Positions 1-64,000 of a stretch of 64,000 nt of DNA are shown here, one piece after another. Below the pieces are notes generated by a model. It worked only from the letters and a program-made list of their open reading frames with translations, was not told where the DNA came from and ran no database searches. The stretch spans positions 714,612,001 to 714,676,000 of the forward strand of contig NW_027362762.1 in NCBI RefSeq assembly GCF_046119375.1, written 5' to 3'. This DNA is from Phyllobates terribilis. Lineage: Eukaryota. Numbering within the stretch: the stretch's first letter is position 1; every line of letters begins with the position of its first letter. The position numbers were made by a program, and so were the translations under genes.

Positions 1-598
1 TTAGGAGACAGTTCAGACAGGAACTGTTACTGCAACAGAATACAGGAACGAGCCTAGATAAAGCCAAGCGCTGGTTCAGACACTGCAGAAAAAAGGGAGG
101 AAATGGACATAGAGACAAAATAAATAACAGGTTAGGAGACAGTTCAGACAGCAACTGCTACTGCCGCGAAATACAGGAACGAGCCTGGGTATACGGCCCC
201 CAGAAGCAGAAACAAACAGGCTAGGAGCGTGTTCAGACAGGCCTGGAAATACAGCCTCCAGGAAGGTGGACAGGCAGGCAAGAAAACAGAACAGGACCTG
301 GCACATTCAGAGTCAAAGAGCACACTGAATGTTAAAGTTGCTCAGGCATCAGCTTCCAAGTGAAGCTGGTTTAAATATCCAGTGACAAACAGCAATAGGC
401 TGAGGATGCATTAGGGGTGTGCCCACTGCAGCTACAAGAATCAGGAAGTAACCAGGCCGCTGCCCTAAGCAGTCAGAACAGAGACAAACATACAGCATGG
501 AAAGAAGCCAGGACAGCAGACTGGACTGATGATCAAGTTTGCGATCTTGCATAGTGAGAGATGGAGCACTATGCAAGCCCACCACCAGGTATGTCACA
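1..598 (-). repeat. 3' LTR (truncated by window)
   Basis: Direct repeat of the 5' LTR, roughly 96-97% identical by eye over a sampled stretch. It starts TGTGACA right after the PPT. Confidence 0.9.
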
Positions 599-2438
599 GT
601 ACCCCCCCCTTACGCCCCCTCTTTTTCAAGCCTGCAAGAGTGTTCCGCAGAGAATTGGGAGGCCAGTCCTTCTCTTCAAGAGGATTGCCTCTTCTGTCCA
701 CTAGAGGAAACGAAACTGGTCTCTTCATCTTGGTAACTAGGATGCATCCTCCCATCAAGCCATCCTCAGCAACGGATGAAGTGGGTGAAGTACCAGGTAC
801 AGGGTGTAAGAAAGTCTCTTTCCATTTGTTATCAGGTAGCACCCCAGAGGGTTCAGGAGACAACTGGAGGTCCTCCGCCTGGTTGGAGGGGTGCAGAGAC
901 TCAGGGGTAACCACTGCTTTGGGGTACACTTGGTCAAGCTCACTGGACGAAGTGAGCGAGATATCAGGCACAGGGTGTAGAAAAGTCTCTCTCCATTTGT
1001 TATCAGGTAGCACCCCGGGGGATTCAGGAGGCAACTTGAGGTCCTCCGCCTGGTTGGAGGGGTGCAGAGACTTGGGGGTATCCACCGCCTCGATGGACGC
1101 AAGGCCAGATTTATTAAAGATGGAGGGTCCATGCTTTGGGACCATCCTCAAACTGGTTTCAGAGATGACACGTCTGTGAGGCGGGACGGTACCTGAAGCC
1201 AGATCTTTGGTACAATCGTCGAGACTGTGTGGGGACATTGCCTCCGCTTCTCTTCCTTTGGAGACTTCAGCGCACAGCGAGACAGCGACTAGCAGATCTG
1301 GTGAAGAAGAAGAAGACATTGCTGACTGTCCTGAAGACATGGGGACTGAACACCCCTTGTACCTTAACAGTCCCCCACGATACACCATGCAAGGTCTCCA
1401 GACCTGAGCGGGCACTAGATCTCTCGGCTCTGGACGACTTGTGGGTAAACCAGTCAGCATCTGAAAGGAAAGCTTCTTCAAGTTTAATGCTCCAATCTGG
1501 AGCTTAATTTCTACAGACATCTTTTGACTGTTTCTGAGTAGGGCTTGTCCTTCTGCAGACAATGCCCAAACCGGCTTCTGGAGTTTTCGGACAGGAATCA
1601 GACGCTGACTCTTCAAGGCTTTAAGTCCGAAACTTCCGGTTAATCCGAGGCTTTCACTTGCCACGGAGACGGTCATGGTCATCTGTGGAGAGGAAACACC
1701 AATGCCCAGGGTAGCCTCTCCTACAAGCCTAATGTCTTGGGATTCTCCAACCTTCACTGGACAAAGACCGTCAGGGGGACCCAAACAACAGCAGCGGGAC
1801 TGCAATCCGATTTCGTGACTGAGTTCCGGCCTCTGTTTTGCCTGCCGAACATGGTCAACCTTCATGGATTCAGTGCGGGTAGCCGCTTCTGCAGGCTGGG
1901 GAACAAGAGGTCTTTGGGAGGACAGAACCTGGCGTGATGGTTTGCCTCTATGCCTTGCACGTCTGGACTGCCTCTTGAGGTTGGGAACAGAAGTATTCTG
2001 CGGAGCGTAGTCATCCTGTGTGGATTCTGTGTGGGCAACAGTCTCTTCGGGCTGGAGAACTGGTGAGCTACCCACACACATTACCCATCGGGGCAGCTCT
2101 GGGACACTGGGAAGGGCAGCTTCAGCAGAGTCCCCAGGATTAGGGTCGTCGAAGACCATTAGTAAGGGCACCAGGAAGGCCTGCAGGTCAAGGACGATAG
2201 AATCCCATGCTTCCCATAGGGGGGTGACCCATTTCAAGGCATCACCCGCTAGGTAGGACAACATAAATGCCACTTTAGACCAATTGGTAGGAAAATAGAG
2301 AGGGTAGAACTTGAAATGCAGCATGCATTGCTCCACAAATGCACGGCTTTGTTTTGGATCCCCATAGTACCGTGGCGGATCTGCAGGATAGAGTGCCGTT
2401 AGCTCCATTTGGACTAGTACGTAATTCGCCAGGGCCAT
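594..2438 (-). CDS. 614-aa Gag-derived protein: capsid N-lobe, degenerate Zn knuckle, protease remnant and chromodomain remnants
   Basis: PPRYYGDPKQSRAFVEQC...SKVAFMLSYLAGDALKW...VFDDP is a sushi/RTL-type capsid motif. ESMKVD resembles EPMQ. C-terminal ILVTKMKRPVSFPLVDRRGNPLEEKDW resembles a chromodomain. The stop codon is the TGA of the LTR start. Confidence 0.8.
   Translation of the reverse strand: MALANYVLVQMELTALYPADPPRYYGDPKQSRAFVEQCMLHFKFYPLYFPTNWSKVAFMLSYLAGDALKWVTPLWEAWDSIVLDLQAFLVPLLMVFDDPNPGDSAEAALPSVPELPRWVMCVGSSPVLQPEETVAHTESTQDDYAPQNTSVPNLKRQSRRARHRGKPSRQVLSSQRPLVPQPAEAATRTESMKVDHVRQAKQRPELSHEIGLQSRCCCLGPPDGLCPVKVGESQDIRLVGEATLGIGVSSPQMTMTVSVASESLGLTGSFGLKALKSQRLIPVRKLQKPVWALSAEGQALLRNSQKMSVEIKLQIGALNLKKLSFQMLTGLPTSRPEPRDLVPAQVWRPCMVYRGGLLRYKGCSVPMSSGQSAMSSSSSPDLLVAVSLCAEVSKGREAEAMSPHSLDDCTKDLASGTVPPHRRVISETSLRMVPKHGPSIFNKSGLASIEAVDTPKSLHPSNQAEDLKLPPESPGVLPDNKWRETFLHPVPDISLTSSSELDQVYPKAVVTPESLHPSNQAEDLQLSPEPSGVLPDNKWKETFLHPVPGTSPTSSVAEDGLMGGCILVTKMKRPVSFPLVDRRGNPLEEKDWPPNSLRNTLAGLKKRGRKGGVL
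599..626 (-). other. Polypurine tract
   Basis: AAAAGAGGGGGCGTAAGGGGGGGGTAC immediately before the 3' LTR start on the minus strand. Confidence 0.85.
781..1085 (-). repeat. In-frame 171-nt (57-aa) tandem duplication inside the Gag-derived ORF
   Basis: cagggtgta occurs at 800 and 971. Protein unit TP(K/E)SLHPSNQAEDL...PDNKW.ETFLHPVP occurs twice. Confidence 0.9.
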
Positions 2439-2879
2439 AGCTAGAGAAAATTTTTTTTTTTTTATATTTTTTATTTATTTATTTTTTAATGCACGTATTC
2501 GCTGGACACTGATTCAAAATGTCTCTGAGAGCGAAGGGCCGTGGGGCTCAACGGGAGCCATGGCCTGAGCAAACTGTTATGCACATGCCCGGACTGACTG
2601 GCGTGTGCGTGTTTAGTGATCCCACTGGACCATGAACCGGAGAGTGCCTGGAGGGGCGTAACTAAGTATCTACCCGATCCGACCAAGGTCGCACGACGGC
2701 TAACGACGCCAGTGCACCAGGGAGGAACTGAGCAGAGGGACCAGATGCAACTCCAGGTCAGACCCCGGACACGGCTGTTGACCCACACCGGGGAATACAG
2801 GAACAGGCAGGTTAGAGCACAGGTTGGGTAGGGTCCAGTATAGACTAGGAGACGGGTTCAGAGCCGCAGATGCGGTAAT

Positions 2880-3460
2880 CAAGCAGAGCAAAGCGAAACC
2901 GCAGGTGCAGCGGACAAGGCCGAGCAGAGCGAAACCGCAAGTGCGGTGGACAGGGCTGAGCAGAGCGAAACCGCAAGCACGGTGGACAGGGCTGAGCAGA
3001 GCGAAACAGAAAGTGCGGTGGACAGGGCTGAGCAGAGCGAAACCGCAAGTGTGGTGGACAGGGCTGAGCAGAGCGAAACCGCAGATGCGGTGGACAAGGC
3101 TGAGCAGAGCGAAACCGCAGATGCGGTAGACAAGGCAGAGCAGAGCGAAACCGCAGATGCAGTGGACAAGGCTGAGCAGAGCGAAACCGCAGATGCGGTA
3201 GACAAGGCAGAGCAGAGTGAAACTGCATATGCGGTGGACAAGGCTGTGCAGAGCAGAGCGAAATCGCAAGTGCGGTGGACAAGGCTGAGCAGAGCGAAAC
3301 CGCAGATGCGGTGGACAAGGCAGAGCAGAGCAGAGCGAAACCGCAAGTGCGGTGGACAAGGCTGAGCAGAGCGAAACTGCAAGTGCGGTGGACAAGGCTG
3401 AGCAGTGCGGGCAGAAACCGCCAGAGCGGTAAGTAAGGCAGAGCAGAGATAAACCGCCAA
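2880..3460. repeat. 36-bp minisatellite in the LTR (about 14-15 copies)
   Basis: Unit gctgagcagagcgaaaccgcagatgcggtggacaag, with no spacers. Confidence 0.95.
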
Positions 3461-3569
3461 AGCGGTGAGCAAAGACAGAGCAGAGGGGACAGGGCTCTGT
3501 TCACACGGAACAGACTGGAAGGGAAAGGCAGAACCAGATACACATAAGGTACTTGCAAAGAAGTAACAT

Positions 3570-3860
3570 TACTGCAACAAAATACAGGAACGAGCCTAGG
3601 TAAAGCCAAGTGCTGGTTCAGACACTGCAGAAAAAGGGAAGAAATGGACATAGAGACAAAACAAGTAACAGGTTAGGAGACAGTTCAGACAGGAACTGTT
3701 GCTGCAACAGAATACAGGAACGAGCCAAGGTAAAGCCAAGCGCTGGTTCAGACACTGCAGAAAAAAGGGAGGAAACGGACATAGAGACGTAACAAATAAC
3801 AGGTTAGGAGACAGTTCAGACAGGAACAGTTACTGCAGCGAAATACAGGAACGAGCCTGG
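3570..3860. repeat. About 130-bp tandem repeat in the LTR (also at 1-190)
   Basis: aatacaggaacgagcc at 3581, 3711 and 3842. Confidence 0.9.
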
Positions 3861-4270
3861 GTATACGGCCCCCAGAAGCAGAAACGAATAGGCTAGGAGC
3901 GTGTTCAGACAGGCCTGGAAATACAGCCTCCAGGAAGGCGGACAGGCAGGCAAGAAAACAGAACAGGACCTGGCACATTCAGAGTCAAAGAGCACACTGA
4001 ATGTTAAAGTTGCTCAGGCATCAGCTTCCAAGTGAAGCTGGTTTAAATATCCAGTGACAGACAGCAATAGGCTGAGGACGCATTAGGGGTGTGTCCACTG
4101 CAGCTACAAGAATTAGGAAGTAACCGGGCCGCCGCCCTAAGCAGTCAGAACAGAGACAAACAGACAGCATGGAAAGAAGCCAGGACAGCAGACTGGACTG
4201 ATGATCAAGTTTGCGATCTTGCATAGTGAGAGATGGTGCAATATGCAAGCCCGCCACCAGGTATGTCACA

Positions 4271-4516
4271 CAGAGATCCATCCCCTTCCCTTCCCCCCTC
4301 CCCGCTGTACACTCAAACTGCGTATTAACATTGATTATCAGCATTACTGTGAAAAAATCCAGTTATGATTTTGATGCACGAACAGTTATCGAACATAATC
4401 TCGAACAGACGGATTTTTTTCAAATCGTTCGTGTTCGCCGAACGGCTCGAACACCGCTCAAAACAGCTCGAGTTTGAGATTAGCGAACAGTTCGAGTCGA
4501 ACACCGCACATCTCTA
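4271..4516 (-). mobile_element. hAT transposon terminus, same family as 30447-41240
   Basis: Near-identical to about 40995-41240. Ends in TIR-like gcacatctcta and has CGAAC-rich subterminal repeats. Confidence 0.9.
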
Positions 4517-4706
4517 TTTCTTACATACATAAACAGTCCACAATAAACTTTTTTTATAAACTTCATATGTGTGATCACATTTCCAGAGGACATCTGGTGC
4601 AAGGAGTATGCACAATCTATATTAGGTTAACATGGCTAAAACGATGTAGGAATGAACATGTACATATAAGAGTATATAGAAATGTATATAGACAAAATCG
4701 GAGCAC

Positions 4707-6926
4707 TCAGACAAATGAGCTAAGATCGTATTCTTTGCTCAAACCTTTAGGGGACAATGATTGTAACTCATGGATCCTAAATGCCTCTCTGTATTTAAGT
4801 AAACGAATACGGTCTCCCCATTGTCTCGGCGGGGGGACTTGTTCGATAACTTGAAATTTAAGTTGTGAGACCGAATGCCCAACTGACACAAAATGTGATG
4901 GAATGGGTATGAGGAGATTTTTGCAGCGAATCATAGACTTATGTTTTGAGATTCTGTCTTTAACGCATTGGGTAGTTTCGCCGACATAAAGGAGGCCACA
5001 GGGACATTTGATAACGTAAATCACATACGAGGAGTTGCAAGTGAAGTAATCCTTGATTTTATATTGTTTCCCTGATTGTGGATGGTAGAGAGTATCTCCT
5101 CTGATAATGTTGTTACACTGGTAACATTGTAGGCACGGGAATGACCCCATTTTAGGTGTAGATAGGAATCTTTGACGGGGTCTGGTATTAGTGGTACCAA
5201 TGTCAGCATGTACAAGCCGGTCACGAATATTAGCGGCTCTTTTATAGCATGGTAGAAAGGGGGCTTTGAATTCTGGGACTGTTGGGTAGGCTGTTTGGAG
5301 TATGTTCCAATGTTGTCTGACTTTTCTATGGAGTACAGAGACCATGGGATGGTAGGTATGGACGAAAGGAATACGGTTGTTGAAGGTGAGACGTGCTCGG
5401 ATGGTGGGTTTCAAGGCTCAGGGCAACGTATCTGGTGGTTAACCACTATCAAGAAATTTTTGCCTCATCTCATTTATTCTCAAGTCTTGCGTGGAAGGAT
5501 TACTGACTATGCGTTGGACGCGATGGAATTGGGATTTGGGAACTGAGTTGAAGATGGATTTAGGATGTAGACTTGTGTAATGCGAGAGACCATTTCTATC
5601 CGTGGGTTTTATGTATAGATCAGATGAGAGATAACCCTGCTGTACGTAATAGTGAACCGGAGGCCATCCCAGGATGAGTTTAAAATTTCAAATAATTCCA
5701 TTAGGGTTTCGGGGGGCCCCCTCCATATGCAAAAAATGTTGTCTATGTAGTGCTTCCACACCGTGGAATAGGTCTTGAAGAGAGGGTGTGTGTAGACCAC
5801 CTCTTCTTCAAATGCAGACATGTAGCATTTTGCATATGGGGGGGGCCACATTGGACCCCATGGCGGTACCATGTCTTTGTAGGTAGAAGGTGTCTTGAAA
5901 AAGGAAGAAGTTCTTGGTTAGGACCAAGGTTAAAAGGTCGAGTCAAAGATGGCTGACTTCATGTGATGTTTGTGAATTTTCTAGTAGATTCTTTACGCAA
6001 TTTATACCCTTCTCGTGGGGAATGGAGGTGTATAGATTGTTAACATCAAGAGTGACTAGTAGGGAGTCTGGGTTGATCTGTGTAATTTCCCTAATAGTGG
6101 TGAGGAAGGCCCCTGTGTCTAGGATAAAGGATGTAGTTTCCTTGACTAAGGGGGTCAGGATTTTTTCAAAAAAGATAGATAAGGGTGACAAGATGGATTC
6201 AGTAGAGGCGACAATCGGATGTCCGGGGGGATTTTCTACATTTTTATGGATTTTTGGCAGTGTATAGAATACCGGGGTGATGGGGGATTTTTTGGATAGA
6301 AATTCGCAGGTTTTGGAATCAATCGTCCCCTTCAGGGAATGATATTCTAGGGTCTTGGAGATCGAATCCCTAATTATAGGAGTGGGGACGAGTGCTAGTT
6401 TTTGATACACTGAACAGTCCTCCAACTGTCTTTGGATCTCGTTGAGGTAAGAGGATTTGTCCATGACCACTATCGCCCCACCCTTGTCTGCCGGTTGGAT
6501 AATAATTGAAGGGTCAGATTCCAGTGATCTTAATGCCTGTCTATCTAAAGGGGATAGATTGTGATGGTAATGTATCCGACCCAAGTCAATATCAGACCGT
6601 AATTTTAGGAAGGTTTGATTGATGAAATCGATGAAGGCTTCTGCCGCATGATAGTATTGAGGGGGCCGGTATGTGCTTTTGTTTTTTAATCCCAGACTGG
6701 CCGTAGTGATGCTGGCCGAGTTGATGGAGGATGTGGTGCTATTGACAGTGGCCCACTGAGGGAAGTGTGCCTTAAGTCTAATGGACCGATAGAACCTCTG
6801 TAGTTCCATATCTAAAATGAAGGTATTACATTTGTAAGATGGGCAAAACGACAGGCCTTTCTGTAGTACCGATAATTCAGCTATGCTGAGTGACCGCGAG
6901 GAGATGTTCACAACCAGTGGGGTCAT
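4707..6926 (-). pseudogene. PLE ORF2 (reverse transcriptase + GIY-YIG endonuclease), disrupted
   Basis: QPADKGGAIVV, LDVNNLYTSIP, GTAMG, YIDNIF (YIDD mutated), CLQCYQC, VIYVIKCPCGLLYVGET. Stop at about 5943, a frameshift and a deletion. Confidence 0.9.
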
Positions 6927-7669
6927 ACCTGGGAGCGTGTGATTCTGACCAAGTTCCTGTCGCTTCCTGCTGGTGCCGCCTCTCCTCGTCCTCCTCTTCT
7001 TCTGTTGTACTTCTTGCGATAACCTAAAAAATGAATGGAAGTTGAGGGTTGTTCTTGTCTGTCCATCTCTGAGCCAGAGGAGGACAGGTCGGTAGAAGAG
7101 CGGCCGGGACACATAGGCCCACGTTTTGTGGTGGAAAAGTCGCACCATTTATATACTCGGTCTTTTTGGTAATCCTCTGTGTCACGGATGAATTTCAGTC
7201 TCTTCTTGTTTTCAGTGTCCCGTCGGTGTTGATCAATATTCTGGTTAACCTTGGTCTTCAAAGAGTTGAGTTCTTCCATTGAGATCGTGGATGACAGTTG
7301 GGATTCGATACTGGAGATTTGCACCTTGGACGAGACAATTTCTTTCTGTAAGAATTCAATCGTTAAAGTCATTAAGTCGAATGAACATTTGTTTAAAATA
7401 CGTTCAAACTTAGTACAATACTCTTCTTGATCGCTGAAGAGCGTAGGGCGTAATGGGACCCTGAGTCCTCGCGGAATACGTTGGACTCGGACATATTCAG
7501 AGAGTGTAGTACAGTGTAGTTCGATATTAGTGAAATGGCGTAATTCCTTCTCCCAGTCCCTTCCTCTCGTCTCATTGGGTGGTATTTTCAGGAAATCACA
7601 CGGTAGGTTGGACTTGGAGATGATGTTGGAGGTTTCCTCGACGCTGTAGAAGAAGGTGTTGGTAGTCAT
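6923..7669 (-). CDS. PLE ORF1 (248 aa)
   Basis: LHCTTLSEYVRVQRIPRGLRV...ILNKCSFDLM motif, predicted coiled-coil region and basic C-terminus. Conserved and open in both copies. Confidence 0.8.
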   Translation of the reverse strand: MTTNTFFYSVEETSNIISKSNLPCDFLKIPPNETRGRDWEKELRHFTNIELHCTTLSEYVRVQRIPRGLRVPLRPTLFSDQEEYCTKFERILNKCSFDLMTLTIEFLQKEIVSSKVQISSIESQLSSTISMEELNSLKTKVNQNIDQHRRDTENKKRLKFIRDTEDYQKDRVYKWCDFSTTKRGPMCPGRSSTDLSSSGSEMDRQEQPSTSIHFLGYRKKYNRRRGGRGEAAPAGSDRNLVRITRSQV

Positions 7670-7847
7670 GACACACCAGGATGCTAGTATATAGAAACCA
7701 GATACAGGAAATAGAAACTACCGCACTCCTGGAGTGGTGGTGGTGCCCAGGTAGGGTTACAAGCCCGTAGAAATTCCGATAAATAACCTGGCTCTCGATT
7801 GACTCGTTAATTCTTTTTATGGATTTTTAATGACAAAGTAGCACAAC

Positions 7848-7887
7848 AAGCAGACGTTTCGGTCATATAAGACCTTCATCGGTCTAC
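7848..7887 (-). ncRNA. Minimal hammerhead ribozyme-like motif (PLE copy 1)
   Basis: CCGATGA-A-GGTC ttatat GACC-GAAA-CGTC. U4 is replaced by C, stem III is the palindrome ACGT, and stem I is weak. Confidence 0.55.
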
Positions 7888-9230
7888 TATATAGATGACA
7901 AAAGTAACGACAATGAGTATCACATGGATCATTACATATATGGGATACAATGTTAATAAAGCGTAATCAACATAGACCAAATTGTCATGGATAATTAACA
8001 TATGAAAATACAACATGGGAAATGGATGGGAAGGAGGACAAGGGTTAGGTGGTGGAGATGTAAGAGTATCAAAGACAAGTCCTACCAGTATATAGATGTA
8101 GCTATGTATAAGGCAGAAGCCCGGTAGGTGCTGTCAGCTGTTGGAAAAATAGAAGTGTGAGCTCCATAGGAGTTGCCAGTGGCACGGGGTGGAATGGATC
8201 ATATGGGTGAAGTTACCTGTTGAGTAGGAAGACGGAACACGGTGTCCACCATTTGTCCAGTGTATTCTAGCATGAAGAAAGATCATAGTGGTCTTAAATA
8301 GAATGTGGGAGGGTGCAGGGCTAACCCCTAGGCCAAACATTGGTGGCAGTGAAGTGAATGAGCGCAATTGTCCACCGGGAATAGGACCTGTGCATCAGGA
8401 ATAGGAGCGCCATTTAGGGAGGTATCTAAAAAACAAGAGAACAAGTATGAGTTTCTTGCATACTTAAACAGTCCACAATAAACTTTTTTTTATAAACTTC
8501 TTATGGGTGAATGGCGCTCCCTGAATAGCGCTCCTATTCCTGATCCCCATCCCTCCTGAACTCTCATCTGGGTTCATCTCCCCTTTCTCTTCATATCAAT
8601 TCTCATCACAGCGTTCCCAGCACCTGGTGGAACGCATAGATCCTATTGTGGAACGCAATACATGCGTCACTTCCGGGAATCTCCTTCCAGGACCTGACAA
8701 CAGTCATATGACGCTACTTCCGGTGCACAGGTCCTACTCCCGGTGGACAATTGTGCTCATTCACTTCACTGCCACCAATAATTGGCCTATGGGCTAGCCC
8801 TGCACCCTCCCACATTCTATTTAAGACCACTATGGTCTTTCTTCATGTCAGAATACCCTGGACAAACGGTGGACACCGTGTTCCATCTTCCCACTCAACA
8901 GGTAACATCACCCATATGGTCCATTCCACCCCGTGCCACTGGCAACTCCTATGGAGCTCACACATCTATTTTTCCAACAGCTGACAATACCTACCAGGCT
9001 TCTGCCTTATACATAGCTACATCTATATACTGGTAGGTCTTGTCTTTGATACTCTTACACCTCCACCACCTAACCCTTGTCCTCCTTCCCATCCATTTCC
9101 CATGCTGTATTTTCATATGTTTATTATCCATGATGATTTGGTCTATGTTGATTACGCTTTATTAACATTGTATTCCATATATGCAATGATCCATGTGAAA
9201 CTCATTGTCGAGACTTTTGTCATCTATATA

Positions 9231-9270
9231 GTACACCGATGAAGGTCTCATATGACCGAAACGTCTGCTT
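9231..9270 (+). ncRNA. Minimal hammerhead ribozyme-like motif (PLE copy 2)
   Basis: CCGATGA-A-GGTC tcatat GACC-GAAA-CGTC. Confidence 0.55.
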
Positions 9271-9448
9271 GTTGTGCTACTTTGTCATTAAAAATCCATA
9301 AAAAGAATTTACGAGTCAATTGAGTGCCAGGTTATTTATCGGAATTTCTATGGGCTTGTAACCCTACCTGGGCACCACCACCACTCCAGGAGTGTGGTAG
9401 TTTCTTTTTCCTGTATCTGGTTTCTATATATCTGCACCCTGGTGTGTC

Positions 9449-10210
9449 ATGACCACCAGCACCTTCTTCTACAACGCCGAAGAAACCTCTAACATCATCT
9501 CCAAGTCCAACCTACCGTGTGATTTCCTGAAAATACCACCCAATGAGACGAGAGGAAGGGACTGGGAGAAGGAATTACGCCATTTAACTAATATCGAACT
9601 ACACTGTGCTACACTCTCTGAATACGTCCGAGTCCAACGTATTCCGCGAGGACTCAGGGTCCCATTACGCCCTACGCTCTTCAGCGATCAAGAAGAGTAT
9701 TGTACTAAGTTTGAACGTATTTTAAACAAATGTTCATTCGACTTAATGACTTTAACGATTGATTTCTTACAGAAAGAAATTGTCTCGTCCAAGGCGCAAA
9801 TCTCCAGTATCGAATCCCAACTGTCATCCACGATCTCAACAGAAGAACTCAACTCTTTGAAGACCAAGGTTAACCAGAATATTGAACAACACCGACGGGA
9901 CACTGAAAACAAGAAGAGACTGAAATTCATCCGTGACACAGAGGATTACAAAAAAGACCGAGTATATAAATGGTGCGACTTTTCCACCACAAAACGTAGG
10001 CCTATGTATCCCGGCCGCTCTTCTACCGACCTGTCCTCCTCTGGCTCAGAGATGGACAGACAAGACCAACCCTCAACTTCCACTCATTTTTTAGGTTTTC
10101 GCAAGAAGTACAACAGAAGAAGAGGAGTACGAGGAGAGGCGGCACCAGCAGGAGGTGACAGGAACTTGGTTAGAATCACACACTCCCAGGTACGACCCCA
10201 CTGGTTGTGA
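9449..10210 (+). CDS. PLE ORF1 (253 aa, extended by loss of stop)
   Basis: Homologous to 6923-7669. TGA is mutated to CGA at the ORF1/ORF2 junction. Confidence 0.75.
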   Translation: MTTSTFFYNAEETSNIISKSNLPCDFLKIPPNETRGRDWEKELRHLTNIELHCATLSEYVRVQRIPRGLRVPLRPTLFSDQEEYCTKFERILNKCSFDLMTLTIDFLQKEIVSSKAQISSIESQLSSTISTEELNSLKTKVNQNIEQHRRDTENKKRLKFIRDTEDYKKDRVYKWCDFSTTKRRPMYPGRSSTDLSSSGSEMDRQDQPSTSTHFLGFRKKYNRRRGVRGEAAPAGGDRNLVRITHSQVRPHWL

Positions 10211-12110
10211 ACATCTCCTCGCGGTCACTCAGCATAGCTGAATTATCGGTACTACAGAAAAGCCTGTCGTTTTGCCCATCTTACAAATGTAATACCTTTG
10301 TTTTAGATATGGAACTACAGAGGTTCTATTGGTCCATTAGACATAAGGCACATTTCACTCAGGGGGCTACTGTCAATACCACCACATCCTCCATCAACTT
10401 GGCCAGCATCACTGCGGCCAGTCTGGGATTAAAAAACAAAAGCACATACCGACCCCCTCAATATTATCATGCGGCAGAAACCTTCAACAATTTCATCAAT
10501 CAAACCTTCCAAAAACTACGGTCTGATATTGACTTGGGTCGGATACATTACCATCACAATCTATCCCCTTTAGATAGACAGGCATTAAGATCACTGGAAT
10601 CTGACCCTTCAATTATTATCAAACCGGCAGACAAGGGTGGGGAGATAGTGGTCATGGACAAATCCTCCTACCTCAACGAGATCCAAAGACGGTTGGAGGA
10701 CAGTTCAGTGTATCAAAAGCTAGCACACGACCCCACCCCTATAATTAGGAATTCGATCTCCAAGACCCTAGAATATTATTCCCTGAAGGGGACGATTGAT
10801 TCCAAAACCTGCGAATTTCTATCCAAAAAATCCCCCATCACCCCAGTATACTGTACACCACCAAAAATCAATAAAAATATAGAAAATCCCCCAGGATGTC
10901 CGATTGTCACCTTTACTGAATCGATCTTGTCACCCTTATCTATCTTTTTGGAAAAAATCCTGACCCCTTTAGTCAAGGAAACTACATCCTAGACACAGGG
11001 GCCTTGCTCACCACTACTAGGGAAATTACACAGATCAACCCAGACTCCCTACTAGTCACTCTTGATGTCAACAATCTATACACCTCCATTCCACATGAGA
11101 AGGGTATCAATTGCGAAAAGAATCTACTAGAAAATTCACAAACATCACCTGAAGTCAGCCATCTTTGCCTGGACCTTTTAACCTTGGTCCTAACCAAGAA
11201 CTTCTTCCTTTTTCAAGACACCTTCTACCTACAAAGACATGGTACCGCCATGGGGTCAAATGTGGCCCCCCCATATGCAAACTGCTACATGTCTGCATTT
11301 GAAGAGGAGGTGGTCTACACACGCCCTCTCTTCAAGACCTATTCCACGGTGTGGAAGTGCTACATAGACGACATTTTTTGCATATGGAGGGGGCCCCCCG
11401 AAACCCTAATGGAATTCTTTGAAATTTTAAATTCATCCTGGGATGGCCTCCGGTTCACTATTACGTCCAGCAGAGAATCCATTAGTTTCCTTGACACGAC
11501 CATCATCAAAGACGGGTTGGGTTACCTCTTATCTGATCTATACGTAAAACCCATGGATAGAAATAGTCTCTTGCATTACACAAGTCTGCATCCTAAATCC
11601 ATCTTCAACTCTGTTCCCAAATCCCAATTCCATCACGTCCAACGCATAGTCAGTAATCCTTCCACACAAGACTTGAGAACAAATGAGATGAGGCAAAAAA
11701 TTTCTTGATAGAGGTTACCCACCAGATACGTTGTCCCGAGCCTTGAAACCCACCACCCGAGTACGTCTCACCTCCAACATCTGTATTCCATTCGTTCATA
11801 CCTACCATCCCATGGTCTCTGTACTCCATAGAAAAATCAGACAACATTGGAACATACTCCAAAAAGCCTACCCAACAGTCCCAGAATTCAAAGCCCCCTT
11901 TCTACCATGCTACAAGAGCCACTAATATTCGTGACTGGCTTGTACATTCTGACATTGTTACCACTAATACCAGACCCCGTCAAAGATTCCTATCTACACC
12001 TAAAACGGGGACATTCCCATGCCTACAATGTTACCAGTGTAACAACATAATCAGAGGAGATACTCTCTACCATGCACAATCAGGGAAACAATATAAATCA
12101 AGGATTACTT
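10192..12110 (+). pseudogene. PLE ORF2 (RT), disrupted and truncated
   Basis: KPADKGG, GTAMGSNVAPPYAN and YIDDIF are split over several frames. Confidence 0.88.
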
Positions 12111-13615
12111 CAACTAGCACCATCAGCAAGCACGTCCAAGTACATGTCCCAGCGCAGCGTTCAGTTGTCCCTACCTCAGTCCTTGGAACGCAAGCGCAAA
12201 TATGCAGACAGCAACCCTCAGGCCACACTAATAAATTCACACATTTTGCAAATGACTGTGCTAAAAATCTTGCCTTTTAAGCTCATGCAGATGAAAGCTT
12301 TCCAAAACCTGATGTCGGCGGCCGTCCCTCAGTACTCGGTCCCCAGCCACCACTATTTCTCCCTGTGTGCCGTCCCCACATAACACAAGCACATGTCCCA
12401 GAGCATTAGCCATGTCCTCAACAACGCAGTTACTGGGAAAGTCCACCTAAGCACGGACACGTTGACAAGTGCTTGTGGGCAGGGACGGTACATCTCGCTG
12501 ATGGCAGACTGGGTTAATATAGTGGAAGCTGGGACCCAGTCGGACCTTGGGACGGAACACGTCCTCCCAACACCAAGGATTGCGTACTCAGGGTCAATTA
12601 GGGTTGCCACCACATTCTACAGGTCCTGCATGCCCTCCACCTCCTCCTCCTCTTCAGCCTCCACCTCCGAAATGACCATATCAGTCACAAATCCAAAGGC
12701 GGTGAAGGAAGAGATATACGTCCACGCCGCTGAAAAATCCTCAAATCAGGAACATATAATAAAATCCTTGTTTATTGGTAAATGCCTACGCGTTTCTGGG
12801 TGTTTCACACCCCTTCATCAGGGCACCAACAGATATATCCTATTGGGCTTTGCGCTCTCTCTCTCTTTGTATCATATCAGTCACAAGCTGGAAGCAATGC
12901 AGCACTGCCTCGGCCAAGTGGCAACAGGCTGTGCTTAAGCTAATATGCTTAGGTGACAAACCACACAATGCTGAAGAGTTGTGGACAGCTCTGAAAGAGC
13001 AGGTAGATCTGTGGCTGACACCGCTGAACCTACACCAGGCATGGTGGTGTGTGACAATGGCCGGAACCTGGTGGCGGCTCTGAAGCGAGTTGAGCTCACA
13101 CACGTACCATGCCTGGCCTATGAGCTTAACCTCGTGGTTCAGCGGTTTCTCAAAACCTACCCAGATCTGCCAGATCTGCTACTCAAAGTACGCCGCGTGT
13201 GTGCCCATTTTTGACAGTTAGCTACAGCTTTCTTCACCCTTGCCATGCTTCAGCAGCATTTGCAGCTTCCAGCTCACTGACTGGTGTGCAATGTCCCCAC
13301 ATGTTGGAACTCTACATTGCAGATGTTTGGAAGGATTTGTGAGCAGAAGAGGGCAGTTGTTGACTACCAGCATCAACACGGCCATCGGTATTCAGGTCAG
13401 ACTCCACACATAAGACCTCCGGAGTAGACATGGATATCAGACATCTGTACCATCCTCCAAAACTTTGAAGACTCCACCAAGATGGTGAGCGGCAATGACG
13501 CCATAATTACTATCCCACATCTCTGTCTTCTCTGCTCGCAATTAAAGAGGATGCATTGCAGGCGGAGCTTGATAAGATGGAGCAAGGAACCATACAGGGT
13601 GATTCTACACAGCCC
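12110..13615 (+). pseudogene. Degenerate hAT transposase fragment (different subfamily from 34921-38601)
   Basis: QLSLPQSLERKRKY, VPQYSVPSHHYFS, VHLSTDT, HVPCLAYELNLVVQRFL. Multiple stops and frameshifts. Confidence 0.85.
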
Positions 13616-13624
13616 AGCCTCATC

Positions 13625-15709
13625 TCATCCTAACGTGCATTTCATCGCATTCAAACAGTCCCTCACTACCACACTCACTGCTGCAAAACAAACATACTGT
13701 CATCACTCATATCCTCCCTGTCACACAACCCTAAACAGCTATTCAACACTTTCAATTCTCTCCTCCGTCCCCCAGCGCCTCCTCCCTCTCCTCTCATCTC
13801 AGCCGAGGACCTTGCCTCAATCTTCAATCAGAAGATTGATACCATCAAAAAAAGCTTTTGCCTAAAGTCCCCACAGCCCCTTCTCATATATACTCAATCT
13901 TCCTCCTCCAAAACCAGCTTCTCCACAATTACAGAAGATCAACTTTCCTCCTTACTCTCCAATTCACACCTCACCACTTGTGAACTTGACCCTATCCCGT
14001 CCCACCTCATCCCTAACCTTACTACAGTCTTCATCCCAACTCTAACCCACCTCTTCAACCTGTCACTAGCAACTGGTGTCTTTCCCTCATGCTTCAAACA
14101 TGCCTTGATCGCACCTATCCTCAAAAAGCCCTCCCTTGACCCATCCTCTATGACTAGCTATCGCCCCATATCACTTCTCCCTTATGCCTCAAAAATACTG
14201 GAACATCACGTCCATTTTGAACTGTCCTCCCACCTCTCCTCCTGCTTCTTCTTTGACCGCTTACAATCTGTCTTCCGACCGCATCACTGCAAAGAAACTG
14301 CCCTGACTAAAGTCACCAACAACCTACTAACTGCCAAATCCAAGTGACACTACTCTGTCCTCCTCCTCCTTGAACTTGCATCTGCCTTTGAAAAAGTGGA
14401 CCATTCCCTCTTACTACAGACTGTCTCATCTTTTGGTATCAAAGACTTGGCCTTATCTTGGATCTTCTCATTCTTAACAGACAGGACCTTCAGTGTTTCT
14501 CACACACACACCCTCCTCACCTCAGCCCCTATCTGTCGGTGTCCCCCAAGGTTCAGTCCTAGGACCTCTGCTTTTTTCAATCTACACCCTCGGCCTGGGG
14601 CAGCTCATAGAGTCTAACAGCTTTCAGTATCATCTCTATGCTGACGACACACAGATTTACCTCTCTGGACCTGATATCACCTCCTTACTAACCAGAATCT
14701 CACAATGTCTGTCTGCTATCTCATCCTTCTTCTTTGCTAGATTTCTAAAACTTAATACGGATAAAACTCAATTCATCATCTTTCCCCCATCTCAATCAGA
14801 CCCCCCATCTGACCTATCCATCAAAATCAATGGCTGTCCACTTTCCCCAGTCCCACAAGCTCGCTGCCTTTGGGTAACCTTGGACTCTAACCTCTTTCAA
14901 ACCACATATCCAAGCTGTTTCCACTTCCTGCCAACTCCATCTCAAAACATCTCCCAGATCCGCACATTCCTCAACCACGAATCTGCAAAAACACTAGTGC
15001 ACGCCCTCATCATCTCCCGCCTCGACTACTGCAAACTCCTGCTCTGTGGCCTCCCTTCCAACACTCTTGCACCCCTCCAATCTATCCTAAACTCTGCTGC
15101 CCGACTAATCCCTCTGTGCCCCTGCTATTCCCCGGCCTCTCCTCTCTGTCAAATGCTTCACTGGCTCCCCATTGCCCAGAGACTCCAGTTTAAAACCCTA
15201 AACATGGCATACAAAGCCATCAACAACCTGTCTCCTCCATACATCTGTGACCTAGTCTCCCGGTACATACCTACAAGCAACCTACGATCCTCACAAGATC
15301 TCCTTTTCTATTCCTCTCTCATCTCCTCTTCCCGCAATCACATACAAGATTTCTCCCATGCATCTCCTCTACTCTGGAACTCTCTAACCCAAAGCATCAG
15401 ACTCTCGCCCACCTTGGAAACCTTCAAAAGGAGCCTGAAGACCCACCTCTTCCGATAAGCCGACAACCTGCATTAACCATCGCTCTACCACACCGCTGCA
15501 TGACCAGCTTTACCCTCACCTACTGTATCCTCACCCATCCCTTGTAGATAGTGAGCCCTCTTGGGCAGGGTCCTTTCTCCTTCTGTACTAATTTGCCTTT
15601 GCGTTTTTGTTCAAGATTATTGTAATTGTTTTCACTATGTATACCCCCTTTTTCATATGTAAAGCGCCATGGAATAAATGGCGCTATAACAATAATAACT
15701 AATAATAAT
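13625..15709 (+). mobile_element. L2/CR1-group LINE, 5'-truncated and degenerate
   Basis: LKKPSLDP...[29 protein letters not shown]. Ends in an (AAT)n tail. Confidence 0.92.
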
Positions 15710-16184
15710 GCAAAAGCGCATCAAATACGCTACATGAGAACATAGCCCAAAGTGTGGAGGAGCATTTTTGTTTTTTTATATTTATTTTTCCTTATATTCA
15801 AGTCATTACCCTTATAAGGATGTTCCTTAACATTTTTCCCAGGAAAATCCATTTTGGTTTCGTTTTTGTATGTTTTATTGTAAGTCCGTTAAAGTGGCGT
15901 AATACCTCTGACAACATTGACAGCAGTGACCTGGCAGTCCGAGATGCTGCCAGGGGTCTTCCCCATGCTGTTGCCATGTCATTTGAGCACTGTTCCCAGG
16001 GCTGGCTCAAGGTTTTCCTGTGCCCTGGGCGAAAGAGTCTCAGTGGGCCCCTTTAACACATACCACGATTCATGATGCACAGATACCGCAGAGAAATATA
16101 TATATAGTACAAAGATTTCACTTCTTACATTACATGAGCAATATCTATTGTAAATTCCACAATAGCTTAGAAACCGGTGAATCG

Positions 16185-17250
16185 CTCCACACAGTATACT
16201 GGCCCCCATAAAATGCTTCATACAGAATACTGGCCCCCATAAAACGCTCCATACAGAATACTGGCCCTCATAAAATGCTCCATACGGAATACTGGTCCCC
16301 ATATAACGCTCTATACAGAATATTTGCCCCCATATAACGCTCCATACAGAATACTGGCTCCCATAAACGCTCCATACAGGATACTGGCCCCCATATAATG
16401 CTCCGTACTGGATACTGGTCCCCTTATAACGCTCCATACAGGATACTGGCCCCCACATAATGCCCTATGCAGGCTGTTCCCCCCTTGTAATGCCCCATGC
16501 AGGCTGTTCCCCCCCTTATAATGCCCCATGAAGGATGTCACCCCCATATAATGCCCCATACAGGATGTCTCCCCCAATATAATACCCCATGCAGGATGTC
16601 ACCCCCCATATAATGCCACATGCAGGATGTCACTTCTCCCCCCATATAATGCCCCATGCAGGATGTCCCTTCCCCCCCATATAATGCCCCATGCAGGATG
16701 TCCTTTACCCCCCATATAATGCCCTAGGTAGGATGTCCCTTCCCCCCCATATAATGCCCCATGCAGGATGTCCCTTTCCCCCCATATAATGCCCCATGCA
16801 GGATGTCCCCCCCCCATATAATGCTCCATGCAGGATGTCCCTTTCCCCCCATATAATACTCCATGCAGGATGTCCCTTCCCCTCCCATATAATGTCCCAT
16901 GCAGGATGTCACCCCCCCGTATAATGCCCCATGCAGGATGTCACCCCTCATATAATGCCCCATGCAGGATGTCACCTCTCCCCTCCATATAATGCCCCAT
17001 GCTGGATGTCCCATTCCCCCATCATATGCCCAATGCAGGATATCACCCCCCTCTCTTTAAAATGCCCCATGCAGGATGTCACCCCCCCATATAATGCCCC
17101 ATGCAGGATGTTACCCCTCCATATAATGCTGCATGCAGGATGTCACCTCCAATATAATGCCCCATGCAGGATGTCACCCCCCATATAATGCCCCATGCAG
17201 GATTTCACCCCCCATATAATGCCCCATGCAGGCTGTCACCCCCCCAGATA
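16185..17250. repeat. About 31-34-bp minisatellites (two related units)
   Basis: aatactggcccccatataacgctccatacag, then atgcaggatgtcacccccccatataatgcccc. Confidence 0.95.
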
Positions 17251-18489
17251 ATGCCCCATGCCTCCATACATTAAAAAAAAAAAAAATCAAATACTCACCT
17301 CACTCCTCCTCACCTGCTGCCACTGCCAGCCTCGCCGGCGTTGTCCCACTCTGCTCTGCCTGTGATAGCTCAGCGGAGGGCGTGGTGGAAAGACGTCACC
17401 GCACCCTCTGACCTAAGACGTCACAGGGAGCACACAGCAGGAAGACAGCGGATCTGCAGAGGCATGCCCTTAGTTAAAATGTGAGAACCAGTGTTTCACA
17501 TGCTCAATAGAGAAATTTCTGGTCAAAAGACCAGAGGAGGAAGATTTGTACTCAACATGCCTGTAGTAATGTCAGCCTGAAGAAGTCTGATGTTACCATT
17601 CTGCATAGATATATTTGTTAGTACTAATCATTGGCTATTTATGAACTTGTCGAGTTGTAGAAAAATAAAAGAGTTGGAAGATAGAGTTGGATCTTTTGGC
17701 TTACTGACTCCACAGCGCCAGTATATGGATCTACGTACTGTACATACTGGTTACTCATTGTCACAGAATACTGCTGGGGGGGTCACTCAGATCCCACCGC
17801 TGCCACCAGTTGACAGGGAAACGCAACTCCGCTGCCTCCAATCATCATAACAATACCGCAATTGTCTGATGAGTGATTGACAAGGCTGCTTCCACTACTA
17901 GACCGGCTATTGGAGAACTCACGGTGAGCGTATTGTATGTACAGCTACGATTCCAACTCAGGTAATACATGTGTATACCCCCTATACGGTCACTACCGGC
18001 TCTGCAATAACAAAAATAACTACTAGCTGCCATCACCAGTCATTTATACAGGCCAATTGGACACCCGTTACAGGTAGCGTATGGCTTCAGGGGTGCGGTT
18101 TAGAGAGCAAGAGGAACAGAACTATTACATTTTATATTTAATGCAAAAAGATAGGCAGTGTTTGCAAAAAATATACAAGATGATGCAAAATGAGAACAAG
18201 CAATACGATATATACAATTACATAAAAAAAAAATAATAACGAAATAAAACTACTAAACTTGGTCACGGAAATGGCTCAGAGCACTTCGATTGAGAGAATG
18301 GAAAGAACGTCCACAGCAAACTATGTCTTCCAAGGACTGACAAAGGATCCAAACACACATACTGCTTTTTATTAGCTTTAAGTTACGTTGAATTGTCAGC
18401 TCTTCTCCATTCTCTGAGGATGTCTGTATGGATTTTGATTTTTACTCTATGACACCCATTTATTTTTGATTTTTAGAATTATTACTTTA

Positions 18490-18925
18490 CTCCTTTACCC
18501 CCATATAATGCCCTATGTAGGATGTCCCCCCCCCATATAATGCCCCATGCAGGATGTCCCTTTCCCCCCATATAATGCCTCATGCAGGATGTCCCTCCCC
18601 CCCATATAATGCTTCATGCAGGATGTCCCTTTCCCCCCATATAATACCCCATGCAGGATGTCCCTTCCCCTCCCATATAATGCCCTATGCAGGATGTCAC
18701 CCCCCCATATAATGCCCCATGCAGGATGTCACCTCTCATATAATGCCCCATGCAGGATGTCACCTCTCCCCACATATAATGTCCCATGCAGGATGTCCCT
18801 TTCCCCCATCATATGCCCAATGCAGGATATCACTCCCCTCTCTTTAAAATGCCCCATGCAGGATGTCACCCCCCATATAATGCCCCATGCAGGCTGTCAC
18901 CCCCCCATATAATGCCCCATGCCTC
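18490..18925. repeat. Second copy of the minisatellite
   Basis: Same unit as 16460-17250 and followed by the same downstream sequence. Confidence 0.95.
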
Positions 18926-20339
18926 CATACATTAAAAAAAAAAAAAATCAAATCCTCACCTCACTCCTCCTCACCTGCTGCCACTGCTCAGGTCCAGGCT
19001 CCAGCATCGCCGGCGTCGTCCCACTCTGCTCTGCCTGTGATGGCTCAGGGGAGGGCGTGGTGGAAAGACGTCACCGCACCCTCTGACCTAAGACGTCACA
19101 GGGAGCACACAGCAGGAAGACAGCGGATCTGCAGAGGCACAGGGAGAGGTAAGTATCCGGCTGCCGGGGCACTGAGCAAGCGGGGGAGAAAGGTAGGCGC
19201 TGTCACCACTCTCCTCCGCCCATAGACCGGCTGGGTGCCCGACCACGAGAGAGTCTCCCGCCTGCTCAGGGCCCCGGCTCTTGCCCGGGTGTGCCGGGTG
19301 CTGACACCGGCCCTGACTGTACCCATCGATTTGGGCAATTTTTAGGCCCTCTGCAGACCTCCAGGGCGGCAGTCGGAAAAATGCTCGAGTTTCCCATGGA
19401 CTTAGATTGGGCTCGTTGCTCGGATTAAGCACTCGAGCATTCCAATTTGCTCTACTCGAGCAACGAGTACCCAAGCATTTTAGTGCTCGCTCATCACATG
19501 TTACGGGTCTCGCAAAATTGCGACAAAAGCAAAGTTGTTTTTTTTTACAAGTTTTCAAATTTTTTTCACCACTTAAACAATGATAAACTATACATGTTTG
19601 GTATCTGAGTAATTATACTGACCTGGCGAATCATATTTTGTCAGGTCAGTTTTACCATATAGTGAACATGGTAAATAAAAAAATCAATTGTGGAATTTAA
19701 CTTTTTTTGGAATTTCAATGCACTTCAATTTTTTTTCCCTGCTGTTCATAGCATGACTTAAAAATCAATGGTGTCATTGAAAAGTAAAACTCCTTCTGCA
19801 AAAAAAACAAGCCCTCCTATGGCTATATGGATTGAAAAATAAAAATGTTATGGTCCTTGGAAGAAGGTAAGGAAAAACAGGGGTCAGAAGGTTACCACAG
19901 CGCATTTCGAACTCCGAAGAAGCAGACAGCGAAACGTGCATCAGGGGGTATTTGCTAGTGGTACACAAAGCTGTATTAACAAGAGATTTTGTCTTTTCAA
20001 TCTTTATCAGCCGTTGCTGTAAGCCTTGAATCCCTCTTTATCCAATTGTAAATACTATGAATGGAATATTATATGCTGTAAGGTGGCTGTTAGACACACA
20101 GTGGATGGGAGATAAACCTGGAGTAATGCTTTAGTGCATATAGAACTAAAAGGGGTTAATCGGCCATGACAGGTTAATTATGAGCATCTGAACGGCTGAT
20201 CACCATATCTCTATCCCTGGGTGTGGTTCACTTGGTAAAATGAAACCTATTTTTATATGTAATTAATAAAGTATGAATTGTTTATTTTTCAAATGGATTC
20301 TGGATATTTATAGGGTTTGGTATATTTTGGTCAGATTTA

Positions 20340-20690
20340 TGAGTTTTTCTGGCCCTTTTTGGTTGATTGTCCTTTAATTTGCAATATAGATGTCTACAAA
20401 CTTGTCATCAGTTAGTCTGCCTATTTAAAGGGTGAAAAGTAGCCACTGTTTGGTATCATGGTGTGTACCACACTGAACACGGTGAAAAGATAACTAAAGA
20501 GAGAGATGCCTCAGGAGATTAGGAAGAAAATTATAGACAAGCATGTTAAAGGTAAGACCATTTGCAAACACATTGATGTTCCTGTTACTACAGTTACACA
20601 TATTATTAAGAAGTTTAAGATCTACAGGACTATAGCCAACCTCATTGAGTGTGGCCGCAAGTAGAAAATTGACGACAATTTGAGCACCTA
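20340..20690 (+). pseudogene. Tc1 transposase N-terminal fragment
   Basis: Translates to ...EIRKKIIDKHVKG...DVPVTTVTHIIKKFK...GRK, a Tc1 HTH region. Confidence 0.8.
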
Positions 20691-20804
20691 GATTATTCAA
20701 TAAAACAGATTTTATCATTTTTATTCTTGCAAGTGTCTTTATATTTTTTGCTTATTCAGCGTTACTGGTGCCTTCTACACACTTTCTTTCTCCCTTCTTC
20801 TACA

Positions 20805-20891
20805 GTCTTGACATTTGGTGTATGGCACAGAACCCTCATCTATTTGCAGTGCCTGTCGAGTTTTCTAAATTGGAGAGATGGATAATACAAA
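20805..20891 (+). other. Candidate host coding exon (LDIWCMAQNPHLFAVPVEFSKLERWIIQM)
   Basis: Strong acceptor ctttctttctcccttcttctacag, donor ATG|gtaatt, and a single open frame. Protein not recognised. Confidence 0.4.
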
Positions 20892-21263
20892 TGGTAATTA
20901 AGCCCTTTCCAAGATGGGAAATTTCCTTGTTTGAGTCTTCGTTTTTTCCTTCTTCCAAGAGCCATAACTTTTTTATGTTTCTATTCACATAAAACTTCTG
21001 AGGGCTTTTTTTTTCAAGACAACTTGTTCTTTTGAAAGACAGCATTCATTTTACCACATAGTGTGATAGGCGGGCGGCATGACCGACGTTTTCCCTGCCC
21101 CCCCGAATCACGAGCCCCATAGCATCCTCGTGGTCTGCTGCCATTGGCAGTATGCCACTGCCCTTAAGGGAATTGCCAAAAAGGTCTGGCCGCTAACAAC
21201 ATTTATGATGCAGGCTAGAGAATAGACATAGAATCAGTTTACTTTGCTTCTTCTACCATTCCG

Positions 21264-21519
21264 TATTATTATTATTATTATGCTTTGCTTATATAGCACT
21301 ATCATGTTCCACAGCGCTTTACATACATTATCATCACTGCCCCCATTGGGGCTCACAATCTAATTCCCTATCAGTATGTCATTGGAGTGTGGGAGGAAAC
21401 CTGCACAAACACAGGGAGAACATACAAACTCCTTACAGATGTTGTCTTTTGTGGGATTTGAACCCAGGGGTCCAGCACTGCAAAACAACACTGCTAACAA
21501 ATGAGCCATTGTGCTGCCC
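21264..21519 (-). mobile_element. tRNA-derived SINE (V-SINE-like)
   Basis: Degenerate A/B boxes, central conserved block and (AAT)n tail. Homologous to 23923-24180. Confidence 0.8.
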
Positions 21520-21781
21520 AGAACACAAAGATATGTACGAGTCTGATCCATTTTGAGCAATATAGTTTAGCTTTTGCTATGTCTTCTTATGCCAAGAATG
21601 GATGGCAGTTCAGATTGCCCTATGTTTCACCTTACTGGCTTGCTGCTTTGTGTGAATATGGCTCTGTTAAGTCTACCAGAAAATAAACCTTAAAGCAAGA
21701 CAAAGTTTTAGATTAGTAAAATCAGAGTAAAAAGTGCAGGAAAGGCATCTTTCACACAATCCTTTTCATCTGCTATGCAAC

Positions 21782-21910
21782 AGATGGACCGATCAATGTT
21801 CCCAGATGAAGTATACAGAGGATCAATCATTGAGTCATATCGAGGACACTCGCTAATCATTCAGTGCCTACACATGCAAATTGTTTGTTCTCATAGCAAT
21901 GAATAAAATG
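21782..21910 (+). other. Candidate terminal exon with polyA signal
   Basis: caacag acceptor, an open frame to a stop, and AATAAA at about 21903. Confidence 0.25.
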
Positions 21911-22072
21911 CTATTAACATTTTGTAACATGTTGAATTTTTTTTCTACTTAGCCAGAAATATTTTCTTTATTGTGCACAATTTATATTGTAAGCTTATAA
22001 GGTGCAAATATATTTGGAAAAGTCAGCTTAGAATTGTACAATTCAATGTTTTACTGATTGGTCAATATTACA

Positions 22073-23905
22073 TTAAAGAGTCAATATGTTTACAATTTTT
22101 ATTTCATAAATCAATGGTACAGATGAAAATAAGTAACTTTGTAATAACATGCTGTATCTTTCCAGAGAAATCTGCTTCCTTCTCCACCTGTGTTGATTTT
22201 TTTTCACTCTCAGTTCATGGGTTAAATCTTTATTCAGTGAAGTCAGATTTTCACATAACGTGATAGTGACTCGCCCCCTGGGCTGAGGGGCACCCGGAAC
22301 CGGGCCTCTGGGGGGTGTAGTATCCGTGGCGGTGACCCGGTCCCGTGGCTCAGGGTGGTCAGGCCAATGGCGGTATTTTGTGGGGGTTCTAGATTAATTG
22401 TCCGACTACGGCACCCGCGGATTGCGGTCAACGTGGACCGCCGCTGCAAGGTAGACCGCTGGGGCTGATGGTGTATGCAGCTGAGGTAGTGTGACTCCCC
22501 ACGGGAAGAGTGCAGCCCCAGGGCAGTAAGAGTGGATGATGGGAGTGATGGTGCGAGCGTCCCAGCACTAGTAGTGCTGGCGCGGCGATGAAGCACAGAG
22601 ACGTGGGATTGTAGTTCAAAGGCTTTACTCACAGTTCTTTATATTCCAAATCACTTCAGTACCGGTAGTGACTGCCCAAGCCGTGCTGCGTCCACCAGGA
22701 AAGGGGCTCGGTCAACCCCCAGGCAATTCCAGAGTGTGGCACAGGACTCCCTTCGATTCCTTTCTCTGGCCGTGCCCCACCAGTGACACTACTTTTGTCC
22801 AGCGGCCTCGGGCCTTCTCTTGGGATGTTGGATGTCCACTTCCCTGACCCTATGTGGTGTGCCTTTCTAGTAGGTGTAGTGAGGGGTCGCACCAAGATGT
22901 GATCACGACCACCGGTCCTTGGCTGAGGATTAGTCGCCTCCGCCAACTTGGGATCCGGTACCCTGTTCTGCCAACCCGTCACCCGCAATCTCCTGGGCCT
23001 TTGGGGTTCCTTCTGCCCTCGTGTCTCTGGCCCTCTCTTAGTGTTTCGTTCCTTTCTTCCTTTCCTTTCGGTTCCTCTCTGCTGGTCCTGTCCTCTCTGC
23101 TGTTTCTGGCCTTCTCTCCAGACCTGCCTCGTGGAGCTGGGCCCAGGCTGAGCCACAGCTCCCTGTCAGCCCTCTCTGGCTGAGCTCCTTCTCTCACCGA
23201 ACTGACTGAACTCACTCCTGTCCTAAGATGGTGCCCACCTTATATACCTCCCTCTCTGTGTATGAGCCCAGGTGACTTGCAACCAATGGGCTCCTACCTA
23301 TGCCCAGAGACCGTCCCCTCCTGCTCCTACATCACTGGGTTTTCCTCCCCCCTCCCCACACCAGCCAGGGACAGATGCTGTCGTGCCTGCACTTCTGTCT
23401 AGTGGGAGCACCGTTGAGCTGTCCCTCGGAAATGGGGTGTGTGTGATGCATGCAGCCTACCGAGCCCTGGTCCACCCTCCATCCTTACCCAGGAGTGGGA
23501 TATCACACCTCTGGCAGAGGTGCAATACCCCTGTAGCGGCCGAACCCTCGGGGCTCTACAATAGGAGATGACAGTTGGTGCTTTTAAAATTTTATGGTGA
23601 AGTGAGAGGGGAGTTGGAGGGAGGAACTAGAGGCAGACACAGACATTTTGCTGCAAGTTCCCCTGAAACAGCAGTTACGGTTCTCCATAGAACTTTATGA
23701 ACACAAACTATCATCTCCTATCTCAGTAATGGAAATGTCTGTGTTCACTGAAGACAGATTTTAGGCGTGAATTAAAAAATATTGAGAATGATCAGTCCAG
23801 GAGAAGAAATAAGTAGATTTCTCTAATAAAATATATTGCAAGGTTTCATATTTTAATGTGTTCTATTGATTTTTCAAAAAAATTAAAATGACAGTTACTT
23901 TTTAA
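22073..23905. mobile_element. TTAA-flanked MITE (T2/Kolobok-like), interrupted by a solo LTR
   Basis: TTAAAGAG... at 22073 and ...gacagttactttTTAA at 23905. Confidence 0.5.
22267..23560 (-). mobile_element. Solo LTR with 4-bp TSD
   Basis: TG...CA ends, ATAG on both sides, and homology to 31489-32699 and 63879-64000. Confidence 0.88.
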
Positions 23906-23922
23906 ATAAATAGCTGAATATT

Positions 23923-24180
23923 GGGCAGCGCAATGGCTCAGTGGTTAGCACTGCAGACTTGCCGTGCTGGGGTCCTGAGTTCAAATCCCACCAAGGACAG
24001 CATCTGATAGGAGTTTGTATGTTCTCCCTGTGTTTGTGTGGGTTTCCTCCAGGTACACTGGTTTCTTCCCACACTCCAAAGACATACTGATAGGGAATTT
24101 AGATTGTAAGCCCCAATGTGGACAGGATGATATTGTCTGTGAAGAACTGTGGAATTAATGGTGCTATATAAGTGATAGTA
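23923..24180 (+). mobile_element. tRNA-derived SINE (V-SINE-like)
   Basis: A box TGGCTCAGTGG, B box GAGTTCAAATCC, central gtttgtatgttctccctgtgtttgtgtgggtttcctcc block. Confidence 0.85.
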
Positions 24181-25189
24181 TATATATTATAATATATAAA
24201 TATTGCAGATCTGTGAAGTCAGAGATGGAGTTGGACTATGAGCTAATTTGGAGTATAAAGTCTGTGAGTCTCCTGATCCAAACTTTCAGTTTGAGAGACA
24301 CATATGAGGCTGTAAATTGAATTGGGAGACCTGCAGTCAATATAGGCACTGAGATCTGTATATGGACCATGAAATGCGCCCATCTGAACCCGGCCTTATA
24401 CTAAATATCTTCATGCTGCTTCAATGCCCTTAGTTAAAATGTGTGAACCTGTGTTTCACATGCTCAATAGTTAAATTTCTGGTCAAAAGACCAGAGGAGG
24501 AAGATTTGCACTCAACATGCCGGTAGTAATGTCAGCCTGAAGAAGTCTGATGTTACCATTCTACATACATATATTTGTTAGTACTAGTGTTGAGCATTCC
24601 GATACTGAAATATCGGGTATCGGCTGATATTCGCGGTATCGGAATTCCGATACTCTTACAATATCGAATACCGGAATCGGAAGTTCCCATAATGCCTGCG
24701 CTCTGCAGTGTCTCTGAAGTATGACAAGCTGGATGGCAGCGCTCAGCTGAGATCCAGCCTGTCATCAGAATGCCATCCCAGCGTGGGAGAATTCTCCTGA
24801 TCGTTTAAAAGCCGGCGGGCGGTAAAAAGCCGCCGGCTTTTAAACAATCACACAGCCCCATACTGCTTCCCCGCAGCCTCCCACCCCGATCGTAAGTTAG
24901 GACCGGGCGGGGAGCGCAGCACCAAGGAGCGGGGAGCGAAGGACCCGGGCGGGGAAGCCGGCAGTGAAAAGACTTCACCGCCGGCTTTCCCGTTCTGTGC
25001 TGCGCTTTCCCGCCGGTTATTTCAAATGAACAGCTGAGGTATCAGGTGATGCTGATCAGCTGTTCATTTGAAGTCACCGCGGTGCCCTGAGAGGGTTCAT
25101 GTGAGTTCATGCTTAACTGCATGAACTCACATGAACTTTCCCACGGCTGCACAGGTCAGCCTCACCTCCCAAACGATCAGCCCGTCATG

Positions 25190-25480
25190 ATTGGTGTGTG
25201 TGGGTGTCTGTGCGTGTGTCTGCGAGTGTGTGCGAGGTGTCTGTGCGTGTGTCTGCGAGTGCGGGTGTGTGTGCGATGTCTGCGGGTGTGTACGGTGTCT
25301 GTGCGATGTGTGCGGGTGTGTGCGGTGTCTGTGCGATGTCTGCGGGTGTGTGCGGTGTCTGTGCGATGTGTGCGGGTGTGTGCGCGGTGTCTGTGCGAGG
25401 TCTGCGAGTGTGTGCGGTGTCTGTGCGATGTGTGCGAGTGTGTGCGGTGTCTGTGCGATGTCTGCGGGTGTGTGCGTGCA
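25190..25480. repeat. GT-rich mini/microsatellite
   Basis: Repeats of gtgtctgtgcgatgt(c/g)tgcgggtgtgtgc. Confidence 0.9.
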
Positions 25481-26978
25481 GGCAGACATAGGCCGATGTG
25501 ACACTACTACTCCCATCGGCCTATGTCTGTCCCCCGTCCACTCGTGCCAGCAGGATCAGCTCGATGGGAGCAATAGTTCCCATCAGCCTGATCCTGCTAT
25601 TTAAATTGCCCTACTGTGTCCCCAATAAATTTTAAATACATGTCATTGGTGGCCAGTGGTTACCTAAAATAAATTAGTTTATACATTACCTGTCCCCGCC
25701 GATCGCCACCTAAAATAAAGTAAAAAATAAAAAACTACACCTATACTCACCTAGACACCTAATTCCACGAAGCCATCGATCTCCTGTAATAAAATATAAA
25801 ATAATAAACCACAACCTTATCCTTACCCCTCCGTAGTAGTCCATGAGTGTCCCACGATGATCTCCAGTTTAGAGCAGCCACATAGAATGTGACCGCTCTG
25901 AACCGCTGCCGCCGCTAGAATGATGGGGCCGTAAAGCAGCCCCTTCATTGCATAAGCGGGTTCGCCGGAGTTCAGGCAGCGCTGCTCCGGTTAGCTCCTT
26001 TACGGCCCTGCTGTATCGTGAGAAATTCCCACGGTATAGCAGTGCCGTAAAGGAGGTCTCCGGAGCTGCGCTGCCTGAATGCACTCCGGTGACCTCAGTC
26101 AGTGGCTCCCGCTGCCGGGAGCGGACGTGTTCCCGGCAGTGTGAGCTTACAGCAGCCATGCACAGCTGTCACCATCTCCAGATGAGACAGCTGTGCATGG
26201 GAGATCAGCGCAGGAACGTGGACAGGTAACTATTTTTTTTAAGTAAACTAAGAATTAAATAAAATTGTGTGTTTTATTTCAAATAAATTATTTTTTTCTG
26301 GGTGTAGTGTGTTTTTTTCTTTTTAACACTTTGTAGATTAGTAATGGGGGTGTCTTATAGACGCCCATCATTACTAACCTGGGCTTCATGGCAGCTGGCG
26401 CTGACATGAACCCCAACCCTATTACCCCCTGCCACCGCACCAGGGCAGCGTGGAAGAGCGAGGCTAAGTGCCAGAGTTGGCGCATCCTATGGATGCACCA
26501 TTTCTGGGGCGGCTGACGGCTGGTGTTTCTAGCCTGGGAGGGGGCCAATATTTATGGCACCCTTCCTGGGCTATTAATATCAGCCCCCAGCTGTCTGCCT
26601 AGCCTTTGCTAGCTATAAAATAGGGGGTACCCCACATCATTTTTTGGGGGGGGTCCCCCATTTTAATAGCTAGTACAGGCTAGGTATTCAGCTGGGGGCT
26701 GATATTAGTAGTCTGGGAAGCTCCGTGGGTATTACCCACTTCCCAGGCTTCAAACATCTGCCCCAGCCGTCTGCTTAACCTCCGCTAGAGCCTAAAATTA
26801 TGGGGGATCCCACGCCAATTTTTTTTTAAATAAATCCTTCATTTTAACACTAAATGACATTTGAGGAGTTAATAAAGATGCAGTCCCTAAATTATTATTT
26901 ATTTTTTAATTAATTTTTCCCAAAAATTTTGACGTGGGCTTTGCCATATTTTTGTATGCCAGCCAGGTACAGCATCCA

Positions 26979-27834
26979 GCTTCTATGAACGCGCCATTTT
27001 CCGGGGTGCCTGCGGACTGCAATTTGTACCGGGGGGGGGGCAGAAAGCTTGGGCCTCCCTGCGCCGCAGATTCCATCCCCCAGCTGCCTAGTTGTACCTG
27101 GCTGGACACACAAATAGGGAGAAGCCCCACGCTTTTTTTTTTTTTAATTATTTCATGAAATTCATGAAATAATTTTAAAAAAAAAGGGCTTCCCTATATT
27201 GTTGTGTCCGGCCAGGTACAAATAGGCAGCTGGTGGTTGGGCGCAGCCCGTTCCTGCCTGCTGTACCTGGCTGGACACAAAAATAGTGCGAAGCCCCACG
27301 TCAATTTTTTTTTAATTATTTCAGGAAATTCATGAAATAATTAAAAAAAAATTGATGTGGGGCTTCGCCCTATATTTGTGTCCAGCCAGGTACAGCAGGC
27401 AGGAACGGGCTGCGCCCAACCACCAGCTGCCTATTTGTACCTGGCCGGACACAACAATATAGGGAAGCCCTTTTTTTAAAAAATTATTTCATGAAATAAT
27501 TTTAAAAAAATTGACGTGGGGCTTCGCACTATATTTGTGTCCAGCCAGGTACAGCAGGCAGGAACGGGCAGCCCCCAACCACCAGCTGCCTATTTGTACC
27601 TGGTTGGACACAACAATATAGGGAAGCCCTTTTTTTCTTAATTATTTCATGAATTTCATGAAATAATTAAAAAAAAAAATACGTGGGGCTTCGCCCTATT
27701 TTTGTGTCCAGCCAGGTACAACTAGGCAGCTGGGGGCTGGAATCCGCAGCGCAGGGAGGCCCAAGCTTTCTGGGCCCCACCCGCTGCAAATTGCAGTCCG
27801 CAGCCACCCCGGAAAATGGCGCATTCATAGAAGC
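26979..27834. repeat. About 855-bp inverted-repeat structure with internal alternating units
   Basis: gcttctatgaacgcgccattttccgggg... pairs with ...ccccggaaaatggcgcattcatagaagc. Confidence 0.85.
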
Positions 27835-28189
27835 GCCATCTTCTGGCGCTGTACCCAACTCATCCAGGGCCCTGGTGCGGTGGCTCACTGGGTAATAAAG
27901 GGGTTAAGGCCAGCTTGGCATTATCAGCTGGCCCTAAGCCCAAAATTCATGGGGTCACGCCAATATTAGACTTGACCACCATGAATTTCTAGTAAAGTAT
28001 TTAAAAAAAACACAACACCCAGAAAAAAGTCCTTTAATTGAAATAAACACACAATTCTTTATTGTTCTAAATTAAACTATACTTACCATCTCGCCCATTC
28101 CAGCTGAAGCCAACGATCTCCTGCAATAAAAGAAAAATAATAAAGCAACCTCATCCTTACCTTTCCATGGTTCCCACGACAGCTTCAGC

Positions 28190-28719
28190 TCTGCTACATC
28201 GAGATGACCGGCTGGACCGCAGCAGAACGCTGCCATCCAGCCTGTCATCCCGCAGACACTGAGAAGCGCAGGCTTGCTTGCGCTCTTCAGTGTCTCTCTG
28301 TGACGGCATAAAGATGAGCCGAGGTCATGTCCAATGAACTCGGCTCACCTCATGCACGTCACTGACAGCGTGGGAAAATTCTCCTGCACTCAGCGCTTCA
28401 GCGTGAGAATTTTCCCACGCTGTCAGTGAGGTGAATGAGGTGAGGTCATGTCCAATGAACTCAGCTCACCTCATGCACGTCACTGACAGCGTGGGAAAAT
28501 TCTCACGCTGAAGCGCTGAGTGCAGGAGAATTCTCCCACGCTGTCAGTGACGTGCATGAGGTGAGCTGAGTTCACTGGACATGAACTCGGATCATCTGGA
28601 TGCCGTCACAGAGAGACACTGAAGAGCGCAAGCAAGCCTGTGCTTCTCAGTGTCTGCGGGATGACAGGCTGGATGGCAGCGTTCTGCTGCGGTCCAGCCT
28701 GTCATCTTGATGTAGCAGA
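28190..28719. repeat. 530-bp near-perfect palindrome with nested hairpins
   Basis: tctgctacatcgagatgac... pairs with ...gtcatcttgatgtagcaga. Confidence 0.92.
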
Positions 28720-30952
28720 CACACATCATCTTCTCTCACCGTCTGTTAAGGCTATGTGCGCACGTTCAGGATTTGAATGCAGAAATTTCTGCAGCATTTC
28801 TGCATCTCTTGGCAGTAAAAACACTGCTCAAAAAATGCACGTTTTGCTGTGATTTTGATGCTTTTTTATGAGTTTTTGAATGTGTTTTTTTAATGCTCTT
28901 TTGGACATCAATGAATGCTTTTTGGAGCTTGTAAAGATCTGAGGTTGTGGGTTGTAAGTAATCACCTAGGAAGGTTAACGATGCAACAATATTTTATTGA
29001 TCACAGCCATGGTAATAAAGCAATTCCAGGTAAATGGCCAAAATACAGTTCTCTCAGTCCTCAAGTTCCCAATCTGGGTTCAGTAGTTCCACTGGCTTTG
29101 TATAAGGCCATACTCACTGTCTCCCAACTTTTGGTTGGCCCACAGATTTCGTATCTCCAGCCAGTATAGTCTGTAGCCACAGTCCATGATCCTCTAGACG
29201 GCAGATAAAACGATGAAAGCACAGGTATCCAGTAGCAGCAGTCCTTTTAAGAAAGTTTAAATCCAAACAACATAATCCATAAGGGTAACATCTTTATCCA
29301 TCCATCCTTCCAAGTCCATGGTCTCCATCCTCTTCCTTCAATCCTTCCACACCACTCTCTAAAACATGTCTCCACTTTCTTCCACTGGGATCAGTCCCCT
29401 CCCTGGTCAGAAGTGATCACACTCTCTCCCTTTAACATTCACTGTTCGCTAAAACAATGAAGAATATTCTAGAAGCCTTCATCTGAGACTGCATGTAAGA
29501 CCCCCTGTGGTGACGGCTCCACTGTGTCTTAATCTACACTCACCTAATGAGATTATTGGCTGTTGAAACAATGGACTCCTGAGATAAAGATGAGATTAGT
29601 GGAATGCTGGACATTTTACAAGTGAATCTTACATACTGACAAGTGAGCAGAACTATATAAAACATAACAAGTAAATCACTAATAAAACACAATAATGATA
29701 TTGACAAAATGGTGGTCCATTGCTGGAAAAGTATCATAGTCTTTAGTAAGTGGGCAGCTCCTCACAGCGCTAAATAAAGATATTTGAAAAAAGAAACGTA
29801 GGACATTGCTTCAACCCTTGGATTATTATCAGACCTGGGGTGAGTATATTCGTTAATTTAAATAATTAAAGAATGTGTCTGCTGTATTTCAAATAAACTG
29901 TTTACTCTGTGTGTGTGTGTTTATTTAACTCTTTACTTTACTTTAATTAGCTTTTAGTAATGAAAGTGTCTGATTGACACCTTGTCATCACCAAACAAAA
30001 AGGCTATGTGTCAGCTAATCCCATACACCCAAGCTCATTATCATTACCATTCAAGTCATTTCTGGGGCAGCTGAGAGTTGCTATTTTTAGCTTAGGAAGG
30101 TGCCATTACGCAAACATGTTCCCTGGCTATTAAAAGCAGCTCACAGCTGTTTCATTAGCCTGTATGTCCTTACGAACAGCAACAAGCAGCGCTTTGAAAG
30201 CAGCATATTTTCGCTGCGTCCAAAATCCTGTATTCTAATGCTGCACTTTTGTTGTCAATACACGTGGATCCACCACATATAATGACATTTCGATCGGTCG
30301 AAATCTGCCGCGGAGACTAGCGTGTCTGCTACAGAAATTGACATGCTGTGGGTGAGTTTGGGTACGTGGCCACAATCAGGAGCTGCTGCAGGTTTGAAGA
30401 TGCGTGTTTATGCAGTGTCAAACCTGCAGCATCCAGATGTTACAGCTAGTGTTGAGCCACCCCCGTAGTGTTCGAGTTCGGTTCGGTTCGTCGAACACCC
30501 GTGTGTTCGCCGAACTGTTCGTCGAACTGTTCGTCGAACACCTTCGAACACCGTTAAAACCAATGGCAGGCAAACAAAAACACATAGAAACACATACAAA
30601 ACACCTTCAAAGGTGTCCAAAAGCTGACAAACTGCTCAGAAGACACAACTAACACATGGAAAAGTGACAAGTACATATAGTCATGCGAAAAGAAAAGAGG
30701 TGGAGGAGTAAAAGAAGGGGGAGACACAGATATAGGCATGTCATGCCCTTCTAAAATCCAAAAAGTGAGAAGCCGAGACGGCCAGTCCGCTCCTGCCCGT
30801 GCCACCTCCGTGTCGCCGGGTTTGTGCCAGAGCCGCGGTGAACCCTGACGGCCAGCCCCCCTCTCCCAATACTGGTGCCTGTCCGCTGGTGGGTCGAGAG
30901 AGCCCCCCTGTGGTGGAGGCAGCTCTAAGCTTTTTAATTTAAATTGTCCCTC

Positions 30953-31217
30953 TAATTTGAATGAATACACTTTAAATCCATTTACAAGGATCTATTGGAG
31001 GGCAAGTCTCATGCCAGCAGCCGCGTAATTCCAGCTCCAGTAGCGTCCACTAAAGCTGCTGCAGTTAAAAAGCTTTTATAAGGATCGAGCTCGGCTGTCC
31101 ACCGCAAGGCATCCTAGTGCCAGTCCCAGCCCCTATGCCTTGGGGTGCCTCCTGATGCTCTTCACTGAGTATCCCGTGGTCCCGAAGCATTTCCTTTGAA
31201 AAAATTAAGTGTCCAAA
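30953..31217 (+). pseudogene. 18S rRNA-derived fragment inside the hAT element
   Basis: ggatctattggagggcaagtc..gccagcagccgcgtaattccagctcc..gctgcagttaaaaagct..ggatcgagct..cccgaagcatttcctttgaaaaaatta matches the 18S helix-18 (530 loop) and V4 region, with many substitutions. Confidence 0.9.
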
Positions 31218-31328
31218 CTACAGGTGGTGTAGCTTGCTTAACAGCCGGGATAATCCGCTGACTAGCAGACACTGCTACTAGGCACAAAGTATTTCCTGGG
31301 CTAGATGCAGTTAAAAATTTGTAAGTAG

Positions 31329-33150
31329 ATACTCTCGTTGGATGCTGAGAAAGCATTCCATAGAGTCTCCTGGCACGCCATATATGATTCTCTTAAAAAG
31401 CTTGGGGTAGGGGTCTAGGGGACCATTTTATAGCCAAAATCACGGCCCTGTATCACAATACGTCACCTAGGCTGAAGATAAATGGAACTGTAGCACCGAG
31501 GGCTCGGTTGCTACAGACGTATTGCACCTCACCCAGAGGTGTGATATCTCACTCTCAGATAAGGATGGAGTGTGGATCAGGACCCGACACCTGCATGCAT
31601 TACACCACATTGCCGTGGGGCAGGGCGACCAATATGCCCCTGAGATGGGCACGACAGTCCCTGTCCCTGGCTGGAGTGGGGGGAGGGAACACTGAGGAAG
31701 GGGAACCCTGCAGTGCAGGAGCAGGGAGGAAGCAGTTCCTGGGTGCATTGAGAAGGGAGTATAAAAGGTGGGCACCATCTTAGTTCAGTGCAGAGAAGTC
31801 TGAGCAGAAGTGGCAGGGAGCAGGGGCTCTGCATGAGCTCTGCTCCGGAGGCGGGCCTAGTAACAGAGGCCCAGGCCTGCAAGAGGGAGAAGGAAGGAAG
31901 AGGAGCGGAGAAGGCTCCAGGAACGAGGAATGAAGGGATCCCAGGGGTGCGGACGGGCGAGTCGCCACCGCACGCCCGAATCCACCTGCGTGGAGGGGTC
32001 AGGCCAAAGGGGGAGACCGGTCCCCGAACTAGTGGAGGCAGGAAACGACCCTCAGCTAGAAACCGGAGGCTCTGACATTTTATGTGGTGCAGCCCCTTGC
32101 TCCACCCGCTAGGAAGGCACCACATAGGGTCAGGGAAACTGGCGCCAAGTTTACCAAGAGGAGGCCCGAGGCAGCCGGACAGAAGTGTTGGTAAGAAAGG
32201 CCAGACAAAGGACACACAAAGGGGGTCCTGTGAAGCGCTCCAAAGTTATCTGGGAGTTGTCTGAGCCCCTCACCTGGTGAGCACAGTACGACGTGGGCAG
32301 CCGTTACCTGCAGACGTGGTCTGAATAATAAGAACTGTGAGTAAAGGCCCTGAACTGCATCACTGACTCCGTGTCGTTACTGCTGCTGCCCTGCACCATC
32401 ACCCCCATCCTCCGCATACACTGCCCTGAGGCTATACTCCTCCCGTGGGGAGTTATGCTACGCTCTGCTGCACCCACAACACCAGCCTTAGCGGTCTGCC
32501 CTGTAGCGGCGGTTCACTCTGACCGCAATCCACGGGTGGCGTAGTCGGACATTTAAACATCAAAACCACATAAATAGTTCCGCCACTGGTTTGACCGCCC
32601 TGAGCCACGGAACCGGATCGCCGCCACGAAGACTACAACCACCAGCATCCACCAAAAAGGGTCCGGCTCCGGGTGTCCCAAGGCCCAGGGGGTGCGTCAG
32701 AACATTTTCATCACCTTTCACAATCACCAATGGGACAAGGCAGGGATGTCCTCTGTCCCCTCTCTTATACATCCTAGTGACGGAGCACCTGCTCTCATCA
32801 ATTCGCCATAACCCCAATATTAGGTGGATTGAGGTGGGAGGCACCGAGTACAAGTGCTCTCTATTTGCTGATGATGTCCTAGTATATATCACTCAATCAC
32901 ATATATCCATCCCTGCTGTTATGGCTGAAATAGATCACTTTGTTACATGGTAAAATTTTAAAATCAATGCAGCGAAGTCTGAGGCCCTCGATGTCTCCCT
33001 CCCCAAATCCATATAGGATTCCATCCAGTCCAACTTTCCCTTTGCCTGGCCCTCACAGGGTATCAAATACTTAGGAATTCCTATTCATAGAGACCTCTCC
33101 CATCTATGTTATCTTAATTTTGGGCCCTTTATTGAACAATTCCATACAGA
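31329..33150 (+). pseudogene. L1-type reverse transcriptase fragment (split by the solo LTR)
   Basis: ILSLDAEKAFHRVSW ... KINGT|FSSPFTITNGTRQGCPLSPLLY ... LFADDVL ... IKYLGI. Confidence 0.88.
31489..32699 (+). mobile_element. Solo LTR with 4-bp TSD
   Basis: TGTAGC...GCGTCA flanked by GAAC on both sides. Removing it restores the L1 RT frame. Confidence 0.92.
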
Positions 33151-33221
33151 CCACGGTTGGCAAGTTAGAACTGTAAGATTCACTACGTGAACCACTGGTG
33201 TTTTGTGGAAAAGCACATGTA

Positions 33222-34590
33222 CACCGCGTTCCAAATTATTATGCAAAAAGTGTTTAGGAGTGATAAGGGAAGAATTTGTTTGTTTGTCAGTTAAACTCAT
33301 TGATGGTGATGTGTGTCAGGGCTCTTTATATCACTGTAAGCAATTGCAGACACCTGTGCTAATTAGTTTGGCAGGTGTGTCCAATGAAAGGCAAGACTAC
33401 TTAAGAAGGCTCTCTCACATTATTAAGCAGCCTACATTTTCTGCCAAAATGGGAAAGAAAAAGGATGTGTCGGCTGCTGAGAAGCAACAAATTGTGGAGT
33501 GTTTAGGTCAAGGCATGACTACAATCCACATTGTGCGATGATCAGGATGAAGTGTCTTGGCAATCAAGAAGTATGTAGCTGATTCACAGTACACACGTGT
33601 GCGTGCTGATAAGGGCAAATTGAGGACTCTTTCCTACAGGCAATTACGTCAGGTTGAAAGAGCAGCGGCAAAAAAGCCTTGTCATAGCAGCAGACAAGTT
33701 TTTGAAGCTGCTTGTGCCTCCAACGTCCCCCGAACAACAAGATGCAGGGTCCTTCAGAGGTTTGCAGCTGTGCATACGCCATCCTGTCGACCTCCTCTAT
33801 CCACTTCATACAAGCAGAAACGGCTCCAGTGGGCCAAACATTACATGAAGACTGATTTCAAAACTGTTTTGTTCACGGATGAGTGCCGTGCAGCGCTCGA
33901 TGGTCCAGATGAATGGAGTGGAGGATGGCTGGTTGATGGACACCCCACGCAAACACGGCTACAGCGCCAACAAGGAGGAGGTGGAGTAATGTTTTGGGCT
34001 GGAATCATGGGGAGAGAGATTGTCGGCCCCTTTAGGATCCCTGAAGGCGCTAAAGATGAACTCCATAATGTATGTGGATTTTCTCAAACAGCACTTCCTG
34101 CCATGGTTCAAGAAGAAGAACCGTGTATTTCACAGCAAGATCATTTTTCTGCATGATAATGCACCATCTCATGCTGCACATAAAACATCTGCATCTCTGG
34201 CTGATATGGGCATAAAAGGGGACAAACTTATGGTGTGACCCCCATGCTCCCCTGACCTCTACCCCATTCAGAACCTTTGGAGCATCATTAAAAGGAGTGT
34301 CTATGATGGCGGGAGGCAGTTCACATCTAAGCAACAGCTCTGGGAGGGTATTCTGTCCTCATGCAAAACAATTGAAGCAGAAACCATCCAAAACCTGACA
34401 AATTCAATGGACGAGAGAGTTCAGAAGCTCCTTTCGAACAAGGGGTCCTATGTGAAAATGTAACATCACCTAGAATAAAGTTTTGAGTTGAAAACTGTTT
34501 GATTTCAGTTTCTAATAACCTGCTAATGCTTATAATTTCAAAAATGACCATTTTTTTGGTCTTTATTAAAATGAAAAGGTTGATCGAAAA
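33222..34590 (+). mobile_element. Tc1 transposon, defective and 3'-truncated (transposase about 33449-34463)
   Basis: TA|CACCGCGTTCCAAATTATTATGCAAA left end. Motifs LFTDE, HDNAPSH, SPDLYPIQNLW (E to Q). Frameshifts and stops. Confidence 0.88.
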
Positions 34591-34920
34591 GTTTGGGGGA
34601 TCTAAGAGTGTGGCAACCCAGTAGTCATGATTACTTCGAATTCTGACAATATGAGGGTCATGCTGCAGGTAGTGCAGCAAGAAGGCACTTATGTGTCTTG
34701 CGCATCTCGGAGCCCCAAAATTATTTTCCGGGCTAGATGCAGCTAAAAATTATTTTTAATTTTAAATCTGGTGAAGCTTATTATAGATGGCCTAATAGGA
34801 TCAGTGCTGCACACTGCTACAAAGCCCAAATTATTTTCCAGTCAAGATACAGATAAACATGATTAGTAATTTGAAAGCTTAAAACGGTTGGTAGGGTGAT
34901 TTTAACCAATCATCAAGCTT

Positions 34921-37900
34921 TTACTCTCCCCAGGATGACACAGGGGTAGAAAAGTCGTTTCGGATCCATGATTTGTTCATCTTTATGAACGTGAGTCTGT
35001 CTACATTATCAGTGGAGAGCCGCGTGCGCTTATCTGTCAGCACACCACCAGCAGCGCTGAACACACGTTCAGACAGAACGCTGGCTGCGGGGCATGACAA
35101 GATCTCCAAGGCGTAAGTGGCTAGCTCCGGCCATTTATCCAGATTGGAAGCCCAAAAAGAGCAAGGGTCCAGTGACACAGTCGTGGCTTCAATGTTTACT
35201 TGGAGATACTCCTGTACCATCGTCTCTAGGCGTTGACTATGTGTCAGACTTCTTGTCTCCTGTGGCCTTGCAAAGGATGGGCTAAAAAAGTGGTGAAATG
35301 ATTCCGCAAAATTGATGTTACCAGCAGATACTGTGGTTCTGTTACGGTTTGAGTGCTGAACACTTGACGGTCCCACGGTTGGCAAGTTGGAACTGTGAGA
35401 TTCACTACGTGCACCACTGGTATTTTGTGGAAAAGCACATGTAAGATTCTGCAACAGTCTCTGCTGATACTCCTGCATGCGTGCATCCCTTTCTATGGCA
35501 GGAATAATTTCTGCAAATTTACTTTTGTACCGGGGATCTAACAGTGTGGCAACCCAGTAGTCAGGATTATTTCTAATTCTCACAATTCGAGGGTCATGTT
35601 GCAGGTAGTGCAGCAAGAAGGCACTCATGTGTGTTGCGCATCCAGGAGCACCAAGTCCCTGTTGTGTTGGTGGCGAGGTAACAATCATGCTTCCTTCCTC
35701 TGTCCTCTCCCCCCAACCTCGCACAACAGAAATGTGATCAAGGTCTCCCTCATCTGATGAGTCTTCCATCAGTTCGTCCTCCACTTCTTCCTGGGCTCCT
35801 GCACCTTCCTCACTAGTTTGGCTGCTACCATGCGCCCTGGTAAAATCATCTCCCCCACCCTCACATGCCTGCCGCCTTGGTGCTGCCGACCGTCTGGACC
35901 TTGCAGATGTTAGCCCTTCCGCATACAACTCCTCCTCCTCTACTTCCTCCACCTCCTCTTGTGCCACCACCTGACTCCGAATTCTGTTTAACATGTGCTC
36001 CAGCATGTAAATCACCGGAATAGTCATGCTGATAATGGCATCGTCAGCACTAAACATCTTCGTCGCCATTTCAAAACTGTGCAGAAGGGTGCATAGGTCC
36101 CTGATCTGAGACCACTCCTCCAGCGTGATTTGCCCCACCTCTGAATCTCGTTGGCCCAGGCTATACGTCAGAACGTATTGCACCAGGGCTTGTCGGTGCT
36201 GCCACAGTCGCTGCAACATGTGCAGAGTTGAATTCCACCGGGTAGGCACATCGCATTTTAGCTGGTGAAGTGGCAGGCCCAACGACTTCTGTAGAGATGT
36301 AAGTCGCTGAGCTGCGGGATGCGAACGGCGGAAGTGAGCACACAGCGACCGTGCCCTCTGCAGAAGGCCATCTAGTCTGGGATAGTGGGCTAAAAATTGC
36401 TGGACAACCAGGTTCAACACGTGAGCCATACAAGGCACGTGTGTGACATTGCCCCGGCGAAGGGCCGCACCCAGGTTTGCAGCATTGTCGCACACGGCCT
36501 TCCCTGGTTTCAGGTCCAGTGGAGACAACCATTCATGAAATTGGTTCTCCAGAGCTGACCACAACTCCTCAGCTGTGTGACTCACATTTCCCAGACATTT
36601 CAATGTAAAAACCGCCTGATGACGTTGAGCCCTACTGCCAGCATAGTAAGGAGGTGTGCAGGATCCCTTCTGCGCAATTAGAAAGCTTGTGGCATGACCA
36701 GACAGGCTTTGGGTGCAGGTGGAAGACCGAGAGGAGGTTGAGGAGGCAGAAGCAGTGGAGGAACTTTGACATAAAGAGGATTGACGCACAACTCGTGGGG
36801 ACGGCAAGACTTGGACAGCAGCCCCTTGTCCTGCTGTCACCATAGTTACCCAGTGCCCAGTCAGCGACATGTAACGCCCCTGTCCATGCCTACTCGTCCA
36901 AGTGTCTGTGGTGAAATGCACCCTGTCACACACAGAGTTTCTCAAAGAAGCGGTGATGTTGTGTACGACATGCTGGTGGAGCGCAGGCACACCTTTCTTT
37001 GAGAAGTAGTGCCGACTGGGCATCTGGTACTGGGGCACTGCGACGGACATAAGGTCTCGAAAATCCTCTGTGTCCACCAGGCGGAAAGGCAGCATTTCTG
37101 TAGCCAAGAGCTTGCAGATGGTGAAATTCAACCTCTTAGCTTTCTCATGGCTAGGAGGAAATGGTCTTTTACTTGTCCACATCTGAGGGACCGAGGGCTG
37201 GCTATTGTGCTTAGACGGGGTTGATAAGGGTGTCCCCGGCAAACTGCCGGTCTGTGAGGAAGATGCAGGCGGACATGTTAGGTTGCCTTGATCCAAAGGT
37301 GGTGCTATCGATGCCGGACAGCGCTCAAGACCAGCTGGTGTTACCACCTCCAAAGAAAATGATGACCTGCCAATCACGCTGGCTGTTGCGGGTAAAGAGG
37401 TGGCAGGTCTGCGCCCCAAAACAGGTGTGACTGCTGTCCCCCCAGTCACAGAGGATGAAGAGGCCGCGGATGCACAAGATATGGCAGACGGTGGTTGGCC
37501 CGGCCGGCTAGGCCGCATTGTAGCACACTGAGCTTCCCACTGCAACTTATGCTTCAAGTCCATGTGCCGGTTCATGCATGAAGTACTCAAACTATGTATT
37601 TTTTGGCCTCTACTTAGCTTTTGCTGACAAATGTTACAGATAACACGAGTTGGGTCATCTTTATCGATCTGAAAAAATGCCCAGGCTATGCAAGGCTTAG
37701 CACCCATGCGACCTAAAGAGCCACCACGACTTGTGGTGAGAGGCAGAGTTGTGTTTGAGGATGCAGTTGTTGACGTGCTTCCAGTACTACGTCTCTGTCC
37801 AGGAAGGCGCAACCTGACCTCATCGTCACTAGCATCTTCCTCCACCTCCTCTGCTGACCTCATCTCTTGGCTGACTGTGGGTTGACAGTAAGTGGGATCT

Positions 37901-38601
37901 CCGACCTCATCATCATCACCCTGTGCGTTTTCACACCCGTCGTCCTCAGAGCCAACCTGTTCCTGCCCTGACAAAAAACTAAAGTTGTCGCTCCAATCAG
38001 GTATTTGAGTCTTATCATCGTCTTCCTCATTGTCTCCACCAACAGGAGTTACAGTTTGGGAATGAGGGTCTACATTATGGTCAGAACCTTCTGCGTCTGG
38101 TCCTGGATCCGACTCATAATGATTCTGGGCATCAGTGCAGATCATTTCCTCGTCTGGATTCACAGAAGCGCTGGAGTCGACCTCTGATTCCCAGGCTATA
38201 GTATGAGTAAACAGCTCTGCAGACTCAACCATCTGTTCTACCTCATACTCAGACGGGCAGCTGGAGATTTGGGAGCTGTGAGGAAGCAAGTGCGATTTGG
38301 GTGACACCTTTGAGGACTGGAGTATTTGTGATGTTGAAGTTGATGTGGAGGAGAGCCCACTTAAAGGAGCACTTGATATCCGTTGAAGCACCTGCTGTTT
38401 TTGTGCCTCATCTGGAATTTGTAGCGATTGGCGTGGCCGTAAGAAAGGGATCTTATCACATTGTCCGCTAAAAGAAGTAGACATTTTAGTTTGGCTGGAA
38501 GATGGTCTTTCTTCTGCACCTACCCCACGGACACAACCTTTTTTCCCCTTCCCAACACGCCTATTCCCCTTTCCACCAGCAGCAGGCCTTTTTCCACTCA
38601 T
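34921..38601 (-). CDS. hAT transposase, 1226 aa, BED zinc finger + DDE + dimerisation domain (ZBED-like)
   Basis: AWAFF...CNICQQKL...CMNRHMDLKH (BED finger). VHFTTDTWTS, CDVPTRWNST and SVLSERVFS give D/D/E. Uninterrupted ORF inside TIRs. Confidence 0.96.
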   Translation of the reverse strand: MSGKRPAAGGKGNRRVGKGKKGCVRGVGAEERPSSSQTKMSTSFSGQCDKIPFLRPRQSLQIPDEAQKQQVLQRISSAPLSGLSSTSTSTSQILQSSKVSPKSHLLPHSSQISSCPSEYEVEQMVESAELFTHTIAWESEVDSSASVNPDEEMICTDAQNHYESDPGPDAEGSDHNVDPHSQTVTPVGGDNEEDDDKTQIPDWSDNFSFLSGQEQVGSEDDGCENAQGDDDEVGDPTYCQPTVSQEMRSAEEVEEDASDDEVRLRLPGQRRSTGSTSTTASSNTTLPLTTSRGGSLGRMGAKPCIAWAFFQIDKDDPTRVICNICQQKLSRGQKIHSLSTSCMNRHMDLKHKLQWEAQCATMRPSRPGQPPSAISCASAASSSSVTGGTAVTPVLGRRPATSLPATASVIGRSSFSLEVVTPAGLERCPASIAPPLDQGNLTCPPASSSQTGSLPGTPLSTPSKHNSQPSVPQMWTSKRPFPPSHEKAKRLNFTICKLLATEMLPFRLVDTEDFRDLMSVAVPQYQMPSRHYFSKKGVPALHQHVVHNITASLRNSVCDRVHFTTDTWTSRHGQGRYMSLTGHWVTMVTAGQGAAVQVLPSPRVVRQSSLCQSSSTASASSTSSRSSTCTQSLSGHATSFLIAQKGSCTPPYYAGSRAQRHQAVFTLKCLGNVSHTAEELWSALENQFHEWLSPLDLKPGKAVCDNAANLGAALRRGNVTHVPCMAHVLNLVVQQFLAHYPRLDGLLQRARSLCAHFRRSHPAAQRLTSLQKSLGLPLHQLKCDVPTRWNSTLHMLQRLWQHRQALVQYVLTYSLGQRDSEVGQITLEEWSQIRDLCTLLHSFEMATKMFSADDAIISMTIPVIYMLEHMLNRIRSQVVAQEEVEEVEEEELYAEGLTSARSRRSAAPRRQACEGGGDDFTRAHGSSQTSEEGAGAQEEVEDELMEDSSDEGDLDHISVVRGWGERTEEGSMIVTSPPTQQGLGAPGCATHMSAFLLHYLQHDPRIVRIRNNPDYWVATLLDPRYKSKFAEIIPAIERDARMQEYQQRLLQNLTCAFPQNTSGARSESHSSNLPTVGPSSVQHSNRNRTTVSAGNINFAESFHHFFSPSFARPQETRSLTHSQRLETMVQEYLQVNIEATTVSLDPCSFWASNLDKWPELATYALEILSCPAASVLSERVFSAAGGVLTDKRTRLSTDNVDRLTFIKMNKSWIRNDFSTPVSSWGE

Positions 38602-38720
38602 TTTGGTGGTTAACTAATTCACAACTCTGGAGTTGTTTGCACAAAAAAACAATGGATGGTAACCGAGCAGAGCTGAGTGGCCAAACTGTGGTATTAGGCC
38701 AAAACTATTGGCTGGGTTAG

Positions 38721-40323
38721 ATGCAGAAAAAAATTATTTTTAATTTGCAACCTGATGGAGGTCAGTATAGATGGACTAATAGACCAAGTCCCACACACCG
38801 CTAGAAGCCCAAATATTTTTTCAGAGCTAGATGCAGAAAATTTTTTTATTCAATTTGCAACCTGATGGAGGTCAGTATAGATGGACTAATAGACCAAGTC
38901 CCACACACTGCTAGAAGCCCAAATATTTTTTCAGAGCTAGATGCAGAAAAAAATTATTTTTAATTTGCAACCTGATGGAGGTCAGTATAGATGGACTAAT
39001 AGACCAAGTCCCACACACCGCTTGAAGCCCAAATATTTTTTCAGAGCTAGATGCAGAAAAAAATTATATTCAATTTGCAACCTGCTGGAGGTCAGTATAG
39101 AAGGACTAATAGAACAAGTCCCACACACTGCTAGAAGCCCAAATATTTTTTCAGAGCTAAATGAAGAAAAAAATTATTTTTAATTTGCAACCTGATGGAG
39201 GTCAGTATAGATGGACTAATAGACCAAGTCCCACACACTGCTAGAAGCCCAAATATTTTTTCAGAGCTAGATGCAGAAAAAAATTATTTTTAATTTGCAA
39301 CCTGATGGAGGTCAGTATAGATGGACTAATAGAACAAGTCCCACACGCTGCTAGAAGCCCAAATATTTTTTCAGAGATAAATTAAGAAAAAAATTATTTT
39401 TAATTTGCAACCTGATGGAGGTCAGTATAGATGGACTAATAGACCAAGTCCCACACACTGCTAGAAGCCCAAATATTTTTTCAGAGCTAGATGCAGAAAA
39501 AAATTATTTTTAATTTGCAACCTGATGGAGGTCAGTATAGATGGACTAATAGAACAAGTCCCACACGCTGCTAGAAGCCCAAATATTTTTTCAGAGCTAA
39601 ATGAAGAAAAAAATTATTTTTAATTTGCAACCTGATGGAGGTCAGTATAGATGGACTAATAGACCAAGTCCCACACACTGCTAGAAGCCCAAATATTTTT
39701 TCAGAGCTAGATGCAGAAAAAAATTATTTTTAATTTGCAACCTGATGGAGGTCAGTATAGATGGACTAATAGACCAAGTCCCACACACCGCTAGAAGCCC
39801 AAATATTTTTTCAGAGCTAGATGCAGAAATTTTTTTTATTCAATTTGCAACCTGATGGAGGTCAGTATAGATGGACTAATAGATCAAGTCCCACACACTG
39901 CTAGAAGCCCAAATATTTTTTCAGAGCTAGATGCAGAAAAAAATTATTTTTAATTTGCAACCTGATGGAGGTCAGTATAGATGGACTAATAGAACAAGTC
40001 CCACACACTGCTAGAAGCCCAAATATTTTTTCAGAGCTAGATGCAGAAAAAAATTATTTTTAATTTGCAACCTGATGGAGGTCAGTATAGATGGACTAAT
40101 AGAACAAGTCCCACACGCTGCTAGAAGCCCAAATATTTTTTCAGAGATAAATGAAGAAAAAAATTATTTTTAATTTGCAACCTGATGGAGGTCAGTATAG
40201 ATGGACTAATAGACCAAGTCCCACACACTGCTAGAAGCCCAAATATTTTTTCAGAGCTAGATGCAGAAAAAAATTATTTTTAATTTGCAACCTGATGGAG
40301 GTCAGTATAGATGGACTAATAGA
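38721..40323. repeat. 110-bp satellite array (about 14.6 copies) in the hAT 5' region
   Basis: atg(c/a)agaaaa recurs every 110 bp from 38721 to 40261. Confidence 0.97.
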
Positions 40324-42779
40324 ATGATGCTATGCCCAAAAGATTTTACTTCACTAGGTGCAGTAAAAAAATTGGTATTCTATACACAGGTGGTATATCT
40401 TGCAACACAGATAGGCTACTCCACTGACTAACACACTCTGCAATAGGCCAAAAAGGATTAGCTTTGCTAGATTCAGCCAAATGCTGTGAAAAAAACTTGC
40501 ACAGCACTGGCACAGACCTGCCTGGCAAAAACTGATAGGAACTGATGTAACCTAGTCCTGAAAAGGACTCCAATTACAATTAGTCTTTACTCCCACAATC
40601 TATCTATTTAAGAGCACAGACCTGCTTGATAAAAGTCGTAGGAAATGCTGTAACCTAGTCCTTAAAAGGACTGCAATCACAACTGTTCCCTACTCCCAAG
40701 CTATCTGTAGATTTGTGCGAAAATTGGCTTGAAATTAACAAGGTATAGCGCACACAGCAACAGCGGTGCCGTCTAACACGCAGCTGCAGCAGTGAGAAAA
40801 TGGTGGCGACGGGGAAAATGGCTTGGTCTTATAGGGCAAGGACATGTGACATATACTGCCAATCACACATGCCCTTGCTTGTGTGAAAAAAAGCACTTCG
40901 CTCCGTGTGTGCGCTGCTGATAGGCTGACAGATTGCACCTCCCCACTGCAAATGCGGGAAAGAGAAAAAAAAATGGAGATCTTCATTGTTCCTGCAGAGA
41001 TCCATCCCCTGCCCCTCCCCCCGCCCCGCTGTACACTCAAACTGCGTATTAACATTAATTTTCATCATTACTAAGAAAAAATCCAGTTATGATTTTGGTG
41101 CACGAACAGTTATCGAACATAACCTCGAACAGCCGAATTTTTCTCAAATTGTTCGTGTTCGCCGACCGGCTCGAACACCGCCCAAAACAGCTCGAATTTG
41201 AGATTGGCGAACAGTTCGAGTAGAACAACGCTCATCTCTAGTTACAGCATAGTGGAAGGGATTTCTAGAAAACCTATGTCCACTATGCGTGCATCTGAGG
41301 CTGCGGATCACCCGCGGACTCTGACATGCGGCGCATCATTCAGGACCGCTGCATGACGAATTCTCTTGTGGAGTCGCTAGTCTCCGTAACAGAAATTTGA
41401 CCACTAGAATGTATTGAATGCCGTAAATATGCATGATTAAGAGAACACATGTGGATTTACCTGCGTTCAATAGAACACAGCGTTTTGGAAGCAGCAAAAA
41501 TATGCTGCATCCAAAGAGCAGCTATGTCCGGATCTTGGGCACAAGATTTAAAAAATGGCATGGGCTCCCACATCATTTTTATAACCAGCAGAGGGAAAGC
41601 CGACCTCAGGGGGCTGATATTAGTAGCCAGGGAAGGGGCCATTAGCCAAAAATGTTCCCTGGCTATTAATAACAGCTCACAGCTGTTTGCTTAGCCTTTA
41701 TTGGTTAGATTACAGGGGGACCCCAGAAAAAAATTGACGTAGAGTCCCCCTATAAAATCTAACCAGAAAAGGCTAAACAGAGAGCTGTGGGCTGATATTA
41801 ATAGCCAGGGAAGGGGCCATGGACCCTGGCCCCCTCTGTGGCTAATAATATCACCCCTCAGCAGTCCCAGAAATGGCGCATCCATAGGATGCACCAAATC
41901 TGACACTTAACCTCTGCTCTTCCCATTGCTGTGTAGCGGTGGCAAGTGGGGTAATGGGGATGGGGTTAGTAATAAGATAAGACGCCCTCATTATTAACCC
42001 CATAGTTAAGTTTTTGACGCTTTTTCAATAAAGGCACTGCCAGAATAAAGTATTTTATTGAAATAAAATGACACACAATTTTAATAATTTTTTTATTGTT
42101 CTCTCAATCCTCGATGCCCTAGTCTCCTGAAAAAAAAAACAAAAATAAAAAACAACCATAGCACTGGTGCCGTAAACTGAGGTCCCAGACCTCATCAACT
42201 TATCTCCAGCTGATGAACTCGCATGACCTCAGCCGGCAGCAGTGATGTACACTGCTTGAAGCGAGCGCGATCCTGTCAGTGTACCGCCGGCCGGTGGGAT
42301 GATCTCGTCGCCGGGGGACATCAGGAGGATGGCGGGACACCGGGGGACACCGGACAGGTGAGGATAAAAGGTGTTTTTTATTTTAAACAGATTTTTACTT
42401 TTTTTTTTTTCACCGCTCACAGCCCCGACTCGGCTGAGGAGCCTACTTCTAACCTCAGCCGCACTGTTCTCGCTGTTATCAGCGGTTGGATGCTGGGAGA
42501 CATAGTCTTCTTCCCCGGCCCGGGTACCATTCTTTGAGCGTTTTTGCGTTGCGTAAATGCTGCAAAGAATGGACATGCTGCGTAATTTAACGCAATGACA
42601 ATCCTGAGCGGAAATTTTCCGCATCATGTACACAGCACATCAGGATTGCCAATGCATTTGATGGCAGACTGATTACCTAGCGTTTTTGTTGCATTTCCGA
42701 GTGCAAAAAATGCTGTGAAAATGCATCAAAAATGCATCAAAAATTCTCAGCGTGCACTTAACCTAAGCGTGGATGGGCT

Positions 42780-43190
42780 GAAGAAGAGGAGGAGGAAGAG
42801 TGGGAGGAGGAAATAGTCGTTCTCCTGATGGGGACAGGGAAGTTTTGCCTGTTGGGCACACATGGCTGACTTTATGTCCTCTGTCTTTCCCATGACCCTC
42901 GCGTTATATTCATTTTGGCCAACACTGATTACTGGTTGTTCACCCTCCTTTCCATCTCTCCTTTCTGCGTTGGAGAGGGCTAGTAAAATGGTGCAATACC
43001 AGAAGGCCCTAGTAGAACAATTAGTAAAAAAATTCCCATCTGGCAATGCTGACGGCAGAGGTCATAGATCCTTGGATATCCAAGGAGGTGAGACAAGGGT
43101 GACACACACCAGGTCCAACAAAGGTAGATGAAAACTATCAAAGGTCTGGGACACTTATTAGACTGATATGCGGGGTAGTCCTCACTCAAA
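42780..43190 (+). pseudogene. hAT transposase C-terminal fragment
   Basis: MADFM...ERASKMVQYQKALVEQLVKKFP resembles the post-acidic segment of hAT transposases. Confidence 0.65.
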
Positions 43191-44251
43191 ATTTTTAGAG
43201 AGTCATCATGTGACCCTCGCTCTTAATTTTTACAGGGTGTGTATAATGCCCTCACTCATAATTTCTACAGGATGTGTATGAGGCCTACCTCTACAATTCT
43301 TTTACATATAAATAAATATGTATACCCCAAGGGGTAAATGTTTTTCAGCCCTTGCACTTAAAGCTTAGGCTTTATTAGTCTAGGAGTTCCACTCCTTAAA
43401 AATGGGGAAAAAATGTTTTCTAAGGCCTTCCTCTACATGTATTTTAAGGTGAGGAGATACTGGACAATGGCAGATTAAATATGTCAATACAATATAGGAA
43501 AGACAATGTCAATCACACTTGAATTAAATTGACACATGTCTGCCCAGACTAAGAATGTCTGACCATTCGGGAAATTATAATACCTACAAGAAAAACCGGA
43601 CAAAAAGGTCATCAAAGGACTGGACTACAGTAAGTAGAATAAAAGATCTTTATTAGTACAACCATGGTTATGGAAATACACTGCACAAAGGAGTGCACAC
43701 ACACATAAACAAACAATATTAACCCCTTAATAACATCTGACGTACTAATACGCGTCTGTGCCCTGGGACTTAAGAGCCAGACCCGTATTAGTACGTCATA
43801 TCTTTAATGCGGCACCGCGACTTAAGTCGCGGTGACAGCATTAAAGTTACGGTGCCATCTTACCTCCTGGTAGATGGCGTCATCATCCCGGGGGCTGTCG
43901 CCGCCCCCCCGCACCAGCGATCGCTGTGATTGGCTGTTCAAATCTGAACAGCCAATCACAGCATTTCTCACTGTTTCCGGCAATGTGATTGCCGGAAACA
44001 GTGATCTGCAGCCTAGGATCGGTGCTCCTATGAGCACCGATCCTAGACTGTTGCTCGGACACCCCAGCCCTGGCCCCGGACTGCTATGATCGGTGCAATC
44101 GCCGATCACATCGATCGCACCGATCGTAGCGCGACCGCGCGGTGACAGGGCGGTCATGGGGCGGTGACCGGCTTGTGACCTGCCTGTCACCGCCCCATGA
44201 CCCCCTGTAATGTGATTCAAGCCCCCAGACTGCTGTGATTGGAGCGATAGA

Positions 44252-44503
44252 TGATGACATCGATCGCTCCAATCAGAGTACCTGAATACAGGTGACCAGG
44301 CAGTCACAGGGAGGTGTCACCCCTCTGTGACCCCCTGTGGTGCGTGCTCTGCTCCAGCCATGTCTGATTGGTGCAATCAGTGTCACCAATCAGATGGCTG
44401 GGGCACAACATGCACCACAGGGGGTCACAGAGGGGTGACACCTCCCTGTGACCGCCTGGTCACCTGTATTCAGGTACTCTGATTGGAGCGATCGATGTCA
44501 TCA
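44252..44503. repeat. About 250-bp hairpin in the piggyBac 5' region
   Basis: gatgacatcgatcgctccaatcagagtacctgaatacagg... pairs with ...cctgtattcaggtactctgattggagcgatcgatgtcatc. Confidence 0.92.
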
Positions 44504-44699
44504 ATGATTGCTCCAATCAGATTACCTCCACCTGTCACCACCCCATCATCACCCTGTGACCGCCCTGCAGACCCTCACATTTGGTGAGGATTTCTACAGA
44601 GCGATCACATCTGATGTGTCTGTGCTGGGCCTTGTAGTGCCACAGAATATTCTGTGACACCACAAGACCATCTTCTCACTGTTCCAGTCGCTGCTGCTG

Positions 44700-46570
44700 C
44701 CGCTGCTCCTGGATCTTCTGTTCCAGCGTCCTGGATCTTCTGCTCCAGCTCCTGGATCTTCTGCTCCTGACCTGCTGTGGTTCCTGCTCCAGAGCCTGCT
44801 GCTGATCCTGCAGAGAAGACTTTGGTAAGTCTGTTCTCCCCTCATCCACCCCAATCCCCCCTCCCCCCTCTTTTTACCCCCCTTACCTTTTTTTTCTGCG
44901 TCCTGCAGCGGTCTCCAGCTCTGGTCCGAGTCTCCAGCTCCACTCCCGGTCACCAGCGCCGGGCTCCTGGTCACCAGCGCCGGGCTCCTGGTCACCAGCG
45001 CCGGGCTCCCGGTCTCCTGCTCTGGGTCTTCTGTTCCAGTCCTGCTGACCCTTTGGTAAGTCCATCTCTGATCTCCCCTCATTCACCCCAATCCCCCTCT
45101 TCCCACTCCCCTGTCTTTTTACCCCTCTTCCCACTCCCCTGTCTTTTAACCCCCCTTCCCACCCCAGTGTCCCTGTTAATTCTTTTGCTTCTGATCTCCA
45201 GCTCCAGTACCGGTCTCCTGCTCCGGGCTCCTAGTCTCCTGCACCGGGCTCCTGGTCTCCTGCACCGGGCTCCTGGTCTCCTGCACTGGGCTACTGGTCT
45301 CCTGCTCCGGGCTCCTGGTCTCCTGCTCCGGGTTCCTGGTCTCCTGCTCTGGGTCTTCTGTTCCAGTCCTGCTGACCCTTTGGTAAGTCCATCTCTGATC
45401 TCCCCTCATCCACCCCAATCCCCCTCTTCCCCCTCTTCCCACTCCCCTGTCTTTTTACCCCTCTTCCCACTCCCCTGTCTTTTAACCCCCCTTCCCACCC
45501 CAGTGTCCCTGTTAATTCTTTTGCTTCTGATCTCCAGCTATAGTACCGGTCTCCTGCACTGGGCTCCTGGTCTCCTGCACCGGGCTCCTGGTCTCCTGCA
45601 CCGGGCTCCTGGTCTCCTGCACCGGGCTCCTGGTCTCCTGCTCTGGGTCTTCTGTTCCAGTCCTGCTGACCCTTTGGTAAGTCCATCTCTGATCTCCCCT
45701 CATCCACCCCAATCCCCCTCTTCCCACTCCCCTGTCTTTTTACCCCTCTTCCCACTCCCCTGTCTTTTTACCCCCCTTCCCACCCCAATCCGCCTCACCC
45801 CAGTGTCCCTGTTAATTCTTTTGCTTCTGATCTCCAGCTCCAGTACCAGTCTCCTGCTCCGGGCTCCTGGTCTCCTGCTCCGGGCTCCTGGTCTACTGCT
45901 CCCGGGCTCCTGCGCCGGGCTCCCGGTCACCAGCTTCGGGCTCCCGGTCAACAGCGCCGGGCTCCTGGTCTCCTGCACCGGGCTCCTGGTCTCCTTCACC
46001 GGGCTCTTGGTCTCCTGCACCGGGCTCCTGGTCTCCTGCTCCGGGTTCCTGGTCTCCTGCTCCGGGCTCCTGGGCTCCTGCTCTGGGTCTTCTGTTCCAG
46101 TCCTGCTGACCCTTTGGTAAGTCCATCTCTGATCTCCCCTCATCCACCCCAATCCCCCTCTTCCCACTCTCCTGTCTTTTTACCCCTCTTCCCACTCCCC
46201 TGTCTTTTTACCCCCCTTCCCATCCCAATCCGCCTCACCCCAGTGTCCCTGTTAATTCTTTTGCTTCTGATCTCCAGCTCCAGTACCAGTCTCCTGCTCC
46301 GTGCTCCTGGTCTCCTGCTCCGGGCTCCCGTCTTCCTGCTCCGGGCTACCGGTCTCCTGCTCCGGGCTCCCGTCTTCCTGCTCCGGGCTCCCGTCTTCCT
46401 GCTCCGGGCTCCCGGTCTCCTGCTCCGGGCTCCCGTCTTCCTGCTCCGGGCTCCCGGTCTCCTGCTCCGGGCTCCCGGTCACCAGCGCCGGGCTCCCGGT
46501 CACCAGCGCCGGGCTCCTGCTACGGGCTCCCGGTCCTGAAAGAACAGAGAGGACTTTGGTAAGTAATCTG
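44700..46570 (+). repeat. Tandem composite repeats with splice donor/acceptor motifs and nested 21-bp minisatellite
   Basis: TTTG|GTAAGT at 44825, 45056, 45383, 45677, 46117 and 46559. Pyrimidine tract + CAG acceptors lie between them. Confidence 0.85.
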
Positions 46571-46795
46571 ATCTCCCCTCATCCAACCCAATTCCCCTCT
46601 TCCCACTCCCCACACATTTGTGCGCACATCCAGCAGCCGCCGAGTATTGATCGGTGGCATAGTTCACCAATCCACACTCGTGCTCGCTGTTTGCACCACA
46701 TACAGTATTTCCTTTTTCCACACACTCTAAATAAAGTACTGACACACACACACTCTCAAAGAATTGACACACACGCACCACATACATAACAAACA

Positions 46796-48478
46796 ATGTC
46801 CTGCTCATCCCAAACTCATTATTCAGCGGAGGAGACTTGCGCTATTCTTGCCTCCGACACTGACAGTGAGGGTGAGGATCCCACATTTCTTTGTTTTTCT
46901 GACTCCTCGTCGTCTTCCTCCTTCTCTTCTTCCTGCTCTTCCTCAGGTTCTGCTGGCCCGCCCCGCCGTCGTCGCAGGAGAGAAGTTCCAGCGCCCCCCA
47001 CTACTGAGCCTATATGGACTTCGCCCCCCGAAAATTATGAGCCGCTGATTCCTGATTTCGTAGCGGAATCAGGAATCAAGTTTGACACCACCGGCCTCAC
47101 AGAAATAGACTTTTTCAAAGTCTTTTTCTCTGAGGATTTTATAAACCTCATGGTGGGCCAAACTAATTTATACGCTCATCAATTTTTAGAACAAAACCCC
47201 TCTTCATCATTTTCTAACTGGTCTCCTGTAGATGCAGTAGAAATGATGAAGTTTTGGGGCCTGGTCCTTCTTATGGGGATCTTGAAGAAGACCGAGCTTC
47301 GGCAATACTGGAGTGTTGACGTTTTGTATAACACTCCAGTGTTCCGAATGGTCATGCCCCGGACACGTTTTCAGGCCATCTACAAGTTCTTGCATTACCA
47401 AGATAATGCAAGGTGTCCTGCACGCGATGACCTGAACTTTGATCGTCTTTTCAAAGTTCGGCCGGTCATCGAACACTTCAACAACAAGTTTGGTGAAGTG
47501 TACGTGCCCCAAAGGGACATTTGTGTGGATGAGTCCTTAATTTCTTTTAAGGGGCGGCTTGGATTCCGGCAGTACCTGCCCAGTAAGAGGGCAAGGTATG
47601 GGATCAAGCTGTATAAACTTTGTGAGAGTACCTCAGGATACACTCACAAGTTTAGAGTTTATGAAGGGAAGGACTCCCGGATTGAACCCCCTGAATGCCC
47701 CCCTGTTCTGGGAGTGAGTGGGAAAATTGTGTGGGACTTGGTGCACCCACTGCTTGATAAAGGTTATCACCTCTACGTGGATAACTTTTATACAAGTATC
47801 CCGCTCTTCCAGTCCCTCTCTGCGCGACGTACCGCAGCCTGCGGTACTGTCCGCAAAATTCAGAAAGGCCTCCCAAAGACGCTAATTGGGCAGCTGCTCA
47901 AAACGGGTGAGAGCAGAGCCCAATGTAGCGACCACCTGTTGATGGTCAAGTACAAGGACAAAAGGGATGTCCTTTTCTTGACCACCATACATGGTGATGG
48001 CAGCACACTCAGCACTGTACGAGGTTCCACTACACAGGTCGTCAAACCAGACTGTGTAGTGGGGTACAACAAGTACATGGGGGGAGTTGATCTCTCTGAT
48101 CAAGTCCTCCAGCCATACAGTGCTTTGAGAAAGTTCAGAGTGTGGTACAAGAAGCTGGCCGTGCACATTGTACAGATGGCAATGCACAATGCTTTCCTTC
48201 TGTCACAATGTGCAGGCCAGACTTCTCCGTCGTACCTTCAGTTTCAGGAAACAGTTATCAAGGCCCTGATATTTGGCAGTGGTGACAGAGAGGGCCCCAG
48301 TGCTTCTGGAATTGAAGGACCAAGAATTGTACCAGGCCAGCATTTCCCAGGGCAGATCCCTCACAGCGGAAAAAAAGGAAAGTCACAAAAGAGGTGCCGA
48401 GTGTGTTATAAAAGTGGAATACGAAGGAAACCATTTATCAAGGTGACACCTGCCCTGACAAACCTGGCCTGTGTATGA
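46796..48478 (+). CDS. piggyBac transposase (PGBD4-like), DDD core intact, C-terminal cysteine-rich domain frameshifted
   Basis: CVDESL, YVDNFYTS, GGVDLSDQ. After CRVC...GIR, a shifted frame continues ETIYQGDTCPDKPGLCMKDCFKRYH to a stop at about 48519. Confidence 0.93.
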   Translation: MSCSSQTHYSAEETCAILASDTDSEGEDPTFLCFSDSSSSSSFSSSCSSSGSAGPPRRRRRREVPAPPTTEPIWTSPPENYEPLIPDFVAESGIKFDTTGLTEIDFFKVFFSEDFINLMVGQTNLYAHQFLEQNPSSSFSNWSPVDAVEMMKFWGLVLLMGILKKTELRQYWSVDVLYNTPVFRMVMPRTRFQAIYKFLHYQDNARCPARDDLNFDRLFKVRPVIEHFNNKFGEVYVPQRDICVDESLISFKGRLGFRQYLPSKRARYGIKLYKLCESTSGYTHKFRVYEGKDSRIEPPECPPVLGVSGKIVWDLVHPLLDKGYHLYVDNFYTSIPLFQSLSARRTAACGTVRKIQKGLPKTLIGQLLKTGESRAQCSDHLLMVKYKDKRDVLFLTTIHGDGSTLSTVRGSTTQVVKPDCVVGYNKYMGGVDLSDQVLQPYSALRKFRVWYKKLAVHIVQMAMHNAFLLSQCAGQTSPSYLQFQETVIKALIFGSGDREGPSASGIEGPRIVPGQHFPGQIPHSGKKGKSQKRCRVCYKSGIRRKPFIKVTPALTNLACV

Positions 48479-48984
48479 AAGACTGCTTCAAAAGGTACCA
48501 TACTTCGATGGACTATTGAATTAATTTCTGAAGTATGACAACCTGACGAACACTGCACAGCTGACGTAGTGTTCGTCAGGTTGTCATACATCAGTTGTGT
48601 AGTGTTCGTCAGATTGTCCTACACAACTGATGTATAACACTACATTACAAAATTCAAAAATCAACTAACACTACCAAAAAGGGGGCACTTGTTAGGCATT
48701 TCACTGTTTAGGCACATCAAGGGCTCTGAGAACATGACATGACGCCCGCAGACCATTCCATCAAAGTCTGCGTTCAAAAGAGTCACTCCTTCCCTTCCGA
48801 GCCCTTACATGCACCCAAACAGTAGTTTTTTTTCCAACACATGGGGTATATGAGTACTCAGGAGAAATTGCACAACAACTTATGGGGTGCAATTTCTCCT
48901 AGTACCCTTGTGAAAATATTTTTTTTTGCATTTTTGTGGAAAAAATGTTTTTTTATTATTTTCACAAGTCAACATTATGATTTT

Positions 48985-51900
48985 CTGAGAGGCACCTGGG
49001 GTTCAATGGGCTCACCACACATCTATATAAGTTCCCTGGGGGGTCTAGTTTCCAAAATGGGGTCACTTGTGGGGGAGCTCCTATGTTTAGACACACAGGG
49101 GCTCTCGAAACGCAACATGGTGTCCGCTAACAAATTGGAACCATGTCGCGTTTGGAGAGATCCTGTGTGTCTAAACATTGGAGCTCCCCCACAAGTGACC
49201 CCATTTTGGAAACTAGACCCCCAAAGGCACCTATCTAGATGCATAGTGAGCACTTGGAACCCCCAGGTGCTTCACAAATTGATCCATAAAAATGAAAAAG
49301 TGGTTTTTTTTCACTTATTCAATTTTACGAATTAATTTGTGAAGCACCTGGGGGTTCCAAGTGATCATTATGCATCTAGATAGGTGCCTTGGGGGGTCTA
49401 GTTTCCAAAATGGGGTCACTTGTGGGGGAGCTCCAATGTTTGGGCACACAGGGACTCTTCAAATGCAACATGGTATCCGCTAACAAATTGTCGGCTCAAA
49501 TTGTTAGCGGATACCATGTTGCATTTGAAGAGTCCCTGTGTGCCCAAACATTGGAGCTCCCCCACAAGTGACACCATTTTGGAAACTAGACCCCCCAAGG
49601 CACCTATCTAGATGCATAATGAGCTCTTGGAACCCCCAGGTGCTTCACAAATTGATTCGTAATTTTGAATAAGTGAAAAAAAAACACTTTTTCATTCTTA
49701 TGGATCAATTTGTGAAGCACCTGGGGGTTCCAAGTGCTCACTATGCATCTCAATAGGTGCCTTGGGGGGTCTAGTTTCCAAAATGGGGTCACTTGTGGGG
49801 GAGCTCCAATATTTGGGCACACAGTGGCTCTCCAAATGCAACATGGTGTCCGCTAACAAATTTAACGGAAAATCGACTCAAATTGTTAGCGACATCATGT
49901 TGCGTTTGGAGAGCCGCTGTGTGCCCAAACATTGGAGCTCCCCCACAAGTGACCCCATTTTGGAAACTAGACCCCACAAGGCACCTATCTAGATGCATAG
50001 TGAGCACTTGGAACCCACAGGTGCTTCACAAATTGATTCGTAACAATGAAAAAGTGAAAAAAAAAACACTTTTTCATTTTTAGGAATCAATTTGTGAAGC
50101 ACCTGGGGGTTCCAAGTACTCACTATGCATCTAGATAGGTGCCTTGGGGGGTCTAGTTTCCAAAATTGGGTCACTTGTGGGGGAGCTCCAATGTTTGGGC
50201 ACACAGCGGCTCTCCAAACGCAACATGGTGTCGCTAACAATTTGAGACGATTTTGCCTAAAATTTGTTAGCGGACACCATGTTGCATTTAGAGAGCCGCT
50301 GTGTGCCCAAATATTGGAGCTCCCCCACAAGTGACCCCATTTTGGAAACTAGACCACCCAAGGCACCTATCTAGATGCATAGTGAGCACTTGGAACCCTC
50401 AGGTGCTTCACAAATTGATTCATAAAAATGAAAAAGTTTTTTTTTTTTCACTTTTTCATTGTTACGAATCAATTTGTGAAGCACCTGGGGGTTCCAAGTG
50501 CTCACTATGCATCTAGATAGGTGCGGTGGGCGGTCTAGTTTCCAAAATGGGGTCACTTGTGGGGGAGCTCCAATGTTTGGGCACACAGGGACTCTCTTAA
50601 TGCAACATGGTGTCCTCTAACAAATTTAACGGAAAATCGGCTCAAATTGTTAGCGACACCATGTTGCGTTTGGAGAGCCGCTGTGTGCCCAAACATTAGA
50701 GCTCCCCCACAAGTGACCCCATTTTGGAAACTAGACCCCCCAAGGCACCTATCTAGATGCATAGTGAGCACTTGGAACCCTCAGGTGCTTCACAAATTGA
50801 TTCATAAAAATGAAAAAGTGTTTTTTTTTCACTTTTTCATTGTTACGAATCAATTTGTGAAGCACCTGGGGGTTCCAAGTGCTCACTATGCATCTAGATA
50901 GGTGCCTTGGGGGGTCTAGTTTCCAAAATGGGGTCACTTGTGGGGGAGCTCCAATGTTTGGGCACACAGGGACTCTTCAAATGCAACATGGTATCCGCTA
51001 ACAAATTGTCGGCTCAAATTGTTAGCGGATACCATGTTGCATTTGAAGAGTCCCTGTGTGCCCAAACATTGGAGCTCCCCCACAAGTGACACCATTTTGG
51101 AAACTAGACCCCCCAAGGCACCTATCTAGATGCATAATGAGCTCTTGGAACCCCCAGGTGCTTCACAAATTGATTCGTAATTTTGAATAAGTGAAAAAAA
51201 AACACTTTTTCATTCTTATGGATCAATTTGTGAAGCACCTGGGGGTTCCAAGTGCTCACTATGCATCTCAATAGGTGCCTTGGGGGGTCTAGTTTCCAAA
51301 ATGGGGTCACTTGTGGGGGAGCTCCAATATTTGGGCACACAGCGGCTCTCCAAATGCAACATGGTGTCCGCTAACAAATTTAACGGAAAATCGACTCAAA
51401 TTGTTAGCGACATCATGTTGCGTTTGGAGAGCCGCTGTGTGCCCAAACATTGGAGCTCCCCCACAAGTGACCCCATTTTGGAAACTAGACCCCACAAGGC
51501 ACCTATCTAGATGCATAGTGAGCACTTGGAACCCACAGGTGCTTCACAAATTGATTCGTAACAATGAAAAAGTGAAAAAAAAAACACTTTTTCACTTTTA
51601 GGAATCAATTTGTGAAGCACCTGGGGGTTCCAAGTACTCACTATGCATCTAGATAGGTGCCTTGGGTGGTCTAGTTTCCAAAATTGGGTCACTTGTGGGG
51701 GAGCTCCAATGTTTGGGCACACAGCGGCTCTCCAAACGCAACATGGTGTCGCTAACAATTTGAGACGATTTTGCCTAAAATTTGTTAGCGGACACCATGT
51801 TGCATTTAGAGAGCCGCTGTGTGCCCAAATATTGGAGCTCCCCCACAAGTGACCCCATTTTGGAAACTAGACCACCCAAGGCACCTATCTAGATGCATAG

Positions 51901-54430
51901 TGAGCACTTGGAACCCTCAGGTGCTTCACAAATTGATTCATAAAAATGAAAAAGTTTTTTTTTTTTCACTTTTTCATTGTTACGAATCAATTTGTGAAGC
52001 ACCTGGGGGTTCCAAGTGCTCACTATGCATCTAGATAGGTGCCGTGGGCGGTCTAGTTTCCAAAATGGGGTCACTTGTGGGGGAGCTCCAATGTTTGGGC
52101 ACACAGGGACTCTCTTAATGCAACATGGTGTCCTCTAACAAATTTAACGGAAAATCGGCTCAAATTGTTAGCGACACCATATTGCGTTTGGAGAGCCGCT
52201 GTGTGCCCAAACATTAGAGCTCCCCCACAAGTGACCCCATTTTGGAAACTAGACCCCCCAAGGCACCTATCTAGATGCATTGTGAGCACTTGGAACCCTC
52301 AGGTGCTTCACAAATTGATTCATAAAAATGAAAAAGTGTTTTTTTTTCACTTTTTCATTGTTACGAATCAATTTGTGAAGCACCTGGGGGTTCCAAGTGC
52401 TCACTATGCATCCAGATAGGTGCCTTGGGGGGTCTAGTTTCCAAAATGGGGTCACTTGTGGGGGAGCTTCAATGTTTGGGCACACAGCGGCTCTCCAAAT
52501 GCAACATGGTGTCGCTAACAATTTGAGCCAATTTTGCGTTAAATTTGTTAGCGGACACCATGTTGCATTTAGAGAGCCGTTGTGTGCCCAAATATTGGAG
52601 CTCCCCCACAAGTGACCCAATTTTTTAAACTAGACCACCCAAGGCACCTATCTAGATGCATAGTGAGCACTTGGAACCCTCAGGTGCTTCACAAATTGAT
52701 TCATAAAAATGAAAAAGTGTTTTTTTTTTCACTTTTTCATTGTTACGAATCAATTTGTGAAGCACCTGTGGGTTCCAAGTGCTCACTATGCATCTAGATT
52801 GGTGCCTTGGGGGGTCTAGTTTCCAAAATGGGGTCACTTGTGGGGGAGCTCCAATGTTTGGGCACACAGGGACTCTCTAAATGCAACATGGTGTCCTCTA
52901 ACAAATTTAACGGAAAATCAGCTCAAATTGTTAGCGACACCATGTTGCGTTTGGAGAGCCGCTGTGTGCCCAAACATTGGGTCTCCCCCACAAGTGACCC
53001 CATTTTGGAAACTAGACCCCCAAAAGCACCTATCTAGGTGCATTGTGAGCACTTGGAACCCTCAGGTGCTTCACAAATTGATTCATAAAAATGAAAAAGT
53101 GTTGGTTTTTTTCACTTTTTCATTGTTACGAATCAATTTGTGAAGCACCTGGGGGTTCCAAGTGCTCACTATGCATCTAGATAGGTGCCTTGGGGGGTCT
53201 AGTTTCCAAAATGGGGTCACTTGTGGGGGAGCTCCAATGTTTGGGCACACAGCGGCTCTCCAAACGCAACATGGTGTCGCTAACAATTTGAGCCAATTTT
53301 GCGTTAAATTTGTTAGCGGACACCATGTTGCATTTAGAGAGCCGCTGTGTGCCCAAATATTGGAGCTCCCCCACAAGTGACCCCATTTTGGAAACTAGAC
53401 CACCCAAGGCACCTATCTAGATGCATAGTGAGCACTTGGATCCCTCAGGTGCTTCACAAATTGATTCATAAAAATGAAAAAGTGTTTTTTTTTTCACTTT
53501 TTCATTGTTACGAATCAATTTGTGAAGCACCTGGGGGTTCCAAGTGCTCACTATGCATCTAGATACGTGCCTTGGGGGGTTTAGTTTCCAAAATGGGGTC
53601 ACTTGTGGGGAGCTCCAATGTTTGGGCACACAGGGACTCTCTAAATGCAACATGGTGTCCTCTAACAAATTTAACGGAAAATCAGCTCAAATTGTTAGCG
53701 ACACCATGTTGCATTTAGAGAGCCGCTGTGTGCCCAAATATTGGAGCTCCCCCACAAGTGACCACATTTTGGAAACTAGACCACCCAAGGCACCTATCTA
53801 GATGCATAGTGAGCACTTGGATCCCTCAGGTGCTTCACAAATTGATTCATAAAAATGAAAAAGTGTTTTTTTTTTCACTTTTTCATTGTTACGAATCAAT
53901 TTGTGAAGCACCTGGGGGTTCCAAGTGCTCACTATGCATCTAGATAGGTGCCTTGGGGGGTCTAGTTTCCAAAATGGGGTCACTTGTGGGGGAGCTCCAA
54001 TGTTTGGGCACACAGCGGCTCTCCAAACGCAACATGGTGTCGCTAACAATTTGAGCCAATTTTGCGTTAAATTTGTTAGCGGACACCATGTTGCATTTAG
54101 AGAGCCGCTGTGTGCCCAAATATTGGAGCTCCCCCACAAGTGACCCCATTTTGGAAACTAGACTACCCAAGGCACCTATCTAGATGCATAGTGAGCACTT
54201 GGAACCCTCAGGTGCTTCACAAATTGATTCATAAAAATGAAAAAGTGTTTTTTTTTTCACTTTTTCATTGTTACGAATCAATTTGTGAAGCACCTGGGGG
54301 TTCCAAGTGCTCACTATGCATCTATAAAGGTGCCTTGGGGGGTCTAGTTTCCAAAATGGGGTCACTTGTGGGGGAGCTCCAAAGTTTGGGCACACATGGG
54401 CTCTCCAAACACAACATGGCGTCCGCTAAT
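48985..54430. repeat. Palindromic satellite: about 14.5 units of 373-383 bp, each arm+reverse-complement arm; 1518-bp higher-order duplication
   Basis: gtgaagcacc at 49339, 49712, 50094, 50476, 50857, 51230, 51612, 51994, 52375, 52757, 53140, 53522, 53903 and 54285. Identical ORF sets are offset by 1518. Confidence 0.96.
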
Positions 54431-55959
54431 TATTCAAGCAAATTTTACAATCAAAAAGTCAAATGGTGCTCCTTCCCTTCCGAGCCCTGCCGTGCGCCCA
54501 AACAGTGTTTTTTCCCCAAATATTGGGTATCTGCGTGCCCAGGGGAAATTGCACAACAAATTTTGGGGTCTATTTTTTCTTGTTACCCCTGTGAAAATAA
54601 AAAAAATTGGGTCTAAAGTAACATTTTTGTGAAAAAATTTAAATGTTCATTTTTTTCTTCCACATTCAAAAAATTCCTGTGAAGCACCTGAAGGGTTAAT
54701 AAAGTTCTTGAATGTGGTTTTGAGCACCTTGAGGGGTGCAGTTTTTAGAATGGTGTCACTTTTGGGTATTTTCTGTCATAAAGACCTCTCAAAGTGACTT
54801 CAAATGTGATGTGGTCCCTAAAAAAATGGTTTTGTGAATTTTGTTGGAAAAATGAGAAATCGCCGGTCAACTTTTAACCCTTTTAGCTCCCTAACAAAAA
54901 AAAATTTTGGTTCCAAAATTGTGCTTATGTAAAGTAGACATGTGGGAAATGTTATTTATTAACTCTTTTGTGTGACATATCGCTCTGATTTCAGGGCTTA
55001 AAAATTAAAATTTTGAAAATTGCAAAATTTTCAAAATTTTTGCCAAATTTATATTTTTTTCACAAATAAACGCAAGTGATATCGAAGAAATTTTTCCACA
55101 ATCATGAAGTACAATATGTCACGAAAAAATGTTCTCAGAATCAGGGGGATCCGTTGAAGCGTTCCAGAGTAATTACCTCATAAAGTGACAGTGGTCAGAA
55201 TTGTAAAAATTGGCCCGGTCATTAACGTGCAAACCACCCGCGGGGCTTAAGGGGATAAGAACCGGACCTAGGCCATAGCATACACACATCACTGACTATA
55301 TGAAAAATTAGATGTGGCAGTGAGTCATATACAGGAAATGCCTATGCATGCAGGTAGAAAATTATACATATAATCCTGTCATACTGTATATTGACCACCA
55401 TCTCAGTGTGCATAATTGACTAATTTCCCACAACCATGATGTAAATATAATCCCAAATACAGTATGCAAGGTGCTATAGAGAGGGGAGGGAGTAAATAGA
55501 AAGCACATAAAGATCAGATGAATGTGGCCAATGTATTAATGTACTATACTGCATATGCCACATGCAAAGACATGCTGGATGCAAAGTATATGTAGGCAAA
55601 AACTATATATCAGCCTAAAAACACCAGACACCGAATATGTCAATGATCATATTGAAACAGGTAATTTACCTAGCCCACCGGAATCTGAGTGTGGCACACA
55701 TGTTTCGGATGTTGCTCCTTCTGCAGGGTGTGTGGAACAACATCCAAAACGTGTGTAGGGGTCTGGCGTTTCGGATATGAGTTTCACTTTTTGTATTGAA
55801 GAACTGAAATAAATTAACTTTTTGATGATGTTATAATTTAGTGAGATGCACCTGTAAGTCATTATACAGGAAAGAATGTTTCCTAGTATTTTTTCCTGTA
55901 AATCCATTTCACTTCGGTTTTGTGTTTTGTATGTTTTACTGTAGTGTCAGTCCATAAAA

Positions 55960-56246
55960 GTGGAGTAACACTCTGACAACTTTTGTTCCCAGCAGCAACC
56001 TGGGGGTCAGAGAGGCATCCAGGTGTATTCCCCATGCTGTTCCCATTCCATTTGAGCACTGTTTCCATCCATTTCAGCAATTTTCCTGCCCCCACCCCAG
56101 CCCTCCTGTTAGGGTTATCTAGAAGAATGCTCAAGTTTCGCATTGACTTCCATTATACTTGTAACTTGAGTGGAGCCCATCTAAGCGTCTGACCTGCTCG
56201 ATTTGAGTACTGAGCACTCAAGCATTTTCATGTTCAATCATCACTA
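55960..56246. mobile_element. hAT-type MITE remnant
   Basis: Ends ...atcatcacta and shares ccccatgctgtt...catttgagcactgtt with the 15.9-kb copy. Confidence 0.55.
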
Positions 56247-56304
56247 ATTGTGTGTTCTGCCACTTTTCTACCCAGTCTATCATTTGCTTTTTTTTTTTTG
56301 TTGC

Positions 56305-57055
56305 ATTTTTTGCATTCCGTGCAAAACTGGGTGTCGCCTCCCTTCCTAGTGCTGGACAATATATTTAAAGCTTCCCTAGGCTGGTGTTCACAGTTTGGAA
56401 CTCAGTCCTTTGTCTGCCCTTATTCACACATTGAGGTCAACTTTGACACATGGTAAGGTTTTTAATATTAGACATTGTAGGACCGTCCCAAACGGGTTCA
56501 CCTTGTTGATGGTGGGATAGCTTATATACTATTTTTGATCAAAAACAGTGTTACTAAGAACCCTATTTTATTTAAATGCACTTGCTTTTTATTTATTTAC
56601 AGCAGGGTTTTTGTTAATTTTGCTTCTTGTAGGCTTTTCTGATTCATGGCCATTGTGAAACATGAATTTATGTGCTGCATGTATACCAACTTAAACCAAG
56701 CTCAAATTTTGTGCTTTTTCTTTGTATTTTTTGCATTCTGTGCAAACCTGGATATGGTCTCCCTTCCTAGAGCTGGATAATACATTTAAAGCTTTCCTAG
56801 GCTGGTGTTCACAGTTTGGGACTCAGTCCTTTGTCTGCCCTTATTCACACATTGAGGTCAACTTTGACACATAGTAAGGTTTTTAATATTTGACAGTGTA
56901 GGACGGTCCCGAACGGGTTCACCTTGTCGATGGTGGGATGGCATATATACTATTTTTGATCAAAAACAGTGTTACTAAGAACCCTATTTTATTTAAATGC
57001 ACTTGCTTTTTATTTATTTACAGCAGGGTTTTTGTTCATTTTGCTTCTTGTAGGT
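56305..57055. repeat. Tandem duplication, 421-bp offset
   Basis: tgcattc at 56311/56732 and tgcttcttg at 56621/57042. Confidence 0.9.
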
Positions 57056-57167
57056 TTTTATCATTTACTTTCAATGCAATTTGTACTACGGTAGCTTTTT
57101 TGTGCCCTTCACTCTCAATACCTGTTAAGTTTTGGCAGACCATCATTCTGTCACCAATTTACACATT

Positions 57168-57516
57168 GGGGCCAATTCATCAAGACTTGCATAGCGCATA
57201 ATCATGCTATGCCTTTTTGCTGCTATAGAAGACGCTGAATTCATTAGGATGCTCACGCCACTTAATGAATTTAGTGCCTCTTCTAAGTGGCATGAGCCTT
57301 TGTGTGCTGCACCCGAAATGCTATTCCAGTCACAGACTGGTGTATCATTTCTGACGTATAAAGAGCCAGCATTTTTGATGAATCTGATGGGCGGGTGTGG
57401 CCATAGCTCAAACTGCTCTGACTCCAGGCAACTCTGCCAATTTCGTCTGAGCTGAGTCAAACTTTCGGGAATAAAAGGCAAAAGTTTTGGTGTAAAATTT
57501 TTGATGAATTGGCCCC
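57168..57516. mobile_element. PIF/Harbinger-type MITE
   Basis: TIRs GGGGCCAATTCATCAA / TTGATGAATTGGCCCC and 3-bp TSD ATT. Confidence 0.85.
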
Positions 57517-57524
57517 ATTGTGTT

Positions 57525-57670
57525 TACTTGGACAATTTTTGCAAGTTACTAATCACTTCATTCTTGGAACACACTACAAGGCCTGTCAATTTGGAGATGC
57601 TCTGACCTAGTTTTCTAATTATAATGTGGTCTTTGTCAAATTTGTTAAGAGCGTTATGGTTGCCCATTTT
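57525..57670 (-). pseudogene. Tc1 transposase N-terminal fragment
   Basis: MGNHNALNKFDKDHIIIRKLGQSISKLTGLV resembles the Tc1 start MGK..DLSDFDKGQIV..RRLGQSIS. Confidence 0.7.
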
Positions 57671-59412
57671 TCTGCTTTCAGAACATTGTGACATGCAAAA
57701 GTAGTGCTGTCGCTTCAAAAGCATCTAGCAACTCTAAGAGTTAACACAGTTAAAAGAGACAGGAATTGATGTGCTTCAAAAGCATCCAGCAACTAGAGAG
57801 GTTAACACAGTCACAGAAGACAGGGAGTGTTTAGCAGAGCCCCAGGGGGATTATGGGGAACTTGTTATTGTAGTCTGGCTGAAGCCGAAGAGAAAGGTGG
57901 TGTGTCATCTGTATCTGACAGAAGGCAACTGAACAGGAATCAGATCAGGAGAGAAACTAAACACAGGTCAGAAAAACTCCCTGAACTAACAGTGCAGAGT
58001 ATTATTGGGCAGGAAGATAAGGACTGGAAGGAATTTTGTCACAGGGATCATATCCCTCATCAAACCCTCTCCCCCTCCATCTCCATGCAGGATAAAGAAT
58101 TCTGTGTACTATTGTGTCCTTGTGAAGGAAAAGCCTGTAGTTGTGTATTAATAGAAGTGTGCAGCAAAGAGATCTAATCTGTGCTTAATTATGCTACTGA
58201 CAAAACTAACATTACTGTTCCTGCTTTAATAGACTGTACTGTGGTGAAGCCTGTTGATTCAAAGAGTTAAATGGTACTGGGTGTACTTGATTAAACTTCA
58301 CTGTTCAACTGTTTATGAAAACTCTTGTCAGATGTGTCTGGTCAGCTATTGAATCTATCGTGTGCCTGACAGAAGCTGCAGCCTATGGTTGCCCTGGGTA
58401 TTGGTTCCCCCAGGATTCCAATGAATTCATGAAACCTATCTCGCCCTATCTGAACCTAGCGGCGTGTGTGTAACAACATCTACTTTAACTGTTTAAGAAC
58501 TGCTGATACACCTTTTTATGGTGGTCATTAAGCTTTAATTTTCAATGTCACTTTTTTATGATGCTGATTGCTGAGGATTAGGTAAGTAACGCCTCTTGAA
58601 ACCCTACTGCATCAGCAATGATCGGTTTAGCACTGTTTAGCTATCTAGATGCTGCTCTCAATTTCAACAATGGCCTTTAGATGGTTAAGACAGAGAGAGA
58701 CAGCTCCATCTTTAACCCTGTCGGGACCCCGTGATCGCATTTGGTATGATAGCCTGTTAATCCTTGCCATTAGAAGGATCTAACAGGCTGTGTCTGTGTG
58801 TCATTTGTGTATGTTCCCAGTGGAGCACAGGTTGTAAGGAAGAGTCATTTTCCAACTAAAGAGTCACAGGTTAAGTCTCTTTATCTCTACTGCAATGTGT
58901 AATTTCTCACTCTTTCTCCTGTAGAGTGTAAGCTCATATAATCAGTGGTATCCTCTGGGTCCTCTCCCTCTTTCTTTCTCGCTGGTAAAGTGTAAGCTCT
59001 TCTGGTCAGTTGGTTCTTCTCTCTCTTTCCTGAAAACTGTAAGCTCTTATCTTCAGCAGGGTTCTCTCTCTCTCTCCTCTCCCCATGTGTATTTTCAAAT
59101 CAATTACAAGCTCTCCAGTATTGAGACTCTCTCAAATTTATTTGCTACAAATCAAATTTTGGGGAAAAATCTGGCAAAGTTTGAAATTCAAAAGATCCCC
59201 CTCATCTCTACCACTAATATAAAATACAATTTGTCATCAAAAATTCAATCTTAGAATCACTGGAATAAAGTATGCAAATTGCCTCTTCAGAGGAAAAGAG
59301 GACTTGAACTCTATGGCGCCACCTATTGGAAGCAGCAATCCTACAAGTCACAATCGACCCTTCAACGAGTCGTGCAATATGACTTAGGATAAAAGCCAAA
59401 TCAGAATCTCAA

Positions 59413-59457
59413 TTTGCAGACATGGTGTTCCGGGCTGTTGACCCTCGTCAGTGCAAA
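59413..59457 (-). ncRNA. Type I hammerhead ribozyme with one core substitution
   Basis: TTTGCA CTGACGA GGG tcaacag CCC GGAA CA cca TG TC TGCAAA. All three stems form and the cleavage triplet is GUC. GAAA reads GGAA. Confidence 0.75.
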
Positions 59458-62400
59458 GTATGAGAACTGATTTGGCTGGATGAGAGGCTCTGGACTGAGG
59501 TTTAAGGGGTAATGTTTCTCCTGGTGGAGAGTGACATACCAGCTCTGGCACGTCAAGGTAAGGAGGCTTATGTAGAGTGCTAATGTAGAGTTGTGCATGC
59601 AGCAATAGGAAGCGTTGATGGCATTTGCTCCTGCATGCACAGCAGTTACAAGATCACTTTGTATTAAGAGGAAGCAGGAGCTGCTGGGTCATAGGAGACC
59701 AAATCAGCTCTGCTATGCAGCCAGAAGGCTGCATTTTCCCTGTAACTTGAGCTAATATACCAACACCATTTACAAGGAAATAAGATGAAAATTAAAATAT
59801 TTAATAACTAAAAGCCACTTAAAGGTTTGTTTTGACTTTATTTGAGGCACATGTGTAAAATAAATGAAAAATAAAATGAATAAATAAAAATTGTGTTTAA
59901 TAAATAAAAATAAATAAAAATGCCACTGTCAATCTAAATCGCTGTTACTAGCCCGACCCCCAAAAATGTGTCTGATATAAGAGAATAATAGTTACAGAAT
60001 GGGGAATGTACAATGTATTTTAGTAGACCTTTGTGGTTAAAAAAAATATTAAAAAAATGGGAAAAACAAACTAATTTTCCCTTATTTTTTCATATTGCTC
60101 AATATCACCAAAAAAATATAACAGTGATCTAAAAATAAAGCTTCATGTATCAATAAAAAAGATGCAAAAATTACTTGAATATTTGAGTGAGAAAAGAAAA
60201 TTGCAGCTCTTTAATCCTGAAAATGTGCCTGATCAGGAATACGGGTAGATGACCGAGTCTTAAACTGGTTAACTGTATGAATGTTTTTGCAGCAGTAACT
60301 ACAGAAGATCTGATCATTTGTGATTATTGAAACCGGTAACTGGATCTCTAAGAAAGTGCCACCATATTTTTTAGACCCAGCTTCATGGCACGTAATGTAA
60401 GGTCTAGTAACCAGCTCATTGGAATAGTTGAAATCAAGAATGTCTTAGAGAAGAATCCAACCCCTTTTAAGGTCTGATTCAGATGTCCATGTTTCATGCA
60501 TGTGTGATGTCAGTGTTTTCATGGATAGAAAATATACTCCATATAATCAATGCTGCTATTCACATGTCCATGTTTTTAAGGACCGTTTGTATGTGCAAAA
60601 ATCACGGAGAAATATCCTTTTTTTTTCTGCAGCATTGATGAAAAATTCCAAAACAAGTCTATGGCTCCATGAAAATCACATACAGCACACAGATGACACC
60701 GATACCATTTTTTGTGTACGTGAAAAACAATGATGTCTGAATGAGGCCATACTGCCAATTATAATCTGCAATCCTAAATCAAGACACAAGGCAAGAGCAG
60801 GTTTACATTTGCATAGAACTTTCCTAACTCCATACATAAAGTCTATGCTACAACAATTAAGCCTAAAAGGGATGATTGCTTTTCAAAGAAGCATTGTTCA
60901 GTTAAGAGTCTATTTTCCTAAAGTGGCTGTAGTACAATTGACTAAGGACATTCTGCATGAAGGAATTGTTAAGATTGCTTAACGTGGGTGTACAAAAAAA
61001 AAATTACTGAAAAAATAATGTAAGAAAATCTAGACATTGTTTGAGACTGGAAGTTTGAGGATAAAAATATTAAATTTATTGCTTAATTTTTAGATTCTAA
61101 TAGGTTAAATTGACAATTGCTCCTAAATTGTGAATGTCTTAGAAGAAAAAACTGAAAATATTTGAGAGAAATTAAACAAAATATATACATTACTGTGCAA
61201 AAGTTTTAGGCAGGTGTGCAAAAATGCTGCAAAGTAAGAATGCTTTCAAAAATAGTAATGTTAATAGTTAGTTCCTTAAGAAGTTTGGAACAACCTCTTG
61301 GTCAAATTCCTTCAAAAACTTTGAACTTTGCTTTAATTCTGTTTTAAAAGCAAGTGGCGGTCACACCAAATATTGAGAACATTAATGATCAGTGAAATCC
61401 TGAGCCACTGGCACTGGTGTTCTAACTTTGTAGAGTGTTAAGAAAGAAACAATTTGCTGAAACTAAAATTGCTCTACCTATATTTTTTTCTCAGGGTCAA
61501 AAGTATTATTAGTTGCATAGCGTTATAAGAAGGGTGTAACTACAGGATCAAAGCAACGGAAATACTAAACACCCGATTCATCAAAGCCTTTACTCCACAA
61601 TTCTGGCATAAAAAGTTTTGAAAAGTCACATACTTTGGGCAGAACGTGAGGTGGCACTAAAATTTTGTGAATTTTGGCATTCTTACACTGTTTTTGCCCA
61701 GCTCGACAAAGTAGGAGAAGTTGGGGCAGGACGGGGGTGTTACAAATTCATGATGAGCAGCGGAGTTCGCTACATCACAAGTCTTGCTCCAGTCATTGAC
61801 TGGTATATGTGCCTCAGGAGGATTTGACTCCAGCACTGTCTTGATGAATTGGGGCCTAGAACTCCATGGATATCCTTTTGAATAATATTAGATTACTTGA
61901 GATGAGACTTTAGACTATGAACAAATCACATGCTTTTAGTACAATGGTTTTTACTATGGTACCATGGTAAAAAATTCAAAACTAGTTTGGAAGCATATGT
62001 TTAAGGTGGTAGGATTTCAGGATTACAAAAATGGTCTACCAAAATGGTGCCACAGCTATCCACAGGTTGCGTTTTTCCAAAAATCTAGAATGCGAAAGCA
62101 CCTTGATAACCATGCAAACATGCCTATGGCAGCAAAAAGCTTTAGAATGATGCTATGCACAAAATAAGAATAAGAGAAAGGAGACAATGTATATGTCTGT
62201 GCTCACTTTTTTGCTTGATATGTTGTCGTTTATGTATTTTTTTTTTGCCTGGTGAAGATTTTGGTTCAAAGTCGAAAGCAACTTAGGTTTACCACTTTTG
62301 ATGCCTTATATTTTATTGGATTCTTTTGTTTTACTTTTGTATTTAATTCATAAGCTAATTAGATAAAAGAATCAATATTTAAGCATTCTGATGATACCAA

Positions 62401-63878
62401 CAAATCATCAGCAAAATGCTTTAATTATCCACCCTTCTCTAAAATAACTGTTAAATATGTATAGTTTCTCTTTATTTTATATACTTTTTTACTTTGATTG
62501 AGTGTTTTATTTAACTTCTTATATGTAAAGGAAAATGCCTATACCCATACAGCACATCCTTCATACAGCTTGGCCACTTTGGAATACTATTGTTGTATTT
62601 TTATTTTTTCACTAAGTAAAATGTATCTGTGTTTTCTTGTTTAAAAACGAAATCAATGAAGATGGTTTACAGTGAAACATTTATCTTATCTCAGTGCTGG
62701 TTTGTCAGGACTTTGTGCTGCAACAGCTTCCTAAGTTGTGTCCTTTGTGCCAGCAGCTAAATCACCATTAATCCTTCAGCTGCTACATAGGGTAAATGTC
62801 TATATTTAGGGACAAATAAAATAATAGGAGTCCTTTGTAAAATTAGTGATTTCCTTAAAGCGCAGGTCAAATGTACCAAATTTTGCTCATGATGTATCCC
62901 AGCTGCTGCCATAAGAATGACATTTTTTGTATTTTTTAAATCTGTCATGTGATTCCAGAGATATGGGCCTTTTTAGTTAGAGATAATTTTTATAGTCTTT
63001 ACAAGGAAATATGGTTCAAGGGATTCTCTAGGATGTGTATTACAAATTTGTTCAGTTGAGCAATGTTCCTTTGGTAATGACAATAAAATTTGCACTAAAT
63101 GAAAAGGCCCATATTTCAAGAACCGTATGGTGCATTTAAAAATAATGCTTAAAACAGAAACAAATATAAGAAAAATTTGGCTATTTTTGACCTGGTGACA
63201 GGTCCCTTTTTTAACAAGTACATTTTTTCAGTAACAGCCATAAAGGAGATGTCTACATTTTTTAAATAATATTTTATTGTTTTATTTTTTTAAAGAAATT
63301 GGATTATAGGACTAAATATGCTTATACATAAACTGAGGAGAAAACATTCCTTAGTCTATAGAAAGAGCAACAAAAAAGCAAGCCGTGATGTTAACATACT
63401 CAGTTGTATTGAATCCAGAAAAAAAAGTATTTTAGTGTTATGATTCTATACAGTATTAGACTCTGTAATTCTGCGGCGTTTCAAAGAAAAACTTAGTTTA
63501 GTAGCTGCTGGGGACCCAGCTGCATGGAAATCTAGTTGAATAGGTGGGTCCCCAGTGACTTCTCCTTGACCATTACCATGGGGTGTCAGGTTTTCCCATT
63601 CATGCGTGTGTAGGGAAAGACCTGTCAGTCCAGGGCAGTGGACAAGAAGAAGCTGCCTGGGTCTCACTTGTCCTACTAGTCTCTCGTGCAACTCGGTCTA
63701 CAGCAGCTATGTAAAAAAAGTTTTTCTGTGAAACATCACTGCACTCAAAAGTTAAACATACACGACTGAAATCCTAAAGCCAGTGTCTGATACATGCTGC
63801 CCAGGGATCGAGCAGCATGTATCAGCTGTCAGGTTCCCTTTAACAGCAAGATAAGGGTTTTCTTCAGTTCACAGCATG

Positions 63879-64000
63879 TGACGCGCCCCTGGGCCTGCTG
63901 CTTCGCGCGGCATCGTGCGCACGGGGGAGCTTACCCGGATCCGGATCAGATGGGGGTAGTAGTCTCGTGGCGGTGACCCGGTCCGTGCCCAGGGAGTCAA
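63879..64000 (-). mobile_element. LTR end related to 22267-23560, running off the window
   Basis: TGACGCGCCCCTGGG...gtagt..cgtggcggtgacccggtcc matches the 22267 end. Confidence 0.7.

What the first reader, a model, noticed from the sequence alone, without database searches (positions are those of the whole stretch)
30447..41240. 10.8-kb potentially autonomous hAT transposon carrying mixed cargo
Seen: matching TIRs, a perfect 8-bp TSD, flanks that join into one continuous repeat, and an uninterrupted 1226-aa transposase with BED finger and D/D/E. Its 3' arm holds rDNA, L1, solo-LTR and Tc1 pieces, and its 5' arm holds a satellite. Known: typical autonomous hATs are a few kb. Inference: if the cargo predates the last jump, this is a cargo-mobilising vertebrate hAT and a candidate large-capacity vector.
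Basis: partly seen in the sequence, partly recalled or inferred. Interest (0 to 1): 0.7.

Follow-up and report, generated by a model that had tools for sequence, protein, structure and literature searches.

The report
Giant junk-carrying hAT transposon family
This 10.8-kb jumping gene, in what is likely a frog, has over 50,000 near-identical copies (an estimated 5% of the genome) that share the same broken scraps of ribosomal DNA and of three other jumping genes, which likely got in one at a time and ride along as dead weight; a lizard family of the same build is already known, at far lower copy number.

Summary
Confirmed. 30447-41240 is a whole hAT: 11-bp TIRs (9/11 match), 8-bp TSD, flanks that rejoin in 11 of 11 host-repeat copies, and a 1226-aa BED/DDE transposase. 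The cargo is not private. Exact short motifs occur 50,234-57,917 times in the genome (5' end, transposase, a cargo junction). 16 of 20 close copies carry the whole 3' arm; 12 of 14 with both ends have their own TSD (10 perfect). Of 40 position-sampled copies, 34 hold all cargo pieces and none joins the ORF to a cargo-free end. Copies differ by about 1%; estimated 4.7-6.2% of the genome. Intermediates show stepwise build-up: older rDNA-only copies, then L1+Tc1 without the LTR (3,956 empty sites; also in two other organisms), then the solo Gypsy-type LTR. All cargo is broken. Current activity is not shown (closest pair 0.22% apart). The kind is known: Anolis hobo_AC (9-15 kb, 290 ORFs) carries TE scraps and was already proposed as a large-cargo vector. 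New here: the scale, the ordered history and the rDNA scrap, where a retrotransposon sits in two copies. The scan found this family before on other DNA of this genome.

The parts
30170..30446 (+). left flank: host repeat into which the element inserted (TSD GTTACAGC at 30439-30446)
30447..30768 (-). 3' end of the hAT: 11-bp TIR (30447-30457) and subterminal region rich in GTTCG/CGAAC (12 in the first 300 bp, 3 in 3000 bp of the interior)
30769..30930 (+). decayed rDNA 5' ETS piece, 83% to own rDNA
30950..31217 (+). decayed 18S rRNA piece, 86% to own 18S, fused to the ETS piece with about 970 bp missing; site near 31029 holds a non-LTR retrotransposon in two other copies
31218..31321 (.). hAT-own repeat unit, 74% like the 5' arm (40386-40476); also in older subfamilies
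31322..31488 (+). LINE RT fragment, first part (L1-type by recalled motifs), with stops
31489..32699 (+). solo LTR (TG..CA, 4-bp GAAC duplication); relatives at 69-75% lie beside RT-RNaseH-integrase pol frames, Gypsy order
32700..33150 (+). LINE RT fragment, second part, with stops
33151..33221 (+). duplicate of transposase DNA 35373-35443 (94%), ending in the TA where Tc1 begins
33222..34585 (+). Tc1-type transposon, frame broken, right end lost; 96% to a 1,587-nt contig in run X18
34596..34879 (+). duplicate of transposase DNA 35532-35654 (89%) followed by satellite-like units (76% to the 5' array)
34921..38601 (-). hAT transposase, 1226 aa, BED finger 306-352, D566/D705/E1178, dimerisation domain 1133-1207
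38718..40323 (.). 110-bp tandem array, 14.6 units here, 6-31 in 13 whole copies; it explains the length range 9.8-12.6 kb
40324..41240 (-). 5' arm with subterminal repeats and 11-bp TIR (41230-41240)
41241..41600 (+). right TSD (41241-41248) and continuation of the host repeat

Best explanation
This is one of more than 50,000 young copies of a whole 10-12 kb hAT transposon whose 3' arm holds the same dead fragments of rDNA, a LINE, a solo LTR and a Tc1, which likely entered one after another and are likely carried as neutral passengers because the transposase would need only the two ends. Shown: shared cargo, separate TSDs, intermediates that lack the later pieces. Inferred from hAT biology (Hermes, Tol2): BED fingers bind the subterminal repeats, the element is cut out and pasted with an 8-bp nTnnnnAn duplication, and copy number rises by jumping during replication and gap repair of the donor site. 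Inferred order: (1) ETS-18S scrap; (2) LINE piece and a Tc1 that entered a duplicated bit of the transposase gene; (3) an LTR retrotransposon inserted in the LINE piece and shrank to a solo LTR; (4) that version amplified, roughly 1-2 million years ago at a borrowed Xenopus rate.
For: Counts of exact motifs in G000: transposase 3' end 52,526, LINE|ORF-piece junction 57,917, 5' end 50,234; reversed-pattern controls 0. The 2,974-bp arm matches over its full length at all 40 scored places. 20 copies fetched whole: 16 with the full arm, 14 with both ends, 10 perfect, 2 one-mismatch and 2 unmatched TSDs, none equal to the window's. 40 position-sampled copies: 30 cover every piece over 90%, 4 more hold all pieces with small deletions, 2 lack the LTR, 4 are cut or interrupted but keep Tc1 DNA beside the ORF. 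Intermediates: older copies with rDNA but no LINE/LTR/Tc1 in 6 of 6 arms tested, e.g. L125 9,063 bp and L126 10,774 bp with perfect TSDs; empty LINE site in L082, L088, 3,956 exact hits and in runs X17, X18 of two other organisms. Tree of 52 rows: 40 young rows form one clade (100/98), pre-LTR and older rows lie outside. 18S scrap is 90% to true 18S in older copies, 89% pre-LTR, 85-86% in young copies. Cargo diverges among copies as fast as or faster than the ORF (0.9-2.4% against 0.8%). dN/dS 0.49-0.62 between lineages, 0.84 among young copies.
Against: No identical or nearly identical pair among 51 copies (closest 0.22%), so present-day activity is not shown. The sample comes from the first 25 Mb of one contig and from a 30-mer absent from all 10 older copies, so it says nothing on how common older, lighter forms are. 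Neutrality of the cargo is not proved: the LTR-bearing form outnumbers the pre-LTR form more than tenfold, which chance or an advantage could both give. The order LINE versus Tc1 is not resolved; no copy with only one of them was seen. Unplaced contigs may double-count some copies.
Confidence: 0.82

Rival explanations
1. The cargo helps the element: the solo LTR (or the rDNA scrap) would raise transposase expression or weaken silencing, and this drove the burst of the LTR-bearing form.
For: LTR-bearing copies form one clade that far outnumbers the pre-LTR form; almost no sampled copy has lost the arm, although DNA transposons usually shrink by internal deletion (own knowledge; PMC3014272 passages).
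Against: Cargo is no more conserved than the ORF; the LTR lies 2.2 kb downstream of the stop codon and on the opposite strand; sister lineages spread with other cargo (tyrosine-recombinase retroelement piece) and 3.8-5.7 kb elements with only 200 and 148 bp of the ends also moved, 7 of 8 with perfect TSDs.
Confidence: 0.12
2. The arm was gained mostly as one captured block of already decayed host DNA (the model Novick et al. gave for hobo_AC), with only the LTR added later.
For: The LINE piece is old-looking (several stops) and cut at both ends; rDNA is already 10% off in the oldest copies; no LINE-only or Tc1-only intermediate was found.
Against: The Tc1 sits at a TA inside a duplicate of the element's own ORF and is 96% like a longer contig of run X18; hAT-own DNA separates the rDNA from the LINE piece; rDNA occurs without LINE/Tc1. 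Template-switch capture remains likely for the rDNA and LINE pieces singly.
Confidence: 0.15
3. Cargo is private to this copy, or copies arose by segmental duplication or assembly error.
For: None found.
Against: Separate TSDs and flanks on many contigs; balanced strand counts and 0 control hits; contigs of public runs hold the same arm.
Confidence: 0.01

Closest known systems
hobo_AC of Anolis carolinensis (Novick et al., PMC3014272; read: passages and section 8 part 1 of 2)
   Same: Autonomous vertebrate hAT of 9-15 kb swollen by fragments of other transposons; 11-bp TAG-type TIR; TSD with T at 2 and A at 7; about 1% divergence; lineages differ in cargo; recombination between elements; authors proposed it as a large-cargo vector.
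   Different: 25 full-length copies and 290 ORFs, outnumbered by non-autonomous copies, against 50,000 or more mostly long copies here; different TIR letters and cargo; no rDNA piece named in the passages read; cargo explained there as captured blocks, here at least the LTR and Tc1 are nested insertions. Sequences not compared.
Multicopy Pack-TIRs, e.g. Pack-hAT-N8_XT of Xenopus tropicalis (Tan et al., PMC8277862; passages)
   Same: hAT ends carry host sequence to new sites with distinct TSDs, in a frog.
   Different: Three copies, 291 bp of a gene's UTR in a hAT-N (non-autonomous by name); here only about 430 bp of rDNA is host sequence, the carrier codes a transposase, and copies run to tens of thousands.
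Anuran BED-hAT transposases annotated 'ZBED4/6-like'; Xenopus hAT-10 (PMC9250109, passages); Hermes
   Same: BED finger, DDE core, CxxH, dimerisation domain; long low-complexity inserts.
   Different: Best identity 46-49% among 41 hits from 7,981 scored candidates; no protein of this family itself was returned.
Tx1-type retrotransposons that target other transposons (Tx1-Mar; PMC4494074, abstract only)
   Same: A non-LTR element sits at one base of a DNA transposon in separate copies (L161, L082).
   Different: The target here is an rDNA-derived scrap; only two cases seen by me.

Membership tests
hAT superfamily | 8-bp target-site duplication | tested here: met
   window; 10 perfect and 2 one-mismatch of 14 whole copies
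hAT superfamily | short terminal inverted repeats plus subterminal repeats | tested here: met
   11 bp, 9/11 match; GTTCG/CGAAC 12 and 8 per 300 bp at the ends, 3 per 3000 bp inside
hAT superfamily | transposase with BED finger, D-D-E, CxxH, W and C-terminal dimerisation domain | tested here: met
hAT superfamily | enzyme excises and integrates today (autonomy) | not testable with these tools
   open frames in 23 of 30 close and 14 of 40 sampled copies; closest pair 0.22% apart
Ac/hobo branch (not Buster/Charlie) | TSD with T at 2 and A at 7, no central TA | tested here: met
   T in 45 of 51, A in 44 of 51 target flanks; pattern as hobo_AC in PMC3014272 Table 1
Ac/hobo branch (not Buster/Charlie) | placement in a tree with reference Ac and Buster transposases | not tested
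   only Hermes and anuran ZBED4/6-like hits; no reference set was fetched
hobo_AC family | 9-15 kb with fragments of other TEs shared between copies | tested here: met
hobo_AC family | same TIR sequence and about 1% divergence from its consensus | tested here: not met
   TIRs differ from Table 1; works like hobo_AC, is not that family
Pack-TIR | internal host, non-TE sequence with a parental copy elsewhere | tested here: met
   only for the ETS and 18S pieces; other cargo is TE-derived
Pack-TIR | captured gene piece transcribed or functional | tested here: inconclusive
   contigs of runs only guessed to be RNA; pieces are decayed

The most novel reading that the evidence does not exclude
One 11-kb cut-and-paste family added about half a gigabase to a vertebrate genome within 1-2 million years while staying full length, and in doing so built a mobile habitat: its rDNA scrap is a specific landing site for a retrotransposon, and the one-base loss seen in most young copies closed that site and helped the dominant lineage win.
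Probability: 0.25. Interest if true: 0.72.

Novelty: new member of a known kind. Interest (0 to 1): 0.48.

Why it matters
It shows that a single long, transposase-coding DNA transposon family can supply an estimated 5% of a 10.6-Gb genome in a short burst, where genome growth in frogs is mostly credited to retrotransposons (PMC11152451, PMC12822217, passages). About 2 kb in every 11 would be scored by repeat annotation as LTR or LINE and 1.4 kb as Tc1, and tens of thousands of 18S-like scraps could mislead rDNA mapping. The graded series of intermediates makes cargo cost or benefit directly testable. As a vector it is a modest lead only.

Tried and rejected
Expression: no RNA holder listed. 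RNA runs X21, X22 gave 1 and 0 reads and come from another organism's sample, so no test. X15, X16 cover 30 of 30 bins but are only guessed to be RNA and are contigs. Runs X10, X12 (organisms C, D) hold the element at about 99% and low depth; with so many copies in the host, cross-contamination explains this as well as presence in another species, so I did not use it for range or horizontal transfer. Insertion polymorphism: not tested; the flank is itself a repeat, so an empty site in reads would prove nothing. A first empty-site search among the loci then held found 0 spanning hits; the aimed search did. Rfam miRNA hits at 41691-41866 are below gathering score and lie in the host repeat's hairpin. 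Pfam gave nothing for four frames of the older cargo in L127; L068 frames gave Phage_integrase and GDSL. No insertion in the rDNA piece among 58 of 70 loci that hold it whole. L174 breaks 7 bases before the retrotransposon site with an unrelated insert and is not counted. Paper searches found no description of this family; Repbase and Dfam could not be searched and no supplements were opened, so a library entry may exist. No fold was run: the family is clear from sequence.
Full report
Observation. The element runs from 30447 to 41240, between two copies of GTTACAGC, with 11-bp TIRs that match at 9 positions. The minus strand holds a 1226-aa frame from 38601 to 34921 with zf-BED and Dimer_Tnp_hAT; D566, D705, C724xxH727, W789 and E1178 are in place and the core aligns to Hermes (E 3e-19). 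All named homologues among 41 hits are anuran proteins called ZBED4/6-like or unnamed, at best 46-49% identical, so the host is likely a frog. Eleven of eleven other copies of the flanking repeat hold the two flanks joined over one target copy: the insertion site is real.

Cargo. From the 3' end inward: a 5' ETS piece (83%) fused to an 18S piece (86%), measured against the genome's own rDNA units, which are 99.8-99.9% alike; a short hAT-own repeat; an RT fragment (RVT_1; L1-type by motifs I recall) split by a 1,211-bp TG..CA LTR with a 4-bp duplication, whose 69-75% relatives lie beside pol frames in RT-RNaseH-integrase order; then a frame-broken Tc1 that begins at a TA inside a duplicate of the element's own ORF and lacks its right end. 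Foreign DNA adds up to about 3.6 kb. The 110-bp array in the 5' arm is the element's own: related units follow the stop codon, and 6-31 units account for the length range of 13 whole copies, whose remainder is 9,125-9,146 bp in 12 and 9,294 bp in one.

Is the cargo shared? Yes. The ORF search scored 40 of 1,540 candidates, all full length at 99-100%; the arm search scored 40 of 1,694, all full length. I fetched the first 20 non-self places whole: 16 hold the complete arm, 14 gave both exact ends, and of these 10 have perfect TSDs, 2 differ at one base and 2 do not match; none equals the window's. To avoid picking close kin I took every second of the first 79 places of the transposase 30-mer (contig C1, 0-25 Mb): 30 of 40 cover every piece over 90%, 4 more hold all pieces with small deletions, 2 lack the LTR, and 4 are cut or interrupted but keep Tc1 DNA next to the ORF.

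Scale. Exact hits in the 10.57-Gb genome: 52,526 for the transposase 3' end, 57,917 for a cargo junction, 50,234 for the 5' end, 81,781 for the 3' end, 15,568 for a junction variant of the window's own subgroup (exact in 4 of 40 sampled copies); controls 0. The surplus of 3' ends comes largely from other users of that end: of 29 such ends fetched, 15 belong to a non-coding 3.8-5.7 kb family, 8 to an end-swapped composite, 3 are deletion forms, 2 are cut by insertions and 1 is diverged. 48 of 55 listed 5' ends have a 3' end within 25 kb, median 11.2 kb, 32 within 9-14 kb, which gives 4.7-6.2% of the genome. This is an estimate from one region; some pairings may be spurious and unplaced contigs may repeat copies. 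Copies differ by 1.0% on average, the closest of 51 by 0.22%. At the Xenopus rate of 3.0-3.2e-9 quoted in PMC9250109 (passage) that is about 1.6 million years for the mean and 0.35 for the closest pair; the rate is borrowed. 23 of 30 close loci (the window's included) and 14 of 40 sampled ones keep a long open frame, 10 of those 14 with all six motifs tested. dN/dS is 0.84 among 35 young copies and 0.49-0.62 between lineages, as expected when only the parents of bursts were under selection.

History. An older subfamily, 91-93% in the ORF, has whole copies of 9.1, 10.8, 11.5 and 14.1 kb, three with perfect TSDs and one with 7 of 8. Six of six arms tested hold ETS and 18S but no LINE, LTR or Tc1; several hold a tyrosine-recombinase retroelement piece instead ('DIRS-like' is my recalled label). 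L082 and L088 have the LINE site empty, a form with 3,956 exact hits that contigs of two other organisms also show (joint 31484-32700 in X17 and X18). In a tree of 52 rows (1,780 columns of transposase DNA; L084, L095, L109 dropped as too short, 16 of the 20 close copies left out) the 40 young rows form one clade at 100/98, with pre-LTR and older rows outside; the root is only a midpoint. The 18S scrap drifts from 90% to 89% to 85-86% along this series. The order rDNA, then LINE and Tc1, then LTR follows.

Mechanism. Shown: the whole unit moved many times with its cargo. Inferred from Hermes and Tol2 (PMC10368747, passages): the enzyme needs only the TIRs and 150-200 bp of subterminal repeats, so the space between stop codon and 3' end tolerates anything. 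In line with this, elements that share only 200 and 148 bp of the ends also have TSDs (7 perfect of 8). Net gain of copies by jumping during replication and gap repair is established knowledge for cut-and-paste elements, not tested here. Cargo varies among copies at 0.9-2.4% against 0.8% for the ORF (28 copies), so nothing marks it as useful, though the dominance of the LTR-bearing clade leaves an advantage open.

A lead from earlier notes, partly tested. Notes of this scan said that the 18S scrap is a landing site. Of 7 over-long arms fetched, one (L161, pre-LTR) has a 7.9-kb non-LTR element with ZCCHC3-type ORF1, endonuclease and RT inserted at 31029-31032 with a 4-bp duplication; L082, also pre-LTR, has a similar A-rich tail at the same base, of which only 12 letters were fetched. 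They may be two insertions or one carried by the hAT. The site is one base short in 28 of 40 sampled and 17 of 20 close copies, in 0 of 10 older ones, and in the window. Two cases cannot show targeting or shielding; I did not test insertion into true rDNA.

Comparison. hobo_AC of Anolis (PMC3014272; passages and part 1 of section 8) is the same kind: 9-15 kb, TE scraps inside, 11-bp TAG-type TIRs, same TSD pattern, and a stated proposal as a large-cargo vector; but 25 whole copies and 290 ORFs. Multicopy Pack-TIRs were four cases (1.4%) in animal reference genomes, three in Xenopus (PMC8277862, passages). hAT abundance is already tied to anuran genome size (PMC12822217, PMC11152451, passages). 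PMC10946416 (passages) reviews TE-rDNA links; the passages shown held no such hAT case. PMC11188598 and PMC3239208 were seen only as search listings. Eight searches found no account of this family; repeat libraries could not be searched.

Verdict. A real, cargo-moving hAT; a new member of a known kind, remarkable for scale and for a readable history. Present activity and vector value are untested. Interest 0.48.

Noticed in passing
L167, L168, L171, L175-L182, L188-L190, L193; also beside L020: Non-coding 3.8-5.7 kb family sharing only about 200 bp of the 3' end and 148 bp of the 5' end, with long internal inverted repeats and its own TSDs.
   Followed up: partly
L166, L173, L183, L185, L186, L191, L192, L194: End-swapped composite: the 3' end with the ETS piece is joined to the start of an inverted transposase; four share an LTR at ORF position 36091.
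   Followed up: partly
L161:825-8740; L082:1-12: 7.9-kb non-LTR retrotransposon in the 18S scrap at window-equivalent 31029; same 3' junction base in L082.
   Followed up: partly
L115-L126, L127: Older subfamily carrying a tyrosine-recombinase retroelement piece with a GDSL-like frame instead of LINE/LTR/Tc1.
   Followed up: partly
L187: Deletion between the 71-bp direct repeats (33151-33221 and 35373-35443) removes Tc1 and the ORF's end; run X16 shows the same joint.
   Followed up: no
L008, L011, L012, L019, L096, L111: Copies inserted into or beside other copies of the same family.
   Followed up: no
L084, L095, L109, L172: Relatives (69-75%) of the cargo LTR have inserted afresh into other hAT copies, showing the entry route.
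   Followed up: partly
window 4271-4516: 91% match to the element's 5' end: a relative's terminus.
   Followed up: no
window 22267-23555: 71% relative of the cargo LTR on the minus strand.
   Followed up: no
window 49140-54429: 382-bp tandem array, 13.9 units.
   Followed up: no
runs X9, X10, X12, X14: Four other organism labels hold about 0.8 of the element's words; two laid runs are about 99% identical at low depth; contamination or transfer not told apart.
   Followed up: partly
window 38517 region of the ORF (residue 28): The window's subgroup lacks 7 codons near the N-terminus that most copies have (1226 against 1233 aa).
   Followed up: no
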